Origin: Candidatus Multivoradales bacterium
GTDB lineage: Bacteria; Acidobacteriota; Thermoanaerobaculia; Multivoradales; JAHEKO01
Assembly: GCA_965223155.1 (NCBI GenBank)
Contig: CBDCVR010000015.1
Coordinates: forward strand, 672,001-736,000
Length of the DNA stretch: 64,000 nucleotides
Direction of reading: 5' to 3'
Part shown: positions 1 through 64,000 of the stretch, in pieces
How positions within the stretch are numbered: position 1 is the stretch's first letter
Layout: each line of letters starts with the position of its first letter
Translations under genes and position numbers: made by a program
Notes under the pieces: generated by a model
Seen by the model: the letters and a program-made list of their open reading frames with translations, nothing else
Told to the model about the DNA's origin: nothing
Database searches by the model: none

Positions 1-92
1 CGCCCTCTTCGACCGACACCGAAACATCGCTCAGTACCCGGCTCGAACCGAAGTGCTTCGACAGCGAGTCCAACTCGAGATAGGCCACGCTC

Positions 93-1130
93 TCAGCTCT
101 TCGCCCGGACCGTGCGGTCCCACCGGGTCATCCAACCCTGGCCGCGGGAGGCGACGAGATCCCAGTCGAGTTCGGCGGGAACGATCTCGGCCAAGGCGCG
201 CTCCGCCCAGTCCGGTAGCGACCCGGCCGGAAGGTCCTGCCTGGCCGGCAACCGGAAGGCGCCTTCCGCCACTAGACGTAACGCCTCGTCACCGCCCAGC
301 CACTCGACCAAGCGCCGGGCCTCGGCTTGGTGCGGCGCTCCCGCGACGACGCCGATCGCGTCGTCGATCACCGGCGTGCCAGACGCCGGGAAAACGTAGT
401 CAATGGGCGCCTCCCGCTCCCGGAGCAGCAAAGCGTCGGTGAGCTCCCAGATCGTCACCAGCCCCTCTTGACGCAGGATCTTCTCGAACAGCAGCGCCGG
501 ATTGACGACGTAGTCCGAGGTCTGCGCGTCGAGGCGTCGCAGCCACTCGAAGCCGGCCTCGTCGGATCCGGTCTCGGCCACCGATCGCGCCAGGATCAGG
601 CCGAACGCCGTGCGCATGGTGCCACTGGCGAGCGGGTCCCGGATCACCACCTTGCCCCGCCAGCGCGGATCCAGAAGATCGTCCCAGTCGCGGGGCGCCT
701 CCTCGGGCGACACCGCTTCCGAGTTGAAAAAGAGAATCGGTACCGCCCGGTAGAGGCCGAAGTACCGGTCGTCCGGATACCGGCTCGACTCCGGCAAGCG
801 ATCCGCCCAGCTTGGCCGGAAAGACGCCAGGAGCTCTTCCTCCGCACCACGCGAGAAGATCGTGGCGGGACCGCCAAACCAGACGTCGGCCTGGGGATTG
901 GCCCGCTCGGAGCGAACCCGGTCGTAGACCTCCTGCGAGCCCATGTCGAGCCAGCGCACGTCGACGTCCGGATTGGCCTCTTCGAAGGCCGCCTCCACCA
1001 ACTCGAGCAGATCGCGGCCGTGGGGCGAATACACGACGACCGGCGTGCGGCCATCCCCGCAACCACCGAAACCGACGAAGGCGGCGAGAGCCACCATGAC
1101 CGGCACGAGCTTCGGCGCCAGCACCGACAT
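93..1130 (-). CDS. ABC transporter substrate-binding lipoprotein (Fe3+/AfuA-like)
   Basis: Lipobox-like FGGC; ADVWFGG, PRDWDDLLDPRWRG, DPLASGT motifs typical of SBP_bac iron/polyamine binding proteins; start chosen at MSVLAPK. Confidence 0.85.
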   Translation of the reverse strand: MSVLAPKLVPVMVALAAFVGFGGCGDGRTPVVVYSPHGRDLLELVEAAFEEANPDVDVRWLDMGSQEVYDRVRSERANPQADVWFGGPATIFSRGAEEELLASFRPSWADRLPESSRYPDDRYFGLYRAVPILFFNSEAVSPEEAPRDWDDLLDPRWRGKVVIRDPLASGTMRTAFGLILARSVAETGSDEAGFEWLRRLDAQTSDYVVNPALLFEKILRQEGLVTIWELTDALLLREREAPIDYVFPASGTPVIDDAIGVVAGAPHQAEARRLVEWLGGDEALRLVAEGAFRLPARQDLPAGSLPDWAERALAEIVPAELDWDLVASRGQGWMTRWDRTVRAKS

Positions 1131-1317
1131 CTGGACCAAGCGGCGACGCCGGCGGCGGCGGCCAACCGCTCTAGCAGCACTCCACGTGAAGGACATGGGC
1201 CGGCATTCTATCCGGCGCCCCAGCTACCTTAGGCCCCCTTCTCGATATGCTCTCGCCCCCGGTTCCAGCGGCACGAGGTCGCCCCGCCGGAGGCCGCTAG
1301 AGCTTTCGACGAACACC

Positions 1318-3768
1318 ATGAACCCCCCGTCCGACGATCGAGCCATCCTCGAGGCGTACCGGCGCTGGGGCTATCTGGCCGCCGACCTGGACTGGCTGGG
1401 CCGCCTCGAACCCCTGGAGCATCCCGACCTCGCCAACGAGGGGGCAGAAGCCGAGCGGGCACGCTCTCTCTACTGCGGCACGATGGCGGTGGAGTTCGGC
1501 CACATCCCGGACCCAGACCGCCGGGCCTGGATCGCTAGCGCCATCGAGGACCAGCCGCTCGAGCCCCGCCTCGACGCCACCAGGATCCTGGACGAGCTGA
1601 TCCGGGCGGCGACCTTCGAGGAGACCCTGCAACGGCGCTACATCGGCAACAAACGGTTCTCGGTCGAAGGGATCGAGGCCCTGATTCCGCTACTGAACGA
1701 GATGCTGGAAGAGGCCGCGGCCCACGACGCCGTTCAGGCGGTGCTGGCCATGAGCCACCGCGGCCGCCTCAACGTCATGGCCCACGTCGTGGGCGTTTCT
1801 CTCGACAAGCTCCTGGCCGGATTCGAGGACGTGGACCCCAAGTCGATCTTCGGCGCGGGCGACGTCAAGTACCACCTCGGCGCGACCGGAACCTACAAGG
1901 CAATGGACGGCCACTCCATTGGTATCCATTTGATTTCCAATCCGAGCCATCTCGAAGCCGTGGATCCGGTGGCCATGGGCCGCGTCCGCGCCAAGCAGGA
2001 GCGGCTTGGGGACACCCAGGGAAGTCGGATCGTTCCGATCGTGCTTCACGGCGACGCCGCCTTCGCCGGACAAGGCGTTGCGGCCGAGACCCTGAACCTT
2101 GCCGGAATCGAGGGGTTCAGCGTAGGCGGCACCGTTCACGTCGTCGTCAACAACCTGATCGGGTTCACCACCGATCCGGAGGCGCTTCATTCATCCCGCT
2201 TCGCTTCCGACGTCGCCAAACGCCTGCCGGTGCCGATCGTCCACGTCAACGGGGAGGACCCCGACGCCGTGGTTCGGGCTGGCCGCTTGGCAATGGCCTA
2301 CCGCTACAGATTCGCGAGCGACGTCGTGGTCAACCTCATCGGCTACCGGCGCCACGGGCACAGCGAGATCGACGATCCCACGATGACCCAGCCGGCGCTC
2401 TACCGGACGATCCAAGAGCGGCCGCCCTTGTGGCGTGACTACGCCGCCCGGCTCGACTTCGATCCGGCAACGCTGGAGGGCATGGTCTCTTCGGTTACCG
2501 AAGAGCTGGATCGGGCCAAGCAGCGGGCCGAGACGCTGGACGAGATCCCGCTTCTGCGGCGCCTCCCGGACTACTGGAGCGCTTTCGACGGCGGTCCCTA
2601 CCGTAACGAGCTGGAAGTCGAGACCGGGCTCGAGATTCAGGACGTCGAAGACTACGCCCTCCGGCTGACCGCGGTGCCCGAGAGCTTCGCGGTCCACACC
2701 AAGCTCGCGAAGCTCCTCGAGCTCCGGCGCAAAATGGGCCGCGGCGAGGAGCCCGTCGACTTCGGCATGGCCGAGGCCCTCGCCTTTGCTTCCCTGGTCG
2801 ATGCCGGCCACCCGGTGCGCGTTTCGGGACAGGATTCCCGCCGCGGAACCTTCAGCCACCGTCACGCCGTGCTGACCGATAGCGCGTCGGGGAAGTCCTT
2901 CGCGCCCCTCGCCCACATCGCCGAGCATCAGGCGCCGTTCGCCATCTACAACTCCACCCTGTCCGAGGCCGCCGTCCTGGGCTTCGAATGCGGTTTCAGC
3001 CGCGACTATCCGGAGGCCCTGGTGGCCTGGGAGGCCCAGTTCGGAGACTTCGCCAACGGCGCCCAGATCATTTTCGATCAGTTCGTGACCGCCGGCGAAG
3101 ACAAGTGGGGCCTCCTGTCGGGCCTGGTCGTGCTCCTCCCTCACGGCTACGAGGGACAAGGGCCCGAGCACTCGAGCGCGCGCATGGAACGCTTCCTCCA
3201 GCTCGCGGCCGAGGACGCGATTCAGATCGCCTATCCCTCGACCGCGTGTCAGTACTTCCACCTCCTGCGCCGGCAGGCGCTGCGGAGCTGGCGCAAGCCC
3301 TTGATCGTCTTGACCCCGAAGAGCTTGCTGCGGCACCCGGCGGCGGCCTCGCCGCGCGACAACCTGGCCCGGCCGGGATTCCGGCTCATCTGGCCGGACG
3401 ACGAGGCCTCGGACCCACGCCGGGTGCTGCTCTGCACCGGCAAGGTCGCTCACGAGCTTCGCGCCGAGCGCCAGCGGCGGTCCGCGGGCGATATCGCCAT
3501 CGTCACGATCGAGCAGCTCTACCCGTTCCCCAGCAAAGCCCTGGCCGCCGAGTTGGATCGCTTCGGCGCGGCGCGCCACCTGCTCTGGGTCCAGGAGGAG
3601 CCGGCCAACATGGGAGCCCTTTCCTTCGTGCTGCCCGAGATCGAACGTTTGTCCCGCGACCGCCACGTGCGCACTGTCAAGCGCGCCGCGTCGGCCAGTC
3701 CGGCGACCGGCTCGGCCAAGGCTCACCGGCTGGAGCAGACGCGCTTGATCGAGCTCGCTTTCGCCTGA
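1318..3768 (+). CDS. sucA: 2-oxoglutarate dehydrogenase E1 component
   Basis: KRFSVEG, MSHRGRLN, GDVKYHLG, HGDAAFAGQG (ThDP), WEAQFGDFANGAQ, LPHGYEGQGPEHSSAR. Confidence 0.95.
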   Translation: MNPPSDDRAILEAYRRWGYLAADLDWLGRLEPLEHPDLANEGAEAERARSLYCGTMAVEFGHIPDPDRRAWIASAIEDQPLEPRLDATRILDELIRAATFEETLQRRYIGNKRFSVEGIEALIPLLNEMLEEAAAHDAVQAVLAMSHRGRLNVMAHVVGVSLDKLLAGFEDVDPKSIFGAGDVKYHLGATGTYKAMDGHSIGIHLISNPSHLEAVDPVAMGRVRAKQERLGDTQGSRIVPIVLHGDAAFAGQGVAAETLNLAGIEGFSVGGTVHVVVNNLIGFTTDPEALHSSRFASDVAKRLPVPIVHVNGEDPDAVVRAGRLAMAYRYRFASDVVVNLIGYRRHGHSEIDDPTMTQPALYRTIQERPPLWRDYAARLDFDPATLEGMVSSVTEELDRAKQRAETLDEIPLLRRLPDYWSAFDGGPYRNELEVETGLEIQDVEDYALRLTAVPESFAVHTKLAKLLELRRKMGRGEEPVDFGMAEALAFASLVDAGHPVRVSGQDSRRGTFSHRHAVLTDSASGKSFAPLAHIAEHQAPFAIYNSTLSEAAVLGFECGFSRDYPEALVAWEAQFGDFANGAQIIFDQFVTAGEDKWGLLSGLVVLLPHGYEGQGPEHSSARMERFLQLAAEDAIQIAYPSTACQYFHLLRRQALRSWRKPLIVLTPKSLLRHPAAASPRDNLARPGFRLIWPDDEASDPRRVLLCTGKVAHELRAERQRRSAGDIAIVTIEQLYPFPSKALAAELDRFGAARHLLWVQEEPANMGALSFVLPEIERLSRDRHVRTVKRAASASPATGSAKAHRLEQTRLIELAFA

Positions 3769-4109
3769 CCGGCATTCTCCCGAGCGTTGGTCTCGAGAGG
3801 CACGGACGGCTGAATCGAGCCGGGCCCATCGCACCAACTTCAGTCGGTTGAGGCCTCGGAGTAGGAGGGCAGATAGGCGAGCCGGTTGGCCGCCCGCGGC
3901 GGGGGCTAGAATGGCGGCCAGGCACTCGTATGGCCGCGCCACACTCGAACCGTCCCCGCCGAGCCCGAGGCACCCTGCGCTCGCAGCGTCAGGGGGACGG
4001 TAGCCTGGAAGCCGATCTTCCCGGCGCGCTCTTGGAGCTCTTCGGCAAACTCGGCAGCTCCGGCTCCGAGCCGTCCCTCGAGTCCGGTCCCAGCGACCAA
4101 GGAGGAATC

Positions 4110-5024
4110 ATGATGCCATTCCGGATCGTCCGCCCGTACCAGAAGGGTCTCGTCGAACGCCTGGGCAAGTACCAGCGCACCGTCGACAGCGGACTCAACA
4201 TCGTCCTGCCGTTCATCGAGCGTCTCATCAAGGTGGACATGCGCGAGCAGGTGGTCGACGTTCCGCCCCAGAGCGTCATCACCAAGGACAACGTGGTGGT
4301 CGAAGTGGACGCCGTCGTCTACTACCAGGTGACGAACCCGGTCAAAGTGACCTATAGCGTTGCCAACTTCTACGCCGCCGCCACCAAGCTGGCGCAGACG
4401 AGCTTACGTAATCTGGTCGGGGACTTGGCGCTCGACGAGTCGCTCACCTCGCGCGAGGTCATCAACTCGAAGTTGCGCCAGATTCTGGACGAGGCCACCG
4501 ACAAGTGGGGCGTCAAGGTCGCGCGCGTCGAGCTTCAGCGCATCGAACCGCCACAGGACGTAACCGAGGCCATGCACCGGCAGATGAAGGCCGAACGCAA
4601 CAAGCGCGCCGCGATCCTCGAAGCCGAGGGCCAGAAGCAATCTCGGATCCTGGAAGCCGAGGGTCAGAAGGAATCGGAGATTTTGCGCGCGGAAGGCGCG
4701 GCCGAAGCCGTCAAGCGCCAGGCCGAAGCCGAGCGGTACCGGCAGAAGGCGGTCGCCGAGGGCGAGGCCGAAGCGATCGAGCGCACCTACAACGCCATCC
4801 ACACCGCCCAGCCCTCACCCGAGCTCATCGCCATCAAGTACCTGGAGGCGCTCCAGCGCATTGCCGACGGCAAGGGCTCGAAGGTGTTCCTTCCCTACGA
4901 GGCCTCCGGCGTGCTTTCCAGCCTCGCGGCCGTCAAGGAGATCTGGGAGGGCAAGCCGGGCAAGAGGCCGCGCGCGGCCGGCGGCCCCGCGAGTCCAAGG
5001 GAACCGGTCGAGCCGCAGACCTAG
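4110..5024 (+). CDS. SPFH/band 7 (stomatin/QmcA-like) protein
   Basis: [31 protein letters not shown]; GGAGG RBS before ATG 4110. Confidence 0.9.
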
Positions 5025-5039
5025 CGGCGCTTCTCGCCG

Positions 5040-6341
5040 CTACCTGCTCGGCCCGGGGCCGGGGTCCCCGTCCACCGGCCTCCGGCCTGGAATCGGCTCC
5101 GGCCGCCGGCCGGGCTGGAAGTAGCCGGGCCGGTGCACGATGCGAGCTTTCTTGGGCGGGTTCCTGAGCTCGACCTCGAGACGGCGGTAGCGGCCCTCGG
5201 CCGGCGCATCATCTAGCTGGAAGGCCAGGACGTAGGTCAGGCTGGTCTGATCCAGCATCCGACCCAGAAGACGCTCGAGGTCCCGGGAGTTCGCATAGAC
5301 CGCGCCGCCCGTGCCGCGAGCCAGATGGTGCAACGAGTCGCGGCCGGTGCCCAGGCCGGCGGTGTTGACGGCCTGAACGGTCCAGTTCGAAGCCCGGAAC
5401 TCGCGCATCAGCTCTTGCAGAAAGCGCAGCGAGCGCGCCGCCTCCTCGCCCAGGATCGGTCCCGCCGACAGCAACACCAGGTGCTTCTCGCCGGCCACCC
5501 GCGTCCGCTCCATCAACTCCCGCAGACCGCGCGTCAGGTACATGACGAGGCTCGAGTGCGGCAGATCCAGATCCCCCCGAAGCCCGGCGTGTCGGGCTTC
5601 GGCGAGAACGTCGTCGAAAGAAGCGCGCAGAGGACCGCGCGCGGTCTTCGCCCGCCACCCCGGACGTGACGGCGCCAGCCGCGGCCAGTCCGCGAACTCG
5701 CGTTCGATCCGCCGCGGATTGGCGCGAATCACGAGCTCCATCAGTTCGACCGCTTCCGCCACTACCGCGGTCTCGGAGCTGAAATCGAGCAGCAGCTTCA
5801 ACCCCCGCAAGGCGCTGTGGTACGCGATCCCGACCCGGTCCGCGGGCGTCAACCGAGGCAGAACCGTACGCAAGGCTCGAAGGCTGGCCTCGAGCCGGCG
5901 CCGGGCGTGGATCAGATCCGTGCCGCCGTACGCCAGATCGAACAAGAAAAGATAGTTGCGTCCGACTGGGCCGGGAGGAGCGCGGGCTCCCGGAGAGCCC
6001 GGCGCGCTCGGAACCACCCCGGACGCCGCGTCCGGATCCGGCCGCCACAGAAAGTCGTAGACCGTCAGATCCAGAACCTCGCGTTCCACGCCCTCGTCGC
6101 GGACGATGAAGTCCTCGGCGGCAAGCCCTCGCAACGGCTTGCCATCCACCAGGACCCGCACGGGAACCTCGACCACCACCACCGACGTCGAGTCCCTGAA
6201 GCGATCGTCATCCAGCGCCGCCCCGGCCGCCGGCACCGGGCCTCCCGCGAGCACCACAAGACTTGCGGCTCCAACGAGCCGGCCGGTGCGACGAACCCTA
6301 GTCCAGATACCCGAGTGCCCGCAGGGCCTCGTTGATCTCAT
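5040..6341 (-). CDS. VWA-domain protein (VWFA-related acidobacterial type); start uncertain
   Basis: VVVEVPVRV..GKPLRGL..EDF N-terminus; LARGTGG..YVLAF..GRYRRLEVEL..HRPGY C-terminus. Confidence 0.75.
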   Translation of the reverse strand: MRSTRPCGHSGIWTRVRRTGRLVGAASLVVLAGGPVPAAGAALDDDRFRDSTSVVVVEVPVRVLVDGKPLRGLAAEDFIVRDEGVEREVLDLTVYDFLWRPDPDAASGVVPSAPGSPGARAPPGPVGRNYLFLFDLAYGGTDLIHARRRLEASLRALRTVLPRLTPADRVGIAYHSALRGLKLLLDFSSETAVVAEAVELMELVIRANPRRIEREFADWPRLAPSRPGWRAKTARGPLRASFDDVLAEARHAGLRGDLDLPHSSLVMYLTRGLRELMERTRVAGEKHLVLLSAGPILGEEAARSLRFLQELMREFRASNWTVQAVNTAGLGTGRDSLHHLARGTGGAVYANSRDLERLLGRMLDQTSLTYVLAFQLDDAPAEGRYRRLEVELRNPPKKARIVHRPGYFQPGRRPEPIPGRRPVDGDPGPGPSR

Positions 6342-8058
6342 CGGTCAGCGCAATCTCGTCGCTTGCCGCCGCGCTCGTGCGCGCGCGCCGTTCCCGCAAG
6401 AGTCCCGCGAGGAGCTCTCGCCTGAGCGGCAGCTCCTCGGCCAGATCTTTCGTTTCCCCGGGATCGGCTACGACGTCGAACAGACGCTCCCGGACCTCGT
6501 CCCCGTGGACCTGGATCAGCTTCCAGCGTCCGTCCACGACGCTGAACTGGAGCGGCGCCCTGCTCAATCGCAGGTGCGAAAAGACCGGCGCCGGCGTGGG
6601 TTTCCGAAGCGTGTGCCCATCGACGCCGGCAGGAATCGACTCGCCGAGAACGTCCAGAACCGTCGGCAGGATATCAACGTGCGAGGCAGGCTCGGTCTCC
6701 CTCGCTCCCTGTCGTTGGCCCGGGTACTTGACGACCAGCGGTACGTTCAGCGACTCGGCAAAGAGCTTGCGACCGTGTCGCCAACCGTAGTGCTCTCGGA
6801 ACTCCTCTCCGTGATCGGCCGTCACGATGATGAGGGCTTCCTCGAAAAGACCCTCAACCCGAAGACGACCCACAAGAGCGCCAAATGAGGCGTCATTCTG
6901 CGCGATCTCGCCGTCATAGAGGTCGCTCAGGAACGGAAGCGCCGCCGCCGGCCACTTCCAGCGCGGTTTCCAGGAGGGCATCTCATCCGCGGTGGGGGCG
7001 AAGCGGCTGCGAAACGGTTCCGTGGGATTGTACCCAGCGTGCGGATCGACGGTGTGAATGTACAGAAAGGCCGGCTGAGAACCATCGTAGTCATCCAGCC
7101 AATCGAAGACCGCCTCGTTCACTTCCATCGAACGGGCCTCGCGGTCGTACCAGATTTCATCGAAGCCCTGTGCCAGTCCAAAGGTGGAGCTGGCATTGAC
7201 GTTGGTGACAAACGCCGCCGTCGTGTAGCCGGTGTCGCGAAGCCGCTCGGCGAGCGTTTCGAACTCATCCGGCAAGCGATGCTTCCAGCCGGTCGCGCCA
7301 TGGCTCGGAGGCCACACGCCGCTGAAAATCGACGCCACCGAAGGCTTGGTCCAGGAAGCCTGCCCGATCCCACGCTCGTACACGGTCGCGGAATCGGCAA
7401 ACCGATCAATATTCGGCGAGACCGGCCGCTCGTACCCATAGGTACCCAGCCGATCCCGGCGCAACGTGTCGATCAGATAGATCACAACCAGCGGCTGGGT
7501 CGACTGCTTGTCGCTCTCGATTCGCGCTTCCTCCTGGGCCGGCACGGGAGCCGCGAACGACCAGAGGCCAGGACCGGACAGCAGGACCCCGTCGCCCGAT
7601 CCCTCGAAGCCGCCCGCGACCTCGAGCGAGATCCGCGTAAGCGCCGGCTCGGCACCGCTGACCTCGAGCTCCCAGTCTCGCTCGGGACGGCGCACCTCCT
7701 CGACCAAGAGCGCGCCGGCCTCGGTCTCGACCCGCACCAGCAGCCAGGTGTCCTCACCGCGCGGCGCTACGCCCCCAAACCGAAGCCGGCTCTCGCTCGG
7801 AGTCTCGACAACATAGGCCACCCGGGCCCCGGTGGGAAGATACAGGCGTTCGCTAGCAACATCCGCGAGAACCTGGCCGGCCCATTCCGGAAGGCCTTCG
7901 CCGTGGGGACGATCGGACTCGGTACTCACGGGCGCCGCCAGCGTCTCGACCTCGGCCCGACCGAAGCCGGATACCAGGTCGAAGTACTGACGTGGCTCCC
8001 CGCGTGAGCACGACGCCACCAAGATCAAGCCAAGAAGGCCGCCTAAGAATCGGAACAC
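6298..8058 (-). CDS. Sulfatase-like hydrolase (lipoprotein)
   Basis: IDTLRRD, SWTKPS, HTVDPH, YDGEI, TADHGEEF, VPLVVK; LVASC lipobox. Confidence 0.9.
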   Translation of the reverse strand: MFRFLGGLLGLILVASCSRGEPRQYFDLVSGFGRAEVETLAAPVSTESDRPHGEGLPEWAGQVLADVASERLYLPTGARVAYVVETPSESRLRFGGVAPRGEDTWLLVRVETEAGALLVEEVRRPERDWELEVSGAEPALTRISLEVAGGFEGSGDGVLLSGPGLWSFAAPVPAQEEARIESDKQSTQPLVVIYLIDTLRRDRLGTYGYERPVSPNIDRFADSATVYERGIGQASWTKPSVASIFSGVWPPSHGATGWKHRLPDEFETLAERLRDTGYTTAAFVTNVNASSTFGLAQGFDEIWYDREARSMEVNEAVFDWLDDYDGSQPAFLYIHTVDPHAGYNPTEPFRSRFAPTADEMPSWKPRWKWPAAALPFLSDLYDGEIAQNDASFGALVGRLRVEGLFEEALIIVTADHGEEFREHYGWRHGRKLFAESLNVPLVVKYPGQRQGARETEPASHVDILPTVLDVLGESIPAGVDGHTLRKPTPAPVFSHLRLSRAPLQFSVVDGRWKLIQVHGDEVRERLFDVVADPGETKDLAEELPLRRELLAGLLRERRARTSAAASDEIALTDEINEALRALGYLD

Positions 8059-8174
8059 ACAGCTCCTTGTTCGCCGAGAAACCTGTTGGATCCCTTCGCG
8101 ATCCGCAGACCTTAACAGGTGGGCTCCACCCTCCGACGCAGCGCTACAATTCCGCGATACCGAACGAGCCCAGC

Positions 8175-9314
8175 TTGTCCCAGCGCCCGACCATCGCTCT
8201 CTTCACCGGCTTCCTCCTGACCGGTGTCGTGGCCGTTCTTCTGGGCCCGATCCTGCCGCAGCTCGCGGCCGACTGGGACGTGCCCGAGAGCCGGCTCGCC
8301 AGCCTGTTCCTGGTGCAATTTCTGGCGAGCTCGGTGGGAGCCGTCTTGTCGAGCCGGAACCTGCGGCGCAGCCTCGTCGCCGGCTACGCGCTCATGGCCG
8401 CGGGGCTTGCCGGGCTCCTCGGCGGATGGCCGGTCGCGCGGCTCGCCGTGGCCTCGCTCGGCGCCGGCCTGGGCCTGGTCATTCCAGCCAGCAACCTCTA
8501 CCTCGCGCATGCCGTCGCCGGCAGCCGCGGCGCCGCGCTGTCGCGGCTCAACCTCATCTGGGGCCTCGGGGCGGTGGCTTGCCCGCTCCTCGTAGCCGTC
8601 GCGATCGGCCGCTCCAGCCTGACCGTTCTCTACGGAGCCCTGGCCGGCGCCTCCGCCCTGGCGGCTCTCGCCCTGGCGGTGACGGTCCGCCCGGACGACG
8701 GGGGCGACGAGACGACCGAAGCCGAGCCGTCCCCCGATTCGCTTCAGGCCCCGGCTCGCGCCACGCTCCCGACCCTCGTGGCCTTTGCCGTCATGTTCTT
8801 TCTCTACGTCGGCGCCGAGACCGCGGTCGCCGGCTGGCTCGTGACCCTGGCCGACAAGCTTGACGCCTCGCGGCCGGTACTGGCCCTGGTCATCGGCTCG
8901 GGCTTCTGGGGAGCCGTTCTGGTCGGACGCTTCGTGGCCCCCCGGATCCTCGCCAGGATCCCCGAGGGCCGTCTCTTCCAGACGGGCCTGGTCATCGCAA
9001 TCCTGGGCACTGTCTTGCTCACCCGCGCCGCCACCCAGGGCCAGGCGGCGGCCGGAGCGGTCCTTACCGGTCTGGGCGTCGCGCCTCTCTACCCGCTCCT
9101 CGTCTCCTTTCTGGCCGAAGCCACCCGCGCCGACCGGTCCCGGCGAACGGGTTGGGTGCTGGCTGCCGGAGGAGCGGGCGGCGCGGTGCTGCCCTGGGTG
9201 ATGGGCAGGCTGGCGGGCTCGGGTGAGCTAACCCGAGCCTTCTGGATCCCGGCGGCGGCGCTTCTGGTTCTCGGTGCCGTCCGCGCGTTGCGCAACGAGC
9301 CGCGATCTGGCTAG
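8175..9314 (+). CDS. MFS transporter (fucose permease-like)
   Basis: About 12 hydrophobic segments; FLYVGAE motif; TTG start inferred. Confidence 0.8.
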   Translation: MSQRPTIALFTGFLLTGVVAVLLGPILPQLAADWDVPESRLASLFLVQFLASSVGAVLSSRNLRRSLVAGYALMAAGLAGLLGGWPVARLAVASLGAGLGLVIPASNLYLAHAVAGSRGAALSRLNLIWGLGAVACPLLVAVAIGRSSLTVLYGALAGASALAALALAVTVRPDDGGDETTEAEPSPDSLQAPARATLPTLVAFAVMFFLYVGAETAVAGWLVTLADKLDASRPVLALVIGSGFWGAVLVGRFVAPRILARIPEGRLFQTGLVIAILGTVLLTRAATQGQAAAGAVLTGLGVAPLYPLLVSFLAEATRADRSRRTGWVLAAGGAGGAVLPWVMGRLAGSGELTRAFWIPAAALLVLGAVRALRNEPRSG

Positions 9315-9374
9315 CGGCCCGTTTCAGGCGGCGGTCCTCCGCGAAGTTCCGCCGATCGCCGCAAGCGGGAAGAT

Positions 9375-9448
9375 TGGCTGGGACGCAGGGATTCGAACCC
9401 CGATTCCACGGTCCAGAGCCGTGTGTCCTACCATTGAACGACGTCCCA
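9375..9448 (-). tRNA. tRNA-Gln(CTG)
   Basis: Reverse complement folds as cloverleaf: anticodon arm CACGG-CTCTGGA-CCGTG, GTTCGAATC T loop, CCA end. Confidence 0.95.
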
Positions 9449-9795
9449 GCAGCGACGAAAACCCTAACAAGAACCGGTCCAAACGGTCAATTGAGGGCTC
9501 GTCGCAAGCCCTCCCACCCACGTTCCGACGGCCGTCGGCCTGTCTCGCGGTCGGACAGGGTTCCTGCCGTCTGCGGCGGCCCGCTCGGAAGACAGGCTCT
9601 CCGGGGATCGGTCCGTCCAAGAACGGCAAGATCCCTCACGACCTCCCACGGAAGCCACGAGGACCGCCACAAGACACTGGCCCTCGATCCGGCAGGGGGC
9701 GACGCTCCGACACGGAATCCCAGTTCCCAGCGTCAAGCCGCTGGACGGCTGGCCCTTGCCGGCCGCCTTCACTAGAATTGAGGCCTTCGACCCGC

Positions 9796-9891
<96 letters not shown>

Positions 9892-9911
9892 TTCCTTCCC
9901 GTTCCCCAGCC

Positions 9912-11489
9912 ATGGTCCGTACCCGCTTCGCTCCCAGCCCGACAGGCTACCTGCACATCGGTGGCGTGCGGACGGCGCTCTTCAACTGGCTCTACTCACG
10001 GCGGCACGGCGGAGCGTTCCTTCTCAGGATCGACGACACCGACCGCCAGCGCAACCTGGAAGCGTCACTTCAGCCGATCCTGGACGGCTTCCGCTGGCTG
10101 GGCATCGACTGGGACGAGGGCCCCGAGGTGGGCGGCGACCTCGGGCCGTACTTCCAGTCCCAACGCGACGACCTCTATCAAGCCGCCGTCGAGCGGTTAC
10201 TCGAGACCGGTGCCGCTTACCGCGACTACGCCACTTCGGACGAGCTCGCCGTCGAGCGCAAGCAGGCCGAGGCCGAGAAGCGCCGATTCCTCTACAGCCG
10301 GCGTTTCCGCGCCGAGACCGACGAGGACCGTGCCCGCTACGAGGCCGAGGGCCGGGCCGCCGTCGTCCGCCTGGCCATGCCGAGGGCCGGCCAGTGCGAG
10401 TTCGAGGACTTGATCCGGGGCCCGATGAGCTTCGACTGGGCGCGCGAGCAGGATCACGTCATCCAGCGCGCGGACGGCTCGGTCCTCTATCACCTGGCCT
10501 CGGTTGTGGATGACCACGCCATGGCCATCAGTCACGTAATCCGCGCCGAGGAGCACCTGTCGAACACGCCGCGCCAGATCTTGATCGCCCGGGCCCTGGG
10601 CTACGAGCTTCCCGCCTACGCCCATCTGCCGTTCGTCGCCGAGCCGGGCTCGAAGAACAAGCTGTCGAAACGCAAGCTCGCCAAGTACTTGAAGCACCAC
10701 GACTTCGCCCGGCTCACCGAGCACGGTCAGACCATCGCCGAAGCCATCGGTCTTCACCCCGAAGCCGAGACCTTCAATCCCGTGATCGTCGATTTCTATA
10801 AGACTGTGGGCTTCGTCCCCGAGGCGCTCCTCAACTACCTTCTGCTCCTCGGCTGGTCGCTCGATGACAAGACCGAGCACTTCACCCGCGAAGAGATGAT
10901 CGCAAGCTTCTCGCTCGAGCGCGTCCAGAAGTCGCCGGCGGCCTTCGACCCGGAAAAGCTCATGAGCTTCGAGGAGCGCCACATGATGGCTCTCTCGGTC
11001 GAGAAACGAGCCGAGCGCTGCCGGCCTTTCCTGGAGGCGGCCGGCTTGCTCGCGCCCGAGACCGGCGGCGAGACGCTTCGAGCCATCGTCCAAGCCGCCG
11101 GCGACCGGATCAAGGTCGCCGGCGACGTCCTGCAATTCGACGACTTCTTCCGGCCGGACGAAGCCCTTTCCTACGACGAGAAGGCCTGGACGAAACGGCT
11201 GGTCCGGCCCGAGGCCGCGGGCGAGCTTCTGGCCGCCTACCGGGAGCGACTCACCGGACGGCCGGACTTTTCGGCCGGGGCGCTCGAGGCCGATATGCGG
11301 GCCTTTGTCGATGAGCGTGGCGTGAAGATCGGTGACATTATCCATGCCGTGCGCATAGCAACGACCGGAAAGGCCGTGGGCTTCGGAATGTTCGAGACTC
11401 TCGAGATCCTGGGCCGCGAGCGGGTCCTCGCCCGGATCGACCGAGCCCTCGCCAAGCTCGAGCTCGAAGCCTCCGAGGCCGCGTCATGA
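9912..11489 (+). CDS. gltX: Glutamate--tRNA ligase
   Basis: [26 protein letters not shown], anticodon-binding C-terminus. Confidence 0.95.
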
Positions 11490-13222
11490 GCGGTCCGGAG
11501 CGTCCAGAGCGCCCGGAGCGTCGTGAGAGCCGGGGCAAGGCGGAGTCCACTCGCGGCAGCCACTTCATCAAGGCGATGATCGAGGCCGACCTCGCCTTGG
11601 GCAAGCACGACTCGATCCGCACCCGCTTCCCACCGGAGCCCAACGGCTACCTCCACATCGGCCACGCCAAGTCGATGTGCCTCAACTTCGGCCTGGCCCG
11701 GGAGTTCGGCGGCACCTGCAACCTGCGCTTCGACGACTCGAATCCCCTTACCGAGCGCCAGGAGTACGTGGACGCCATCCGGCGGGACATCGAGTGGATG
11801 GGCTTTTCCTGGGACGAGGAGCGCTTCGCGTCCGACTACTTCGAACAGCTCTACGCCTGGGCGGTCGAGCTCATCCAGAAGGGCCTCGCCTACGTGGACG
11901 ATCTCTCCGCCGAGGAAATTCGCGCCCACCGGGGCACGCTCACCGAGCCGGGCACGAACAGTCCGTATCGCGACCGCGCGGTCGAGGAAAACCTGGATCT
12001 TTTCGAGCGTATGAAAGCCGGCGAGTTCGAAGACGGAGCCAAAGTGCTCCGCGCCAAGATCGACATGGCGGCCGGCAACCTCAACCTGCGCGACCCGGTC
12101 CTCTACCGGATCCTCAAAGCCGAGCACTACCGGCGCGGCTCCGACTGGTCGATCTATCCGACCTACGACTTCACCCACGGCCAGTCCGACTCGCTCGAAG
12201 GCATCACCCACTCGCTCTGCACCCTGGAGTTCGAGGATCACCGGCCGCTCTACGACTGGTTCATCGACTCGCTCGGCATCTACCCGTCCGAACAGACCGA
12301 GTTCGCCCGGCTCAACCTCTCCTACACCGTGCTCTCCAAGCGCAAGCTCAAGCGCCTGGTCGAGGAGGGGCACGTCGAGGGCTGGGACGATCCGCGCATG
12401 CCGACGCTCTCCGGCCTACGGCGGCGCGGCATCCCACCGGCGGCGATCCGGGACTTCTGCGACCGCATCGGAGTGGCCAAGGCCGACAGCCTGATCGACG
12501 TGGCGCTCCTCGAGCACTGCGTGCGCGAGCATTTGAACAAGTCCGCCCCTCGGCGCATGGCGGTGCTCGATCCGCTCAAGGTGGTGCTCGAGAACTATCC
12601 CGAAGATCGGGTCGAAGAGCTCGACGCGGTCAACAATCCGGAAGACGAATCCGCCGGTAGGCGCAAGGTGCCCTTTTCGCGCGAGCTCTGGATCGAGCGC
12701 GCCGATTTCCTGGAAGACCCGCCCAAGAAGTTCTTCCGGCTGGCTCCCGGACGCGAGGTACGCTTGCGCTGGGGCTACTTCATCAAGTGCGTGGACGTCG
12801 TCAAGGACGACGCCGGCGAGGTCGTCGAGCTTCGCTGCACCTACGATCCGGAGACCCGCGGCGGCCACGCCCCGGACGGCCGCAAGGTACGGGGCACCAT
12901 CCACTGGGTCTCGGCCGCCCACGCCGTCGAGATCGAGGCCCATCTGATCGACCGCCTGTTCACACGGGAGAACCCCGACGAAACCGACACAGGCGGCGCC
13001 TTTCTGGACAACCTCAATCCGGATTCGACCTCGATCCGGAGCCCAGCCTACGCCGAGCCGGCCGTGGCCGAAGCCGAGCCAGGAACTCCCATCCAGTTCG
13101 AGCGTCTCGGCTACTTTGCCCGGGACGCCAAGACGACCGGAGCCGAGGAGCGGCCCGTCTTCCTGCGCACCACGACGCTGCGCGACACCTGGGCCAAGCT
13201 CCAGAAGCGACGCTCGGGCTGA
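11486..13222 (+). CDS. glnS: Glutamine--tRNA ligase
   Basis: [49 protein letters not shown]. Confidence 0.95.
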
Positions 13223-13232
13223 GGTCGGCGGC

Positions 13233-14123
13233 CTACTCGCCTCGGGCTTTTTCGAGCTCGGCCAAGTACGGCTTCAACGCGCGATTGGCGGTGTGGCCGA
13301 TGTGGAGAACCGCTCGCTCGCCGACCTCCAGATACCGGACCGTCAGCCCGTCGGCCAGAGCCAGCGCCATCGCCAGCTGCATCGTGTCGTAGTCGTAGAG
13401 GGCGGTCTGGGCGGCCGCCTTCCGGCCGCGCCCCAGGCCCAACCGCCCGAGCGGGCCGGCCAGCCGGCCGGGCGCCGAGCGATAGACGTCGAGCCCGATC
13501 CGGTGCCGATCCAGAATCCTGAGCAATGCCGCCGTCCGGACGACGAGGAAGTGCGTTCGCGGCAGGCGCAGAACCGACCCGTCCTGCTCATCGACCGCGA
13601 CCTCGCGCACGAATCCGGGGTCGTCCGGCACCGCCAGGAAATCCTCCTCGCGCCACGCCACCGGTCCGAAGAGCTTCGGATCGAAGACATAGCAATCGTG
13701 ATCCAGCATCGTGAAGTCGCGACCGATCGAGCGCACCACCGCTTCGAGCACCGCCCCGTGGCGCAGAAACGTGCCCGGAAGGGTCGGCAGCCGAAGGCCT
13801 CGCGCTTCCGGAAACTCGCGACCGATCGTCTCGATCCCGGCGTCCGCCACTCCGTTGTACAGCAAGAGGATTGGCACCTCTCGGGGCACGAGCTTGAGAC
13901 AGAGCCGGAGCCAGCGCATGGTCTCGGGCACGACCACGAGCACCGCCGGCCGCTCCTCACTGGCCACCCCGGCGAAAAACTCCCGCAGCCTGGGCAGCGC
14001 CCGCGCCAGCCGCCGCCGATTCACCGGCTCGGCCAGCCACCGGTATCCACGAACGCCCAGGCCCGGCAGATGAGCATGCCGCCTGAGACGGCGGAGCAGG
14101 CGATTCTCGGATCGGCTCGTCAC
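13233..14123 (-). CDS. Hypothetical protein, possibly GT-A glycosyltransferase-like
   Basis: 296 aa ORF with LDHDC (DxD-like) motif; host-like codon usage. Confidence 0.5.
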   Translation of the reverse strand: MTSRSENRLLRRLRRHAHLPGLGVRGYRWLAEPVNRRRLARALPRLREFFAGVASEERPAVLVVVPETMRWLRLCLKLVPREVPILLLYNGVADAGIETIGREFPEARGLRLPTLPGTFLRHGAVLEAVVRSIGRDFTMLDHDCYVFDPKLFGPVAWREEDFLAVPDDPGFVREVAVDEQDGSVLRLPRTHFLVVRTAALLRILDRHRIGLDVYRSAPGRLAGPLGRLGLGRGRKAAAQTALYDYDTMQLAMALALADGLTVRYLEVGERAVLHIGHTANRALKPYLAELEKARGE

Positions 14124-14186
14124 GGGCCGAATCTATCGGGAGCGGAAAGGCATTGAGGGCAACTTAGCGACATCTCTTGCTCCCAG

Positions 14187-14216
14187 TTGACAACGGACGA
14201 TTGACAGAGCTATAAG
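14187..14216 (+). promoter_or_regulatory. Candidate sigma70 promoter TTGACA-N18-TATAAG
   Basis: Near-consensus hexamers ~95 bp upstream of the + strand island operon. Confidence 0.4.
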
Positions 14217-14309
14217 ACAACCAGTGGTTGAGTGATTGAGTGGCCTGTTCAAAGTGGGCAGGCTTGTGTTTACGGGTTCGTGAACCTGTTGGCAACACGG
14301 GGAACGGAA

Positions 14310-15383
14310 ATGGATCGCAAGAAGTGGTTCCTAGAAGTAGGAAAGCATTTTGGATACCTCGTACTGGGATTCGTGGTTCCAGTAGCAGTAGTCGTCTGGC
14401 CCTATTGGTCAACTCTCAGATGGAGGCCAACCTTCTTGCCGCTCGCCTTGTTCCTTTTCTTCACGTTCCTGTTGTTGCTCTTTCTTTCGAATCAACTAGG
14501 CCAAGAAGAAGTCGAAAGGGGGCCAGAGCTCCAATCGTTCGTGGATTTCGTGCTCTGGAGTGGCAAGCGGGCCGTTCTGGCGGCGGCCATCATAGGGGCT
14601 CTCGTTCTCTTCTTGTACTTTTCGGTGCCATATGACCCCAGTAAGAACTCGGTCACATACAGGCTTGGAGAGGCGCTTGGACTCTATGTTGGGATCGTCG
14701 GAGTTCTTATCGGGCTTCAGTTCCTGTACTGGCAGGACCACGCCATTACCGACTATCAGCAACTCCTGGCGGCGATGACAAACGATCTGAAGCTCGCCCA
14801 TCGGAACAGGGAGCCGCTGTCCCTTGTCTTCATGGCACCAAACATCGGCTACTTTCGAGCCCTTGACGACCACCTTCGACAGGACCCAAACGGAGATTCC
14901 TCGATGGCCCCACAAACAAAGTCGGTTGGGAACACTGCAGGTGGACTCTACGAGGAATTTCGCCAGCAGGCAGTCGTCTCCGCACCGAGGGGAAGCACGA
15001 TCGTTTGTCACGAGCGCAAGCACTTCGCCAGCTTGTACCGGGCCTACTGCATCCAAGCGAAGATGTCCGACGCGGACACGAGAACCTTCGCGGATAAATG
15101 CGCGAAGGAAGCGACGTCGCTCCTGAGCAGCTTTGAGGGGCTCGGAGGGGTCGTCAAGGAACTCAACCCAGGCGATTTTCCGCGAGAAATAGTGGTAATC
15201 GGTCCTGTTTGCTACCTCTTGTTTCCGCACGGCCTGCCAGTTTGGAAGCAAAGTGAGTCCACGTACGAGCCCAGCACGGATCCACCGATCGGAGGGCTCG
15301 CGAGTCTGATCGCCTATCGCCGCGAGGATCGAATCCTTGCCCGCATAACCCAGAAACGAATTGAAGAACTTGGAGGCACCTGA
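14310..15383 (+). CDS. Hypothetical membrane protein (about 4 N-terminal TM helices plus soluble domain)
   Basis: Hydrophobic N-terminal half; first gene of tightly coupled operon. Confidence 0.7.
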   Translation: MDRKKWFLEVGKHFGYLVLGFVVPVAVVVWPYWSTLRWRPTFLPLALFLFFTFLLLLFLSNQLGQEEVERGPELQSFVDFVLWSGKRAVLAAAIIGALVLFLYFSVPYDPSKNSVTYRLGEALGLYVGIVGVLIGLQFLYWQDHAITDYQQLLAAMTNDLKLAHRNREPLSLVFMAPNIGYFRALDDHLRQDPNGDSSMAPQTKSVGNTAGGLYEEFRQQAVVSAPRGSTIVCHERKHFASLYRAYCIQAKMSDADTRTFADKCAKEATSLLSSFEGLGGVVKELNPGDFPREIVVIGPVCYLLFPHGLPVWKQSESTYEPSTDPPIGGLASLIAYRREDRILARITQKRIEELGGT

Positions 15384-15385
15384 AT

Positions 15386-16387
15386 ATGAAGAAGTTCCTC
15401 GTCACCCTCGCGATTCTCGGGCTGCTAGGACTCGCCGCCACATTGTGGAAACGTAGCGAGCCGCCTCCGAAGGACCTTGATGCGCCCGATGAGGTCAACG
15501 TGGCCATCGTCTCCATCGTCGAGATCCCACCGATCGTGGACTTGCGGGAGGGCTTTCGCGAACGCCTGGCCGACCCGATAGTCGAGGCGCGATACCGGTT
15601 TACGTTCGAGGAATTTCATGCCCAGGGAGACTCTACGCTCGTTGCGCAAGTTGCCGACGAGGTTAGTTTGTCCAGGCCAGACGCTGCTTATGTCCTCGGC
15701 ACACCTCTCGCAGCGGCCATCCAGAACAAATCCCCCGACCTTCTGGTTGTCCAGGGAGCAGTCACCGACCCCGTTTCTGCTGGATTGGCTGACTCTTGGC
15801 TTGGTTCGGGGCGCCAGTATGTAGCTACCTCCGACCTTCCTCCCATCGTGCGAATCCTGGAAACACTCAACCGCCTGATCCAAGGCCAGCCGATTGGAGT
15901 CATCTACAACCCGAGCGAAGGCAACTCGGTCGCCGTCATCGAGAGGGTCCGGACGGAAACCAAACGGCGGGGGATCTCGCTAGTCGAGCAGCCGGTCGCA
16001 AGTGGAGGGGATGTCGCCACCGCAACTCAGCGTTTGGTCGGCTCGGTAGGGGCCCTTTTCGTCCCTCCAGACAATACGGTGCACGCCAACCTGGCATCCC
16101 TGGGCGCGATTGCCGACCAAGCCAAGCTCCCTTGGTTTGCAACCACAGGCTCGGCGCTCCAAGAGGGTGCGTTCGGTGCCGTGGAGACGAGCTTTCGGGA
16201 ACTTGGCTGGGAGGCTGCCAACCTCCTGCTAGCTGTCCTGGCCAAGAACGACGCATCGACCATGCCCATTCGCCATCTGGAGGATGCCGACATCGTCCTC
16301 GAAGCGGACCGTCTAGAGTTCTTCGGCCTTGACGCCCGCCGCCTCGGTGACGTGTCGGATGTCCGTCTCATCAACGCTTCCGACTGA
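15386..16387 (+). CDS. ABC transporter substrate-binding protein (ABC_sub_bind/TrpX-like)
   Basis: Signal anchor; AVTDPVSAGL, IGVIYNPSEGNS, VPPDNTV motifs. Confidence 0.85.
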   Translation: MKKFLVTLAILGLLGLAATLWKRSEPPPKDLDAPDEVNVAIVSIVEIPPIVDLREGFRERLADPIVEARYRFTFEEFHAQGDSTLVAQVADEVSLSRPDAAYVLGTPLAAAIQNKSPDLLVVQGAVTDPVSAGLADSWLGSGRQYVATSDLPPIVRILETLNRLIQGQPIGVIYNPSEGNSVAVIERVRTETKRRGISLVEQPVASGGDVATATQRLVGSVGALFVPPDNTVHANLASLGAIADQAKLPWFATTGSALQEGAFGAVETSFRELGWEAANLLLAVLAKNDASTMPIRHLEDADIVLEADRLEFFGLDARRLGDVSDVRLINASD

Positions 16388-16390
16388 CCT

Positions 16391-17275
16391 GTGTGGGAAG
16401 TAAAGGTCGGGATAGTTGCCGCGGAGGGGTTGATCTTTTCAATGGTAGCGCTTGGAGTCTTCGTCTCATTCCATTGGACCCGATTCCCGGATCTGACACC
16501 GGACGGGACCTTTATTCTTGGCGCTGCGGTAGCTGGAGCCTTTAGCGAGGCCGTCCCGTCGCCCCTCCTGATTCTCTTCATCGCCGCGGTAGGCGGTGCA
16601 ACATTCGGCGCCATTACTGCAATTCTCAACCGCTTGCTCCGTATTCCGGCCGTGGTCGCCGGAATGCTCGTAGCTTCCGCGTTGTACTCGATTTCTTGGT
16701 TGCTAATGGGGGCACCCACCCGCCTTGTGCCGAGAGCACGCACAATCGCCGGCAGCCTGGACCTTGAACCTGCGCTCTGGGCGTTGGTCGCATTTCTCTC
16801 TGTCCTTGTGGCAGCCACGGTTGCCGGCCTAGCTCTCTGCGGAGACTCCTCAGACGGACTCAAAATACGGAGCGTCCGGGAGAATCCCCGACTAGAGGTC
16901 GAAGTCGGTCTGTCGGACAACAAGGCAACCCTGGTAGGACTGGGCGTCGGGAATGGCTTGGTGGCGCTGGCCGGCGCGCTACTGACACAGCGTAGCTTCA
17001 CGGCAGATATCCAAATGGGTGTTGGAATCACCATCGTGGGCCTTGCAGGGCTCATGCTCGGAGGAATGCTAGTTCGAGACAACTCGAGAACATACGTACT
17101 CCTGCTCGCAATCGTACTCGGGAGTCTGCTCTACAAAGCCTTGGTCTTCTTGGCATTGGAACTCGGACTTCCAGCCGAGTCGTTTCGCCTCATGACAGCG
17201 GTAATTCTCGGCGGTGGGTACTTGCTTGTCCACCGCGAGTCGATGGATTTCCTCCGCAGCTTGAGGTGGTCTTGA
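16391..17275 (+). CDS. ABC transporter permease
   Basis: FPDLTPDGTF, GNGLVALAGAL, ADIQMGVG motifs. Confidence 0.85.
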   Translation: MWEVKVGIVAAEGLIFSMVALGVFVSFHWTRFPDLTPDGTFILGAAVAGAFSEAVPSPLLILFIAAVGGATFGAITAILNRLLRIPAVVAGMLVASALYSISWLLMGAPTRLVPRARTIAGSLDLEPALWALVAFLSVLVAATVAGLALCGDSSDGLKIRSVRENPRLEVEVGLSDNKATLVGLGVGNGLVALAGALLTQRSFTADIQMGVGITIVGLAGLMLGGMLVRDNSRTYVLLLAIVLGSLLYKALVFLALELGLPAESFRLMTAVILGGGYLLVHRESMDFLRSLRWS

Positions 17276-17955
17276 AACTCCAGCGGGTACAGCGCACCTT
17301 CCCGGCCTTCGAGCTGGACATTCCCGATCTCTACATCGGTGCTGGCAACATGACCTTCCTCATCGGGGGCAATGGCAGCGGCAAGAGCGTTTGGCTTCAA
17401 GCGCTCTTGGAGGAGAGTCGAGCGCCAGGATCCGAGGCTTGGCCGGTCGTCGGGCTTGTTCGCCAGCATGCCGATCACAATCTGGCACCTTCGCTGACAC
17501 TGGAACAAAATCTCATAACAAGACTCGCCTCTCGCGGCTTTGGTGCCCGACTCTGGCCGGCTCGGTTCCTCCGAGGCGAGGTCGGGAAACTGCTGGAGCC
17601 GCATCCAACGCTTCGTCACCAAGCCACGGTTCGCGTCGACAGGCTTTCGATGGGGCAGCGACAGCTCTTGGCCTACCTGACATCGTCACAGCGGGACGTT
17701 GAGCTGCTCTTGCTGGATGAATTCTTGGCAGCTGCCGACGTCATCGTTCGGAAGCAACTCCTAGCCTCGGTCCGAAGGTTCCTTGCTCAATGCGACCGAG
17801 CCGCCATCATTGTGTCGCACGACCTTCGACTGGTGATCGACGAAGCTAGTCGGGTGCTTGTCTTCAGCGGAGGGCGCTTGGTGGCAGATGTACACTGCGA
17901 CACCTCCCCTTTCTCAGAAAAAGAGATGCTTCGATTGATGCGCGTCAGCGAATGA
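17266..17955 (+). CDS. ABC transporter ATP-binding protein
   Basis: Walker A GGNGSGKS, LSMGQRQ, LLLLDE, VSHDL. Confidence 0.85.
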   Translation: MVLKLQRVQRTFPAFELDIPDLYIGAGNMTFLIGGNGSGKSVWLQALLEESRAPGSEAWPVVGLVRQHADHNLAPSLTLEQNLITRLASRGFGARLWPARFLRGEVGKLLEPHPTLRHQATVRVDRLSMGQRQLLAYLTSSQRDVELLLLDEFLAAADVIVRKQLLASVRRFLAQCDRAAIIVSHDLRLVIDEASRVLVFSGGRLVADVHCDTSPFSEKEMLRLMRVSE

Positions 17956-18908
17956 GGGGATCGCACTGGCTCGGGCTGTTCTTTGTGGCGACCGTGGTCG
18001 CATCGATCGCCTACTTTCTGTCCCCTCGGAGCGGAGCTCTAGCCGGCTCCGTGGTAAGCGCGTCACTTGAGGAACAACCGCTGAGAGGAGAAGTCGTGGC
18101 CGCGCTTCGCCTCATCGAGGGTGATCACGGAGAAATTACGGCAAACCGAATCGCAGAGCTCAGAACTATCGCGAGCCAGGGCCTGTGGCGGCAGGGGTGT
18201 TCCTCTGACTTCGAGGTGGCTCTTACCACTGTCATCAAGTACTTCGACCTCCCATTTCCGAAGCCGTGGGGCCCTGAGAGCATCGAAGTGCTCTGTGACC
18301 CCGTTCGCGTTATTTACCCCGACGCCAACGACGGTCTCGATCAAACTGTGGTCCAGCTCGAAGACTCGAGCCTATTCAAATCTAACGACGTCGCCGAGCT
18401 CATCGATACTTGTGCGCGCTTCGAGGCTGGCTCAATAAGAAGTACCGTCTCGATCCAGGACCGAGCCTTCACGTTGTACAACGTCGCTTCGCCTGAGAGG
18501 GCCAATCAGCGGAAGAAGGTTGCTACCGACCTGCGCCTGATTCGAGATCGATACTGCCAGCGGGGTGCCAACAGGCACGTCCTAATAGTCGCGGCTCGAA
18601 TTCACAACCCTGGCCCCTTGCCCAACGCAATTCGTGGGCACGCAGTTGTCGAACTTCGACCTCGGACCGCGAAATCAGGCGTTGTGGTTCCTCTAACGTT
18701 GACAGGAGACGGAACGATCCCGGCCGGGCAGAGCACCACTAGTATTTTCCTCTCAGCTACTATCGACTCGCCCGAAACCAGCAGTCAGCCCAGCGTCAGC
18801 GATCTCTACCGGCACGGAGCCGACGCAACTCTCGGTCTCACAGACATCTATGAACGGGAAATCAAACTTCCGTTTGAATTCTCGACGACGGCCGATCGCC
18901 GGGATTAG
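17952..18908 (+). CDS. Hypothetical exported/membrane-anchored protein
   Basis: N-terminal TM/signal; ATGA overlap with ATPase gene. Confidence 0.65.
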   Translation: MRGSHWLGLFFVATVVASIAYFLSPRSGALAGSVVSASLEEQPLRGEVVAALRLIEGDHGEITANRIAELRTIASQGLWRQGCSSDFEVALTTVIKYFDLPFPKPWGPESIEVLCDPVRVIYPDANDGLDQTVVQLEDSSLFKSNDVAELIDTCARFEAGSIRSTVSIQDRAFTLYNVASPERANQRKKVATDLRLIRDRYCQRGANRHVLIVAARIHNPGPLPNAIRGHAVVELRPRTAKSGVVVPLTLTGDGTIPAGQSTTSIFLSATIDSPETSSQPSVSDLYRHGADATLGLTDIYEREIKLPFEFSTTADRRD

Positions 18909-19630
18909 TCCTTTCGCCACACGTAGGACCTGTAGGAATGCGAACCATTCTTCAGCAAAGGCGCCAAGCCATTTGTCATGTAGTCGTTGAGTTCGTTGAG
19001 AATCTCACATCCTGGAGAGCGCGGTCCTGCAATCACCTCGAACTGCCTCCTGCGGAGGCTGTTTCCCTCGACTAACGCTCTCCAGACGCCACTAGAGAGA
19101 TCCACGTTCCTAACCTCGGTGAGACCACACGCTGCCGCGAAGGCTTCTAGGTCATCGAAGAACTCCTTCGGCCCTCCGTCAGCAATGACCAGCAAACCCT
19201 TCTTCTTGAGAGTTCTGGCCGAGCCCGCGACGAATCCTGAAACCGATTCGATCGAGTGCATTGCTTCAAGACAGAAGACGACATCGATCGAAGCGTGCTG
19301 AATCGGCAAAGCGCCTCCATCAGAAACCACTGCGAAGATGCTGGATCTCCTGGACCCGGCCTCGAACGCATGGCTAGGAAGCCGGTCCAGACAGATAACG
19401 GAAGCCACGCGCAGGTTCTCAAGGAGAATTCGCGCCGGCCCTCCGTGACCGGAACCAACATCTAGCAAGCGCCTCCCGGCCAGAGGCATAGAGCCGGCTA
19501 CCTCTAGGACGAGTTCCCGTTGATCCGCGGGATACCCCCGGGCTGCCGACCGAGCGTAGCCATGATTCAAGAAGGGCAGCTTTCCGGGCGGTATCAAACG
19601 AGCCGCCTGCTCGAACCAAGCTCGGGACAC
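18905..19630 (-). CDS. Class I SAM-dependent methyltransferase
   Basis: FLNHGY, LLDVGSGHGG (motif I), IDVVFCLEAMH, LKKKGLLVIAD. Confidence 0.85.
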   Translation of the reverse strand: MSRAWFEQAARLIPPGKLPFLNHGYARSAARGYPADQRELVLEVAGSMPLAGRRLLDVGSGHGGPARILLENLRVASVICLDRLPSHAFEAGSRRSSIFAVVSDGGALPIQHASIDVVFCLEAMHSIESVSGFVAGSARTLKKKGLLVIADGGPKEFFDDLEAFAAACGLTEVRNVDLSSGVWRALVEGNSLRRRQFEVIAGPRSPGCEILNELNDYMTNGLAPLLKNGSHSYRSYVWRKD

Positions 19631-19670
19631 AAGAGCCTCTTACTATCTCAGTGCCGCCTGTTGCACAGAA

Positions 19671-20534
19671 TCAACAATATTGGGAACGAACACTTGCTAG
19701 CTCGTCAAGAAGAACTTCACCAAGGTCTGTACATCTGGCATGTCGCTCCAAACCGCTCAAGCCCTCTGCAAACTTCGCTCGATAATCGTCCACAACTGCT
19801 GATCCCACTCGAACGCTTGGCGGCCACCGAGAATGCAGCATCAGCAGCCTTGCTAGGACGAAAACCGCGTGGAGTACTGCATCCAACGGTCTTGGTTCCG
19901 TTCGAAAAGGAGAAGGGCCGTACTCCTCGGGATTCTGCAGCGGCTGAAAGAAATAGTTCCGAAGAAGAAGCTCGAGATGGGTCGCCTCATGAACTAGAAG
20001 GTCGAGGAGCAAGATCTGAGAATTGAATGCACTTTCTTCAAGAAAGACAGCGCCGAAAGCGCTAGTACTAGTGGCTGAGCGAAGCCGGTGAGCACGGATC
20101 GAGACTACGACAGGAGCCAGCCGAATCAGGATTGCTTGTTGCTGCGGCCAGATCCTTTCCAGGAACACAAGGGAGTTCGACAGTTGCAACTGTCGCATCT
20201 CGCTTTCCGAGGAAAGACACACATCTTCTGCGAAGGCCAAACCACTCGAGAATTCTGAAAGAGCGGCTGCCACCCAGCCTCTAGAGCCAGCCGCTTCGGA
20301 AGTAAGCAATCCAGGAGATGGCCGGACAGCGTCGCGACTCAGGTCGTAGTTCGTGCCGACCGGACCCACAGCTGCCCAATAAAGATCCGGAGAGCGGTCC
20401 TCTATCTTGAAACCGTGATTTCCGAATCTCGCGCGGAGTCGCAACTCGACAGCTTGCCAAAAAAAATCAAGCAACGGAACAAGTCCGTCGAGATCCGGCT
20501 CTACCTCAACGAGTGACCGGACCGGTACTTGCAC
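19671..20534 (-). CDS. HEXXH-motif protein (aKG-HExxH peptide beta-hydroxylase-like)
   Basis: SATSTSAFGAVFL, LLVHEATHLEL, SPFRTEPRPLDAVLHAVFV match the S..AFGA / HExxH / SPWR..PRP...LH pattern of the family. Confidence 0.8.
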   Translation of the reverse strand: MQVPVRSLVEVEPDLDGLVPLLDFFWQAVELRLRARFGNHGFKIEDRSPDLYWAAVGPVGTNYDLSRDAVRPSPGLLTSEAAGSRGWVAAALSEFSSGLAFAEDVCLSSESEMRQLQLSNSLVFLERIWPQQQAILIRLAPVVVSIRAHRLRSATSTSAFGAVFLEESAFNSQILLLDLLVHEATHLELLLRNYFFQPLQNPEEYGPSPFRTEPRPLDAVLHAVFVLARLLMLHSRWPPSVRVGSAVVDDYRAKFAEGLSGLERHARCTDLGEVLLDELASVRSQYC

Positions 20535-20539
20535 GCGAC

Positions 20540-20713
20540 TCAGGTCGGTTGACGTGCTGGACGTACTGCCCTCGATCTCATCCTGCCCTCAGTGCTGGAC
20601 TTTTCGCCCTTCGGAGGTGCGAAGCAATAGGATCGTGAGTGTGCGTCAAGCCTTCGAGCAAGCTCTTCCAAATCCACCTCCAGATGAGATGGAAGCTCAG
20701 CTTTTGTTGTCAT
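20540..20713 (-). CDS. Putative RiPP precursor peptide (57 aa)
   Basis: GAGGAG RBS 6 nt before ATG; acidic leader-like LEVDLEELARRLD then HSRSYCFAPP; ends 5 bp before the HExxH gene. Confidence 0.55.
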   Translation of the reverse strand: MTTKAELPSHLEVDLEELARRLDAHSRSYCFAPPKGEKSSTEGRMRSRAVRPARQPT

Positions 20714-20735
20714 CTCGGGCTCCTCGTTGTTCACA

Positions 20736-20744
20736 ATTGTACCA
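20736..20744 (-). promoter_or_regulatory. Candidate extended -10 promoter TGGTACAAT
   Basis: TGn-TACAAT ~22 nt upstream of the small ORF start. Confidence 0.45.
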
Positions 20745-20960
20745 AAGAAGGGACTTTTCGCTAGGGTTCCTTCCCCTGAGTACGACGGCACAGGGCGCTC
20801 TGCCTCTATCAATTGTTACCTCGCCCGGGACTTCTCCAAGCAGATACAGTGCCAGGCTTAGAGCTTCAGGGTTCTCGATCTCTCCTCCCGCGGTTGGCAA
20901 TCCTCCACGGTCCGGCTACACTCGCGCGGTCACTGCGCAGGCCGGTTTCGAACCCCGCGG

Positions 20961-22970
20961 ATGTCTTCCTGGAAGCCAACAGACGTCGACCACGTAGCGG
21001 TCCAGACCATCCGGTTTCTGGCGGTGGACATGGTCGAGCGCGCCAACTCGGGGCATCCGGGCGCGCCGATGGGGCTGGCCCCTCTGGGCTACACGCTCTT
21101 CGCTCGCCACCTGCGCCACCATCCCGAAAACCCCGACTGGGCCAACCGGGACCGGTTCGTCCTGTCCTGCGGACATGCCTCGGCGCTCCTCTACGCCCTG
21201 CTGCATCTCGCCGGCTACGATCTGCCGCTCGACGAGCTCCGGAACTTCCGCCAGCTCGGCTCGAAAACACCCGGCCATCCCGAGCACGGGCTGACGCCGG
21301 GAGTCGAGACCACCACCGGTCCGCTCGGCCAGGGCATCTCGACGGCTGTGGGCATGGCGATCGCCCGCGACAAGCTGGCCGCCACCTTCAACCGCGACGG
21401 CCAGGAGCTTTTTGATTTCCGCACTTGGGTGATCGCGAGCGACGGCGACTTGATGGAAGGCATTGCCTCGGAGGCGTGCTCGTTCGCGGGACATCTCCGG
21501 CTGGGCTCGCTCAAGGTCTTCTACGACGACAACCAGATCTCGATTGACGGCTCGACCGACTTGACCTTCTCCGAAGACGTCGGCAAACGCTACAAGAGCT
21601 ACGGCTGGAACGTGCTGCGGGTCGAGGACGGCAACGATCTCGAAGCCCTCGATCGGGCGGCCACCCGCGCGGCCGAGCACGAGGACCGGCCGACCCTGGT
21701 CATGGTTCGTACCCACATCGGTTTCGGCAGCCCCAACAAGCAGGACTCCTCGGCGGCCCACGGCTCGCCCCTGGGGACCGGCGAGGTCGAGCTCACCAAG
21801 CGCAACCTGGGGTGGCCGGCCGAGCCGACCTTCCACATCCCGGAAGAGGCGCGGGAAGCCTTCGCGCCGGTCGTCGCGCGTGGCAAGCGCCTCGAGGCCG
21901 AGTGGAGCTCGCTGCGCCGGACGCACGGCGAGCGCCACCCTGATCTCGCCGCCGAGCTGGATCGGCGCCTGGCCGGCAACCTTCCCGAGGACTGGCGCCA
22001 GCATCTGCCGTCGTTCGCTCCGGAGGACGGCCCGGTCGCCACCCGCAAGGCCTCCGGAACGGTCTTGAACGCCCTGGCTCCCGCCTTCCCCGAGTTCGTG
22101 TCGGGCTCTGCCGATCTGACCGGCTCGAACAACACCTATCTGGCCGACGACGGCGACTACTCGGCAAGCGATCCGGTAGCGCGGAACCTCCGCTACGGCG
22201 TCCGCGAGCACGCCATGGGCGCGATCGTCAACGGCCTGGCTCTGACCAAGGCCTTTCTTCCGTACGCCGGTACGTTCCTGGTCTTCTCCGACTACATGCG
22301 GGCGGCGGTGCGCCTGGCGGCCTTGATGGAGCAGCGCTCGATCTTCGTCTTCACCCACGATTCGATCTTCCTGGGCGAGGACGGACCCACGCATCAGCCC
22401 GAAGGCCATCTGGCGTCCCTGCGCGCGATCCCGAACCTGACGGTGCTACGGCCGGCCGACGCCAACGAGGTCGCCGCCGCCTGGGCGGTCGCGATCGAAT
22501 CACCCGACACCCCTTCGGCGATCGTCTTGACCCGGCAGAAGCTGCCCATCCTGGCCGAGACCGCGACGCTCGCCGCTGAGGGCGTCCGCCAGGGCGCCTA
22601 CGTCCTGGCCGGGGCCGACGAAGACGCCGAGGGACTCTTGCTCGCCACCGGCTCGGAGGTCGCCCTGGCACTCGAAGCGCGCGCCCGTCTGGCCGAGGAA
22701 GACATCGCCGTCCGCGTCGTCAGCATGCCGTCCTGGGAGCTCTTTGCCGCCCAGCCCCGGGACGTTCGGGACGGGGTGCTGCCGCCCGAGCTCACCGCCC
22801 GGCTCTCGGTCGAGGCCGGCTCGACCCTGGGCTGGCACCGGTGGGTGGGGAGCGCCGGCGACGTTCTCGGCATCGATCGCTTCGGAGCGTCGGCGCCGGG
22901 GAGCGATCTCGCTGAGCCCTTCGGCCTGACCGCCGAAGCCGTGGCCGGGCGTTTCCGAAAACTGCTCTAG
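20961..22970 (+). CDS. tkt: Transketolase
   Basis: SGHPGAPMG, DRFVLSCGH, TTGPLGQG, GVREHAM, GEDGPTHQP. Confidence 0.97.
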   Translation: MSSWKPTDVDHVAVQTIRFLAVDMVERANSGHPGAPMGLAPLGYTLFARHLRHHPENPDWANRDRFVLSCGHASALLYALLHLAGYDLPLDELRNFRQLGSKTPGHPEHGLTPGVETTTGPLGQGISTAVGMAIARDKLAATFNRDGQELFDFRTWVIASDGDLMEGIASEACSFAGHLRLGSLKVFYDDNQISIDGSTDLTFSEDVGKRYKSYGWNVLRVEDGNDLEALDRAATRAAEHEDRPTLVMVRTHIGFGSPNKQDSSAAHGSPLGTGEVELTKRNLGWPAEPTFHIPEEAREAFAPVVARGKRLEAEWSSLRRTHGERHPDLAAELDRRLAGNLPEDWRQHLPSFAPEDGPVATRKASGTVLNALAPAFPEFVSGSADLTGSNNTYLADDGDYSASDPVARNLRYGVREHAMGAIVNGLALTKAFLPYAGTFLVFSDYMRAAVRLAALMEQRSIFVFTHDSIFLGEDGPTHQPEGHLASLRAIPNLTVLRPADANEVAAAWAVAIESPDTPSAIVLTRQKLPILAETATLAAEGVRQGAYVLAGADEDAEGLLLATGSEVALALEARARLAEEDIAVRVVSMPSWELFAAQPRDVRDGVLPPELTARLSVEAGSTLGWHRWVGSAGDVLGIDRFGASAPGSDLAEPFGLTAEAVAGRFRKLL

Positions 22971-23055
22971 GACGCAACCGGTAGCGGACGCCGGGGCGCG
23001 GAAGCGGTCCCGCCGCGGCCCGTTCGTCCCGGCCGAGCCTTGGCCTGACGGGCAG

Positions 23056-24804
23056 CTAGTTGACGTAGCCGTGGGCCTGGAGCTGGCGGCGGCGGGTCTC
23101 GGCCTCGTCCGGGGTCTCGGCGTCGTCAGAGGTCTCGACAGCGGCCTGTGCTCGCTCCAGCTCTCGCCGGCGTCGCCGCTCTCCCGCCGAGGTGACCGCC
23201 GGATTGTGCCAGTACCCGAAAAATGCCGGCGCCCGCCCGTCCGGGCCCTCTTCCTCGACCGCCACGCAAAGCTCCACCCAGCGATGAGCGAATGCGGCGA
23301 GATCCACCGTCGCGCGGCCCTTGGTCTCGAGCGCGGCGCCACCTTCCGGCTCCGGCTCCAGGCCCAGGACGTCCTCGAACACGGCACCGGCGGTCTCGTC
23401 GCCCTCTTGGACCGTGGCCTGGAAGACGGCGCGGTAGGCGGCGATGCCGCGCTTCGTGAGCCCGCGCCGGTTGACGCCGTAGCCGAGCGCGAGCTGGGCG
23501 CCCTCCGGAACCAGCAATCGCCGGCAGGCTTTCTTGTCCTTCAGAACCTGCATCTCGACCCCGTCGATGCGGACGTCGATGAGTCCGTACGATTCCATGA
23601 ACCCGTAGATGCGGCGGTCGGTGTACCGGTATCCCGGGGAGGGCTCGACAGCCCGCTCGCTTGGAGCTCGCAAGGCCGCGAGCTGCGGGGCGTAGTCGTA
23701 CGGGTAGCGGCTGGGCCGGACCGGATCGAAGAGCGGCTCCCATTGCCAGACGGTGTCGCCATGCCGATCGATCTCGAAGAGCCGCCCGCTCCGGCTGGAG
23801 GCAATCACGGTGTTGCCTCCCGGTAGGCGCTGGCCCACGCCCGCCGTCGGGCTGAAGAACTCCTCAGCGTCGTAGCGCCAGACGATCTCCTCGGTCACCG
23901 GATCGATCTCCAGGATCGCGCTCTGCCGATACCGGACGCGGTTGTTCAAGCCGTTGTCGAAGATCTGGACGGTCCCAGCCCCCGGCTCGCCGAGGGGAAT
24001 CATGCGGGCTTCGTGCTGCCGGTCGAGATCCCGATCGAAGAACCAGACCACCTCCTTCGTCGCCTTGTCCACGACGAAGACCGCGTTGCGATTGCGCGCC
24101 GAGACCAGGACATTGCCGGGACGGAAGCGTTCGTCGCCGGCCGCAAACCACGGATTCTCCGGCAAGGACTGGACTGAGTTCATGTGGGTGAGCTCGCCGC
24201 CCTCCGGAAGCGGATCCGGGAAGTAGGCCGCCAAGCCTTCGAGCGCGCGCCATTCCCAGACGACCTCGCCCGCGGGATCGACCTCCACCAAATCGTCGGC
24301 GCGCTCGCCATCGCGCAGGACGATCGTCAGCGTGTTGCCGTTGGCCAGCCGCTCGAGATCGTGATGCGGAAACATTCCGTCGAACGCCCGCTCCCAGACC
24401 AGATTGCCGTCCCAGTCGTACTCGACCAGCGAGCGTCCCCGGGCCAGGCCCAGGAGATTGCCGTTGGCCAGGAGCTTGACCCGGGACTTGACCCGAGCCT
24501 CCGGCCAAGCGTGGACAACCCTGCCGTTCATGTCGAACAGAACGGGCACCCGCGACCAGAAGAGCGCCAGGTTGTAGCCGCTCGCGGACCGTTCCGGGTT
24601 GTAAATCGAGATCCAGGACGGCGGGTCGTGGACGGCAAGAAACTCGTAGCCCTTCGGATGCCGGCTCCAAAGGCCGGTGCCTTTGTCTTCGTCCGGACCG
24701 CCGCAATCGGAGACCACCAGCGTCAAAATGACGGCCACAAGCACCCTGAGCGAAGCGGCCGTTCGGCGACCCGTGTGGGCACCGGCGTGTTCAGTCCGAC
24801 CCAT
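23056..24804 (-). CDS. Arylsulfotransferase (ASST)-family protein
   Basis: HHD, THMNSV, QHEAR, FDNG, QRLPGGNTVI beta-propeller motifs; lipoprotein-like N-terminus. Confidence 0.75.
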   Translation of the reverse strand: MGRTEHAGAHTGRRTAASLRVLVAVILTLVVSDCGGPDEDKGTGLWSRHPKGYEFLAVHDPPSWISIYNPERSASGYNLALFWSRVPVLFDMNGRVVHAWPEARVKSRVKLLANGNLLGLARGRSLVEYDWDGNLVWERAFDGMFPHHDLERLANGNTLTIVLRDGERADDLVEVDPAGEVVWEWRALEGLAAYFPDPLPEGGELTHMNSVQSLPENPWFAAGDERFRPGNVLVSARNRNAVFVVDKATKEVVWFFDRDLDRQHEARMIPLGEPGAGTVQIFDNGLNNRVRYRQSAILEIDPVTEEIVWRYDAEEFFSPTAGVGQRLPGGNTVIASSRSGRLFEIDRHGDTVWQWEPLFDPVRPSRYPYDYAPQLAALRAPSERAVEPSPGYRYTDRRIYGFMESYGLIDVRIDGVEMQVLKDKKACRRLLVPEGAQLALGYGVNRRGLTKRGIAAYRAVFQATVQEGDETAGAVFEDVLGLEPEPEGGAALETKGRATVDLAAFAHRWVELCVAVEEEGPDGRAPAFFGYWHNPAVTSAGERRRRRELERAQAAVETSDDAETPDEAETRRRQLQAHGYVN

Positions 24805-25616
24805 CAGTACGGGGTGTCGCCGCCGTCGATGTTGATCGCCTGCCCGCGGACGATCCGGGCCCGCTCGGACAGGAGAAACGCCACGACGCGGCCGACCTCG
24901 ATAGGCCTGACGTGCCGGCCGAGCTGGGTCGGCACCATCTCCGCGCGAAGAGTCTCGGCGTCAAGGCCGGCCGAGGTGCCGATCCAGTCGGCGACCTCGG
25001 TCAGCATCGACGTATCGACCCCACCGGGACAAACGGCGTTGACGTTGATTCCCGCTCCGGCCCATTCGGCCGCCAGCGACCGGGTGAGGTTGATCACCGC
25101 CGCCTTGGAAGCGTTGTAGGCAGCCATGTTGGGATAGCCCACTTTGCCGGCGTTCGAAGCCACGTTGACGACCGCTCCCCCGGTCCCGGCAGCGGTCCAG
25201 TGCCGAGCGGCCGCGCGCGCGCAAGCCCACACCGCCCGGGCGTTGACCGCAAACTGACGCTCCCATGCGCCGGCGGTCTCTTCGAGAGCCGGCGCCATCG
25301 CCAGAACGCCGGCGTTGTTGACCCAGCCATCGAGCCGGCCGAAGCGTTCGACCGTCTGGTCGATTGCCCCAGCGATCGCCTCCTCGTCGGTGACGTCGAG
25401 TTCGAGTGCCAAGGCGCGATCCTCGGCCACGCCCAGCAGGTGCCCTGGCTCAGGGACGGTCTCGGGGACGATCTCACGGACGGTCTCGCGGGCGGATTCA
25501 CCGTCGAGATCGCTCACCGCCACCAGACCCCCTTCCTCGACGATCGCTCGCGCGATACCGCGACCGATCCCACGCCCGGCACCGGTGACGAAGCAGACCT
25601 TGTCCTGCAAGAACAC
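24804..25616 (-). CDS. SDR family oxidoreductase
   Basis: TGAGRGIG, NNAG, YNASK. Confidence 0.9.
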   Translation of the reverse strand: MFLQDKVCFVTGAGRGIGRGIARAIVEEGGLVAVSDLDGESARETVREIVPETVPEPGHLLGVAEDRALALELDVTDEEAIAGAIDQTVERFGRLDGWVNNAGVLAMAPALEETAGAWERQFAVNARAVWACARAAARHWTAAGTGGAVVNVASNAGKVGYPNMAAYNASKAAVINLTRSLAAEWAGAGINVNAVCPGGVDTSMLTEVADWIGTSAGLDAETLRAEMVPTQLGRHVRPIEVGRVVAFLLSERARIVRGQAINIDGGDTPY

Positions 25617-25630
25617 CGCTCGCGCTCCTC

Positions 25631-26434
<804 letters not shown>

Positions 26435-26436
26435 GC

Positions 26437-27738
26437 TCAGAGACCCAAGATTCCGGCTTGCCCGTGGAAGAAGATCCCGGCCAATGCTCCGGTCAGAAGA
26501 GTCGCCACGGTCGCCGCCAGCAACGCACGCAGCGCCAGTCCGGCCAGATCCTCCAGCCGATCCCGCGCCAGCGCCCCGAAGCCGCCCACCGCGATGCCCA
26601 TGCCGCCGACATGGGCGAAGCCGCAGAGAGCGTAGGAAAGGATCAGGATCGAGCGCGGTGAAAGCTCGCGCGCCGACGCCAGGCCGCCTAGCTCCTGGTA
26701 GCTCACCACCTCGGTCAGGATCAGACGCTGGCCCAAGAGCTTGGAAGCCGACGCCAGGTCGGCCGCCTCGATGCCCAGAAGCCAAGCCACCGGCTGGAAG
26801 GCGAAGCCCAGAAGCCCGGCGAGAGTCAAGGGCGTGTCAAGATCGAAGACGAGACCGCCCAGCTTCGCTAGCAGCAAATCCAAGACTCCCACCAAGCCCA
26901 GGACCGCGATCAGAATGGTCGTGATCCCGGCGGCTACCTTGAGGCCGTCCCAGGCTCCCGACGCCAGCGCTCCCATGAAGCTCGCGTGGCGCTCGCTTCG
27001 CGCCATCGGTGGCACGTCCCCCGCCGTCACCGGCTCTCCGGTCTCGGGCAAGATGAGCTTCGCGGCCAGCACCGAGCAGGGAATCGACAGGAGCGACGCC
27101 GAGAGCAGGTGGCCGGCGATCTGCGGGAAGGCGTCCCGCAGGAAGATCACATAGACGGCCAGGGTGGTCGAGGCGACCGTGGCCAGGTTCGAGGCCAGCA
27201 CCGTCAGAAGCTCTGAACGGGTCATGGTGCCGAGATACGGCCGTACCGCGGCCGCGGTCTCGACGCCGAAGAACATGTGGACCGAGCCCGTCAGCGCCTC
27301 GGCCCCGGACAACCGCAGGGTCTTGTGGAAGATCCGGCCGAAGAACCGCACCACCGGCTCGATGACGTTGAGGTGGTGGAGAACCGCCATGAGCGACGCG
27401 AAGAAGATGACCGCGGGCAGCACCTGGGCGGCGAGCACGAAGCCGACCGAGGGCTCGCCGGCGGCGGTGGTCCGGCCTGGGCCGAGGGCCAGGGGACCGA
27501 ACAGGAACTCGGCGCCCTTGGCGCTACTGCTCAGCAAGCCCAGCACGACGTCGTTGGCGATCTCGAGGAGCCGCCGGGTGGCAGGCACCAGAAACACCAC
27601 CGCGCCCAGGCCGAAGGTCAGGATTGTCGAGCCCGCGACCGTGCGCCACGACACCGGCCGGCGGCAACCACCCAGAATCCACGCCAGAGCGCAGAGCGCG
27701 AACCAGCCCAGAAGCGATACGAAGTTGAGGTAGCTCAT
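26437..27738 (-). CDS. CNT-family (NupC-like) nucleoside transporter
   Basis: QVLPAVIFF, PYLGTMTRSEL, SYALCGFAH. Confidence 0.88.
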   Translation of the reverse strand: MSYLNFVSLLGWFALCALAWILGGCRRPVSWRTVAGSTILTFGLGAVVFLVPATRRLLEIANDVVLGLLSSSAKGAEFLFGPLALGPGRTTAAGEPSVGFVLAAQVLPAVIFFASLMAVLHHLNVIEPVVRFFGRIFHKTLRLSGAEALTGSVHMFFGVETAAAVRPYLGTMTRSELLTVLASNLATVASTTLAVYVIFLRDAFPQIAGHLLSASLLSIPCSVLAAKLILPETGEPVTAGDVPPMARSERHASFMGALASGAWDGLKVAAGITTILIAVLGLVGVLDLLLAKLGGLVFDLDTPLTLAGLLGFAFQPVAWLLGIEAADLASASKLLGQRLILTEVVSYQELGGLASARELSPRSILILSYALCGFAHVGGMGIAVGGFGALARDRLEDLAGLALRALLAATVATLLTGALAGIFFHGQAGILGL

Positions 27739-27841
27739 CCGGTCCTGAGATTATCCATCACGTTGGCGCAGGTTGGGCAGGTCGGGCCATCCGGACAGGA
27801 AGACTCCGGATCGTGCGGACCGAGGGTGGTAGCTTCACGTC

Positions 27842-28384
27842 ATGCAATTGCAACTCGATGACGCCCTCGCGATTCTGGAACGCACGCCGAACACCCTCGA
27901 AGCCATGCTCACCGGTCTTGCCGACGACTGGATCCGGACCGACGAGGGGCCGGACACCTGGAGCGCCTTCGACGTCGTCGGCCACCTGATCCACGGCGAA
28001 GTCACGGACTGGATGGCCCGGCTGGAGCGGATTCGGACCGACGGCCCGGACGTGCCCTTTGAACCCTTTGACCGCTTCGCCCAGTACGAGGCCAGCCGAG
28101 GCAGGTCCCTGGCCGACCTTCTGGCCGAGTTCGCCCGGCTACGCGCCGCCAATCTGGATCGGCTGCGGGGACTCGGCCTGACGCCCAACGACTTCGCCCT
28201 GCCCGGCATGCATCCCGAGCTTGGGCCCGTTACCCTGGGGCAGCTACTGGCCACCTGGGTGGTTCATGACCTCGGGCACATCGCCCAGATCTCCCGGGTC
28301 CTCGCCAAGTGCTACGCCGGCGAAGTCGGCCCGTGGGGCGAGTACCTGCCGGTTCTGAGCGATCGAGAACCGCTCACTCCTTGA
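27842..28384 (+). CDS. DinB family protein
   Basis: WSAFDVVGHL, HPELGPVTL, HDLGHIAQI. Confidence 0.88.
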   Translation: MQLQLDDALAILERTPNTLEAMLTGLADDWIRTDEGPDTWSAFDVVGHLIHGEVTDWMARLERIRTDGPDVPFEPFDRFAQYEASRGRSLADLLAEFARLRAANLDRLRGLGLTPNDFALPGMHPELGPVTLGQLLATWVVHDLGHIAQISRVLAKCYAGEVGPWGEYLPVLSDREPLTP

Positions 28385-29153
28385 TCTCGAAGAGGTGGTC
28401 CTCCAGAAATTTGAGCTCGTCGATGCCCGAGATCACGATCTCGGGGTCGGTGGCGAACCGGGACCGCTCCGGCTTGTCCGGATACTTCACCTTGCCCAAG
28501 AAATGCTTGATGCAGTTGATCCGCGCTCGCTTCTTGTTGTCCGAACGGATGATCGTCCAGGGAGTAAGCGTCCGGTTCGACTCGCCCAGCATCTGGAACT
28601 TCTTGATCGTGTACTGATTCCATAGATCCTGCGCCTTCTGATCAACGGGCGAGATCTTGTACTGCTTCAACGGATCGTCCACTCGGGAAGCGAAGCGCCG
28701 GGCCTGCTCTTCCTTCGACACCGAGAAGTAGTACTTGAAGAGCTGAATTCCATCCTTGACCAGGAGCTTCTCGAACAGCGGCACGTCCTTCAAGAACCGT
28801 TTGTTCTGCTCATCGGTACAGAAGCCCATGATCGGCTCAACCATGGCACGGTTGTACCAAGACCGGTCGAAGAAGACGATTTCCCCGGCCGTTGGGAGAT
28901 GGGCAACGTAGCGCTGGAAGTACCACTGCGAGCGCTCCCGGTCGCTGGGCTTCTCGAGCGCGACCACGCGCGCGCCCCGGGGGTTCAGATGCTGAGTGAA
29001 CCGCTTGATGGTGCCGCCCTTGCCGGCGGCGTCGCGACCCTCGAACAGAGCAACGACCCGCAGGCCCTCGGCCTTGACGTGGTTCTGGAACTTCAAGAGC
29101 TCCACCTGCAAGCTCTGGAGCTCTTGCCAGTATGCCGACTTGCTCTTGCCCAT
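28374..29153 (-). CDS. ppk2: Polyphosphate kinase 2
   Basis: EGRDAAGKGG, FDRSWYNR. Confidence 0.95.
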   Translation of the reverse strand: MGKSKSAYWQELQSLQVELLKFQNHVKAEGLRVVALFEGRDAAGKGGTIKRFTQHLNPRGARVVALEKPSDRERSQWYFQRYVAHLPTAGEIVFFDRSWYNRAMVEPIMGFCTDEQNKRFLKDVPLFEKLLVKDGIQLFKYYFSVSKEEQARRFASRVDDPLKQYKISPVDQKAQDLWNQYTIKKFQMLGESNRTLTPWTIIRSDNKKRARINCIKHFLGKVKYPDKPERSRFATDPEIVISGIDELKFLEDHLFEIKE

Positions 29154-29170
29154 GGCGGTTCCTCCCCGAT

Positions 29171-30112
29171 CTAGTCCACCAACGCGCCCTGGCGCCGCTG
29201 ACGCTTCATGCGCTTGAGCTCGACGTCGCCGGGCACGACCACGTCGGGGTCGAGCTCGAACGAAAGGCTGCGGCTCCGGCCACGATAGGGAACCAGGCTC
29301 AAAATCAGCTTGATCGTCTCACGCCGCGCCGAGTGCTTGTCGTCTGAGCGAATGATGTACCAGGGGGTCTGTGGCGTGTGGGTCTTCTGCAAGAGCTTGA
29401 ACTTCTTCTCCGTGAACTGATCCCAGAGCTCCTGAGCCTGGAGATCCACCTCGCTCAGCTTCCACTGCCTGAGCGGGTCGTTGCGCCGGCGCCGGAAGCG
29501 CCGCTCCTGCTCGCGTCGCGAGACCGAAAAATAGAGCTTGATGAGGTAGGTGGTGCCGTCGGCGAGCATGCGCTCTTCGTAGCCGGTCACCCGCTTCATG
29601 AAGTTCCGGTATTCCTTCGGACTGCAGAACCCCATCACCGGCTCGACCATCGCCCGGTTGTACCAGCTCCGGTCGAAGAGCACGATCTCGCCGGCGTGCG
29701 GAAACTGCTCGATGTAGCGCTTCATGTGGAGCTCGGTCTTCTGCTCTTCGGTGGGCTTGCCTAGAGCCACGACCCGGTAGCGCTTCTCGTTCATGTAGCG
29801 GGCCACCCGCCGGATCGTGCCGCCCTTGCCCGAGGCATCGCGCCCGTCGAACAGAATGATGACCTTGCGCCCGGTGGCTTCGATGTGCTGCTGCAGCTTG
29901 ATCAGCTCGGCCTGATAGGGCTTCAGTTCCTCGGCCTTGAAGTACCGCTCGAGCGCGGCCTGGACGACCCGCTTGGTTTCCTTCTTCTTCAACTGACGCC
30001 GGGCCGAGCGCGCGACTTCGCGCGGAGCCTCGTCAGGCAGATCGCTCAGGACGCGTGCGACCGCGAGCCGGATCTTGGATTTCGGCTTGACCCTCGCCTC
30101 GGTGCCGGCCAT
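29171..30112 (-). CDS. ppk2: Polyphosphate kinase 2 (second paralog, N-terminal extension)
   Basis: DGRDASGKGG, FDRSWYNR. Confidence 0.93.
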   Translation of the reverse strand: MAGTEARVKPKSKIRLAVARVLSDLPDEAPREVARSARRQLKKKETKRVVQAALERYFKAEELKPYQAELIKLQQHIEATGRKVIILFDGRDASGKGGTIRRVARYMNEKRYRVVALGKPTEEQKTELHMKRYIEQFPHAGEIVLFDRSWYNRAMVEPVMGFCSPKEYRNFMKRVTGYEERMLADGTTYLIKLYFSVSRREQERRFRRRRNDPLRQWKLSEVDLQAQELWDQFTEKKFKLLQKTHTPQTPWYIIRSDDKHSARRETIKLILSLVPYRGRSRSLSFELDPDVVVPGDVELKRMKRQRRQGALVD

Positions 30113-30277
30113 TGCCGGCTGTCGTCTGGTTGCTCCCACGGATGGCTCCCGCTGGTTCCGGATTCCTTCGTCGAAACCTTGATCCTAGACAAAGGCGAGC
30201 GACCGCACACCACCTTTTTGGGTCCGGTCGAACCCATCCCAAGAGACAGGGCTGCTATCCTGCGCTCCGCTCGATTC

Positions 30278-30781
30278 ATGGACCCCGTCTACTACGCCTA
30301 CCTCGACGCTCCGATCGGCCCGTTCCTGGTGGCCGGAGACGGTCGGCGCGTCGTGATGACCAGCTTTTCGACCGGCCGCCAACAACGGCGGCCCGAACCC
30401 GGCTGGATCAAGGATCCCGACCCGATCGAGCCCATCCTGGGCCAGCTCGAGGACTACTTCGCCGGCCAGAGGACCGAGTTCGACGTGGAGCTCGAGGTCA
30501 CCGGCACGCCGTTCCAGCTCGCGGCCTGGCGGGCCCTCCGGACGATTCCCTTCGGTGAGACCCGGTCCTACGGTGATGTCGCCAGAGCCCTGGGCGAGCC
30601 GGGAGCAAGCCGTGCCGTGGGCGCGGCCAACGCAGCCAACCGGCTGCCGATCCTGATCCCCTGCCACCGCGTGATCGGCGCCGACGGCACCCTCACCGGC
30701 TTCGGCGGCGGGCTCGACACCAAGCGCTGGCTCCTCGACTTCGAGGGCGCGCTGCCGCCCGAACAGGAAACGTTGTTCTGA
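30278..30781 (+). CDS. ogt: Methylated-DNA--protein-cysteine methyltransferase
   Basis: [24 protein letters not shown]. Confidence 0.93.
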
Positions 30782-30793
30782 GGAACATAGGAC

Positions 30794-30885
30794 GGTGACA
30801 GGATACCTATCCTGTCGCGATGAACGAGGCTCTTGAAGCTTCAGGGCCGCGAGTTCCCCTTCCCGGAGATACGTATCCTGTCACC
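30794..30885. repeat. ~92-bp REP/MITE-like element, copy 1, 13-bp terminal inverted repeats
   Basis: GGTGACAGGATAC at 30794-30806 and GTATCCTGTCACC at 30873-30885; internal sequence aligns with copy 2. Confidence 0.8.
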
Positions 30886-30920
30886 CGATCTCCCCACCCG
30901 ATCTCCCCGGCAATCTCCCC

Positions 30921-31742
30921 CTGATACTTCTCGCGATATTCCTCGCGACCTTTCCGGCGTGCACCAGCGCCGCCACAACGCCTTCAGCTCCGCGCGCCAC
31001 GACGGACGCTCGGGACCCGGCAGGCGCCGAGCCCGAGACCGGCGGCTCCGAAACTGACCACCCGACTTGGCGGTTGGCGGACGACCTCGAAGTCACCGCC
31101 ATCGCTCCGGGCATCTGGCTCCACACCACCTGGCGCGCCCTCGAAGGCGGGCGGCGCTTTCCGTCGAATGGGCTCGTCGTGCGCAACGGACGGGAGGCCG
31201 TGCTCGTCGATACGGCCTGGGGCACCGAGCCCACCGAACGACTCTTGGAATGGATCGATGGGGCTCTGGGTCTTCAGGTAACCGCCGCCGTCGCCACGCA
31301 TTTCCACGACGACCGGCTGGGCGGCGCGCCGGCACTGGCGCGGCGAGGCATCTCGGTCTCGGTTTCGGAAGCCACCCAGCGCCTGGCCCGGAACGAAGAC
31401 CGTCCGTACCTGGCCGCCCTCGGGCAGCTCGCGCCCGGGCAAGCGCTCGCATTCGGTCCGCTCGAGCTCTTCTTCCCGGGACCAGCCCATACCTAGGACA
31501 ATCTGGTGGTCTGGCTGCCCGATCTCGAGATTCTCTTTGGCGGCTGCGCCGTCCGGCCGGCATCCGAGGCGGGCATGGGCAACACCGCCGACGCCGACCT
31601 CGAGGCCTGGGCAGCATCCATCCGGCGCGTGCGCGACCGCTACCGGCCCCGGCTCGTCATTCCAAGCCACGGGCAGGCGGGTACCGCCGATCTCCTCGAC
31701 CACACCATCGCGCTAGCCGAGGCCGCAGTAAGCGGCCCCTAG
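30921..31742 (+). pseudogene. Subclass B1 metallo-beta-lactamase, lipoprotein-type, in-frame TAG at 31494-31496, no clear start codon
   Basis: FPSNGL, VDTAW, THFHDD, GPAHT*DNLVVW, FGGC, VIPSHG all in one frame; LILLAIFLATFPAC signal-like stretch upstream. Confidence 0.85.
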
Positions 31743-31919
31743 AGTTGCGGGTGAAGTTCTGGTGACGGGATTCCCGTCCCGGTCGCTGCAAATGGGACGG
31801 CCCTTAAGTATCAGAGGCCGCGAAGCCTCCCGGAAGATGGGTATCCTTCTATGAGTCGGTCGGTTGGCGTCAAGAGTTTCGTTTCTTCTTTTTGTAGTTT
31901 TCCTTAGGTTTGGATCGAG

Positions 31920-32065
31920 GCTTGGGACGAGCTTCTATTCGCACTCTGTAGGGTTCTTCTTTGAACCGGTGCATGGTGAGTTTTGCGTCCGTTTAGGAAT
32001 CGATGCTCCCATCTGTCACACGGTGTCGGGGCCACCAAGGATACTTTCGGAGTCATCGAACCTCT
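31920..32065 (-). ncRNA. Bridge/seek RNA candidate (target-binding and donor-binding loops)
   Basis: Two stem-internal loop-stem units; loops contain GTATCCT/GTGACAG (target) and ATAGAAG/CTCACC (circle junction); transcript ends unknown. Confidence 0.8.
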
Positions 32066-32103
32066 CAATCCGTCCTTGCTTGTTGGTCGTCTAGTTATCT
32101 CTT

Positions 32104-33117
32104 CTACGCTGCCTTGGGAAAGGCTCGGAAGCTCTCACCTGTCACCCACAGCCTGTGGAGCAACACCGCGATCTTCCTAGCTAGCGCGACCACGGCCTTG
32201 CCCTTACCCAGCCTCTCGACCAGGCCCTCAGCCCATCTCTTGAGTGACGACTCTTTGCGACAGTTCAACGCCGCATGAGCTGCCTGCACCAAGAGTCTGC
32301 GCATCTCCGAGTCGCCCTCGCGAGTGATCCGGCCCCTGACCTCATGCCCTCCTGAGCTGCGAAGCGACGGTCTCAAGCCCAGACACGCTCCGACGTCGCG
32401 GCTTTTCTCGAACCGATCCGGACGATCCATCCAGCCGACGAACGCAAGGCTCACCAGAGGCCCCACACCAGGAACCGTCTGCAGCCGACGGACCAGCTCG
32501 TTTGATCTCGACTCGGAGATGAGGTCGTCTTCGAGATGGTGGATCCGATCGGTCAGCTCGCCGATTGTCGTTACCAGAGGTTCGAGCGCTCCCAACAGGC
32601 CGGCTTCGACCGACATCGACGCGTACCGAGCCACGAAGCTCTTCGCCGGACATGAGGGCACTCGGTAGCCCTGTGCCCGCAGCGTTCCGCGTACGGAGTT
32701 GATCAGCGAGGTCCTGGTCTTCACCAGACTCGTTCGGACCCGAAGACGCGTCCGAAGCTCTTGGGCCTCACCTGTGCGCTGGTAGACTGGTCGAAGCAAA
32801 CCCAGATCCAACCGGCTCAAACGAGCCAGGATCTCGGCGTCGATTCCGTCCGTCTTCAGGGTCGATTCCGCGATCAGACGTACCCGGCGTGGATTGACCA
32901 CCATCACCTCATGGCCGAGCTCAGACAGCAGTCGATAGACCCAGGGTGTGACCGGACCGCTCTCGAGCGTCACCTGCGAGCGTTCCCGATTGGCGAAGAA
33001 CCTTCGCAGGCCCGTCTCGGTCGTCGGAACCCGCCGGCGAACCGTCACCTCACCGTCTTCTGATACGCCACACACCTCGCTGTACTTCGAGTGAACATCG
33101 ATGCCAAGATACTCCAT
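32104..33117 (-). CDS. IS110-family DEDD transposase/recombinase
   Basis: GIDVH, LESG, KTDGIDA, VPGVG, LRSSGG, VALARK. Confidence 0.95.
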   Translation of the reverse strand: MEYLGIDVHSKYSEVCGVSEDGEVTVRRRVPTTETGLRRFFANRERSQVTLESGPVTPWVYRLLSELGHEVMVVNPRRVRLIAESTLKTDGIDAEILARLSRLDLGLLRPVYQRTGEAQELRTRLRVRTSLVKTRTSLINSVRGTLRAQGYRVPSCPAKSFVARYASMSVEAGLLGALEPLVTTIGELTDRIHHLEDDLISESRSNELVRRLQTVPGVGPLVSLAFVGWMDRPDRFEKSRDVGACLGLRPSLRSSGGHEVRGRITREGDSEMRRLLVQAAHAALNCRKESSLKRWAEGLVERLGKGKAVVALARKIAVLLHRLWVTGESFRAFPKAA

Positions 33118-33525
33118 GGTCGGTCTCCTTTCTCGGCTCTGATGCCGATTCTTGGTTATCTCCAACTGGCACAGTGTCCCAGCTGGAGACCGACCGACTC
33201 ATCTCATCTGTCACCCAATCTCCGCCCCTCAATCTTGGCCTACGTGCGACGGGCTTCCGGTGTGTCCGCCCGAAAGCCCGTCTGGTTCTGGCGGAGGTTT
33301 GTGTCGTTATCCACCAAGGTCCCTTGCGGGACACTCTCAGGCTAGTCAGGGCCGGAGCCAGCCGCTATCGCACCGCTGCTTGGAGCGCAATTTGTCAGGA
33401 AAGCGGCGGTGGGCAACTGCCCGTGCCGCTGCCCGGCGCATCCTGTGAGGCCACGAAGCAACTTCGTCCTCGGCGGGTTCGGAGCACTGCCACGGGAGCG
33501 CCGCGCTAGACTCCCCCCGGCCCCG

Positions 33526-34065
33526 ATGGAAGTCCTCTACCACGCAGCCATGAGCCTCGACGGCAAGATCGCAACGGCCGATGGCGGGGTCGGCTGGCTC
33601 GATCCATTTCAAAGCGAGGACGGCTACGGCTATGCGGAGTTCTATGCCTCCGTTGACGTTCTTCTTATGGGGAGAGCGACCTACGAATTCGCGCTCGCGC
33701 ATCCGCCCTGGCTGGCAGCGGACAGGCCCAGCCGCGTCTTTACGAAACGGGACTTGCCGATCGCCCACCCGAGTGTCGAGCTGACTGCCGAGCCTCCGGC
33801 CAAGGTCGTCGCCCGGCTCGCGGACGCCGGCCACCGGCGCGCCTGGCTCATGGGCGGCGGCGTTCTCGCGGCCTCGTTTCTCGAAGCCGGCCTCATCACA
33901 CGCTCGATCCTGGCGGTGATGCCCGTCGTTCTTGGAGACGGCATCCCGCTCTTCGCGGGCGGCGACGGGCTACCTAGCTCCCTCGAGCTCGTCGCCACCA
34001 AGAGCTATCCGGACGGCGTCGTCATCCTGACTCACGACTTCCCGTCGCGCTCAAGTGCCGACTAG
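33526..34065 (+). CDS. Dihydrofolate reductase/RibD C-terminal family protein
   Basis: AMSLDGKIA, MGRATY, WLMGGG, PVVLGDGIPLF. Confidence 0.88.
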   Translation: MEVLYHAAMSLDGKIATADGGVGWLDPFQSEDGYGYAEFYASVDVLLMGRATYEFALAHPPWLAADRPSRVFTKRDLPIAHPSVELTAEPPAKVVARLADAGHRRAWLMGGGVLAASFLEAGLITRSILAVMPVVLGDGIPLFAGGDGLPSSLELVATKSYPDGVVILTHDFPSRSSAD

Positions 34066-34176
34066 CGAAGCATCGCTAAGCTTCTGCATAGGGATCCCGG
34101 CCTCCGGAAGCACCCCCTACTCGGCCCTCCTCTCAGGCTCGCGGTCGATTCCCGATGGGGGCTCGAGCGTTTCTCG

Positions 34177-35022
34177 TCAGCCCGCGGGTGCCGATTGCGC
34201 GTTCGAGGCTATGGATGCGGCTCGCGCCTGAGGCGCGGTCACCGTCAACCGGCGGTAGCCAAGGAATGCCGCGCCCAGAGCGCCCGCGTACTGGACCAGA
34301 TCGCCATCCGGAACGTTGACCTCCGCCTCGAGACTCTTGCGCACTTCGTCGGCCATCGTCGGAAACCGCAAGATCCCGCCAAGAAGCGTGTACTCGGGCT
34401 CCATCCGCACCCGCTTCATGAGCTGAACCGCGCGCCCCACCAGCGAGACGATCGCGCCCTGCATGATGTCGGCGGGCGGGCGCCCGAGTGACAGGTGGTT
34501 GATCACCTCCGATTCGGCGAAAACCGCGCAAACGCCCGAGATGGGGGCTGGGTCTTTCGAAGTCGCGGCCAGCAAACCGATCTCCTCCGTCGGGTAGCCC
34601 ATGTACTTGGCGGTCTTCTCGATGAACGCGCCGGTGCCGGCGGCACACTTGTCGTTGAGGCGAAACGACTTGACCTTGGCGGAGTCGTCCAGGCGCGAGG
34701 CCTTCATCGTTTGCCCACCGATGTCGAGCACGGTCCGCGTCTCGGGAAAAAAGAAGGTCGCGGCGCGCGCGGCCGCGGTCAGATCGGTCACGTGGACGTC
34801 GCAAAAGGGAACCTGATGGCGGCCGAACCCGGTCGCGACAATGTAGGAGATCGCCTCCTCGGACAACCCGGCGTCCGCAAGCGCCTCCTCGTAGACACGG
34901 CCGGCGATCTCAGGCAAACGGAACCCAGTCCTGGCAAGCGACTTGCCCACGATCTCGCGGCCTTCGGCGAGCACCACCGCCTTGGCGTACGTCGAACCGA
35001 TGTCGATGCCGATGGTTTGCAT
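34177..35022 (-). CDS. Benzoyl-CoA reductase ATP-binding (activase) subunit
   Basis: [37 protein letters not shown]. Confidence 0.88.
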   Translation of the reverse strand: MQTIGIDIGSTYAKAVVLAEGREIVGKSLARTGFRLPEIAGRVYEEALADAGLSEEAISYIVATGFGRHQVPFCDVHVTDLTAAARAATFFFPETRTVLDIGGQTMKASRLDDSAKVKSFRLNDKCAAGTGAFIEKTAKYMGYPTEEIGLLAATSKDPAPISGVCAVFAESEVINHLSLGRPPADIMQGAIVSLVGRAVQLMKRVRMEPEYTLLGGILRFPTMADEVRKSLEAEVNVPDGDLVQYAGALGAAFLGYRRLTVTAPQARAASIASNAQSAPAG

Positions 35023-35840
35023 CAGACCGCCTCCTGTCGCTGCTCCGCGGGCCGATTGCCGGCCCGGAGCCGGTCGAGTCCAAAGAGACTGGCTCCCAGC
35101 GCACCCATGAAGTGCGAGTCGTCACTTACGTTGACCGGAAACCCGAGCTTCGTTTCGATGGTCTTGACCATGCCGATGTTCTTGGCCACGCCTCCGCTGA
35201 ACGTGAGCTCGGGCTCGATGCCTACGCGGCGAAGCAGTCCAAGCGAGCGCGAAGCGATGGACTCGTGGACGCCCAGGAGAATGTCCTCGATCTTCTTGCC
35301 CCGACCCAGCCAGGAGAGAATCTCGGACTCGGCAAACACCGTGCACGTGGTGCTGATGCGAACCGACTCCGTGGCCTGGAGAGCGGTTGGTCCCAGATCG
35401 CCGAGCGGAATGTCGAGAGCGGTCGATGCCGCGCCTAGAAACCGCCCGGTACCGGCCGCGCACTTGTCGTTCATGCAGAAATCCAGAATGTCTCCGGTTC
35501 TTGCAACGCTGATCGCCTTCGTGTCCTGACCGCCCATGTCGAGCACCGTGCGGGTGCCTGGAAACATGTGTACGGCGCCGCGGGCGTGACAACTGATCTC
35601 AGTTACTTGATCGTGCCCGAAGCTGATCTGGTAGCGGCCGTAGCCGGTTCCAATGACGCACTCGACGTCTTGGTCGGTGACCCCGGCGTCGGCCATGGCG
35701 AGCTCGAACGATTTCTCGGCCGCCGTGACGACGTTGGCGCCGGTGCTGATCAAAGCTCGCCCGACAATCCTTTCGGCGTCGTCGATCACAACCGCCTTGG
35801 TCTGGGTCGATCCGACATCCACTCCTGCCGCAAACGCCAT
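35022..35840 (-). CDS. Benzoyl-CoA reductase ATP-binding (activase) subunit
   Basis: [38 protein letters not shown]. Confidence 0.88.
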
Positions 35841-35867
35841 GCTGCTCCTCCGTTTCTCTAGTGCCGA

Positions 35868-37151
35868 CTAGCGGCCGCGCCGCAGCCGGTGGGCTGCAAG
35901 ACCTTCGAAAAAAGCGTCGGCGCGATTCTTGAGTTGGGCCTCGGATACGACCCGCTTGTCCATCATGTCGGACTCGATAAAGAGCGTAGGCACCTCGTGG
36001 CGCTGGATGAGCGCCCTCCGACTATCCGCCAGGCCGGTCGATACGGTTCGACAGCTCTTGATCGGATGGAAGACGACGCCGTCGATGGCGAAGTCCTCGA
36101 GCATGCCGGCAATGACCTCGTCGCTCTGGAACATCGAGTCCATGGCGTCGCGCACCGATACCAAGACGCCTTCCGCAAGGCTCTCGATGGGCCGGCGCAG
36201 GTCGTACTCGAAGCCGAGATTGTTCCCTCCTGAAGCGAACCATAGATAGGTCGAATTGACGAAGACGCCGCCCCAGTCGGTGAAGAGCTCGTTGAATCTG
36301 CGAAAGATCGGGTAGCAAGGAACTCCGACAAACGTGAGCCGGTACCTCTCCTCGACCGGCGTGCCGATCCCGCGTTCGGCCTTGTACTCCAACTCTTCGA
36401 CCAGATCGGAGAAGTACCGCGCCGCCTCGGGCGTGCCCCTGAGTCCGTTGGCAACGCCCAGGAAAATCGTGCCGTCGGTCAAGGCATTGAACACCGCCGG
36501 CCGGCGCCGGTTGAGATCGATGATCCGCTTCCATGAGGCACTTACGGTGTTGCAGTCCGCGAGCACGGCCCGCAGTCGATCGATATCGAAGGGTTTCCCC
36601 GTGACCTCCTCGCAGGTCGCCACGAGCTCGCGGATCTGTCCCTCGACGTAGCGCCGGTCGTTTTCGAAGTCTCGACTCCCCGGCAGGCTCGGAGACCCGA
36701 TCTGCCGCGTGCCGGGAATATCCAGCGTAAAGACCTTGGTGCCATGCAGGCGCTCCCAGATCTCGGCCCACTTGACATAGGTGTTGCAGGCGTTGGTCAG
36801 CACGGCCAGCTTGGGCGTCGGGATCCGGCCCGCGGGATGACCGCCTCCACGCAACTGGACGGCGACGTCCGCTTTGACATAGCCACAGATGTCCGGGGAG
36901 TAGCCGTAGTCTTCGGCTTCGTTGAGGAAATCGTCCGCGACATGGCGCACCGCCGTCTGTAGCGAGTTGATCTCGGGAAAGACCACCGGCAAGTCAAAGC
37001 AGCGCAGGATCTCGACGAAGCTGCCCATGACGAAGACGTAGGCCGCCGGCCGGTCCTGATCGGCGACGAGCGAGAGATCATCGAACCAGTCTTTGAAGAG
37101 AGTCGCGCCCTGCTCGTGGCCGCGCCCCAGGATTTCCGCGCTAACGCTCAA
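35868..37151 (-). CDS. bcrB: Benzoyl-CoA reductase subunit B-like (HgdA/BcrB family)
   Basis: PEIN, GYSPDICGYVKAD, CNTYVKW, IKSCR; TTG start after GAGG. Confidence 0.8.
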   Translation of the reverse strand: MSVSAEILGRGHEQGATLFKDWFDDLSLVADQDRPAAYVFVMGSFVEILRCFDLPVVFPEINSLQTAVRHVADDFLNEAEDYGYSPDICGYVKADVAVQLRGGGHPAGRIPTPKLAVLTNACNTYVKWAEIWERLHGTKVFTLDIPGTRQIGSPSLPGSRDFENDRRYVEGQIRELVATCEEVTGKPFDIDRLRAVLADCNTVSASWKRIIDLNRRRPAVFNALTDGTIFLGVANGLRGTPEAARYFSDLVEELEYKAERGIGTPVEERYRLTFVGVPCYPIFRRFNELFTDWGGVFVNSTYLWFASGGNNLGFEYDLRRPIESLAEGVLVSVRDAMDSMFQSDEVIAGMLEDFAIDGVVFHPIKSCRTVSTGLADSRRALIQRHEVPTLFIESDMMDKRVVSEAQLKNRADAFFEGLAAHRLRRGR

Positions 37152-37185
37152 TGGCTTTCCTCTCTGGTCATCGGTTCGTTGGCTC

Positions 37186-38397
37186 CTAGGCGAATAGGAG
37201 GTTCTCCGCAAAGGTCTCCAGCTGCAGCTCCAGATGCTCGAAGCTCGACATCGACTCCTGGAACTCGCTGACGAAATACGGGACATCTTCCGCGTCGAGG
37301 GCCTTGGTATACGCCACCTGTTCCTCGAGCCCGGGTTCGCACATCTTGGCGGCGGCCAAGATCGCGGCATCCGCGCTCGCATTCTGAATTCGCTCGAGAA
37401 GCATCTTCTCCTTGGGCTTCCTAAGATCGTGCTGCACCGGGCTGTAGGACGACCCTTCGATGTACACGTGGGCCAGGTTCGCCAGCGGGTCGCCATCCGT
37501 GCTCACCGAGTCGAGCAGCCAGCGGAGGCCAATGAGAAGGTCATCGTCAACCAGGTAGCACGACCGACCGACGGTGCGGATGAGGTCGAGCGGAGGCTGC
37601 TCGCAGAACCCGCCCTCGAACACCACCCGGATCCGGTCCTGACGCTTCCGCTGACGCTGCCGGATCAGAGGCAGCACGGACTCGAGAAGCTCGTTGTGCT
37701 CTTCGCGCGGCAGCATCCCGGCCAAGGCCGTCAGGACGTAGCCTTCCTCCGCCGACAACAGCCAGGGTGTGTCTCGCTTGATCTCGTACAACTCCCGCAG
37801 GAGAGCCCGGTTGCGGTTGAAGACTCCGATCGAGTGCCGCAGATCCGCATCGCCGACGGCCCTGCCAGACACGCTCTCGAGACCCTCGAGCACGCGCCCG
37901 TACTCACTCGTCAGGTACTCCACCGAATGACTGGAGTTGGCGTTCTGGGGCAAGTACAGAATCTGGCATGGATAGTCGACATTGCGGCTCCACACGGCAG
38001 CGAGGTTCCGAGCGGCATCGCAAATCGGATGGCTGACGAACATGTCGAGCTCGAGCTTGTTCGACAGCGCCAGCTCGAGCGAGGTCTTGAGAATCGAACA
38101 AAGGTACGACCCGAAGCGGGACTCAGCCTGGGTGGCATCGAGCACCGCTCCCCGCACCTTGACCGGCAGGAGGCCAGCGGCATGGGCCAGCTCTTCGGGA
38201 AAGTAGACCTGGAAGTGGCCCACGACCTTGCCTCCGGCTTCGCGCCAGCGCCGGACGGTCGGGTATTCGGGGCTCTCCACCAAGCTCCGGCAGCGGCTCA
38301 ACACCTCCTCCAGGGCCTTGGAGCTTCCAGGATCGGAAGGACTCGGCAATTCGGCCTGCCCCCAGTCGAAGACTTGTACCTGACCTTCGCTAAGCAT
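37186..38397 (-). CDS. bcrC: Benzoyl-CoA reductase subunit C-like (HgdB/BcrC family)
   Basis: [36 protein letters not shown]. Confidence 0.8.
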
Positions 38398-39151
38398 TGA
38401 CCCAGACCGGCTGTCGTTTCTCGAGGAAGGCTTGGAGGCCTTCTTCGGCGTCTTGCGTCGCCATCAGGTCTTCCAAATATTGGCGCTCGAGCTCCGGAAG
38501 CCGCCGCCGCACCTTGCGATTGATCGAGGCGCGTAGCGCGCGGGTGGCCAGGCGCAGCGACGTCGCCGACCGCGGCAGGATCGAGGTCTCCAAGAACGCC
38601 GCGACGACCTCGTCGAGCCGGCCTTCATCGCACGTGTGCGTCAGAGCACCGCACCGCATGGCTTCGTCTGCGGAGATCTCCCCCCCGCTCAAGACCAGCC
38701 GCTCGGTCATGGTGCGCCCGAGAAGCTCGGGAAACACCGCGCAAGCCAGCGGCGGGAACACACCGAGCTGGATCTCGGGCAGGGCAAATGCGGCCGTCTC
38801 CTCCGCGATCCGGAAGTGGCAAAACGCAGCAAGCTCGAAGGCTCCCCCGAGGCAGCGGCCTTGAACCGCCGCCACCGAAGGCACGTCGCATTCCATCAGC
38901 GCTTCGAACACGTCTCCGAAAGCGGACAGAAAGTCTCCGACCACGCTTCGCATGTGCTCCTGGATAGACGCCCCGTAGGAGAAGTTCCTGCCGGCGGCGG
39001 TAAGAACGAACGCCTTGAGATTGGCGTCGGCGCCGTGGGTCCGTATGGCCTCCGCCAACTCGAGACAGAGCTCACGATTCAGGATGTTTCCGGGAGGCGC
39101 GGCCAATTCGAGCGTACAGATCTCGGGCTCGCGGTGTACGTTCAGACCCAT
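38390..39151 (-). CDS. dch: Cyclohexa-1,5-dienecarbonyl-CoA hydratase
   Basis: Crotonase fold: [26 protein letters not shown]; operon context. Confidence 0.8.
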
Positions 39152-40263
39152 CAGGCGATCTCCCGAGCTTCGGCTGGCGACACCGCCGCGATCAGCTCAT
39201 CATCCCAGGGCTCGCCCGCCGCCAGGCGGCGCCGAACCTCCAGAAAATCGACCTCCCGGTTCCCACGCTCGCCGAAATGGAACGCCCGAAATCCGGCCTT
39301 GGCCTCGGTCATCATGTTGAGCGCCAGCCAGGCGCGGTTAGACTCGCGGTTCCGGTGCCAGTGGACGAGCTTGTGCTTGCGCAGGGACTCGATCGTCTTG
39401 GTCGTGCAGTCGGGCATCGTCATCGCGAGCTTTGCGGCAAGCGCCTCGACCGCCGCGTCGAGGCGGGAAAAGTCCACCGCGCAAGCCTTGACTCGCTTCT
39501 TGGCCGCGGTCAGTTCGTCGCCGGTCCGAAACTGTCCGTAGACGATTCGACCCTCTTCATCCAGCCAGCGGTCGGTCAGGACCCGCGGATCGGCGATGAA
39601 CTTGCCGTCTTCGCGAAGCACTCGCTCGACTCCGGTAACCAGGCCGTAGCGGTCCGCCTGGTACGCGCTCCAGACCTCGCACAGCGTGCAGGATTGCATG
39701 GCCCGATCGAACCCGACGTAGAGCGGCAGAAAGTCCGTCGAGCCGCCGTCCGGGGCCGAGCCGTGCTTCGGACCGGCCTGACCGAAGACCGCGGTGTCGG
39801 CGGCCAGCGTGAAGTCGCAGGCCATTCCGATCTCTTGCCCACCGGCCAAGCGCATGCCGTTGACCCGGTTGATCACCGGCTTGTCGCACTCCAGGATGGC
39901 CGTCACCATGTCGTTGAAGAGCCGCATGTACTGGCGGTACTCGAGGGGACGGCCCGCATAGACTTCCGCGTATTCGGCGGTGTTGCCACCGGTACAAAAC
40001 GCTCGCTCGCCCACCGCGGTGAAGATCGCGCAGACGACGTCTCGCGACATCGAAGCACGGCGGAAAGCCAGGATCGTCTCCTTGACCGCCTCGGTGGTGT
40101 AGGAATTGAGCTGCTTCGGGTTGTCGAGGATGATCCAGGCGTTCCAAAGCCCTTCGACCGGCTCGCCCGCGCGTAGCAACGGACGGCGCTCGTAGCGGAT
40201 GTGCCGGAACTCGACGTCGGCAACGAGCTCGTGGTTCTTGAGGGTCTCTTGAGACATCGTCAC
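39151..40263 (-). CDS. oah: 6-oxocyclohex-1-ene-1-carbonyl-CoA hydrolase
   Basis: LDNPKQLNSYTT, FCTGGNT.EYAE.YAG, GPKHGSAPDGG, WLALNMMTEA. Confidence 0.92.
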   Translation of the reverse strand: MTMSQETLKNHELVADVEFRHIRYERRPLLRAGEPVEGLWNAWIILDNPKQLNSYTTEAVKETILAFRRASMSRDVVCAIFTAVGERAFCTGGNTAEYAEVYAGRPLEYRQYMRLFNDMVTAILECDKPVINRVNGMRLAGGQEIGMACDFTLAADTAVFGQAGPKHGSAPDGGSTDFLPLYVGFDRAMQSCTLCEVWSAYQADRYGLVTGVERVLREDGKFIADPRVLTDRWLDEEGRIVYGQFRTGDELTAAKKRVKACAVDFSRLDAAVEALAAKLAMTMPDCTTKTIESLRKHKLVHWHRNRESNRAWLALNMMTEAKAGFRAFHFGERGNREVDFLEVRRRLAAGEPWDDELIAAVSPAEAREIA

Positions 40264-40267
40264 CTCC

Positions 40268-41317
40268 TCAGAAGTCCGGAATCAGAATCGGCCGCCGGCT
40301 GTGGTGCTCCCGCGCCAGGAGTTCGTTGAGCCGGCTCATGGGATAGCGCTCCACGAAAGGCCCGATCTCGATCGCCCCTTCGGCCACCAGATCCAAGATG
40401 GCCGGAAAGTGACTGGGAAGACACCCCCAGTTGCCGAAGGCGGTGGCGTCGAAGGCCATCAGGTTCGAGAGCCGAACCTCGACCTTGCGCATCGTGAAGC
40501 CAACAATCACCAGAGTGGCGTTGTGGCCGAGAAGCGCCCAGGCCGTCTGCTGGCCATCGGCGGTTCCCGAACACTCCAGAATCTTGCGGCGGTAGGGATT
40601 GACGGCCAGATCGCGCTCCGCGGCCGCAACCGCGCCGCGCACGCCCTTGGGGCCGAGCTCGGCCGCGTTCAATTCGACATCGGCGTAGCTCGAGACCGCC
40701 GCCAGTCGCTCCGGATCGATGTCGATGGCAACGGTCCGGGCGCCCAGGAACTTCGCCGTCTGGAGCGCGAAGGTTCCCACCCCCCCGGCGCCGATGACGA
40801 CGGCCAGATCCCCCTCGCGCACATCCGCGCGCAGGACCGACTGATAGGCGGTGCCGACCGCGTCGGCCACCACCGAGAAATTGACCACCCGGTCCACGTC
40901 GGCCGGCACCGGACAGAGGAACTCCGCCGGACCCAGGAAATGGGATGCAAAGCCGCCGTCGAAGTCGTTTCCCGGCATCTTCTGCCGCCGGCAGACATTG
41001 CCTCGATTCGCTTGGCACAACGCACACGCGCCACACGGAAGCACCGCGGGCACCAGGAAGACCTCGCCCACTTGGTGCTCGAGCCCTGCGCCCACGGCAA
41101 CCGCGCGGCCGACGATCTCGTGGCCCAGGGTCAGCGGCAGTGGCGCGTTGGGTCGGACTCCGCCGTAGAGAAAGGCGAAATCGGTGTGGCAGAGACCGCA
41201 GGCCAGAACCTCCAAGAGAACCTCGCCGCTCGCCGGCTTCGGGAGCGAAGCGGTCTCGAGCACCAGCGGCTCACCGGGTTGCGCCATGCGCCACGAATGC
41301 AGCCGGGCCGTGGTCAT
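40268..41317 (-). CDS. had: 6-hydroxycyclohex-1-ene-1-carbonyl-CoA dehydrogenase
   Basis: CHTD, GHE, QKMPGND, RLSNLMAFDA, GNWGC. Confidence 0.9.
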   Translation of the reverse strand: MTTARLHSWRMAQPGEPLVLETASLPKPASGEVLLEVLACGLCHTDFAFLYGGVRPNAPLPLTLGHEIVGRAVAVGAGLEHQVGEVFLVPAVLPCGACALCQANRGNVCRRQKMPGNDFDGGFASHFLGPAEFLCPVPADVDRVVNFSVVADAVGTAYQSVLRADVREGDLAVVIGAGGVGTFALQTAKFLGARTVAIDIDPERLAAVSSYADVELNAAELGPKGVRGAVAAAERDLAVNPYRRKILECSGTADGQQTAWALLGHNATLVIVGFTMRKVEVRLSNLMAFDATAFGNWGCLPSHFPAILDLVAEGAIEIGPFVERYPMSRLNELLAREHHSRRPILIPDF

Positions 41318-42051
41318 CGGCTCGTTCTCACCGCGGCCCGCGCATCGCCGCCCAGCAACGGCGGCGTCTCCAAGCCCGCCAGGCTCTGCTCCACCTTGTC
41401 CTGACCGGTAATCGCCGGACAGCTGGCGACGGCACCGCAGAGAATGAGATGCCGCATGGATCGAGCCAGCTCTCGGGCATCACCGTGGCGCTTCGGCTGA
41501 TACCAACTGTAGAGCCAATTCAGCATGCCGAACAAAGAAAAGGTGATGCGCTCGACTTCGGCTTCGCTAGGAACGAGGTGGGGAGGGCGCCTGTTCGCGC
41601 CGGGCTGACCGCAACCCTCTGCGACCACGTCGGCAATCACCGCCTGGCCAACTTCGAAATACGCGGTCTTGAGCTCGCGGATCCGTCGTCGCTTGGCGGC
41701 CGGCAAGGATCCTGCCTCGTGGATCAAGACGCGCATGACGTCCCCGTGGGTCGTGCAGTAGTTGACGTGATTCAGAATGAAGACGTAGAGACGCGAGCTC
41801 GCTGCATCCACGTCTTCGAGAGCGTGCTCGGCGGCCCCGATCAACGTTTCGAAGGCCTCCTTCTGCAAGGCAAACAGGATCTCCTCTTTCGATGAGAAGT
41901 AGTTGTACGCCGTCGCGAGGCTTCGACCCGTAGCCTTGGCGAGCGCCCGCATGGACATGCCGTGGTAACCGTGCTCCGCGATGAAGCGGGCGGCGGCCTC
42001 GAGAATCTTCCGGCGCTGATCCAGGTTCTGGCGAGGGTTGCCGCGGCTCAT
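41314..42051 (-). CDS. TetR/AcrR family regulator
   Basis: N-terminal HTH GYHGMSMRALA..AYNYFSSKEEIL; first gene of the operon. Confidence 0.9.
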   Translation of the reverse strand: MSRGNPRQNLDQRRKILEAAARFIAEHGYHGMSMRALAKATGRSLATAYNYFSSKEEILFALQKEAFETLIGAAEHALEDVDAASSRLYVFILNHVNYCTTHGDVMRVLIHEAGSLPAAKRRRIRELKTAYFEVGQAVIADVVAEGCGQPGANRRPPHLVPSEAEVERITFSLFGMLNWLYSWYQPKRHGDARELARSMRHLILCGAVASCPAITGQDKVEQSLAGLETPPLLGGDARAAVRTSR

Positions 42052-42065
42052 GGCCTCAGCCTAGT

Positions 42066-42081
42066 TAACGAACGTTCGTTA
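42066..42081. promoter_or_regulatory. Perfect 16-bp palindrome TAACGAACGTTCGTTA, probable TetR operator
   Basis: Lies in the 70-bp gap between divergent tetR and hemerythrin genes. Confidence 0.7.
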
Positions 42082-42121
42082 GTCAACAGTGGTAGCCTCC
42101 AGAACAAAGGAGCCATCCCCA

Positions 42122-42718
42122 ATGAACGAAGCAACCCCCCAATCGTCGCTAGGGCCCACCGAGGAGCTAACGAACGACCATCGGGTGATCCAACGGGTCC
42201 TCAACGTCCTCGAGATCCTGGTAACCCGAGCCCGCAGTGGCGGCGGTTTCGAGGCCGACGCCTTTGGCAGCGCCGTCGAGTTTTTCCGACTCTTCGCCGA
42301 TGCCTGTCATCACGCCAAGGAGGAGGACCTGCTCTTTCCCGTTCTCGAGAAACGAGGCGTGCCCAGAGAAGGCGGCCCGATCGGCGTCATGCTCGACGAG
42401 CACCGGATGGCTCGCGAGCACACCGCCCGGATGCACCATGCGCTGGTCGACCGGGCAACAGGTGGCGACCAGGCCGCTACCGCGGAAGAGCGCCTCTTGA
42501 GCGCCGCCGAGGACTACCTACAGCTACTTCGAGCGCACATCTTCAAAGAAGACAACGTTCTCTTCCGCATGGGCGACCAGGTCCTGACCGAGAGCGATCG
42601 CGAGAGCCTGACAGGGCAATTCTGTGACGTGCGCTGTCGCGCTTTCGACGGCAAGACCCGCGAGCAACTCGAATCGATCGCCACCGACCTCGAAGCCACC
42701 TGGAGTCCAAGCGAGTAG
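42122..42718 (+). CDS. Hemerythrin (HHE) domain protein
   Basis: DH, CHHAKEE, MLDEH, HIFKED motifs. Confidence 0.88.
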   Translation: MNEATPQSSLGPTEELTNDHRVIQRVLNVLEILVTRARSGGGFEADAFGSAVEFFRLFADACHHAKEEDLLFPVLEKRGVPREGGPIGVMLDEHRMAREHTARMHHALVDRATGGDQAATAEERLLSAAEDYLQLLRAHIFKEDNVLFRMGDQVLTESDRESLTGQFCDVRCRAFDGKTREQLESIATDLEATWSPSE

Positions 42719-42849
42719 GCCCGTTCCGAGAACACCGAGGACACCCCCTGGCGCCCAGTGATGGTGCCAGGAGACCTAGCCTCCTGCGAGTAGAAGGCTC
42801 TACCGATGCCGCTCGAACGGGCAGATGAGTCTTCTGGTACCCGTGGCCG

Positions 42850-43258
42850 TCACCGTGGGGCACGCCGGTGGATGAAGCCGAAGAGTAATCCGACAAGGGT
42901 GAATTGCAGCGCCACGTAGAGGGTCTCGACGACGATCCAAGTCGAAAGCGGCTCGATCGGGTGCTTCGCGGCAGCCGCCAGCACTTGGAGGCTCCAGAGA
43001 AAGATGCCGGCGAAAAGCCCGAAGCGCAGACCATCGCGCAACCAGCTCTCGCCGTCCTGGAACCGCGGATAGAACCAGCCAAAAAGGAGACCCTGCACGA
43101 GAATGGTGACGAATCCGAGCGCCACGATCGGCTCCTCGCGGCCAAAGCCGCCCAGACGATGGTAGAGATCGGGCAGCCAGAACGAGATGCCAGACGTACG
43201 CCAGAGGGAACGTCACCAGGGCATAGGCGAGAGCCGACAGGAGGGTCTTCCGCGTCAT
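42850..43258 (-). pseudogene. Small membrane protein split by a frameshift near 43180
   Basis: MTRKTLLSALAYALVTFPLAYVWHLV continues in another frame as LPDLYHRLGGFGREEPIVALGF; may be an assembly error. Confidence 0.6.
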
Positions 43259-43369
43259 CCGATTCCTCACTTGCAATCCGCAAGTGCCACTGTAGAACAG
43301 CGCGCCGGAGGAGGGAAAGCAACCCGTCCCCTCTCTCTACCGATCTCCAGCCTGAGACCGAGACGTTGC

Positions 43370-43633
43370 TCAGTTCTTCGCCATGAAGATCCCGGCCAGC
43401 CCTCCGATTCCGGCGCCGAGGGCGCCCTAGAGAGCGTCGGCGACCGGCCGCGCGAACGCGGGAAGTAGCACGGCACCGAGCGCCAACAGGAGAGTCACGA
43501 CACCCAGAAAGACGACCGCCCAGTTGTAGGTCTCGGAGGGCAGGTGCTCCGCCAGACCCTCGCTGACGGTCTCCTGAAGAGCCTCCGGAATGTCGAGCTT
43601 TCTCGCGACCACGCGCGCTTTCTGAATCTGCAT
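43370..43633 (-). pseudogene. Small two-TM protein with in-frame TAG at 43427-43429
   Basis: ..PVADAL*GALGAGIGGLAGIFMAKN completes a second hydrophobic helix after the TAG. Confidence 0.5.
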
Positions 43634-43741
43634 CCCTAGCCTCCTCTTGGCTGTCTGAAGCTAGAGACGGACGCGACCGAGATCTTTCTCAGGCGCGCCA
43701 GGGCCGGCAGGTCGCGGTGTCGTCGCAGTGGGTGTCGTCGC

Positions 43742-43782
43742 GGTGACAGGATACCTATTCCCCCGCTATGGAAGACGGCCCT
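43742..43782. repeat. Partial copy 3 of REP/MITE-like element (left end)
   Basis: GGTGACAGGATACCTAT identical to 30794-30810, followed by GACGGCCCT as in copy 2. Confidence 0.7.
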
Positions 43783-43785
43783 CTT

Positions 43786-43824
43786 TCGGGTGATTCTTGA
43801 TCGCCACTGTGCCATGAGTGTGCC
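43786..43824. repeat. 39-bp direct repeat copy A (arm-site-like, TGTGCC twice)
   Basis: TCGGGTGATTCTTGATCGCCACTGTGCCATGAGTGTGCC; one mismatch to 51572-51610. Confidence 0.85.
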
Positions 43825-43851
43825 GCAGAGAAACCTCTGAAAAGGAGCGAG

Positions 43852-44202
43852 TCAGGGTTTGTCAGCTTCCTCCAGGAGTGACTCGACAGTTCTCAGAAGA
43901 GTGGGCAGATCGTCCTGAATCAGGTGCCAGACGATTTCGTGATCGATCGTGTCGTAGCCGTGCGCGAGGATATTCCGGAACGCGACAATCCGTGGCGTGT
44001 CGCCGATCCTGCCTGCAGTCTCTTCGTCGGTACTCCGCAACCGGCGAAGCGCTTCGCCGATAATCTCGAAGTTTCGCTCCACGCCCTGCCGAAGCAGCCG
44101 ATCCTCCAGGTATTCGGCTAGCTCCTTCCGACTCGTAACCTCGAGGACGAACGCCGCTGCGTCCCGGATGTCTTCGAGATGCTTCGGTGAGTCAGGCCGC
44201 AT
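43852..44202 (-). CDS. HEPN toxin (DUF86/HepT)
   Basis: VERNFEIIGEA, RNILAHGY (RX4HXY). Confidence 0.92.
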   Translation of the reverse strand: MRPDSPKHLEDIRDAAAFVLEVTSRKELAEYLEDRLLRQGVERNFEIIGEALRRLRSTDEETAGRIGDTPRIVAFRNILAHGYDTIDHEIVWHLIQDDLPTLLRTVESLLEEADKP

Positions 44203-44500
44203 ACAGCAACTGACGAGTCGCCTCGACCGAGCGAATGAAATACGGATTCCGCAAAGACTTTCGCGTCACCAAGTCGATCTCTCGTTCGAAGAGTTCTTCG
44301 AGGCCACTCAACAGGCCGAAGTACTGATCTGCAAGAGTCATTGCTTCGGAATCACGGAACTCAACGAGGAAATCCAGGTCGCTCGTTTCCGCATCGAAAC
44401 GATCGCCCGTTGCCGAGCCAAAAAGATCCAGGCGCTCAACATTCAGCCGGCGGCAGAGATCCGCCATGGCCTCTCGGTTTGCTTCGATAGCAGGTGGCAT
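44192..44500 (-). CDS. Minimal nucleotidyltransferase antitoxin (MntA-like)
   Basis: FGS-X10-DLD, IDLVT; overlaps HEPN gene. Confidence 0.92.
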   Translation of the reverse strand: MPPAIEANREAMADLCRRLNVERLDLFGSATGDRFDAETSDLDFLVEFRDSEAMTLADQYFGLLSGLEELFEREIDLVTRKSLRNPYFIRSVEATRQLLYAA

Positions 44501-44559
44501 GGTTCCGGGCTCCCTTCAAATCCATTCTATCTTCCGGGCAGAGGCAGGCTCTCGTCGCG

Positions 44560-44914
44560 CGCGGATTCCACCGTCGCTATTGCCTTCGTCGATCCTCGCC
44601 CTTTCCCGTCCGCTCCAGGCGACATCGCCCGGACTTGGTACACGTACCGACCGCTCGAAAAGCAGTTCGTGTGGGTTGCTGTCGATCGGCAGGGGCACTT
44701 TGACCACTTGCAGGGCGGTTTCCACGACGGCCGACTGGTGCTCACCGAGATCCGTCCTCAACCTTGGCGCGATGGCGGCACAATGATGTACCGGCGCACC
44801 TACCAGAACATCCAGGACGATTCCCATGAGGTCCTGATGGAGTACTCACGAGACGAGGGGACGACCTGGATCTTGTTCAGTCGCCAGCTCGAACGGCGCG
44901 TGGAGGACAAGTAG
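44560..44914 (+). pseudogene. 5'-truncated DUF1579-like beta-barrel gene remnant
   Basis: YRRTYQNI..MEYSRDEGTTW C-terminal motif shared with the array proteins; no start or signal peptide seen. Confidence 0.55.
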
Positions 44915-44917
44915 GAA

Positions 44918-46417
44918 CTACGTGTCCTGCGAAGACACGGGATCTGCGTCCAGATCCCTGGTAACGGCGTCGAGCCCAGCCTCGCGTAGGAGCTCCCGAT
45001 AGCGGGGCTCGCCAAGGAGCCTCGAAGCGTTGGCGTTCCGAGGGATGAAGATAAGCAGGGGACGACGCTCTCGAGCCGCCAGCTCGAGCCAGGCCAGCGC
45101 GCGGTTTTTGTCCCCGAGGACGAGGTAGTACGTCGCGATTTCGACCTCGGGTGGTTCAGGCTGTCCGAGGAGTCGTTCGAGCTTCCAGGACACATAGGCT
45201 CGATAGGGATCCGCCGCGGCCGAGATCTTCTCGATCTCGGACTCCGAGCCTCCAGAGACCACCACCAGCTCCACCGCATGGATTCGAGCGGCGTCGTGGT
45301 CGCCGCTCGAGCTGTACGCCGTGACCAGGCAATCGCGAGCGTAGCGGTTCTCGGGATCGAGGCGTAGCGCCATCTCGCATTCCCGAGCTGCCTCTCGAAA
45401 CCGGCCCGCTCTCAACAGGAAATGGCCCGCGTCGCTGCGAAGGGCCATTGAATCGGGCTCGAGATCGACGGCCCGACGAACGGCCTCGATCGCCCGGTCG
45501 TGGCGACCGACGGCGGACTCGTACGCCGCCTGCGCAAGATGAGTCACCGGGTCTTCGGGGTCTAGCTCAAGGGCGCGCACCAACCTCTCGCCGGCTACGT
45601 GAACATCCCAGTCGAAAGTCAGGGCGACCATTGCCAGGACGCGATGCGCGACCGCCGAGCCCGAGTCGAGCTCGAGAGCTCGCTCCGCGGCTTGGCGAGC
45701 TTCCTCGACGTCTAGAGTCACCGCCGAGCGCACCGCCAGGCGGGCACTTGCCTCGGCCAGGTAGGCATGCGCGGGCGCGAACTCCGGGACCTCGATGGCC
45801 AGCGCGCGGAGGAGTTGCCGCGCCCGCGCGAGGTCGCCGCCCATCGTCGCCATGAGCGAGCGCGCCTCGACGTAGCTGGCCCTCGCCTCAGGGCTCTGGG
45901 GCATCGGCTCGAGATCCACAGTGGGTGGTCCGCCCGGCCAGCCTCCCATCCAAAGCCATCCGATCACTCCGAGAAACACCGCCAGGGTAACCCCAAGTGC
46001 GAGCGTCGGCATGGGTCGCGTAGCAGGCTGCCCGCCTCCTTCGCCCGACGGCAGGACGAGGCGTGGAGGCCCGTCCGTTGATCGAACGAGGGACTCCTCC
46101 ACCCTGAGCCGGTAGCCCAGACGGGGCACCGTCTGCAGAAGTGCATGATCGCTATCGGCCACTTCGCGGAGTGCCACGCGGAGCTTTCGAACCGCCGTGT
46201 TCAGCCCCGCCTCGCGGTCCACGTGAATCTCGGTGGGCCAAAGGGAATCGTAGAGCTCCGCTCGGGTGACCACCTGCCCCGGCCGTTCGAGAAACGTCAG
46301 CAACAGCCGGAATGGCTTCTCTTGCAGCGAGACCTCCCGGCCCTCGTACGACAACTCGCGTGTCTCCAGGTCGATCGTGTATTCATCGAACTTGATGGCT
46401 CGTGAACGCGGCATCAT
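44918..46417 (-). CDS. CadC/OmpR-type winged-helix regulator with TM segment and TPR domain
   Basis: PGQVVTRAEL..LNTAVRKLR..TVPRLGYR; one TM; TPR repeats. Confidence 0.9.
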   Translation of the reverse strand: MMPRSRAIKFDEYTIDLETRELSYEGREVSLQEKPFRLLLTFLERPGQVVTRAELYDSLWPTEIHVDREAGLNTAVRKLRVALREVADSDHALLQTVPRLGYRLRVEESLVRSTDGPPRLVLPSGEGGGQPATRPMPTLALGVTLAVFLGVIGWLWMGGWPGGPPTVDLEPMPQSPEARASYVEARSLMATMGGDLARARQLLRALAIEVPEFAPAHAYLAEASARLAVRSAVTLDVEEARQAAERALELDSGSAVAHRVLAMVALTFDWDVHVAGERLVRALELDPEDPVTHLAQAAYESAVGRHDRAIEAVRRAVDLEPDSMALRSDAGHFLLRAGRFREAARECEMALRLDPENRYARDCLVTAYSSSGDHDAARIHAVELVVVSGGSESEIEKISAAADPYRAYVSWKLERLLGQPEPPEVEIATYYLVLGDKNRALAWLELAARERRPLLIFIPRNANASRLLGEPRYRELLREAGLDAVTRDLDADPVSSQDT

Positions 46418-46598
46418 GCGGAGATACTACCGTTCGTTCCAAAGCGTCCCGCCTCCGGGCGCGCAGCGAGCAACCGCCGGTTTAGAAACGGTTCAGCGGA
46501 AAAGCCTGGACAGCGCGGGTCTCGAGTGCTTTATTCAGCTGCAGCTCGCCGAATCCGGCGTGCGAGCTCAGGTACGTTCAAGAAGGCGGGATGTTCCC

Positions 46599-47741
46599 AT
46601 GAGGCAAGAGCCAGTCAACCGCGGAAGGAATCCGAACGACCTGTCGGAGGCGTCGCGGGCCGCCCTGATCAAGCACGCTCTGATCGCGTTGATGGTGCTG
46701 GCGGTCGCCACTTCAACGCTCGCCCAGCCGCCGAAAGTCGAGCCCTCTCCGGAGCTCCAGCGGCTGCACTTCCAACTCGGTAGCTGGTTGACGACGACCC
46801 GAACTCTCGACAGGAACGGCGAAGAAGTCTCAACACGACGGGGCCGCGCCGAGATCCGGCTCGAACACGGTGGGCTCATGATCCACATCCTAGTCTACCC
46901 GCAGGAGGGGGACGAGCCTGTCTGGAGGATCTGGCACTTCCACGATCGCTACGACGGCAAACTCCACGATGTCAGTTTCGACGCTGTAGGCCACTTCGAA
47001 CATCGCGAAGAGACGAACGGGGACGGGAAGCTCGCGTTCGCCTTCCCCGAGCCCAGGGCGTTTCAGGATGGCGTGCCGCGCAACTGGCGAAAGACCTACT
47101 CGGGGATCACGGCCGACTCGTTCCAGCTTCTATGGGACTACACGGAGGATGGTGAGACCTGGATCCCTATCTACGAAACGACCTATCGCCGCGAGGCAAG
47201 CGTCGAATCGAATCCAGGCGGCTCGTCGGAAGCTGCCCACACCGGCGAGCGTGGTCTGGGTTCGCTCGAGCCCTGGGTCGGCGTCTGGGTGTCTCGCCTC
47301 GACCCGAAGTACCGAGACCATCCCATGATCCAGCGCTTCAATCCGGAGCTCAAGAGCCAGGAGTTACGTCTGAGCCGGGGAATTACCGGAGACACGCTCG
47401 ATCTCGAGATCTGGCACCTCGATCGGCCGACAGATGGAGCTCGCATCCCTGCGACAGAAGGAATGGCCGTTCGGGATCCGGCGGACGGTTCGATGGCTCT
47501 GATCGAGTACGGTGCCGAGCAGAGGATCTTTCACCAGGGTCATTACGAGGTTCAACCGAACGGCGACCTGCACCGCACCTACGAGGCGTTCTTTCCGGAC
47601 GGCAGCTCGCGGCGCTTTCGCGAGCTCTGGCGCTGGAAAGACGCGCAGCGAAAGGAGTTCGAGTGGATCACCCAATGGCTCGAAGGCGACGACTGGATCT
47701 CGGGCGACGTCATTGTCGACTGGGTGCGACAGGAGCCGTGA
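46599..47741 (+). CDS. Secreted two-domain DUF1579-like beta-barrel protein
   Basis: Signal peptide; LHFQLGSW..YTEDGETW..TYRR then LEPWVGVW second domain. Confidence 0.7.
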   Translation: MRQEPVNRGRNPNDLSEASRAALIKHALIALMVLAVATSTLAQPPKVEPSPELQRLHFQLGSWLTTTRTLDRNGEEVSTRRGRAEIRLEHGGLMIHILVYPQEGDEPVWRIWHFHDRYDGKLHDVSFDAVGHFEHREETNGDGKLAFAFPEPRAFQDGVPRNWRKTYSGITADSFQLLWDYTEDGETWIPIYETTYRREASVESNPGGSSEAAHTGERGLGSLEPWVGVWVSRLDPKYRDHPMIQRFNPELKSQELRLSRGITGDTLDLEIWHLDRPTDGARIPATEGMAVRDPADGSMALIEYGAEQRIFHQGHYEVQPNGDLHRTYEAFFPDGSSRRFRELWRWKDAQRKEFEWITQWLEGDDWISGDVIVDWVRQEP

Positions 47742-48295
47742 GACCGCTGGCTTGTTGGCTGGCGGTGGGACTACTCCTCTCGGCCGCTCTCGGAGCCGAG
47801 GGTTCCCCCGAAAGCGGTCCACCGGCCTGGGCGCTCGAAGAGATCGAGAGCACGGAAGGACGATGGGTCGCCGATAACAGTCGTTACAAGAGCGCCGACG
47901 AGCCGTACGATGCATACGGGCTCGAATGGCGCTCGGCGGCCGGAAATCGGAGCCTACGCGGGCGGCTCTTCGCCATCCGGGGCACCGAGGAGGTGGGGAC
48001 CCTCTGGGAGTACCGCCTTTTCTGGCACCCAGAGCGGCGATCGCTCTGGCTCTTCCAGTTCGGTACGGACGGTGCGTTCGGCGAAGGTGCGTTGGAGCGC
48101 ACCGGGCCGGGGTCTACAGAGCTCGTTCAGACCTTCCACTCCCCCAGCGGCTCGACGTGGCGATCGGGGCATCGGGAGGCGAAAGAGGCCGGGCGCCGCA
48201 CGACGGAGTCGTTTGCCATCGACGCCGAAGGCAACTGGAAGCCGCAGCGCGTCTATACCTGGCTGAAGCAAGACGAGGAGGGCACGGATGAGTAG
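47738..48295 (+). CDS. Secreted beta-barrel protein, DUF1579/lipocalin-like
   Basis: Signal peptide, GRW near N-terminus, GTGA overlap. Confidence 0.65.
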   Translation: MRPLACWLAVGLLLSAALGAEGSPESGPPAWALEEIESTEGRWVADNSRYKSADEPYDAYGLEWRSAAGNRSLRGRLFAIRGTEEVGTLWEYRLFWHPERRSLWLFQFGTDGAFGEGALERTGPGSTELVQTFHSPSGSTWRSGHREAKEAGRRTTESFAIDAEGNWKPQRVYTWLKQDEEGTDE

Positions 48296-48851
48296 GCCTC
48301 ACGTGTTGCTCGCACTTGGCGCGGTCCTGCTGACCTGGCCCGCTTCCCTGAGTGCACAGTTCATGCGCAAGCCCACCGCAGAGGATCGCCGACTGGCATT
48401 CCTCGCAGGTGACTGGGTGGTCGAATCCACCATGTACATTCGCGGTGAGAGTCACCGACGAACAACCAGCGCCAAGTGCTACTGGGTCGTCGAGGCGCTC
48501 TGGCTGCAGTGCGACAGTGCGGGCAACTTTCCGGACGGACGGCGTATTCAGACCAGCGAGTGGCTCACCTGGGACCAGACCAAGGGTCACTACAGGAGTT
48601 ATCACATCGATCCCCAACTCACAGAGGCAATTAGAAGTATCGGCCGATGGACAGAAGACGGCACCCTGGAATTCGAGGCCAACTTCGTCTGGCGCGACGG
48701 CAACACCTACTACACGCGGGAGACGATCCGAAGGCGGGAGGACGGCTCCGTCGAGCGGACGAACTACATGTCGACGGATCCCGATCCGGAACGCTTCAAG
48801 CTCAACGGCAAATCGATCTTCCGCCGCACTCAAGCAAAGACCGATCCATGA
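48288..48851 (+). CDS. Secreted DUF1579-like protein
   Basis: Signal peptide; LAFLAGDW, TWDQTKGHY, GRW. Confidence 0.7.
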   Translation: MSRPHVLLALGAVLLTWPASLSAQFMRKPTAEDRRLAFLAGDWVVESTMYIRGESHRRTTSAKCYWVVEALWLQCDSAGNFPDGRRIQTSEWLTWDQTKGHYRSYHIDPQLTEAIRSIGRWTEDGTLEFEANFVWRDGNTYYTRETIRRREDGSVERTNYMSTDPDPERFKLNGKSIFRRTQAKTDP

Positions 48852-48888
48852 TCTCTGGTCGAGTGGCCAAACGGCGAGAAGACGTCCA

Positions 48889-49986
48889 ATGAGTAGGAGG
48901 ATCCCGGAGCTTTCGCTGGCGCTCATCTTCCTGGCGTCGCTCCCGGCGTTCACTTCGGGGGCGCGGGCGCAGCTCGCGCTGATGGAGCGAACCGCGGGCC
49001 ATGAACGCCTCGATTTCCTCCTCGGTAAGTGGTCCCACGAAGAGACCCAGACCATCCTGGGCGAAGGTACGACCGTGAGCTCGACGACGCGCTACGAGTG
49101 GCTTCCTGGTGGTGTGTGGCTCCGCGGCGAGGCGACGATCTGGGGACTTCCCGGGATCGACGTCCATCACGGCTGGGTCCAGGTGACCTACGACCCGGCG
49201 GCGGACGAGTACGTTCAGCTCTGGTCCGACAATCAGAGCTCGATCCTCTTCGTCAAGCGCGGCAGCTGGACCGACGAGACGACTCTCGCCCTCGAGGGAG
49301 CGCACGAATGGGGCGGCCAGACCGTCCACTCGAAGAACGTGTATCGCGTCCTCTCCGAGAACGAGTTCTCCCGCGAGTACCTCGTCTCCAATGACGGAGG
49401 CGTGACCTACGTCCGTCGGTCCCTCGCGCGCTTCACCCGCCATCGCTCGGACGAGCCGACCCAGAAAGCCCTTGACGCGGTGGGGTGGCTGATCGGAGAT
49501 TGGGAGGCACAGTTTCGACCACGCGGCGAGGATCAGCCGGCGCCCACGATGTCCTTCGAGTGGAGGGACGAGCGCCGATCCTACCTGCGGATGACTGGGA
49601 CTCGACCCACCTCGGATGGCCGGCTCGTGCCCGAGTACGAGACCTTCGCCGTCTGGCACCCGGTGCGGATGAAGTTCGTGTTTGTCGGCGCCTATCTTTC
49701 CGGGAAAGGCCGGGTCATCGAGGACGGCGACATCGATCTCCTCGACGACGGCAGCATCCGGCTGAACATGCGCGTCCACTATCCCGCAGCCGCGACCCTG
49801 CCATTCAGCGATGGCGCAGTGGCCGGCCCCGAGGGTCATACCCTCGAGTTTCGCCGGACGTTCCACCGCGACGGAGCAGAGGGCCTGCGCGGAGTGTTCC
49901 GGATCAAGCGCGGCGGCAACTGGGAGAACCCACACCCGGAGCTCGGGATGGGCGATGGCTATCCGTGGCGCCGGATCGACGGCTGA
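48889..49986 (+). CDS. Secreted two-domain DUF1579-like protein
   Basis: Signal peptide; LDFLLGKW, WLPGG, YDP..Y..WSDN, SNDGGVTY; second domain WLIGDW. Confidence 0.75.
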   Translation: MSRRIPELSLALIFLASLPAFTSGARAQLALMERTAGHERLDFLLGKWSHEETQTILGEGTTVSSTTRYEWLPGGVWLRGEATIWGLPGIDVHHGWVQVTYDPAADEYVQLWSDNQSSILFVKRGSWTDETTLALEGAHEWGGQTVHSKNVYRVLSENEFSREYLVSNDGGVTYVRRSLARFTRHRSDEPTQKALDAVGWLIGDWEAQFRPRGEDQPAPTMSFEWRDERRSYLRMTGTRPTSDGRLVPEYETFAVWHPVRMKFVFVGAYLSGKGRVIEDGDIDLLDDGSIRLNMRVHYPAAATLPFSDGAVAGPEGHTLEFRRTFHRDGAEGLRGVFRIKRGGNWENPHPELGMGDGYPWRRIDG

Positions 49987-50013
49987 TTCGGACGATGAGC
50001 TTGGAGGAGAACG

Positions 50014-51108
50014 ATGGGATCAGCGGCGCAACTGGCAGCGGCCCTCCAGGGGGTGGTGCTGCTCTTGGGTGCGACTACGGCCAGCCTTGCTCAACCGAGG
50101 TCGATGGAGCGAGGAGAAGCGCATGCAAAGCTCGACGTCTTCTTGGGCACCTGGGTTGCGGAAGGCGTCGTCCATACGCCGGAGGGAGACGTCGCGAGCA
50201 GTGGAACCTCGGTGTACACCTGGACGCTCGGAGACGTCTGGCTGCGGGAAGAGCTCGTCGGCCAGGTACCCACGCTCGGGACGATCCACGGCGCGACGTT
50301 GATGGCTTTCGACGAGGCGAACGGAGACTACTGCGGCGCCTGGCTGGACAACCTGACCCCTCGGACCTATCCGTTCCGAGCCCGCTGGACCTCCGAGAAC
50401 GAGCTGGTGTTCGTGTCGGACTTCGATCAACCGTTCAGGATGGAGATCCACTACACGTTCAAAGACCAAAACACCATCGACGTCGTGCAGTTTCGGCAGG
50501 TTGGCGACGCATCGCGCCAACAGGCCAGCCGCCTGACGATGCGGCGGGACACAGATCGAGGGTCGTTGACAGGTCGACCCTTGGCCGTGACCTCCGAAAA
50601 GACGGATTCCGCTTCAATCGAGCGGAGCGAGCATCCCCTACGGGTCTTCGACTTCTATGTTGGACGACTTGTCTCGGCTGAACCGACGACGGCGGTTCCC
50701 TAGCAGAGTCACGTCGTCCTCTCGCCAGTTGTCGGAGGGCAGGCTCTGGGCTTCGCCGGTCGCTGGAACCGGGAGGATCAGCCGTCCGAGTTCGTCAACG
50801 GCCTGATCGCTTGGGACCCTGCACAGCACAAGATCCGGATTTCGGGCCTCTTCTACCACGGCGCCTATTTCGACGGCGAGGTCAAGGTCCTGGACGGAGA
50901 GCGAGCGGTCCTCCAGCGAGATTGGGTTGGGCACTATCCGGACGGACGCGCGATTCGATACCGGGAGACCTGGACTCCGCTGTCGGACCACACCTTCCGT
51001 TGGCACATCGAATCGTTTCAGGATGGAGCGTGGGAATCACACCTCCCGCCTGGCCGCGAAGAGCCGGCGGTCCACCGGGTCGTGCGCGACCCGGAGGAGT
51101 TGCTCTGA
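50014..51108 (+). pseudogene. Secreted two-domain DUF1579-like protein with in-frame TAG at 50701-50703
   Basis: LDVFLGTW domain 1; domain 2 FDFYVGR..VP*QSH..IAWDP..YPDG..RYRETW..DGAW runs open to TGA 51108. Confidence 0.75.
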
Positions 51109-51406
51109 CCTGCTTTGCAGTCTCACCAACTCGGACGTCACGCTGAGCCGACTGACTCGGGCCAGGCGCGCCCGACCCCGCAGCGCCGCTGGGTTGTCCG
51201 TGCTCGGACCTGTCACACGCGCGCGCTGGTGTCACCCTCGAAGGTCGGTCACTCAAGCTCACAAACGGGCTCTCGGGCCCGGCAACGTCTGGCGTCGCCC
51301 TTCTCGGACTTGAGCGGCGTGGATGCATCGGTCTAGGAAACTGATGCGCAGGTTGAAGGTACTCGCCCAGAGGTGCTCAGCAACGACTGTCTCAACTGTA
51401 TTGAAA

Positions 51407-51473
51407 TCAGATAGTTGGCGGAGGGGGCGGGATTCGAACCCGCGGTCGGCGTGAACCGACGCCGGTTTTCAAG
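51407..51473 (-). repeat. att-like 67-bp duplication of the tRNA-Ser(TGA) 3' half
   Basis: Identical to 53835-53901, from the anticodon loop through CCA plus 9 nt. Confidence 0.92.
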
Positions 51474-51571
51474 TCAGTCTGAAACCAACTGCCGGCAACA
51501 CTCGGCAACGGAAGTCAGCAATGCTGACGGGGGTTTTCGAGGAGCGCTCCTGTTGGGGAACGTTGGCGAAA

Positions 51572-51610
51572 TCGGGTGATTCTTGATCGCTACTGTGCCA
51601 TGAGTGTGCC
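51572..51610. repeat. 39-bp direct repeat copy B
   Basis: Matches 43786-43824; ~100 bp inside the att copy. Confidence 0.85.
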
Positions 51611-51666
51611 AGGCCTGAACGGCAAATCCCTCGAGCAACCGCCGTCGCCACCCGTGTCGAAAGAAG

Positions 51667-51990
51667 CTAAGAACCAACCTGAAGCGGAACTCCAGGAACC
51701 ACAGCTCGGATCGCAGAATGCAACTCGCTGACGAGTGGGCGTAGATCCTCTATGCGGTTGCTGATAGCTCTGACCACCACTACGCCCACGTCCAACCTTT
51801 GAAAATTCTGCTGGAACTCGATGCCTTGGTCGGCGGTGACAAAGACCGTGAACCCTTCGGCGGCGGCCCGACGGAGGAGCTCTCCATTGCGCAAGCCGCT
51901 CCACCCCAGCGACTGAACCGTCGCCACCTCGTACTCACGGAGCTCGTCAGCAAGCTGCCGGGGCAAAGACTCGTCTAGGAGGACTCGCAA
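51667..51990 (-). CDS. DUF5615 PIN-like toxin
   Basis: LLDESLP, GWSGLRNGELL, FVTADQGIEFQQN. Confidence 0.88.
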   Translation of the reverse strand: MRVLLDESLPRQLADELREYEVATVQSLGWSGLRNGELLRRAAAEGFTVFVTADQGIEFQQNFQRLDVGVVVVRAISNRIEDLRPLVSELHSAIRAVVPGVPLQVGS

Positions 51991-52199
51991 GTGACCCCGA
52001 GTGCGACAGCGGCCTCTTCCAGAGCCGCTATGGCCTGCTCCCGGCTCACGGACGGAAAAGCATCCAGAAAAGCCTCTAGAGTGTCGCCGGCCTCAAGGTA
52101 GTCAATCAAGTTCCGGATTGGCACCCGGGTGCCCTCGAAAACAGGTACACCTCCCTGGATTTCGGGATCGCGATGGATTACTGACTCGGCAACGGTCAT
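51975..52199 (-). CDS. DUF433 antitoxin-like protein
   Basis: DPEIQGGVPVFEGTRVPI..FPSV. Confidence 0.9.
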   Translation of the reverse strand: MTVAESVIHRDPEIQGGVPVFEGTRVPIRNLIDYLEAGDTLEAFLDAFPSVSREQAIAALEEAAVALGVTCESS

Positions 52200-52319
52200 T
52201 GCTCGTGGATTCTACCAGCACCCTTCCTCGGCCCGTACAGACCGTTGCCACCAAAAGCCGTGGCACGACCCTCCAAAGCGTCCGAGAAGCCGCCAAGACG
52301 AGTCCTTCAGATTTCGGAA

Positions 52320-52799
52320 CTATGACTCAGCCAGAGAATCCAGCGCCAAGCGAGCGAGTCCGACTCCAGCAAGTGCCGCCAGAATATTCCCAAGGGTGCC
52401 AAGAAGAAAAGCTTGAAGCACCGCGGAAGCCCACACGTGTCTTGCCTTCAGGTAGCTGAGCGAATCGACGCCCTCCAACTTGTCCGGGACCTTCACGATG
52501 TTCTGAAAAACTTCCCACTTTGAGCCAACCTTGAAGACGAGCCAGCCTGCAACCAGAGCGGGCGAGCCGATCGCAAGAGCAACGAAGAAAAACGCTCGCT
52601 CCAAGCGCCCAAGCCACGGTCCCAGAAGGTTGGGAGAGGCGACAACGGCCTCCCATTTCTCTTTCGGGATGCCATCAGGAGCGGTCGCGCCGAGATCCCG
52701 ACGCGCTCTTCTGACTAGAGCCGCGATCAAGGGGCCTGCCAGCATCGTGACAGCTAGACCCGCAAGCCAAGGCCAAATCGCAAAAAACATGACGGTCAT
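52320..52799 (-). CDS. Hypothetical membrane protein
   Basis: 3-4 TM segments; LGRLER..FK..FLLGTL pattern. Confidence 0.65.
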   Translation of the reverse strand: MTVMFFAIWPWLAGLAVTMLAGPLIAALVRRARRDLGATAPDGIPKEKWEAVVASPNLLGPWLGRLERAFFFVALAIGSPALVAGWLVFKVGSKWEVFQNIVKVPDKLEGVDSLSYLKARHVWASAVLQAFLLGTLGNILAALAGVGLARLALDSLAES

Positions 52800-52895
52800 C
52801 GATCAAATAATACTAGTAGTCGGCTAGCCTCTGCGACTTGGTTTGGCCGTTGGGGCCTGTCGTCGCCACCGGTTGCACAGATATAGGATGCTCGC

Positions 52896-53723
52896 ATGCG
52901 GAACAAACCCACCCCCGCCCGCATCCATCTGCTGCCCGCAGCAGAAGCGCCGATCGTCGCGATCCTGCGGCGCAAGCCCAGCAAGCGCTTCCATATCATC
53001 AAGTGGAACACACAGACGGACGCGATCGAGCACGGCTCGTGGTTTGTCGGCAAGCTCTACCCAAAGCGGTGCGATGTGTCATTCGACGGCGCGTTCATGG
53101 TCTACCTCGCTATGGGAGCGGACGGGACGACCTGGAACGGCCTCTGTCGACTCCCATGGCTTAAGACAGTTTTCGAGGCTACAAACCGAGGAACTTGGAA
53201 TGGCGGCGGCTACTTCTCTGACAGAAGAACGTTGCGCACCAATTCCTGGCAGGGAGAAGTACCGAAACGCATCGAATCGTTGCGCTTGGCTGAGCTAGGC
53301 GCCGAGACCGGTGAGGACGAGACCGTGCTATTTCCTCGACTCGAGCGCGATGGCTGGCAGCGGGCGGGCCCTTTCGGCGTCGACCGCAGGCTTCCGGGCA
53401 ACACATATCGCGTCGCTCACGACGGCGATGCGGGGTGGCTGCGGCAGCCGACACCGCGACATCCGACGCTGCGAATATTCTATCGCGGATACCTAGAGTA
53501 CGGCCGCACGTACGAGTTCAAGCTCGATGAAGAGCCTGAACTCCTCGGCAAGGCCGCAGAGTGGGCCACGTTCGACGCAGCCGGCAATCTCCTCGTCGCG
53601 CGAAATGGTGGCGTAGAGCGGTGGGCTCTGGAGGATCTAAGTGGTGGCGTCCCATCGTTCCAACGCTCCTTCGAAGATCTGTCTCCGGGGAGTCATGGGG
53701 CTGAAGCGCCAAAAACCGACTGA
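52896..53723 (+). CDS. Hypothetical protein
   Basis: 275 aa ORF with globular, Trp/Gly-rich composition. Confidence 0.65.
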   Translation: MRNKPTPARIHLLPAAEAPIVAILRRKPSKRFHIIKWNTQTDAIEHGSWFVGKLYPKRCDVSFDGAFMVYLAMGADGTTWNGLCRLPWLKTVFEATNRGTWNGGGYFSDRRTLRTNSWQGEVPKRIESLRLAELGAETGEDETVLFPRLERDGWQRAGPFGVDRRLPGNTYRVAHDGDAGWLRQPTPRHPTLRIFYRGYLEYGRTYEFKLDEEPELLGKAAEWATFDAAGNLLVARNGGVERWALEDLSGGVPSFQRSFEDLSPGSHGAEAPKTD

Positions 53724-53843
53724 GGTGGAGTCGGTCGCAGGCCGGGCCTAGCGCTGTCGGATACACCTGTCTAAAAAACCGGCGTAGGTCAACCCTGTTC
53801 GCGCTTTGACGACTACCGTCTAACTCTTTTTAATTCAGATAGT

Positions 53844-53933
53844 TGGCGGAGGGGGCGGGATTCGAACCCGCGGTCGGCGTGAACCGACGCCGGTTTTCAA
53901 GACCGGTGCATTCGACCACTCTGCCACCCCTCC
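53844..53933 (-). tRNA. tRNA-Ser(TGA)
   Basis: CCGGT-CTTGAAA-ACCGG anticodon arm, long variable arm, GTTCGAATC, GCCA end. Confidence 0.95.
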
Positions 53934-54021
53934 GCGGGGCGCTAGCTTAGCCGGTTCGGGCTTGGCGTGCCGGTTGGGTGAGGCGGGGAACGGCTTTCTG
54001 GAAGGAGGCCTTCGCCGGCAA

Positions 54022-55302
54022 TCAAGCGGGAGCTGGAATCTCGCGGATGCCGCCCATGAAGTCGACGAGGGCACCCGGGATCGCGACCGAGCCGTCCGCC
54101 TGCTGGTAGTTCTCGAGGATCGCCACCAGGGTGCGGCCCACGGCGAGGCCGGAGCCGTTCAAGCTGTGGAGCAGCCGCGGCTTGCCGCCATCGGCGGGAC
54201 GGTAGCGCAGGCTCGCGCGGCGGGCCTGAAAGTCGGTGCAGTTGGAGCAGGACGAGATCTCGCGGTAGGCGTCCTGTCCCGGCAACCAGACTTCGAGGTC
54301 GTAGGTCTTGGCGGCCGCAAACCCCATGTCGCCGGTCGAGAGCGTCACCACTCGGTAGGGAAGCTCCAAGAGCTGCAAGACGCGCTCGGCGTGGCCGGTC
54401 AGCTCTTCCAAAGCGTCGAAGCTCGTCTCGGGAGTCGTCAGGTGGACGAGCTCGACCTTGTTGAACTGGTGCTGGCGGATGAGGCCGCGCACGTCCCGGC
54501 CGTAGGAGCCGGCCTCGGCGCGGAAGCAGGGGGTGAAGGCCGCGTACTTTCTGGGTAGCTCGGCCTCCTCCAGGATCTCGCGCGCGTGGAGGTTGGTGAC
54601 CGGCACCTCGGCGGTGGGAATCAAGTAGAGCTCTTCGCCCGCCAGCCGGAAGAGGTCCTCGCCGAACTTGGGAAGCTGTCCGGTTCCAGTCAGGGTCTCG
54701 CGGTTTACGATGTAGGGAGGCAAGACCTCGGTATAGCCGTGCTCGCGAGTGTGGAGGTCGAGCATGAAGTTCCAGAGGGCGCGCTCGAGGCGAGCGCCGA
54801 CACCAAAGTAGGCGGTGAAGCGGGCACCGGCGATCTTGGCGCCCCGCTCGAAGTCCAGGATGCCGAGCTCCGGGCCCAGATCCCAATGGGCCTTGGGGGT
54901 GAAATCGAAGTCCCGAGGCTCGCCGACGAGCCGCTCGACCCGGTTGGCGGATTCATCATCGCCGACCGGCACTGACTCATGCGCCAGGTTGGGAAAGCTC
55001 AGCTCGAGCCGCTCGCGGTCCTCGTCGCCGCTCGCGATCTGAGCGTCGGCGGCCGCGATCTCGCCCTTGAGACCACCCACCTCGGCCAGGACAGCCTCGG
55101 CATCGCCGCCTTCGCGCTTGAGCCGTCCGATCTCCTTCGACAACTCGTTGCGGCGACGCTTCTTGGCTTCGACCTCGGCCAGAAGCCTGCGCCGGTCGGC
55201 GTCGAGCTGGCGCCAGCGCTCGAGTTCTTGGGGGTCGAAACCGCGAATCGCCAAGCGCTCGGCGACGGCTTCGTCGGTACGGAGAAGATCGCGCGACAGC
55301 AT
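54022..55302 (-). CDS. serS: Serine--tRNA ligase
   Basis: [43 protein letters not shown]. Confidence 0.97.
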
Positions 55303-55334
55303 CGAAACGTCAGTATGACAGGACGTTGGACGCT

Positions 55335-56367
<1,033 letters not shown>

Positions 56368-56381
<14 letters not shown>

Positions 56382-56730
56382 TCGCGGACGCGGCCGCCGC
56401 TTCCTTCGCGGCCTTGCGCTCGCGGCGCCGTCGCCCGCGCCGAAGCTCATCTTCCTTGAACATGTAGCGGATGTTGTGCTTCATCAGCAACAGGTTGGGC
56501 TCATGGTGCCGGTTCAGCTTGATGGCATCCTTGTCGTACCACTCGATCCAGCCGCGCAGCTCGGTGCCGTCGGTCAAGAGGACGACCATGGCGGTCTTGG
56601 CCGCCATCTGCTTGAGGTAGTAGAACTCCTCGGCGTTGGTGCGCTCCGGCGGGGTGTGCTTCCGGCGCACGGACCGGGAGTGCCCCTTGGCGTCGGAGAG
56701 ATCGGGTCGGATGAGCTTGCGATTTGACAT
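56368..56730 (-). CDS. hfq: Hfq-like (Sm-fold) RNA chaperone
   Basis: VVLLTDG.ELRGWIEWYD..LLMKHNI resembles Sm1/Sm2 (YKHAI). Confidence 0.7.
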
Positions 56731-57458
56731 CAGTGCGCGTTGGCTTCCCTCTGCTGCTTGGCTGGTTTCTTGGAATACTGATCGTCTTCATAGGCCAGGC
56801 AGCAAAGCAGCCGTCCGCATTGGCCGGAAATCTTCGACGGGTTCAGGCTCAGATTCTGGCGCTTTGCCATCTGAATGGAGATCGGCTTGAAGTCCTTCAA
56901 CCAGGACGAACAGCAGAGCGTGCGACCGCAAACGCCGATGCCCCCCAGGAGGCTCGCTTCGTCCCGGGCGCCGACTTGGACCATGCGCATCTTGGCGTTG
57001 AAACGCCGCGACAGCTCGCGGACGAGCTTGCGGAAGTCCACCCGGTTCTCGGCCGTGAAGAAGACCTTCGCGACCTTGCTGTCCAGGGTGAAGTCGACGC
57101 GGGAGATCTTCATCTCCAGGCCCAGGGAGCGGGCGCGCTCCTGGCCGAAGCGAAGGCAACTGTGTTCGTTCGTCTGCTGACGGTCCCAGAGGCGTCGGTC
57201 CTCGTCGGTGGCGGTTCGCAGAATCCGGCTGGCACTCGACTTCTGGCAGGGCTTGAAGACCGGCATCGGCGACTGCACCACGGTGCCGACGTGCGGGCCG
57301 GCCTCGAGCTCCACCACCACGTGCTCACCACGCCCGAACACGTCGTCGCGGGTCGCGCAGAGGGTCGGGTTGGTTTCCTCGCGGAAGCGCACGCCGACGT
57401 AGTTGGACTCCACCGCCGTTGACATGCCCTTGTAGGCACAACCCTGACACCCTGACAT
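56730..57458 (-). CDS. PSP1/YaaT (RicT) family protein
   Basis: RVDFRKLV, QVGARDEA, GGIGVCGRTLCC, KISGQCGRLLCCL. Confidence 0.92.
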   Translation of the reverse strand: MSGCQGCAYKGMSTAVESNYVGVRFREETNPTLCATRDDVFGRGEHVVVELEAGPHVGTVVQSPMPVFKPCQKSSASRILRTATDEDRRLWDRQQTNEHSCLRFGQERARSLGLEMKISRVDFTLDSKVAKVFFTAENRVDFRKLVRELSRRFNAKMRMVQVGARDEASLLGGIGVCGRTLCCSSWLKDFKPISIQMAKRQNLSLNPSKISGQCGRLLCCLAYEDDQYSKKPAKQQREANAH

Positions 57459-57622
57459 TTCAGTTCCTGCTCCGGCAGACGCTTGCCCGGCCCACTTCCC
57501 CGTCATGCGAGCCGGTGCTTTCTCTCCGCGGGCTTTGAGCCATTATGGCAACGGCCATTTTCGAGGTCAACTCGACCGGCGCTACGCGCGGAGTCCGGAT
57601 CGCGAGGGGAATCGCGGCCGTC

Positions 57623-58900
57623 TCAGCCGTCCAGAGCGAGCACCCGGCGGCCGATATCGTGCCGGTAGTGGCGCCCCGGCCAGTCGATTCCGGCGGCCGC
57701 CTGATAGGCAGCCTTGAGGGCTTCGCGAAGCGTCGATCCGGTAGCGCAAACATTCAGAACTCTTCCGCCGCTCGTGAGCAAACGTTCCTCTGCGAGTTTG
57801 GTGCCGGAGTGAAAGACGACCGCGCCGCCAGCGGCGTCGACCGCCTCCAGCCCTTGGATCGCGTCGCCCGTCCGGGGGCCTTCAGGATAGCCCTCGGCGG
57901 CCAAGACGACACAGGCCGCGGCCTCGCGCTTGAACTCGAGCCGCGCCGTTTCGAACTTGCCTCGTGCTCCCTGGGCCAGCGCCGGCAAGAGATCGTCGCC
58001 ACTTCGCAGCATCAGGACCTGGGCCTCGGGGTCGCCGAGCCGCGCGTTGAACTCGAGCACCCGTGGACCTTCGGACGTCAGGATGACGCCGGCGTACAGA
58101 AATCCCTGAAACCGCCGGTTTTCGCCGGCCATGCCCTGGATCGTCGGGCGCAGCACGGTGTCGACGATCGACCCGGCATCCTGCGGCGGCAGCACGCCGG
58201 ACGGGCTGTGGGCGCCCATGCCGCCGGTATTGGGCCCGGTGTCTCCGTCCCCGACGCGCTTGTAGTCCTTCGAGGTCGCGAGCGGCAGTAGGCGCTCTCC
58301 GTCCGAGACGGCGATGATCGAGGCCTCCTCGCCTTCCAGGAAGCGCTCGACGACAATCCGGTCGCCGCTGGCGCCAAAGCGCCGTTCCTCGAAGAAGATC
58401 GCGAGAGCCGCTTCGAGCTCGGCCTCGTTCTGGACGATCACCACTCCCTTGCCCGCGGCCAGGCCATCCGCCTTGAGCACCGCCGGAAGGCCGAAGGCAA
58501 GGGCCGCGCGGCGAGCGTCGTCCCTGGAATGGGCAACCTCGAACTCCGCCGTCGGAATGCCGTGGCGCTTCATGAACTCCTTGGCGAAGACCTTGCTGCC
58601 CTCGAGCTCCGCGGCCGCCCGCGACGGTCCGAAGATGGCCAGATTCCGGGACCGAAACTCGTCCACGATCCCCAGGGTCAACGGCAGCTCCGGGCCGACC
58701 ACGGTGAGGTCGATCTTGAGATCGCGGGCGAAGTCGGCCAGCTTGCCGATCTCGTCCACCGGAATGGACACACAGTCCGCGACCTGGGCGATCCCCGGGT
58801 TGCCCGGGGCGCAGAAGAGCTCCGCGAGGTCCGGGCTCCGCCGCAGCCGCCAGCACAGCGCGTGCTCGCGCCCGCCGCTACCCACGACCAGAACGCGCAT
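57623..58900 (-). CDS. purD: Phosphoribosylamine--glycine ligase
   Basis: GSGGREHAL, KADGLAAGKGV, GPNTGGMG, EFNARLGDPE. Confidence 0.97.
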   Translation of the reverse strand: MRVLVVGSGGREHALCWRLRRSPDLAELFCAPGNPGIAQVADCVSIPVDEIGKLADFARDLKIDLTVVGPELPLTLGIVDEFRSRNLAIFGPSRAAAELEGSKVFAKEFMKRHGIPTAEFEVAHSRDDARRAALAFGLPAVLKADGLAAGKGVVIVQNEAELEAALAIFFEERRFGASGDRIVVERFLEGEEASIIAVSDGERLLPLATSKDYKRVGDGDTGPNTGGMGAHSPSGVLPPQDAGSIVDTVLRPTIQGMAGENRRFQGFLYAGVILTSEGPRVLEFNARLGDPEAQVLMLRSGDDLLPALAQGARGKFETARLEFKREAAACVVLAAEGYPEGPRTGDAIQGLEAVDAAGGAVVFHSGTKLAEERLLTSGGRVLNVCATGSTLREALKAAYQAAAGIDWPGRHYRHDIGRRVLALDG

Positions 58901-59124
58901 CACGACCGGCGGTTTCCTGCTGCTGGGGACTGGTTCATGATCCGGACGCTGCCGCGAAGGGTTCGGGGATCCTAGCAGAGGATCCGCCTACTTTCTGTGG
59001 CCGCGACCACAGCCGGAAACGGCGAAGCACCGAAGATCCCTTCCGCTCGCTCCGCGCCATAGACCGGGAGGCGAACCCCCTGGCATCGCGATTGCTCTAG
59101 CTGACCTTCGAGAGGAGAACCACC

Positions 59125-59838
59125 ATGAAACAGACCCTCATCGCCCCCGCTCTCGCTGTCGCCGTCGCGGTCCTCGCCGGCGCGCCGCTCGAGGCTCAGC
59201 GCCATCGGGGACACTGGTCCAACGACGAGGCCATGCGCGTCCAGATCGGCGAGTTCGAGCCCCGCGGCGATTCCACCTATTGGGATGACGTCGCCTTCGA
59301 CTTCACCGGCGACGAGGACGACTTTACGGACCTCGCCGTCGGCGTCTCCTGGGCCAAGTACCTGGGCCCTCGGATGGGCGTCCAGATCGGCGGACTCTTC
59401 TACCAAGGCATCGAAGATCTCGGCTACCGGGACTTCGTCGATGACACCGGCCGCGAGATCGTGCATGAGACCCGGCTCGAGACCTCCCACCTCACCCTGG
59501 GATTCTTGCTGTCTCTGGTCGACCGGGACGCCCCGATCGTTCCCTACATCGGCGCCGGCGGAGGCCTGTATCTCTGGAACCTGGTCGAAGAGGGGGACTT
59601 CATCGACTTTTCCGGCGCGGAGCTCGCGATCTTCGACGACTTTTTCGAAGACGACGGCGAGGAACTGGGTTGGTACTACCTGGTGGGACTCGAAGTGCCG
59701 GTCTCGCGATCCGTCCGCCTCTTCGCGGAAGGGCGCTGGGACCGGGCCGAGGCCGACCTGGGCGGCGACTTTCAAGGATTGGGTGAGCTGGATCTCTCGG
59801 GCCGCATGCTGTCGGCAGGCGTGAGCTGGAGTTTCTAG
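59125..59838 (+). CDS. Outer membrane beta-barrel protein
   Basis: Signal peptide, PYIGAGGG, terminal WSF. Confidence 0.8.
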   Translation: MKQTLIAPALAVAVAVLAGAPLEAQRHRGHWSNDEAMRVQIGEFEPRGDSTYWDDVAFDFTGDEDDFTDLAVGVSWAKYLGPRMGVQIGGLFYQGIEDLGYRDFVDDTGREIVHETRLETSHLTLGFLLSLVDRDAPIVPYIGAGGGLYLWNLVEEGDFIDFSGAELAIFDDFFEDDGEELGWYYLVGLEVPVSRSVRLFAEGRWDRAEADLGGDFQGLGELDLSGRMLSAGVSWSF

Positions 59839-59856
59839 CCGGACCCTTCCGTCGTA

Positions 59857-60969
59857 TCAGTCTTGGACTGGCGGACCGAAGCGCTCGTCGGTCAGAAACT
59901 CCGGATCGGTGAGGCTCTCGAGAAAGGCGATGAGGTCTCGCTCCTCTCCGGCCGCAATCGAAAACCCGCTCACGAACTCGCTCTTGAGCGGGCTCGCCCG
60001 CCCCGCACCGCGGCCGCCCGCGGCATAGAGACGGACGACCTCGTCCAGGGTCTGGAGGCTGCCGTCGTGCAGGTAAGGCGCGGTGACCGCGATGTTGCGT
60101 AGGGTCGGAGCCCGGAACCGGCCCATGTCCGGAGCCTTGCCGGTGACCTCGAACACTCCCCGGTTGCCAACGGGATAGGCACCCCGGCCGTCCAGATCGT
60201 GGAGGCCGGTGTTGTGAAACTCGGGCTCGGCCGACGCTTCCGCGGTCCGCATCGGTCCCGAGAGATTGAGGCCCGCATGACAGGCCGAGCACCCCAGTCT
60301 CTCCGAGAAGAAGAGCTCCATGCCTCGCTGCGCGTCCTCGGTCAGGGGCTCGCCGAAGAAGAGATACCGATCGTAGGGGCTGTTGCCCGAGATCAGGGTG
60401 CGCTCGAACGAAGCAATGGCTTCGACCAGGCGCGCCAGGCGCAGCCGGCGGCCCGGAAAAGCCTCCCGGAACCGAGCTCGAAACTCGGGATCGGACCGGA
60501 AGCGGCCAAGCACCGTCCGCTTGCGGCCGGCCACCCCCAGCTCGATCGGATCGCGGTTGAAAAGCGGGTTCAAGGCTTGGCGCTCGAGCCGATCGAGCCC
60601 GGGGTCCGCCCAGTTGTAGGTGGCGTTGTAGGCGACGTTGGCTAGCGACATGGCACTCCGCGGGTGGCTCTCGCCAGTCGCCCCGACCGCGGTCGCCTTA
60701 CCATCCGTGAAGGCCAGCTCCTGGCGGTGGCAGCTCGCGCAGGCGAAGGCGCCGTCGCCCGACAGACGGGTGTCATAGAAGAGCCAGCGGCCCAGCTCGA
60801 CCTTGGCGGCCGACATCGGGTTCGCGGCGGCAACCGGCGGCACCGGAAAGCCCGGCGGCAACCGCCACTCGAAGTCGCGCTCCGGGGCCGCGGGCGTGGG
60901 CGTCAAAACCGCGCACCCCGCCAGCCAGAGCGAGCCGGCACAGACGCCGGCACGTACACTAGCTCGCAA
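59857..60969 (-). CDS. Di-heme cytochrome c peroxidase-like protein (MbnH/MauG family)
   Basis: LAGC lipobox; CASCH and CSACH; W.LPPGFP, FRAPTLRNIAVTAPY.HDGS. Confidence 0.88.
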   Translation of the reverse strand: MRASVRAGVCAGSLWLAGCAVLTPTPAAPERDFEWRLPPGFPVPPVAAANPMSAAKVELGRWLFYDTRLSGDGAFACASCHRQELAFTDGKATAVGATGESHPRSAMSLANVAYNATYNWADPGLDRLERQALNPLFNRDPIELGVAGRKRTVLGRFRSDPEFRARFREAFPGRRLRLARLVEAIASFERTLISGNSPYDRYLFFGEPLTEDAQRGMELFFSERLGCSACHAGLNLSGPMRTAEASAEPEFHNTGLHDLDGRGAYPVGNRGVFEVTGKAPDMGRFRAPTLRNIAVTAPYLHDGSLQTLDEVVRLYAAGGRGAGRASPLKSEFVSGFSIAAGEERDLIAFLESLTDPEFLTDERFGPPVQD

Positions 60970-61055
60970 GGGTGGCAGCCGCTCCTAGATCGACCCTGTT
61001 GCTGACACTCGCCCGCGAAACCCTAAATCCCGGAGCCGATCGGCCAGACTCGGGC

Positions 61056-61829
61056 CTACTTCCAGGAACGCGCCGACGGCGGAGCCACCATCGCCAGCCG
61101 GCCGGCAACAGACGCCCGCTCCTCGACCCAGGCGGCGAAGGCCTCGATCTCGTCCGGCGACGGCCCGTCGTCGGATGCTTCGGCCTCCCCGGAGCGCTCG
61201 GTCACCCACTTGCGCATCGCGGTCATGAGCTCATCGGCCCGCGCCGGATCGAGACGCACCAAAGTCATGTACGCCTCGCGCACCTCGTCCAGCCGGTTGA
61301 GTCCGAGATAGGCCTCCGCCCGGTACTCGATCGCTTCGGTGTACTCGGGAGCTAGCTCCAGAGCACGGTCATAGGAGACCACCGACTCGTCGAAGCGGCC
61401 GACCTTGCGCAGCGCGTAGCCGAGGCTCGAGTGCGCCTGATGCATGGCCTCGTCCGCGTTGATCGCCTTCTCCAGAGCACCGATGGCCTTACCGTACTCC
61501 TTGGCGGCCTTCTCCAGATACTTGGCCACCTGCTTGTCCGCGTCCTCGGCCGCCGCGGCCGCCTTCTCCTCGTACTGCCAAGCGCGGTCGCGGTAGCGAA
61601 GCGCTCGCTTGTAGTGCTCGGCGGCCTGAGCCTCGGGGCTGGCTTGAGGGCCGCTGGGAACGGCCGGGGAGCTCCCCCCCGCAGCGCGAGCCGCGGGCAC
61701 AGCAGCCAGGCAGAGCGAGATCGCTAGAATCGCGAGACTCGCGACGGCGGCCGGACGGACGGCAAGCACCCCGGCTCGAATCCCTGAGCGGCTACGGACG
61801 ACAATGGGCGTGGCGAAACGTTCTGACAT
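61056..61829 (-). CDS. Exported TPR protein
   Basis: Signal-like segment, TPR motifs (AHSSLGYAL..YDRALELAP). Confidence 0.8.
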   Translation of the reverse strand: MSERFATPIVVRSRSGIRAGVLAVRPAAVASLAILAISLCLAAVPAARAAGGSSPAVPSGPQASPEAQAAEHYKRALRYRDRAWQYEEKAAAAAEDADKQVAKYLEKAAKEYGKAIGALEKAINADEAMHQAHSSLGYALRKVGRFDESVVSYDRALELAPEYTEAIEYRAEAYLGLNRLDEVREAYMTLVRLDPARADELMTAMRKWVTERSGEAEASDDGPSPDEIEAFAAWVEERASVAGRLAMVAPPSARSWK

Positions 61830-61893
61830 GGAATCCTCCTTCGAGCTCCTCTCGGATCTTACCGGCTCGGCGGCTTCTTCCAAGATACGGCCC

Positions 61894-62553
61894 ATGAGCG
61901 CCGAGCGTTTTGCCAAGATCCGGACTGTCCTCAGCCGGCGCCAGCCGGATCTCACGGTGCTGCTCGAAAACGTGCACAAGCCGCACAACTTCGCCGCCGT
62001 CCTCCGCACCGCCGACGCCGTGGGTCTCTTTGAAGCCCACGCCGTGGTGCCGGACCGGACGCTACGCACGTCGCTGGTGTCGGCCAGCGGCTCGGACAAG
62101 TGGGTCAACGTCCACCTCCACGGCTCGATCGAGGCCGCTCTCGAATCCCTGCCCGACCCGCGTCCGGAGATTCTGGCCGCCCACCCAGGGCCGGAAGCGA
62201 TCGACTATCGCGACGTGGACCTCACCCGTCCGTCGCTCGTTCTCTTCGGCCAGGAAAAGGACGGTCTGTCTCCGGCAGCGCTCGAGAGCTCCGACCGGCG
62301 CATTCAGATCCCCATGGCCGGCTTCGTAGCATCGCTCAACGTATCGGTGGCGGCGGCTCTGATTCTCTTCGAAGCCAAGCGCCAGCGCGAGGACGCCGGC
62401 CTCTTCGACCGCTCGCGGCTGGATCCCGAGATCCTCGACCGCACCCTCTTCGAGTGGGCCTATCCCAAGCTCGCCGAGCTCTGCCGGCGACGCGGGGTTC
62501 CCTACCCCAGGCTGGCCGAGGACGGCCAGATCCTGGATCCCCTGCCGCGCTAA
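61894..62553 (+). CDS. trmH: tRNA (guanosine-18 2'-O)-methyltransferase
   Basis: HKPHN.AAVLRTADAVG, FGQEKDG, IPMAG..SLNVSVA. Confidence 0.92.
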   Translation: MSAERFAKIRTVLSRRQPDLTVLLENVHKPHNFAAVLRTADAVGLFEAHAVVPDRTLRTSLVSASGSDKWVNVHLHGSIEAALESLPDPRPEILAAHPGPEAIDYRDVDLTRPSLVLFGQEKDGLSPAALESSDRRIQIPMAGFVASLNVSVAAALILFEAKRQREDAGLFDRSRLDPEILDRTLFEWAYPKLAELCRRRGVPYPRLAEDGQILDPLPR

Positions 62554-62608
62554 CCCGTCTCCTACCTCGCCAAGAATCAAGCGCTCGCAGCCGGAAATCC
62601 AGCCGACC

Positions 62609-63244
62609 TCAGCATTCCGCTGCAAGTCCCCGGAGTGTTGCCACCGCCTCCGGGGTGTCCCAGTTGGCACCACCGGTGTGGCGAAACACGACCTGGCCGG
62701 AGCAATTGACGACCGCCGCCGACGGCAGCTCGGCGGTCCAGATCGAGGCCGGGACACCCTCGCGCACGAAGAAGATCGGAAGCTTCGAGGGACTCTTCTT
62801 CAAGAATTGACGAACCGGCGCTCGGTCCTCGGTGGTGTACAGAAGAACGCGGACCGGCTCCGAGTGAAGAGCATCCGCGAGCCTCTCGAGAGACGGGGTC
62901 TCGGCAACACATGGCGCACACCAGCTCGCCCAGCGGACCAGGACCAACACCTGATCGCGAAAGTCGGAAGCCTGGACCACTCGGCCCTTGGCATCCTCCA
63001 GACTCCAGCCGTAGTCCATGGCCCCCTGGGCTCGGAGTTGATCCCGGTCGAGAGGCGCCGGCGCCAGAACCGGTCGGGCGCGAGCAGTGGCCTCCTCAGC
63101 CCTCGCATCCAAGCACCGCTCGACGTCTCGCTTCGCATTGAGCACGAAGACCGTCGCTACTGCTGCAACAAGTCCTAGCGTGCCGGCGACACCGACTAGA
63201 AAGCCGATCCAGAACCGCTTGCCGCTACCTGACGTGGTACCCAC
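62609..63244 (-). CDS. TlpA-family thiol-disulfide oxidoreductase
   Basis: TM anchor, WASWCAPC. Confidence 0.85.
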   Translation of the reverse strand: MGTTSGSGKRFWIGFLVGVAGTLGLVAAVATVFVLNAKRDVERCLDARAEEATARARPVLAPAPLDRDQLRAQGAMDYGWSLEDAKGRVVQASDFRDQVLVLVRWASWCAPCVAETPSLERLADALHSEPVRVLLYTTEDRAPVRQFLKKSPSKLPIFFVREGVPASIWTAELPSAAVVNCSGQVVFRHTGGANWDTPEAVATLRGLAAEC

Positions 63245-63292
63245 GCGAAGACCTTTAGGGCGCAGGGCAGCTCGCGGGCATTCCTCGATCCT

Positions 63293-64000
63293 TCACGACC
63301 GATCCATGCGTCCCGCCAGACGCAAGACGTACCAAAACATCATGCCGATCGAGGCAAAGAGCGACAGGGCGGCGGCGACGTGGCGCCGGCTGCGATAGCG
63401 GCGCACGATGCCCGCGGTGTCGTAGAGGATCGAAGCTCCCGACAGAGCGATCATGCCGACGCTGAACCAGGTGCCCAGATGCCAGCCGAAGAGGATGGCG
63501 GCGACGATCAAGACAAGGGCCGAGAAGCCGCCCCAGATGAGAAACGGGCGCAGGAAGGAGAAGTCCCGGCGCGAGGTCCAGGCGATTCCAGTCAGACCGA
63601 GCGCGCCCAGGAGCGTCACTTGGGCGGCTTGCTCGATGAGCCCCGGCGCCAGCCGCTCGGCGCGGTAGAGAAGGGGCACGAAAATGGTTCCCTTGGCGAC
63701 GATGTAGAGCCCGAGGCCGGCGTACTGGCCGGCGGTCGAGCGTAGCCGCCACGCCATGCGGGAGGCGAGCCAGGCGATGACGAGAAACGCCGCCAGGATG
63801 AGTCCCCAGGGCACCTGGGCCATCGCCGCCGCCAGCCGCTCGGCCAGGCCGCTCCGAAAGAGCACGATCTCGTAGGCGACGAACACCATGATCGCGCCCA
63901 GGAGATGCACGTAGACCCGTCCGATGTATCGGCCGCGGCGACCCGAGCGTTGGCCCGATCGATGGGCCGCCCGGCGCTCTCTCCTGCGATCTACGGCTTC
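63293..64000 (-). CDS. Bax inhibitor-1/YccA family membrane protein (5' partial)
   Basis: Multiple TM segments, DFSFL, ILYDT; frame open to the window edge. Confidence 0.85.
   Translation of the reverse strand, partial: EAVDRRRERRAAHRSGQRSGRRGRYIGRVYVHLLGAIMVFVAYEIVLFRSGLAERLAAAMAQVPWGLILAAFLVIAWLASRMAWRLRSTAGQYAGLGLYIVAKGTIFVPLLYRAERLAPGLIEQAAQVTLLGALGLTGIAWTSRRDFSFLRPFLIWGGFSALVLIVAAILFGWHLGTWFSVGMIALSGASILYDTAGIVRRYRSRRHVAAALSLFASIGMMFWYVLRLAGRMDRS

Follow-up and report, generated by a model that had tools for sequence, protein, structure and literature searches.

The aKG-HExxH enzymes are a recently recognised family of oxygenases. Their known target residues are His, Asp, Phe, Gln, and Pro (PMC13060819, PMC12257519), and their reactions are currently called unpredictable (PMC13060819). 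As far as the accessible parts of these papers describe them, members of the family are encoded in larger clusters alongside further modifying enzymes. [quoted passage not shown] In the portions of that report available to us, the activity of PflC is gated by leader binding, the enzyme hydrolyses truncated substrates in a metal-dependent manner, and the pfl cluster has no protease gene (PMC12636437). PesO of the nitrilobacillin cluster, which hydroxylates Pro (PMC13060819), and BpmH of the biphenomycin cluster are also stand-alone aKG-HExxH RiPP hydroxylases (PMC13060819, PMC12257519). In the available text, their role is accessory, in large clusters defined by MNIO and Asn-synthetase-like enzymes and peptidases.

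We analyzed a 64-kb window, the whole stretch of DNA under study, that encodes a stand-alone aKG-HExxH protein between a small ORF and a methyltransferase (Table 1). Judged by their published description in so far as we have it, PflC and PosC are like the enzyme studied here, with a stand-alone HExxH protein on a linear, leader-dependent precursor (here a predicted one) and no protease gene alongside. In both cases a predicted model sets the target residue, here a presumed one, beside the iron. The MNIO-nitroreductase, GNAT, and transporters described for the pfl cluster are absent here, as are the nitrile-hydratase-like leader, the Gln run, and the ARMD motif described for its precursor; a SAM methyltransferase stands in place of pfl's other genes. 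Unlike in the PesO and BpmH clusters, the HExxH enzyme is the sole oxidative enzyme of the locus. The initial annotation proposed an undescribed class with HExxH as its primary enzyme. That claim went too far, with PflC/PosC and PesO already in print (PMC12636437, PMC13060819, in the parts available). The locus is probably a minimal modified-ribosomal-peptide pathway, familiar in kind but with a combination of genes that has not been described. Our search of the literature turned up no paper on a cassette of peptide, HExxH enzyme, and methyltransferase; the supplementary tables of PMC12636437 may list clusters with HExxH and methyltransferase genes. Our main reading, with a probability of roughly 0.55, is that the three genes form a horizontally acquired operon for a peptide that is made on the ribosome and then modified.

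Other RiPP enzymes were looked for around the operon, where the initial annotation had seen no radical SAM, YcaO, or Lan enzyme and no protease. The picture was the same in our searches. There was no Radical_SAM match in the 64-kb window; the nearest of the 20 matches in the genome lie at C15:664270 and C15:780557, with the HExxH gene at C15:691671-692534, and the closer of the two is about 27 kb off. YcaO and MNIO matches were absent from the whole genome. Pfam and NCBIfam models found no Lan enzyme, no peptidase that could serve as leader protease, and no exporter family among the nine ORFs of 13233-20713.

Table 1. Positions of the operon, its signals, and the surrounding island, numbered from the first base of the window
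Feature	Position	Strand	Remark
Extended -10-like promoter element TGgTACAAT, TGGTACAAT	20736..20744	-	22 nt upstream of the small ORF's ATG
Shine-Dalgarno (SD) sequence GAGGAG	20720..20725	-	6 nt before the small ORF's ATG
57-codon ORF MTTKAELPSHLEVDLEELARRLDAHSRSYCFAPPKGEKSSTEGRMRSRAVRPARQPT, candidate precursor peptide	20540..20713	-	ATG 20713-20711, stop 20542-20540
Predicted leader helix of the 57-aa peptide	residues about 7-23	-	co-fold
Predicted active-site segment HSRSYCFAPP	residues 25-34, nt 20612-20641	-	co-fold
Stand-alone aKG-HExxH oxygenase, 287 aa	19671..20534	-	GTG start at 20534, 5 nt past the small ORF's stop
HEATH motif, residues 182-186	nt 19977-19991	-	in the HExxH protein
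SPFRTEPRPLDAVLH motif, residues 208-222	nt 19869-19913	-	in the HExxH protein
Class I SAM-dependent methyltransferase, 241 aa	18905..19630	-	40 nt downstream of the HExxH gene
Low-GC island	14150..20900	.	~6.7 kb; from GC profile, contigs, and congeners

A divergent member of the aKG-HExxH family

The HExxH protein scored 68.1 bits on TIGR04267 (cut-off 40, E 9.4e-19), with residues 124-279 aligned to model positions 7-177 of 177, and a search of the whole genome gave the same result. We aligned it with 23 matches from a search of representative sequences (24 sequences in all). Invariant in this alignment are W129, P130, G161, H182, E183, H186, L189, R215, H222, V226, T269, and G272. The conserved His and Arg of the HExxH and SP.R..(P)RP...LH motifs are presumably the metal and 2-oxoglutarate ligands. 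Compared with most relatives, the N-terminal region of the protein is about 30-40 residues shorter.

An AF2 model of the protein (pLDDT 92.1, pTM 0.91) had as its top Foldseek match 8s5f (E 4.9e-11, TM 0.71), and SjiH matched at 3e-6. PDB entry 8s5f is the crystal structure of ChlH, the HExxH domain of ChlB, a protein in which radical SAM and HExxH domains are fused, reportedly described by Morishita et al. in Nat Chem in 2024. With the alignment profile as query against the PDB, ChlH was the sole match (3e-21), with the same motifs aligned. ChlH has the HExxH and SP.R....RP...LH motifs in common with the protein studied here, but identity over the structural alignment is only 17-18%, and ChlH is fused to a radical SAM enzyme whereas the HExxH gene here has no radical SAM gene closer than about 27 kb. 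Lacking a fused or adjacent radical SAM, the locus was rejected as a radical SAM/HExxH system of either the triceptide (ChlB) or the His-Xaa-Ser type.

The HExxH motif itself would also suit an ordinary zinc metalloprotease at a locus unrelated to hydroxylation, and the hydrolysis of truncated substrates reported for PflC in the part of the paper at hand (PMC12636437) could be cited in favor. We find this hardly credible, as no Pfam family, peptidase or other, matched at E ≤ 0.1 while TIGR04267 did so above its cut-off, and as zinc peptidases reached Foldseek E-values of at least 0.22 and TM scores of at most 0.29 against 4.9e-11 for ChlH. The initial annotation had put the protein in the aKG-HExxH family and not among the zinc metalloproteases, and both assignments hold. 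By sequence and predicted fold, the protein is a genuine member of the aKG-HExxH oxygenases that has diverged far from the rest, with oxygenation its predicted activity.

The small ORF as candidate substrate

All the elements that had been listed around the small ORF, an extended -10, a GAGGAG ribosome-binding site, the HExxH gene 5 bp downstream, and the methyltransferase after it, are present. The pattern TGNTAYAAT occurs once on the two strands of the 64-kb window, at the extended -10, with 0.25 occurrences expected. It was not listed by the sigma-70 scan because that scan demands a -35 match. Of the genome's 68,735 ATGs, 1.5% follow a six-base SD core. The HExxH gene start has no SD of its own.

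We dinucleotide-shuffled the 426-nt intergenic region 5000 times. An ATG ORF of at least 57 codons was found in 20.6% of the shuffles, so the small ORF by itself is not beyond chance. Such an ORF with an SD was found in 1.6%, and one that also ended within 10 nt of the next gene in 0.04%, the criteria being set post hoc. The GC content at the three codon positions (GC1/GC2/GC3 = 0.59/0.57/0.47) lacks the pattern of the neighboring genes and is uninformative. No homologue of the 57-aa peptide was found in a collection of 5.8 billion proteins; its own sequence is absent there too, and it was therefore left uncalled by the source's gene callers. There was also no match in the Atlas and no paralogue in the genome.

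Co-folding of the peptide with the HExxH enzyme gave an ipSAE of 0.76 versus 0.23 for the best of three controls. This mark is attained in 58 of 80 solved complexes and in two of 110 mismatched pairs, a calibration that is approximate given the custom alignment. Contacts agreed by at least 63% among three runs, and the pLDDT of the partner was at least 56. In the predicted complex, a peptide helix packs on the enzyme's N-terminal helix and H25-P34 run along the HExxH site, with peptide residues 25-34 and enzyme residues 182, 183, 186, and 222 all in the interface. The C-terminal 23 residues of the peptide, which are basic, fall outside it. The initial annotation had suggested the small ORF as the substrate with the HSRSYCF region as the part modified, and it is exactly HSRSYCF that the co-fold places at the active site.

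A different account of the same genes is that oxygenase and methyltransferase do work as a tailoring pair, only on another target (a peptide or protein encoded elsewhere, or a small molecule), and that the small ORF is an untranslated leader region whose reading frame is open by chance. Consistent with this are an ORF length within chance (20.6% of shuffles), a peptide with no homologue that the source annotation did not call, its atypical codon-position GC, and a methyltransferase whose closest relatives of known function have lipids and sugars, not peptides, as substrates. We judge this account unlikely, though it deserves to be taken seriously. The co-fold argues against it by placing the peptide in the active site at 0.76 against 0.23 for the best control. 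So do the SD, its spacing, and the stop codon lying 5 nt ahead of an HExxH start with no SD, a combination that only 0.04% of the shuffles reproduced. In the literature as far as it is available to us, the aKG-HExxH members with an assigned activity also all act on ribosomal peptides. If the small ORF is no substrate, the locus would be an ordinary orphan tailoring pair.

The 57-aa product could also be translated and bind the enzyme as a partner instead of a substrate, inhibiting it by substrate mimicry, serving as its chaperone, or gating its activity on some other target as an adaptor. A co-fold gives binding geometry rather than turnover, the basic C-terminal 23 residues lie outside the interface, and PflC is, by the available text, an enzyme that leader binding gates (PMC12636437). 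We consider such a partner decidedly improbable, with no precedent for one in the accessible aKG-HExxH literature. Zincin-like folds hold their substrates as an extended strand, and the segment at the metal site is predicted to be just such a strand against residues 150-158. As a prediction scored by the confidence of a model, the controlled co-fold supports binding of the 57-aa peptide to the HExxH enzyme, and the small ORF stands as the enzyme's best candidate substrate.

The methyltransferase and a proposed pathway

The methyltransferase gene has AAGAGG 5 nt before its GTG. Its product scored 45.5 bits on Methyltransf_11 (cut-off 21.2), and the translation contains the Gly-rich SAM motif LLDVGSGHG. 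The top PDB match was 3bus (1e-5), and a word-indexed search for relatives came back empty at E ≤ 1e-10. Among NCBIfam models, those of lipid O-methyltransferases come closest, with scores far short of their cut-offs. Like the mycobacterial enzymes of NF045823 and NF045825 (Mtf2), the protein has the class I SAM fold, and the alignment to these models is near full-length (residues 40-241 on model positions 55-256 of 256). Their scores of 66 and 53 bits against cut-offs of 300 and 400 show that it is no member of either. The specific function of NF045823, phthiotriol/phenolphthiotriol dimycocerosates O-methyltransferase, was rejected at 66.3 bits versus the equivalog cut-off of 300. We infer the role and substrate of the methyltransferase in the operon. 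The initial annotation had methylation follow hydroxylation, a claim unsupported as stated, with gene adjacency as its sole basis.

In the main reading, a horizontally acquired operon for a modified peptide, transcription would start from the extended -10 element, ribosomes would load at GAGGAG and make the 57-aa peptide, and they would re-initiate 5 nt downstream on the SD-less HExxH gene. The predicted N-terminal amphipathic helix of the peptide (about L7-D23) would act as the leader and dock on the enzyme's N-terminal helix, with H25-P34 modeled as a strand beside enzyme residues 150-158 and above the metal site (H182, E183, H186, and H222). There the enzyme, as an Fe(II)/alpha-ketoglutarate oxygenase, may hydroxylate at least one side chain in the Y29-C30-F31 region. 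By analogy with PflC, which acts in this manner at small residues, it might instead attack the alpha-carbon of A32 and cut the backbone. The class I SAM methyltransferase would then methylate the product, for which the new hydroxyl is the simplest site. We infer that the product would be exported and have a biological role.

These steps can be joined into a more specific scheme: a two-enzyme RiPP pathway with the aKG-HExxH enzyme as its sole class-defining catalyst, a short helical leader, hydroxylation within Tyr-Cys-Phe, an oxidative cut at Ala32 that would need no protease, and an O-methyl cap leaving a beta-methoxy residue. The importer encoded nearby, which depends on a substrate-binding protein, could recover the product in a signalling or metal-scavenging circuit. 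All of this being true at once is rather improbable. If the pathway is real, its single oxygenase, single methyltransferase, and single short substrate would make an unusually clean system. It could reveal what an HExxH enzyme does alone, how the leader is read, and whether ribosomal peptides are hydroxylated and then O-methylated.

Genomic setting and distribution

A lower-GC island around the operon had been noted before, and the GC profile bears it out, with GC of 0.55-0.62 across 14000-20999 versus 0.65-0.73 on either side. Besides the minus-strand operon, the island holds a convergent set of plus-strand genes for a membrane protein, an ABC system, and a membrane-anchored protein of unknown family. 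The ABC system is an importer since a substrate-binding protein is present. Contigs of four runs bridge both island boundaries. The flanking anchors are 7.76 kb apart here versus 2.5-3.1 kb in four congeners, and the HExxH gene was not found in any of the 40 relatives examined. We found no repeats marking the island ends and no tRNA there, and Rfam gave no match at E ≤ 0.1 over 13000-22000. A defense system was rejected; PADLOC gave only a match of the methyltransferase domain to mad2 and a weak transmembrane match.

Foreign DNA of this kind may be unexpressed or decaying in its host, leaving the operon with no current function. The foreign GC content would fit, as would the failure to find the HExxH gene in the 40 relatives and the singleton status in every collection searched. 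We hold this to be very improbable, since the three ORFs are intact, the family's invariant residues are kept, and the promoter and SD signals are intact as well.

The operon is a singleton, with peptide, enzyme, and methyltransferase all lacking close relatives in the collections searched. A word-indexed search with the HExxH protein returned six relatives besides the query, all with E-values of at least 3.7e-8. A full scan gave 1040 matches at E ≤ 0.001, the best with 96 bits and 35% identity. The best identities to relatives, 35-37%, cover the C-terminal part only, so that the protein lies in a part of the family's sequence space not yet explored. Searching with a six-sequence alignment yielded 10 loci from the genome scan and nine from the metagenome scan, mostly long fused forms or short contigs. 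Among these collections we found no homologous HExxH locus with a similar methyltransferase. Likewise, phmmer searches with the methyltransferase and the peptide had no match among the ORFs of 48 loci (L003-L012 and L014-L051), and there was no methyltransferase domain in the ten longest representative matches that would point to an HExxH-methyltransferase fusion. A Methyltransf_11 domain lies beside the HExxH gene in only one inspected context (L067). At L043, the closest homologue with DNA context (E 1e-22), a co-directional ORF ends 1 nt before the HExxH ATG; it has no sequence similarity to the 57-aa peptide.

We also surveyed whole phyla for the HExxH domain, and these searches gave no close relative of the HExxH protein. 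In the window's own phylum the domain is encoded in 30 of 400 other genomes, including the unpublished G189, with none in the window's own order. In three further phyla that contain loci from our scans, the counts were two of 301 genomes in the Bdellovibrionota (the phylum of G432, locus L003), two of 401 in that of G435 (Ignavibacteria, locus L010), and one of 401 in that of G1136 (an Actinosynnema, locus L006), the one being G1136 itself.

Organization of the operon and its island

The initial annotation described a small ORF, an HExxH oxygenase gene and a methyltransferase gene on the minus strand (18905-20744), and re-reading the sequence bore this out. No Shine-Dalgarno (SD) sequence was seen ahead of the HExxH GTG. 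We read the locus as a RiPP-like operon of peptide, HExxH enzyme and methyltransferase, with a probability of roughly 0.55. The operon is a singleton. What was first observed is confirmed, and the interpretation placed on it is partly supported.

Features of the operon and of the neighbouring plus-strand gene set (window coordinates).
Feature	Position	Strand	Remark
Extended -10, TGgTACAAT	20744-20736	-	read in the sequence
Shine-Dalgarno, GAGGAG	20725-20720	-	6 nt ahead of the small ORF's ATG
57-codon ORF	ATG 20713, stop 20542-20540	-	read in the sequence
HExxH ORF, 287 aa	GTG start 20534	-	five bases past the small ORF's stop
HEATH; SPFRTEPRPLDAVLH	residues 182-186; residues 208-222		in the 287-aa HExxH ORF
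Methyltransferase ORF, 241 aa	18905-19630	-	forty bases past the HExxH stop; AAGAGG ahead of the start
Multi-pass membrane protein, 383-aa ORF	within 14232-18908	+	no family
SBP-dependent ABC importer	within 14232-18908	+	substrate-binding protein, BPD_transp_2 permease and ATPase
318-aa protein, N-terminal membrane anchor	within 14232-18908	+	no family

The island of lower GC is real, with values of 0.55-0.62 over 14000-20999 against 0.65-0.73 on both sides. The gene left of the island lies 2.5-3.1 kb from the transketolase gene in four congeners and 7.76 kb from it in the window. The HExxH gene was found in 0 of 40 relatives, and five relatives, including the unpublished genome G005, encode none of the island proteins within 1.5 kb of the transketolase. 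Contigs from four Logan runs (two samples of one study, possibly the assembly's own source) span both GC boundaries without differences, which rules out an assembly chimera. Searches of the island ends for flanking repeats, tRNA genes and Rfam elements found none. A convergent plus-strand gene set occupies the same island; its importer has a TrpX-like PF04392 substrate-binding protein (139 bits, under the cut-off), and the stops of the 318-aa gene and the methyltransferase gene overlap by 4 nt. That such foreign DNA lies silent we consider very improbable.

The extended -10 pattern TGNTAYAAT occurs once in the entire 64-kb window, at the -10 position of the operon, against 0.25 occurrences expected. 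Genome-wide, a six-base SD core precedes 1.5% of 68,735 ATGs. SD cores are uncommon ahead of long ORFs in this genome, with only 14% of its 4444 ORFs of at least 300 aa having a five-base core upstream of any start among the first 100 codons. Both the small ORF and the methyltransferase gene of the foreign operon have clear SDs. The 426-nt intergenic region was shuffled 5000 times with dinucleotides preserved; 20.6% of the shuffles held an ATG ORF of 57 codons or more, so the length of the small ORF on its own is not beyond chance. Such an ORF was joined by an SD core in 1.6% of these shuffles, and by both an SD and a stop no more than 10 nt from the gene that follows in 0.04%, by criteria picked post hoc with the locus already known. 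Codon-position GC of the small ORF was uninformative. An exact 14-nt repeat, CGACCTGAGTCGCG (family D4), is found on the minus strand at the small-ORF/HExxH junction (20534-20547) and within the HExxH gene (20333-20346); it is probably due to chance, as a rough estimate gives about 0.1 pairs of this kind per 8.3 kb.

No relatives of the 57-aa peptide were found in a collection of 5.8 billion proteins. Its own sequence is absent there too, and was therefore not called by the source's gene callers. An Atlas search gave no match, and no paralogue was found in the genome. Other RiPP machinery had been said to be lacking nearby. None of the 20 Radical_SAM matches in the genome is in the window (the closest is separated from the HExxH gene by about 27 kb), and the 98.7% complete genome has no YcaO match. 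It also has no MNIO match. Peptidase and exporter families were absent among the nine ORFs scanned, spanning 13233-20713.

The oxygenase and the methyltransferase

A Pfam scan of the HExxH protein gave no match, and NCBIfam TIGR04267, 'aKG-HExxH-type peptide beta-hydroxylase', scored 68.1 bits (cut-off 40). When 1.84 billion representatives were scanned in full, 1040 matched at E <= 0.001, the majority stand-alone proteins of about 300-340 aa; the top match reached only 96 bits and 35% identity. A methyltransferase domain is absent from the ten longest of these matches. The matches span the C-terminal two thirds of the protein. When it was aligned with 23 of these hits, W129, P130, G161, H182, E183, H186, L189, R215, H222, V226, T269 and G272 were invariant, and the window's protein was shorter by about 30-40 residues in its variable N-terminal part.

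The AlphaFold2 model made with this 24-sequence alignment has a pLDDT of 92.1 and a pTM of 0.91. Its top Foldseek match in the PDB is ChlH, the HExxH domain of ChlB (8s5f; E 4.9e-11, TM 0.71), followed by SjiH (3e-6), and ChlH is the sole match of the family profile among 177,635 PDB sequences. The initial annotation had named modelling as a Zn metalloprotease among the outcomes that would count against it. From these results the protein does not model as one: the best zinc peptidase reaches only E 0.22, with TM 0.29 or lower, against 4.9e-11 for the ChlB domain, and a protease is extremely improbable.

The methyltransferase is a class I SAM enzyme (Methyltransf_11, 45.5 bits, cut-off 21.2) containing LLDVGSGHG. 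The closest curated models, aligning near end to end, are of mycobacterial lipid O-methyltransferases; membership is rejected at 66 bits against a cut-off of 300 and 53 against 400. Its top PDB sequence matches are 3bus (1e-5) and a D-glucose O-methyltransferase, and a word-indexed search found no relatives at E <= 1e-10. Operon position is the sole basis on which we infer its link to the peptide. The HExxH protein and the methyltransferase are possibly, though rather doubtfully, a tailoring pair acting on another substrate.

Predicted peptide binding and proposed pathway

Three co-folding runs of the peptide with the HExxH protein scored 0.76, 0.79 and 0.75, against 0.23 for the best of three controls. 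Among 80 solved complexes 58 clear the pass mark, and among 110 mismatched pairs 2 do; these counts calibrate only roughly here because a custom alignment was used. The runs share at least 63% of contacts, with partner pLDDT of at least 56. In the model, residues 7-23 of the peptide pack against residues 1-9 and 24-32 of the enzyme. Residues 25-34 (HSRSYCFAPP) contact enzyme residues 150-158, 179, 182, 183, 186, 190, 193-196, 210, 219 and 222, covering the HExxH helix together with the distal, conserved His, with C30 and F31 paired with 151-154. The segment thus placed at the active site includes HSRSYCF, the stretch picked out earlier from the sequence. The peptide's final 23 residues are basic and outside the interface. 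This predicted binding has the geometry expected of a leader-plus-core substrate and does not imply turnover. A pass can stem from the model's memory of a solved look-alike complex, which seems unlikely here because the structural alignment to ChlH, the nearest solved structure, has 17-18% identity and no relative of the peptide is known. It is also unlikely that the peptide is a partner of the enzyme other than its substrate.

With the peptide as substrate, transcription would start from the extended -10, and translation of the peptide would be followed by that of the oxygenase through coupled re-initiation. The leader helix would dock on the enzyme's N-terminal helix, and Fe(II)/alpha-ketoglutarate-dependent oxygenation might take place within Y29-A32. 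The reaction could be beta-hydroxylation, on an aromatic side chain or another one. Alternatively, as PflC does at small residues, the enzyme could alpha-hydroxylate A32 and cleave the peptide there. The SAM-dependent methyltransferase would act last, most simply on the new hydroxyl.

Published systems and related loci

The initial annotation described HExxH domains as companions of cyclophane-forming radical SAM enzymes and as peptide beta-hydroxylases, which is correct but incomplete, as it misses the stand-alone PflC/PosC and PesO (PMC12636437 and PMC13060819). PflC and PosC hydroxylate several Gln of a linear precursor and break its backbone oxidatively at an Ala, depend on its N-terminal sequence, and come from a cluster without a protease (PMC12636437). 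PesO hydroxylates Pro, and its authors term aKG-HExxH enzymes ubiquitous but 'not class-defining', with reactions currently unpredictable (PMC13060819). An undescribed class with HExxH as primary enzyme had been proposed; an HExxH enzyme that works on a linear precursor as the first and sole catalyst is already described (PflC/PosC, PMC12636437). No description of a cassette of only peptide, HExxH enzyme and methyltransferase was found in the literature searched; clusters of this kind may be listed in published neighbourhood tables.

The genome scan returned 10 loci and the metagenome scan nine. HExxH domains are encoded in 30 of 400 other genomes of the phylum (a count taking in the unpublished genome G189), none from the window's own order, and no close relatives were found in three other phyla, of which 301, 401 and 401 genomes were searched. 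The contexts of the related loci are heterogeneous, and many encode N-terminally extended HExxH proteins of 450-660 aa. Phmmer searches with the window's methyltransferase and peptide found no match in the ORFs of 48 loci (L003-L012, L014-L051). The closest relative with DNA context (L043, E 1e-22) is on a metagenome contig of 1316 nt, where an ORF in the same direction, truncated by the end of the contig (1-144), stops 1 nt ahead of the HExxH ATG (gene 146-1084). Its C-terminus, ...YRVRYCGDGDRWSNWRAGV, has a Tyr-Cys pair, as does SYCF in the window's peptide; BLASTP detected no similarity between the two.

Other layouts were also observed. L070, L072 and L077 come from genomes of the window's phylum. 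In L070 (5975-8577), a radical SAM gene, a small 2OG-Fe(II) oxygenase gene and a stand-alone 289-aa HExxH gene stand in a row, confirmed by Pfam; L072 and L077 appear similar, judged only by ORF size and a CxxxCxxC motif. In L067 (1076-5436, minus strand), the gene for a 457-aa HExxH protein precedes, on the same strand, one for a 950-aa fusion of carbamoyltransferase (Carbam_trans_N and Carbam_trans_C) and Methyltransf_11, a pairing that might act on oxygenase-made hydroxyl groups. In L092 (1152-5278), a 30-codon ORF ends 13 nt upstream of a 319-aa HExxH gene, which is divergent from two ORFs that by sequence appearance resemble a periplasmic substrate-binding protein and a histidine kinase. 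In the 524-aa representative P0032, a canonical 2OG-Fe(II) oxygenase domain (PF13640, 96-182) is fused to an HExxH domain (344-511), so that a single chain holds alpha-ketoglutarate oxygenase domains of two different folds.

Follow-up and report, generated by a model that had tools for sequence, protein, structure and literature searches.

The 64,000-nucleotide stretch of DNA analysed here (the window) contains at positions 31848-33209, on the minus strand, an insertion sequence of the IS1111 group (IS110 family), which we call IS-A and which measures 1362 bp when one copy of its CT core is counted. On the plus strand it is bordered by the left target half GTATC with the core CT (31841-31847; AG-GATAC, the right flank, in transposase sense) and by the right target half GTCACC (33210-33215), the latter found in 14/14 copies. 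Read directly from the sequence, the element ends in ...CTCAT-CT, and excision of 31848-33209 in silico yields GTATC-CT-GTCACC; this restored site, already proposed in an earlier sequence-only reading, is also borne out by the pairs of occupied and empty sites described below. The same reading had assigned IS1111-type ends with inverted repeats 7 and 3 nt from the termini, and we find them as claimed. The subterminal repeats are 13 bp long and perfect: the right-end one (CCGACCGACTCAT in transposase sense, 31851-31863, minus strand) is followed by the 3-nt terminal extension AGA (31848-31850, minus strand), and the left-end one (ATGAGTCGGTCGG in transposase sense, 33190-33202, minus strand) is preceded by the 7-nt extension AG-ATGAG (33203-33209, minus strand), the first two letters of which are the core. 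The non-coding DNA is unevenly distributed, with 256 nt downstream of the transposase gene (31848-32103) versus 92 nt upstream of it (33118-33209).

The transposase gene (32104-33117, minus strand) encodes 337 amino acids plus a stop codon, with its ATG at 33117 preceded by GGAG. The protein matches the Pfam families PF01548 (DEDD_Tnp_IS110; E 9e-25, 87.6 bits) and PF02371 (Transposase_20; E 5e-21, 75.4 bits), both above the curated cut-offs, which confirms the earlier assignment to the IS110 family. Its key residues, numbered by counting along the translation, are D7, E52, D90, D93 and S255, the last within GLRPSLRSSG (residues 247-256), which fits the IS1111 motif GL-P----S(t)G; IS1111 transposases are described as proteins of about 330-350 aa carrying this motif (PMC11187229). 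The protein is a distant sequence match to the solved ISCro4 and IS621 transposases (IS621 at E 6e-10) and has 3412 metagenomic relatives at E<=1e-3, and the closest matches listed bear only generic names (transposase, IS110 family transposase). Homologous loci were gathered by a phylum-wide genome search, the contig search with the protein having given two loci, one of them useful. An 11-mer rule allowing one mismatch was applied to 27 homolog loci and detected ATGAG-type end repeats in 17, all of which keep the plan of repeats with 7-nt and 3-nt extensions, the right-end extension being AGA or GGA in every case. The loci without such repeats (L029, L031, L037, L040, L042 and L044-L048), which lie at contig ends or have differing repeats, were excluded from the guide tests.

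The host assembly holds 14 full copies of IS-A, 12 of them 100% identical and the other two 99.9%, a count that is inflated by the presence, among the small contigs, of alternative versions of regions found on main contigs. Every one of the 14 lies in one orientation in one specific sequence, between G[T/C]ATC-CT and GTCACC, the left flank being GTATCCT in 13 copies and GCATCCT in one. Other copies at unrelated sequences had been named beforehand as an observation that would speak against a guided element, and the shared target is the opposite result. Two sites are occupied on the small contigs C11 and C7 and uninterrupted on the main contig C14, which demonstrates precise insertion; these two pairs give the exact boundaries of IS-A, with only the 2-nt core shared and no target duplication. 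The target (GTATCCTGTCAC) forms the loop of REP-like hairpin repeats, which are common to the host's taxonomic family. The genome contains 17 empty copies of the 13-mer target motif, compared with about 0.1 expected by chance according to our own arithmetic, and three of these lie in the window, at 30794-30806 (minus strand, GTATCCTGTCACC; G000:C15:702794-702806), 30873-30885 (plus strand; G000:C15:702873-702885) and 43742-43754 (minus strand; G000:C15:715742-715754).

The long non-coding region is predicted to encode the core of a bridge/seek RNA (31912-32071, minus strand), in which a closing stem P1 (32071-32064 with 31919-31912) encloses two stem-loops; the RNA thus lies 3' of the transposase gene and on the same strand, as the earlier reading had placed it. 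The target-binding stem-loop (31999-32060, minus strand) has an outer stem 32060-32049/32009-31999 and an inner hairpin 32037-32021; its stem letters, UCGAUG(A)CUCC (32060-32049) and GGAGCAUCGA (32009-32000), embrace both target guides. The donor-binding stem-loop (31925-31990, minus strand) is closed by GGACG (31990-31986) and CGUCC (31929-31925), with AUAGAAG (31938-31932) and CUCACC (31980-31975) inside, and contains a middle stem (31973-31968/31946-31940) and an inner hairpin (31967-31952), likewise on the minus strand. The sequence-only reading had suggested folding this region and building a covariance model from homologs as a check. Both predicted stem-loops do appear in the MFE fold as well as in the consensus fold, and the MFE of the 263-nt region taken alone is unremarkable (z -1.58; 15/200 shuffles fold equally well). 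The covariance model R1, built from three close copies, was searched against 26 further loci and matched 23 of them at E<=0.012, in every case downstream of the transposase gene on the gene's own strand; in L030 and L041 the matches were only partial (E 0.12-0.15), and the search of L048 gave no match below E 1.

Across these loci the fold is conserved with compensatory changes at 35 of the 40 base pairs of the RNA, and 92.9% of the cells are paired, versus 33-42% with slid partners, with 0/500 shuffles reaching the observed values; these structure counts were taken on a model-fitted alignment and are biased toward the structure. Helices 3 and 4, in the target stem-loop, are 99% and 94% paired in 26 sequences and show compensatory changes, while helices 5-7, in the donor stem-loop, are 83-98% paired, with compensatory changes at 14 of 16 pairs. 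The genome carries 17 copies of the RNA, all within the 15 IS-A and 2 IS-B copies (IS-B is described below). Compared with Rfam at E<=1, the interval 31500-33500 yielded nothing relevant, and no Rfam 15 family covers the RNA; the only two matches, mir-663 and sR28, were dismissed as chance.

Within the target loop the 5' target guide GUAUC-CU (LTG, or seekRNA 'T' match; 32038-32044, minus strand) pairs with AG-GATAC of the transposase-sense strand, and the 3' target guide GUGAC-AG (RTG, or 'B' match; 32013-32019, minus strand) pairs with CT-GTCAC of the window plus strand. The claim of a target loop containing both halves of the target and the CT core is upheld, with GUAUCCU at 32044-32038 and GUGACAG at 32019-32013. 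GUAUCCU lies 5' of GUGACAG, in the order of IS1111-type seekRNAs, in which the match to the target's top strand is described as preceding the bottom-strand match (PMC11187229). Directly 3' of the RTG stands AUG (32010-32012, minus strand), which is complementary to the donor CAT before the donor core, and A[AG]AU follows the 3' target guide in 19/19 anchored rows; by likeness to positions 81-82 of IS621, as these are described in PMC11208158, the AUG is a candidate handshake guide.

To compare guides and flanks, we set the guide positions by conserved anchors. In 21 elements the 5' target guide agrees with its own flanks in 92/105 letters, and non-cognate flanks give 2.77/5 per element; the 3' target guide agrees in 86/105 letters and is exact in 13 of the 21 elements, against a non-cognate mean of 1.67/5. 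None of 100,000 permutations reached either guide total, and the same holds for the 14 distant elements alone, although related elements are kin and these permutation figures overstate their independence. The guides thus covary with the targets among homologs, and a failure to do so is what the earlier reading had named as refuting it. Poor B matches were seen in L034 (0/5), L032 (2/5) and L036 (2/5), and weaker T matches in L023, L039 and L043 (3/5 each); the poor matches of some distant elements probably stem in part from wrong end assignment on our side. The matrix left out L033 (a contig without left flank), L030 (without a B anchor) and ISB_L016 (a duplicate of ISB_L017). This test replaced an unanchored search for guide 7-mers over whole non-coding regions, whose contrast was weak (10-14/14 for own targets versus 9-12 for the background). 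L035, the sole element with an AA core, has AA or UU in three of its guides.

The donor guides face the joined ends of the element. The 3' donor guide AUAGA-AG (RDG; 31932-31938, minus strand) reproduces the final 5 nt of the right end together with the core. The core is included in the LTG, RTG and RDG of IS-A. The 5' donor guide CUCAC-CA (LDG; 31974-31980, minus strand) matches the 7-nt left extension in 5/7 letters and reads CA where CU is expected (CUCAU-CU), without core pairing. Of the earlier donor-loop claim, the exact match of AUAGAAG to the predicted junction stands, as does the imperfect match of CUCACC, while on the LDG side core pairing is missing. Element ends are nearly invariant across the family and leave less variation for testing donor guides; where they do vary, the guides vary with them. 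The right end has either A or G as its third-last base, and this letter covaries with RDG position 3 in 19/19 distinct elements; of 14 anchored elements, 10 have an LDG whose first four letters match the extension, and the odd left extension of L034 is mirrored by CCUUA in its 5' donor guide.

The same genome contains a sister element, IS-B, whose transposase is 86% identical to that of IS-A and whose ends are identical, with a different target sequence; its insertion site matches its altered RNA loops. In IS-B, L053, L054, L055 and L057, with transposases 78-86% identical, guides and flanks have changed together. Natural retargeting has occurred both in this sister element and in metagenomic relatives. 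Of the three empty sites of the IS-B type that the genome contains, two have the sequence AAAGG-GT-GG(C/A)AC, and the LTG core of this lineage reads GU. All three insertions of this kind (ISB_L016, L053 and L055) retain GT at one of their junctions and CT at the opposite one. On one reading, target core (GT) and donor core (CT), taken on the window plus strand, would be one letter apart in IS-B, L053 and L055; the LTG would be set to the target core (GU), and the RTG and the AUG following it to the donor (CAT-CT). The IS-B lineage might then naturally recombine cores that differ from each other, one guide being adjusted in advance to the state after exchange, a proposal that we regard as conceivable and rather doubtful. 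If it were true, the junction pattern of the lineage would record which strand exchanged first, and the lineage would be a natural counterpart of the 'post-handshake' bridge RNAs made by engineering and would offer a lever for studying directionality.

A candidate -35 box, TTGACG (31868-31873, minus strand), would be completed into a promoter only at the junction of a circular form. TTGAC stands 25-26 nt from the right end in 20/20 elements, which fits a junction promoter of the kind described for ISEc11 (PMC11187229), and a scan of 31750-33300 for sigma-70-like promoters found none. No circle-junction or excision joints over 31600-33450 were found in the assembled contigs of four runs, and such contigs drop rare forms. 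None of the sequencing runs listed as containing this stretch is an RNA run.

Taken together, IS-A is very likely an intact, probably recently active IS1111-group element with a DEDD/serine recombinase that takes its guidance from an RNA about 160 nt long; 'intact' and 'programmable' are labels that we infer for it. In the mechanism that we propose, the RNA, encoded just 3' of the transposase gene, would be made and bound by the recombinase and would guide it. In the first loop, GUAUC-CU and GUGAC-AG would each pair with one half of the 12-bp target GTATC-CT-GTCAC, on opposite strands and with an overlap at CT; in the second, CUCAC(CA) and AUAGA-AG would pair likewise with the joined ends CTCAT-CT-TCTAT. 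By this pairing the RNA would lead a circular form of the element to the REP-like hairpin repeat and its loop, where the recombinase would exchange strands at the core, and the element would insert without target duplication.

For the second loop of this scheme there is a rival reading. The RNA might pick the target only, with the protein reading the ends through the subterminal repeats, the second stem-loop serving as a scaffold and its matches to the element ends being incidental. The 82-nt short seekRNA of ISEc11, reported to suffice for moving a mini-IS (PMC11187229), would accord with such an arrangement, as would the imperfect LDG (5/7) and the nearly invariant ends, which offer little variation to test against. 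We nevertheless consider it quite improbable, because the third-last base of the right end and RDG position 3 agree in all 19 elements, the AA core of L035 is present in its donor guide, CCUUA mirrors the left extension of L034, and the donor stem-loop is itself conserved, with compensatory changes at 14/16 pairs.

That the protein alone chooses the target, by reading the REP-like hairpin, and that the non-coding matches are chance or captured pieces of target, is a reading to which we give almost no credence: a structured, repeated hairpin could be recognised by a protein, and guides of 7 nt each are short, but IS-B, with its 86% identical transposase and identical ends, sits at a different site that matches its changed loops, guide and flank agree also in L053-L057 and the 14 distant elements, and the matching letters occupy fixed positions in a conserved fold. 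It is similarly very improbable that IS-A is a fixed fossil whose copies spread by duplication of the surrounding repeats and not by its own transposition. Several copies do share longer flanking repeat sequence, and the alternative region versions among the small contigs inflate the copy count; against this, 12/14 copies are 100% identical and two 99.9%, many flanks are unrelated outside the hairpin, two regions exist in one version with the insertion and in another with an empty site, and neither the open reading frame nor the catalytic motifs are disrupted. IS-A is a genuine and probably active bridge/seek-RNA element.

Published work already covers bridge/seek RNAs in elements of the IS1111 group, the targeting of REP sequences and retargeting in nature (PMC11187229, PMC11208160), close relatives or their predicted RNAs may be listed in the supplementary figures of PMC11187229 or in Supplementary Table 5 of PMC11208160, and IS-A leaves the current picture of these systems unchanged. 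What it adds is an IS1111-type bridge recombinase, cleanly resolved and apparently active, from a lineage that has been little studied, with all four guides, core, handshake-like triplet and target assigned from sequence alone, together with a series of natural retargetings that spans at least five specificities, the transposases being 78-100% identical, and a family-wide covariance model. It is a candidate for testing the use of the donor loop by IS1111-type RNAs, less studied than in IS621, and a possible additional ortholog for programmable insertion work.

Among known systems, IS-A resembles ISEc11, ISPa11, ISKpn4 and ISPst6, as these are described by Siddiquee et al. 2024 (PMC11187229), in its DEDD transposase (330-350 aa, GL-P----SG). 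With the IS1111 elements of that description it shares subterminal repeats (11-13 bp) with 7-bp and 3-bp extensions, a long non-coding region that lies downstream of the transposase gene, a pair of short, overlapping matches to the two opposite strands of the target, the top-strand one coming first, and the absence of target duplication. REP targeting is described there for ISPa11, and natural retargeting between close relatives, as in the kin of IS-A, for ISEc11/ISXne4. IS-A differs from the elements described there in its target, GTATC-CT-GTCAC, and its host lineage, and in that its donor-binding loop is also resolved and covaries with the ends. ISPpu9 and ISPpu10 of Pseudomonas putida are likewise IS110-family elements with several copies in REP sequences (PMC12288879; for ISPpu10, PMC11208160) and are described as having a small RNA gene downstream of the transposase (PMC12288879); ISPpu9 is described as having extra stand-alone RNA copies (PMC12288879), whereas the 17 RNA copies in the present genome all lie inside elements.

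IS621, in the accounts of Durrant et al. 2024 (PMC11208160) and Hiraizumi et al. 2024 (PMC11208158), shares with IS-A two internal loops, a REP target, a CT core that is part of guides (in IS-A, of the LTG, RTG and RDG), and 2-3 letters 3' of the RTG that are complementary to the donor in a handshake-like manner. Its guide geometry equals that of IS-A when IS-A is read on the window plus strand, antisense to the transposase. In contrast to IS621, IS-A has its RNA downstream of the recombinase gene and not upstream, shows an inversion of gene and RNA with respect to the guide/target geometry, and has long subterminal repeats; its LDG lacks core pairing, and the proteins match only at E 6e-10. 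A handshake match of the donor-binding loop (DBL) to the IS-A target, sought by eye, was not found, the RNA having CU where GA is needed. IS4321/IS5075, which Partridge and Hall are said to have described in 2003, are reportedly IS1111-family elements that, like IS-A, have subterminal repeats and insert at one position of a repeated sequence; they are said to target the terminal repeats of Tn21-family transposons, whereas IS-A targets a chromosomal hairpin repeat.

IS-A spans 1362 bp (31848-33209) and carries on its minus strand a single long open frame for a transposase of 337 amino acids, which likely starts at the ATG at 33117, preceded by GGAG, and stops at 32104-32106, leaving 256 nt of non-coding DNA downstream and 92 nt upstream of the gene. 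The protein matches the Pfam families DEDD_Tnp_IS110 (E 9e-25) and Transposase_20 (E 5e-21), and the only solved relatives recovered by sequence are the transposases of ISCro4 (E 3e-10) and IS621 (E 6e-10). The motifs GIDVH, TLESG, KTDGIDA and GLRPSLRSSG are all found in the translation, and we place the putative catalytic residues at D7, E52, D90, D93 and S255. The element ends carry extensions of 7 nt and 3 nt, followed inwards by inverted repeats of 13 bp without a mismatch (33190-33202 and 31851-31863, respectively). Together with the DEDD transposase and the longer non-coding part downstream of the gene, these repeats agree with the definition of the IS1111 group in PMC11187229, and it is to this group that the sequence-only reading had assigned IS-A. 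Just upstream of IS-A lies a gene of the metallo-beta-lactamase fold (31074-31745, plus strand), whose N-terminal part matches Pfam Lactamase_B (E 5e-12) and which has an in-frame TAG (31494-31496) within a ...GPAHT*DNLVVWLP... motif; this may indicate a pseudogene or a sequencing error.

In the minimum-energy fold of 31848-32110 (minus strand), a long-range closing stem encloses two stem-loops, each with an internal loop and an inner hairpin; the energy of this fold is unremarkable by itself (z -1.58). The structure is conserved among IS-A, the sister element IS-B of the same genome and L020, a relative from an Acidobacteria MAG with 85% amino acid identity. Their RNA regions have a mean column identity of 91-93%, and the differences cluster at loop letters and at compensating stem positions (GGUG/CACC to GGAG/CUCC; GGUUC/GAACC to GGUCC/GGACC). 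A covariance model seeded with these three and run with filters off matched 26 of 29 loci at E<=0.012, namely the three seed-type copies and, of the 26 loci more distantly related, 23; transposase identities in this distant set are mostly 33-44% and nowhere above 56%. All 23 distant matches lie downstream of the transposase gene, on the same strand. In the model-fitted alignment, which favours structure, 92.9% of cells are paired, versus 33-42% with slid partners, and 35 of 40 pairs are changed on both sides; none of 500 shuffles reaches the observed values. Searched against the host genome, the model matches at 17 places, each within one of the 15 IS-A and two IS-B copies. No Rfam family matches the RNA in a scan of 31500-33500, and no internal promoter is predicted in 31750-33300.

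The first internal loop holds two target guides on the minus strand: the 5' guide GUAUC-CU (32044-32038), complementary to AG-GATAC on the transposase-sense strand, and the 3' guide GUGAC-AG (32019-32013), complementary to CT-GTCAC on the other strand. To avoid circularity, guide positions were set by conserved anchors, the 3' guide being the 5-letter stretch preceding A[AG][AG]U[GUA]G, itself 55-85 nt upstream of a UGCG.AU.GA motif, and the 5' guide being sought within 12 letters past the 5' strand of the stem. Guide letters were then scored against each element's own flanks and against the flanks of all other elements. For 21 elements, the 3' guide matches 86 of 105 own-flank letters (13 elements exact) and the 5' guide 92 of 105 (11 exact), with non-cognate means of 1.67/5 and 2.77/5, respectively. 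Neither total is reached in 100,000 permutations, and the outcome is the same with the 14 distant elements alone. The weak rows are L034 (0/5), L032 and L036 (both 2/5) for the 3' guide, rows in which our rule of a fixed 7-nt end probably misplaced the boundary, and L023, L039 and L043 (3/5 each) for the 5' guide. The conclusion is independent of L028, a single row (3/5 and 4/5) from a genome flagged as unpublished (G152). About 80-98 nt past its transposase stop, the non-coding region of L043 reproduces the right flank of this element letter for letter and then part of the left flank; its 5' guide is mismatched to its own flank.

The host assembly (4.0 Mb, 15 contigs) contains 14 full IS-A copies, 12 at 100% and two at 99.9% identity. 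A further IS-A copy is interrupted by another element, and IS-B, 82% identical to IS-A in DNA, is present twice. All 14 full copies are flanked by G[T/C]ATC-CT on one side and GTCACC on the other; the left flank is GTATCCT in 13 copies and GCATCCT in one, which would form a G-U wobble with the guide. The joined 13-mer GTATCCTGTCACC has 14 occupied and 17 unoccupied sites in the genome, 31 in total; the 17, against about 0.1 expected by chance (our own arithmetic), include 30794-30806, 30873-30885 and 43742-43754 in the window. It makes up the loop of a hairpin; the letters of the stem vary among copies yet remain complementary (for example AGAAATAGG/CCTATTTCT and AAGACAGG/CCTGTCTC). A search of 30 related genomes recovered the 13-mer in 12, of which 11 belong to the 18 genomes of the same family; one genome has 68 copies, often in inverted pairs about 20-58 bp apart. 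The reversed motif pattern used as control gave no match in any of the 31 genomes. The hairpin and its spread over related genomes identify the IS-A target as a lineage-wide REP-like repeat. The sequence-only reading was right on a real finding: the guides match both target halves and the CT core, they covary with the targets among homologs, the predicted stems are present, and other copies share the target instead of sitting at unrelated sequences.

Two pairs of occupied and empty sites confirm the IS-A boundaries and the lack of a target duplication. Contig C11 represents C14:570779-577038 in a second version, at 94-99.8% identity, and carries IS-A exactly at the uninterrupted ...GGTGAC-AG-GATAC... 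of C14. Contig C7 is 98.9% identical to C14:355657-366092 across 10.4 kb and carries a further copy, itself interrupted, whose counterpart at C14:366085-366097 is empty. In both pairs the two junctions have only the 2-nt core in common. This shows an insertion polymorphism of IS-A within the sequenced material. The C7:4098-5459 copy may be the same locus as C14:359746-361107, so that distinct loci would be slightly fewer than the raw count. Contig C2 is likewise an alternative version of a main-contig region, 90-97% identical to a repeated region of C15, and these small contigs differ from the main-contig regions by IS-A insertions. The assembly therefore seems to include either at least two variants of the organism or segments that were duplicated recently.

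The element inside the interrupted copy (G000:C7:11411-12782; L018:129-1500) is a 1372-bp IS256-type element, with a 435-aa Transposase_mut protein (E 2e-65) and an 8-bp duplication, CGTCACTC. Its four identical copies (C14:571680-573051, C13:299686-301056, C15:374671-376045 and C11:5664-7035) include two within about 0.5-1 kb of IS-B copies. Contigs of run X5, labelled as a different organism and from a different study, contain four IS-A pieces of at least 99% identity (window 31899-33098), so that the data set of the host is not the only one in which IS-A, or a copy nearly identical to it, occurs.

The sequence-only reading had also matched donor guides in the second loop to the predicted circle junction, which stands for one guide and partly for the other. 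The 3' donor guide AUAGA-AG (31938-31932, minus) reproduces exactly the five terminal letters of the right end, together with the core. The third-last letter of this end is A in nine and G in ten of 19 distinct elements, and guide position 3 agrees in 19/19, the L038 match being taken from a separate comparison since its donor anchor had landed on a wrong site. The 5' donor guide CUCAC-CA (31980-31974, minus) matches the left extension at 5/7 letters, with the core unmatched. In 10 of the 14 anchored elements the match to the extension covers the first four guide letters; L034, whose extension is unusual, is one of them. An RNA guiding only the target is thus the less favoured reading: the comparison supports a two-loop bridge RNA, through the 3' donor guide more than the 5' one. 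In addition, all 20 of 20 elements have TTGAC at a distance of 25-26 nt from the right end; it may be the -35 box of a promoter that the circle junction would complete, an arrangement described for ISEc11 in PMC11187229. Transcription of the RNA, its ends, circle formation and activity of IS-A are inferred.

IS-B (G000:C15:372320-373686 and C13:297857-299223; 1501-2867 of L016 and L017) has the same ends and donor loop as IS-A, a transposase 86% identical, and a target loop with AAAGG-GU and GUGCC-AG. Its insertion sites are GGAAAGG-CT with GGCACC and GAAAAGG-GT with GGAACC. Metagenomic relatives of 78-86% identity provide additional guide/flank pairs in this series of natural retargeting: L054 (GAAGCCU-CU and GUGCC) matches its flanks exactly, L055 (GAAGUGG-GU and GUUCC) is exact across nine and five letters, and L053 and L057 match with one wobble each. 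In the IS-B lineage, the core letters are GU in the 5' target guide and CT in the 3' guide and donor; in three insertions one junction has kept GT and the other CT, and two of three empty IS-B-type sites in the host genome have a GT core. Target and donor cores may therefore not need to be identical in this lineage. L035, the sole element with an AA core, carries UU, AA and AA where three of its guides have their core letters. A lone 42-bp remnant of the element's left end (L019, G000:C13:299287-299328; 97.6% identical) adjoins a target half of IS-B type, GGAACC, and lies in inverted orientation about 130 bp away from the C13 copy of IS-B.

The guide order of IS-A is that of IS1111 seekRNAs, in which the match to the top strand comes first and that to the bottom strand second, whereas IS110 types have the opposite order (PMC11187229). 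Read on the window plus strand, antisense to the transposase, IS-A has exactly the IS621 geometry for target and donor, with guides as defined in PMC11208160, both including the CT core, and the same product order, LT-core-RD...LD-core-RT, here GTATC-CT-TCTAT...CTCAT-CT-GTCAC. In IS621, two letters 3' of the right target guide (RTG) pair with pre-core donor letters after strand exchange, according to PMC11208158. In IS-A the RTG, our 3' target guide, is followed by AUG (32012-32010), complementary to the donor CAT and conserved at its first two letters in 18 of 19 anchored rows, which by analogy might play the same role. Since bridge RNAs have been predicted for 93% of IS1111 elements (PMC11208160), and REP targets and natural retargeting are already described in PMC11187229, IS-A is a useful, unsurprising and well-resolved new representative of a published class.
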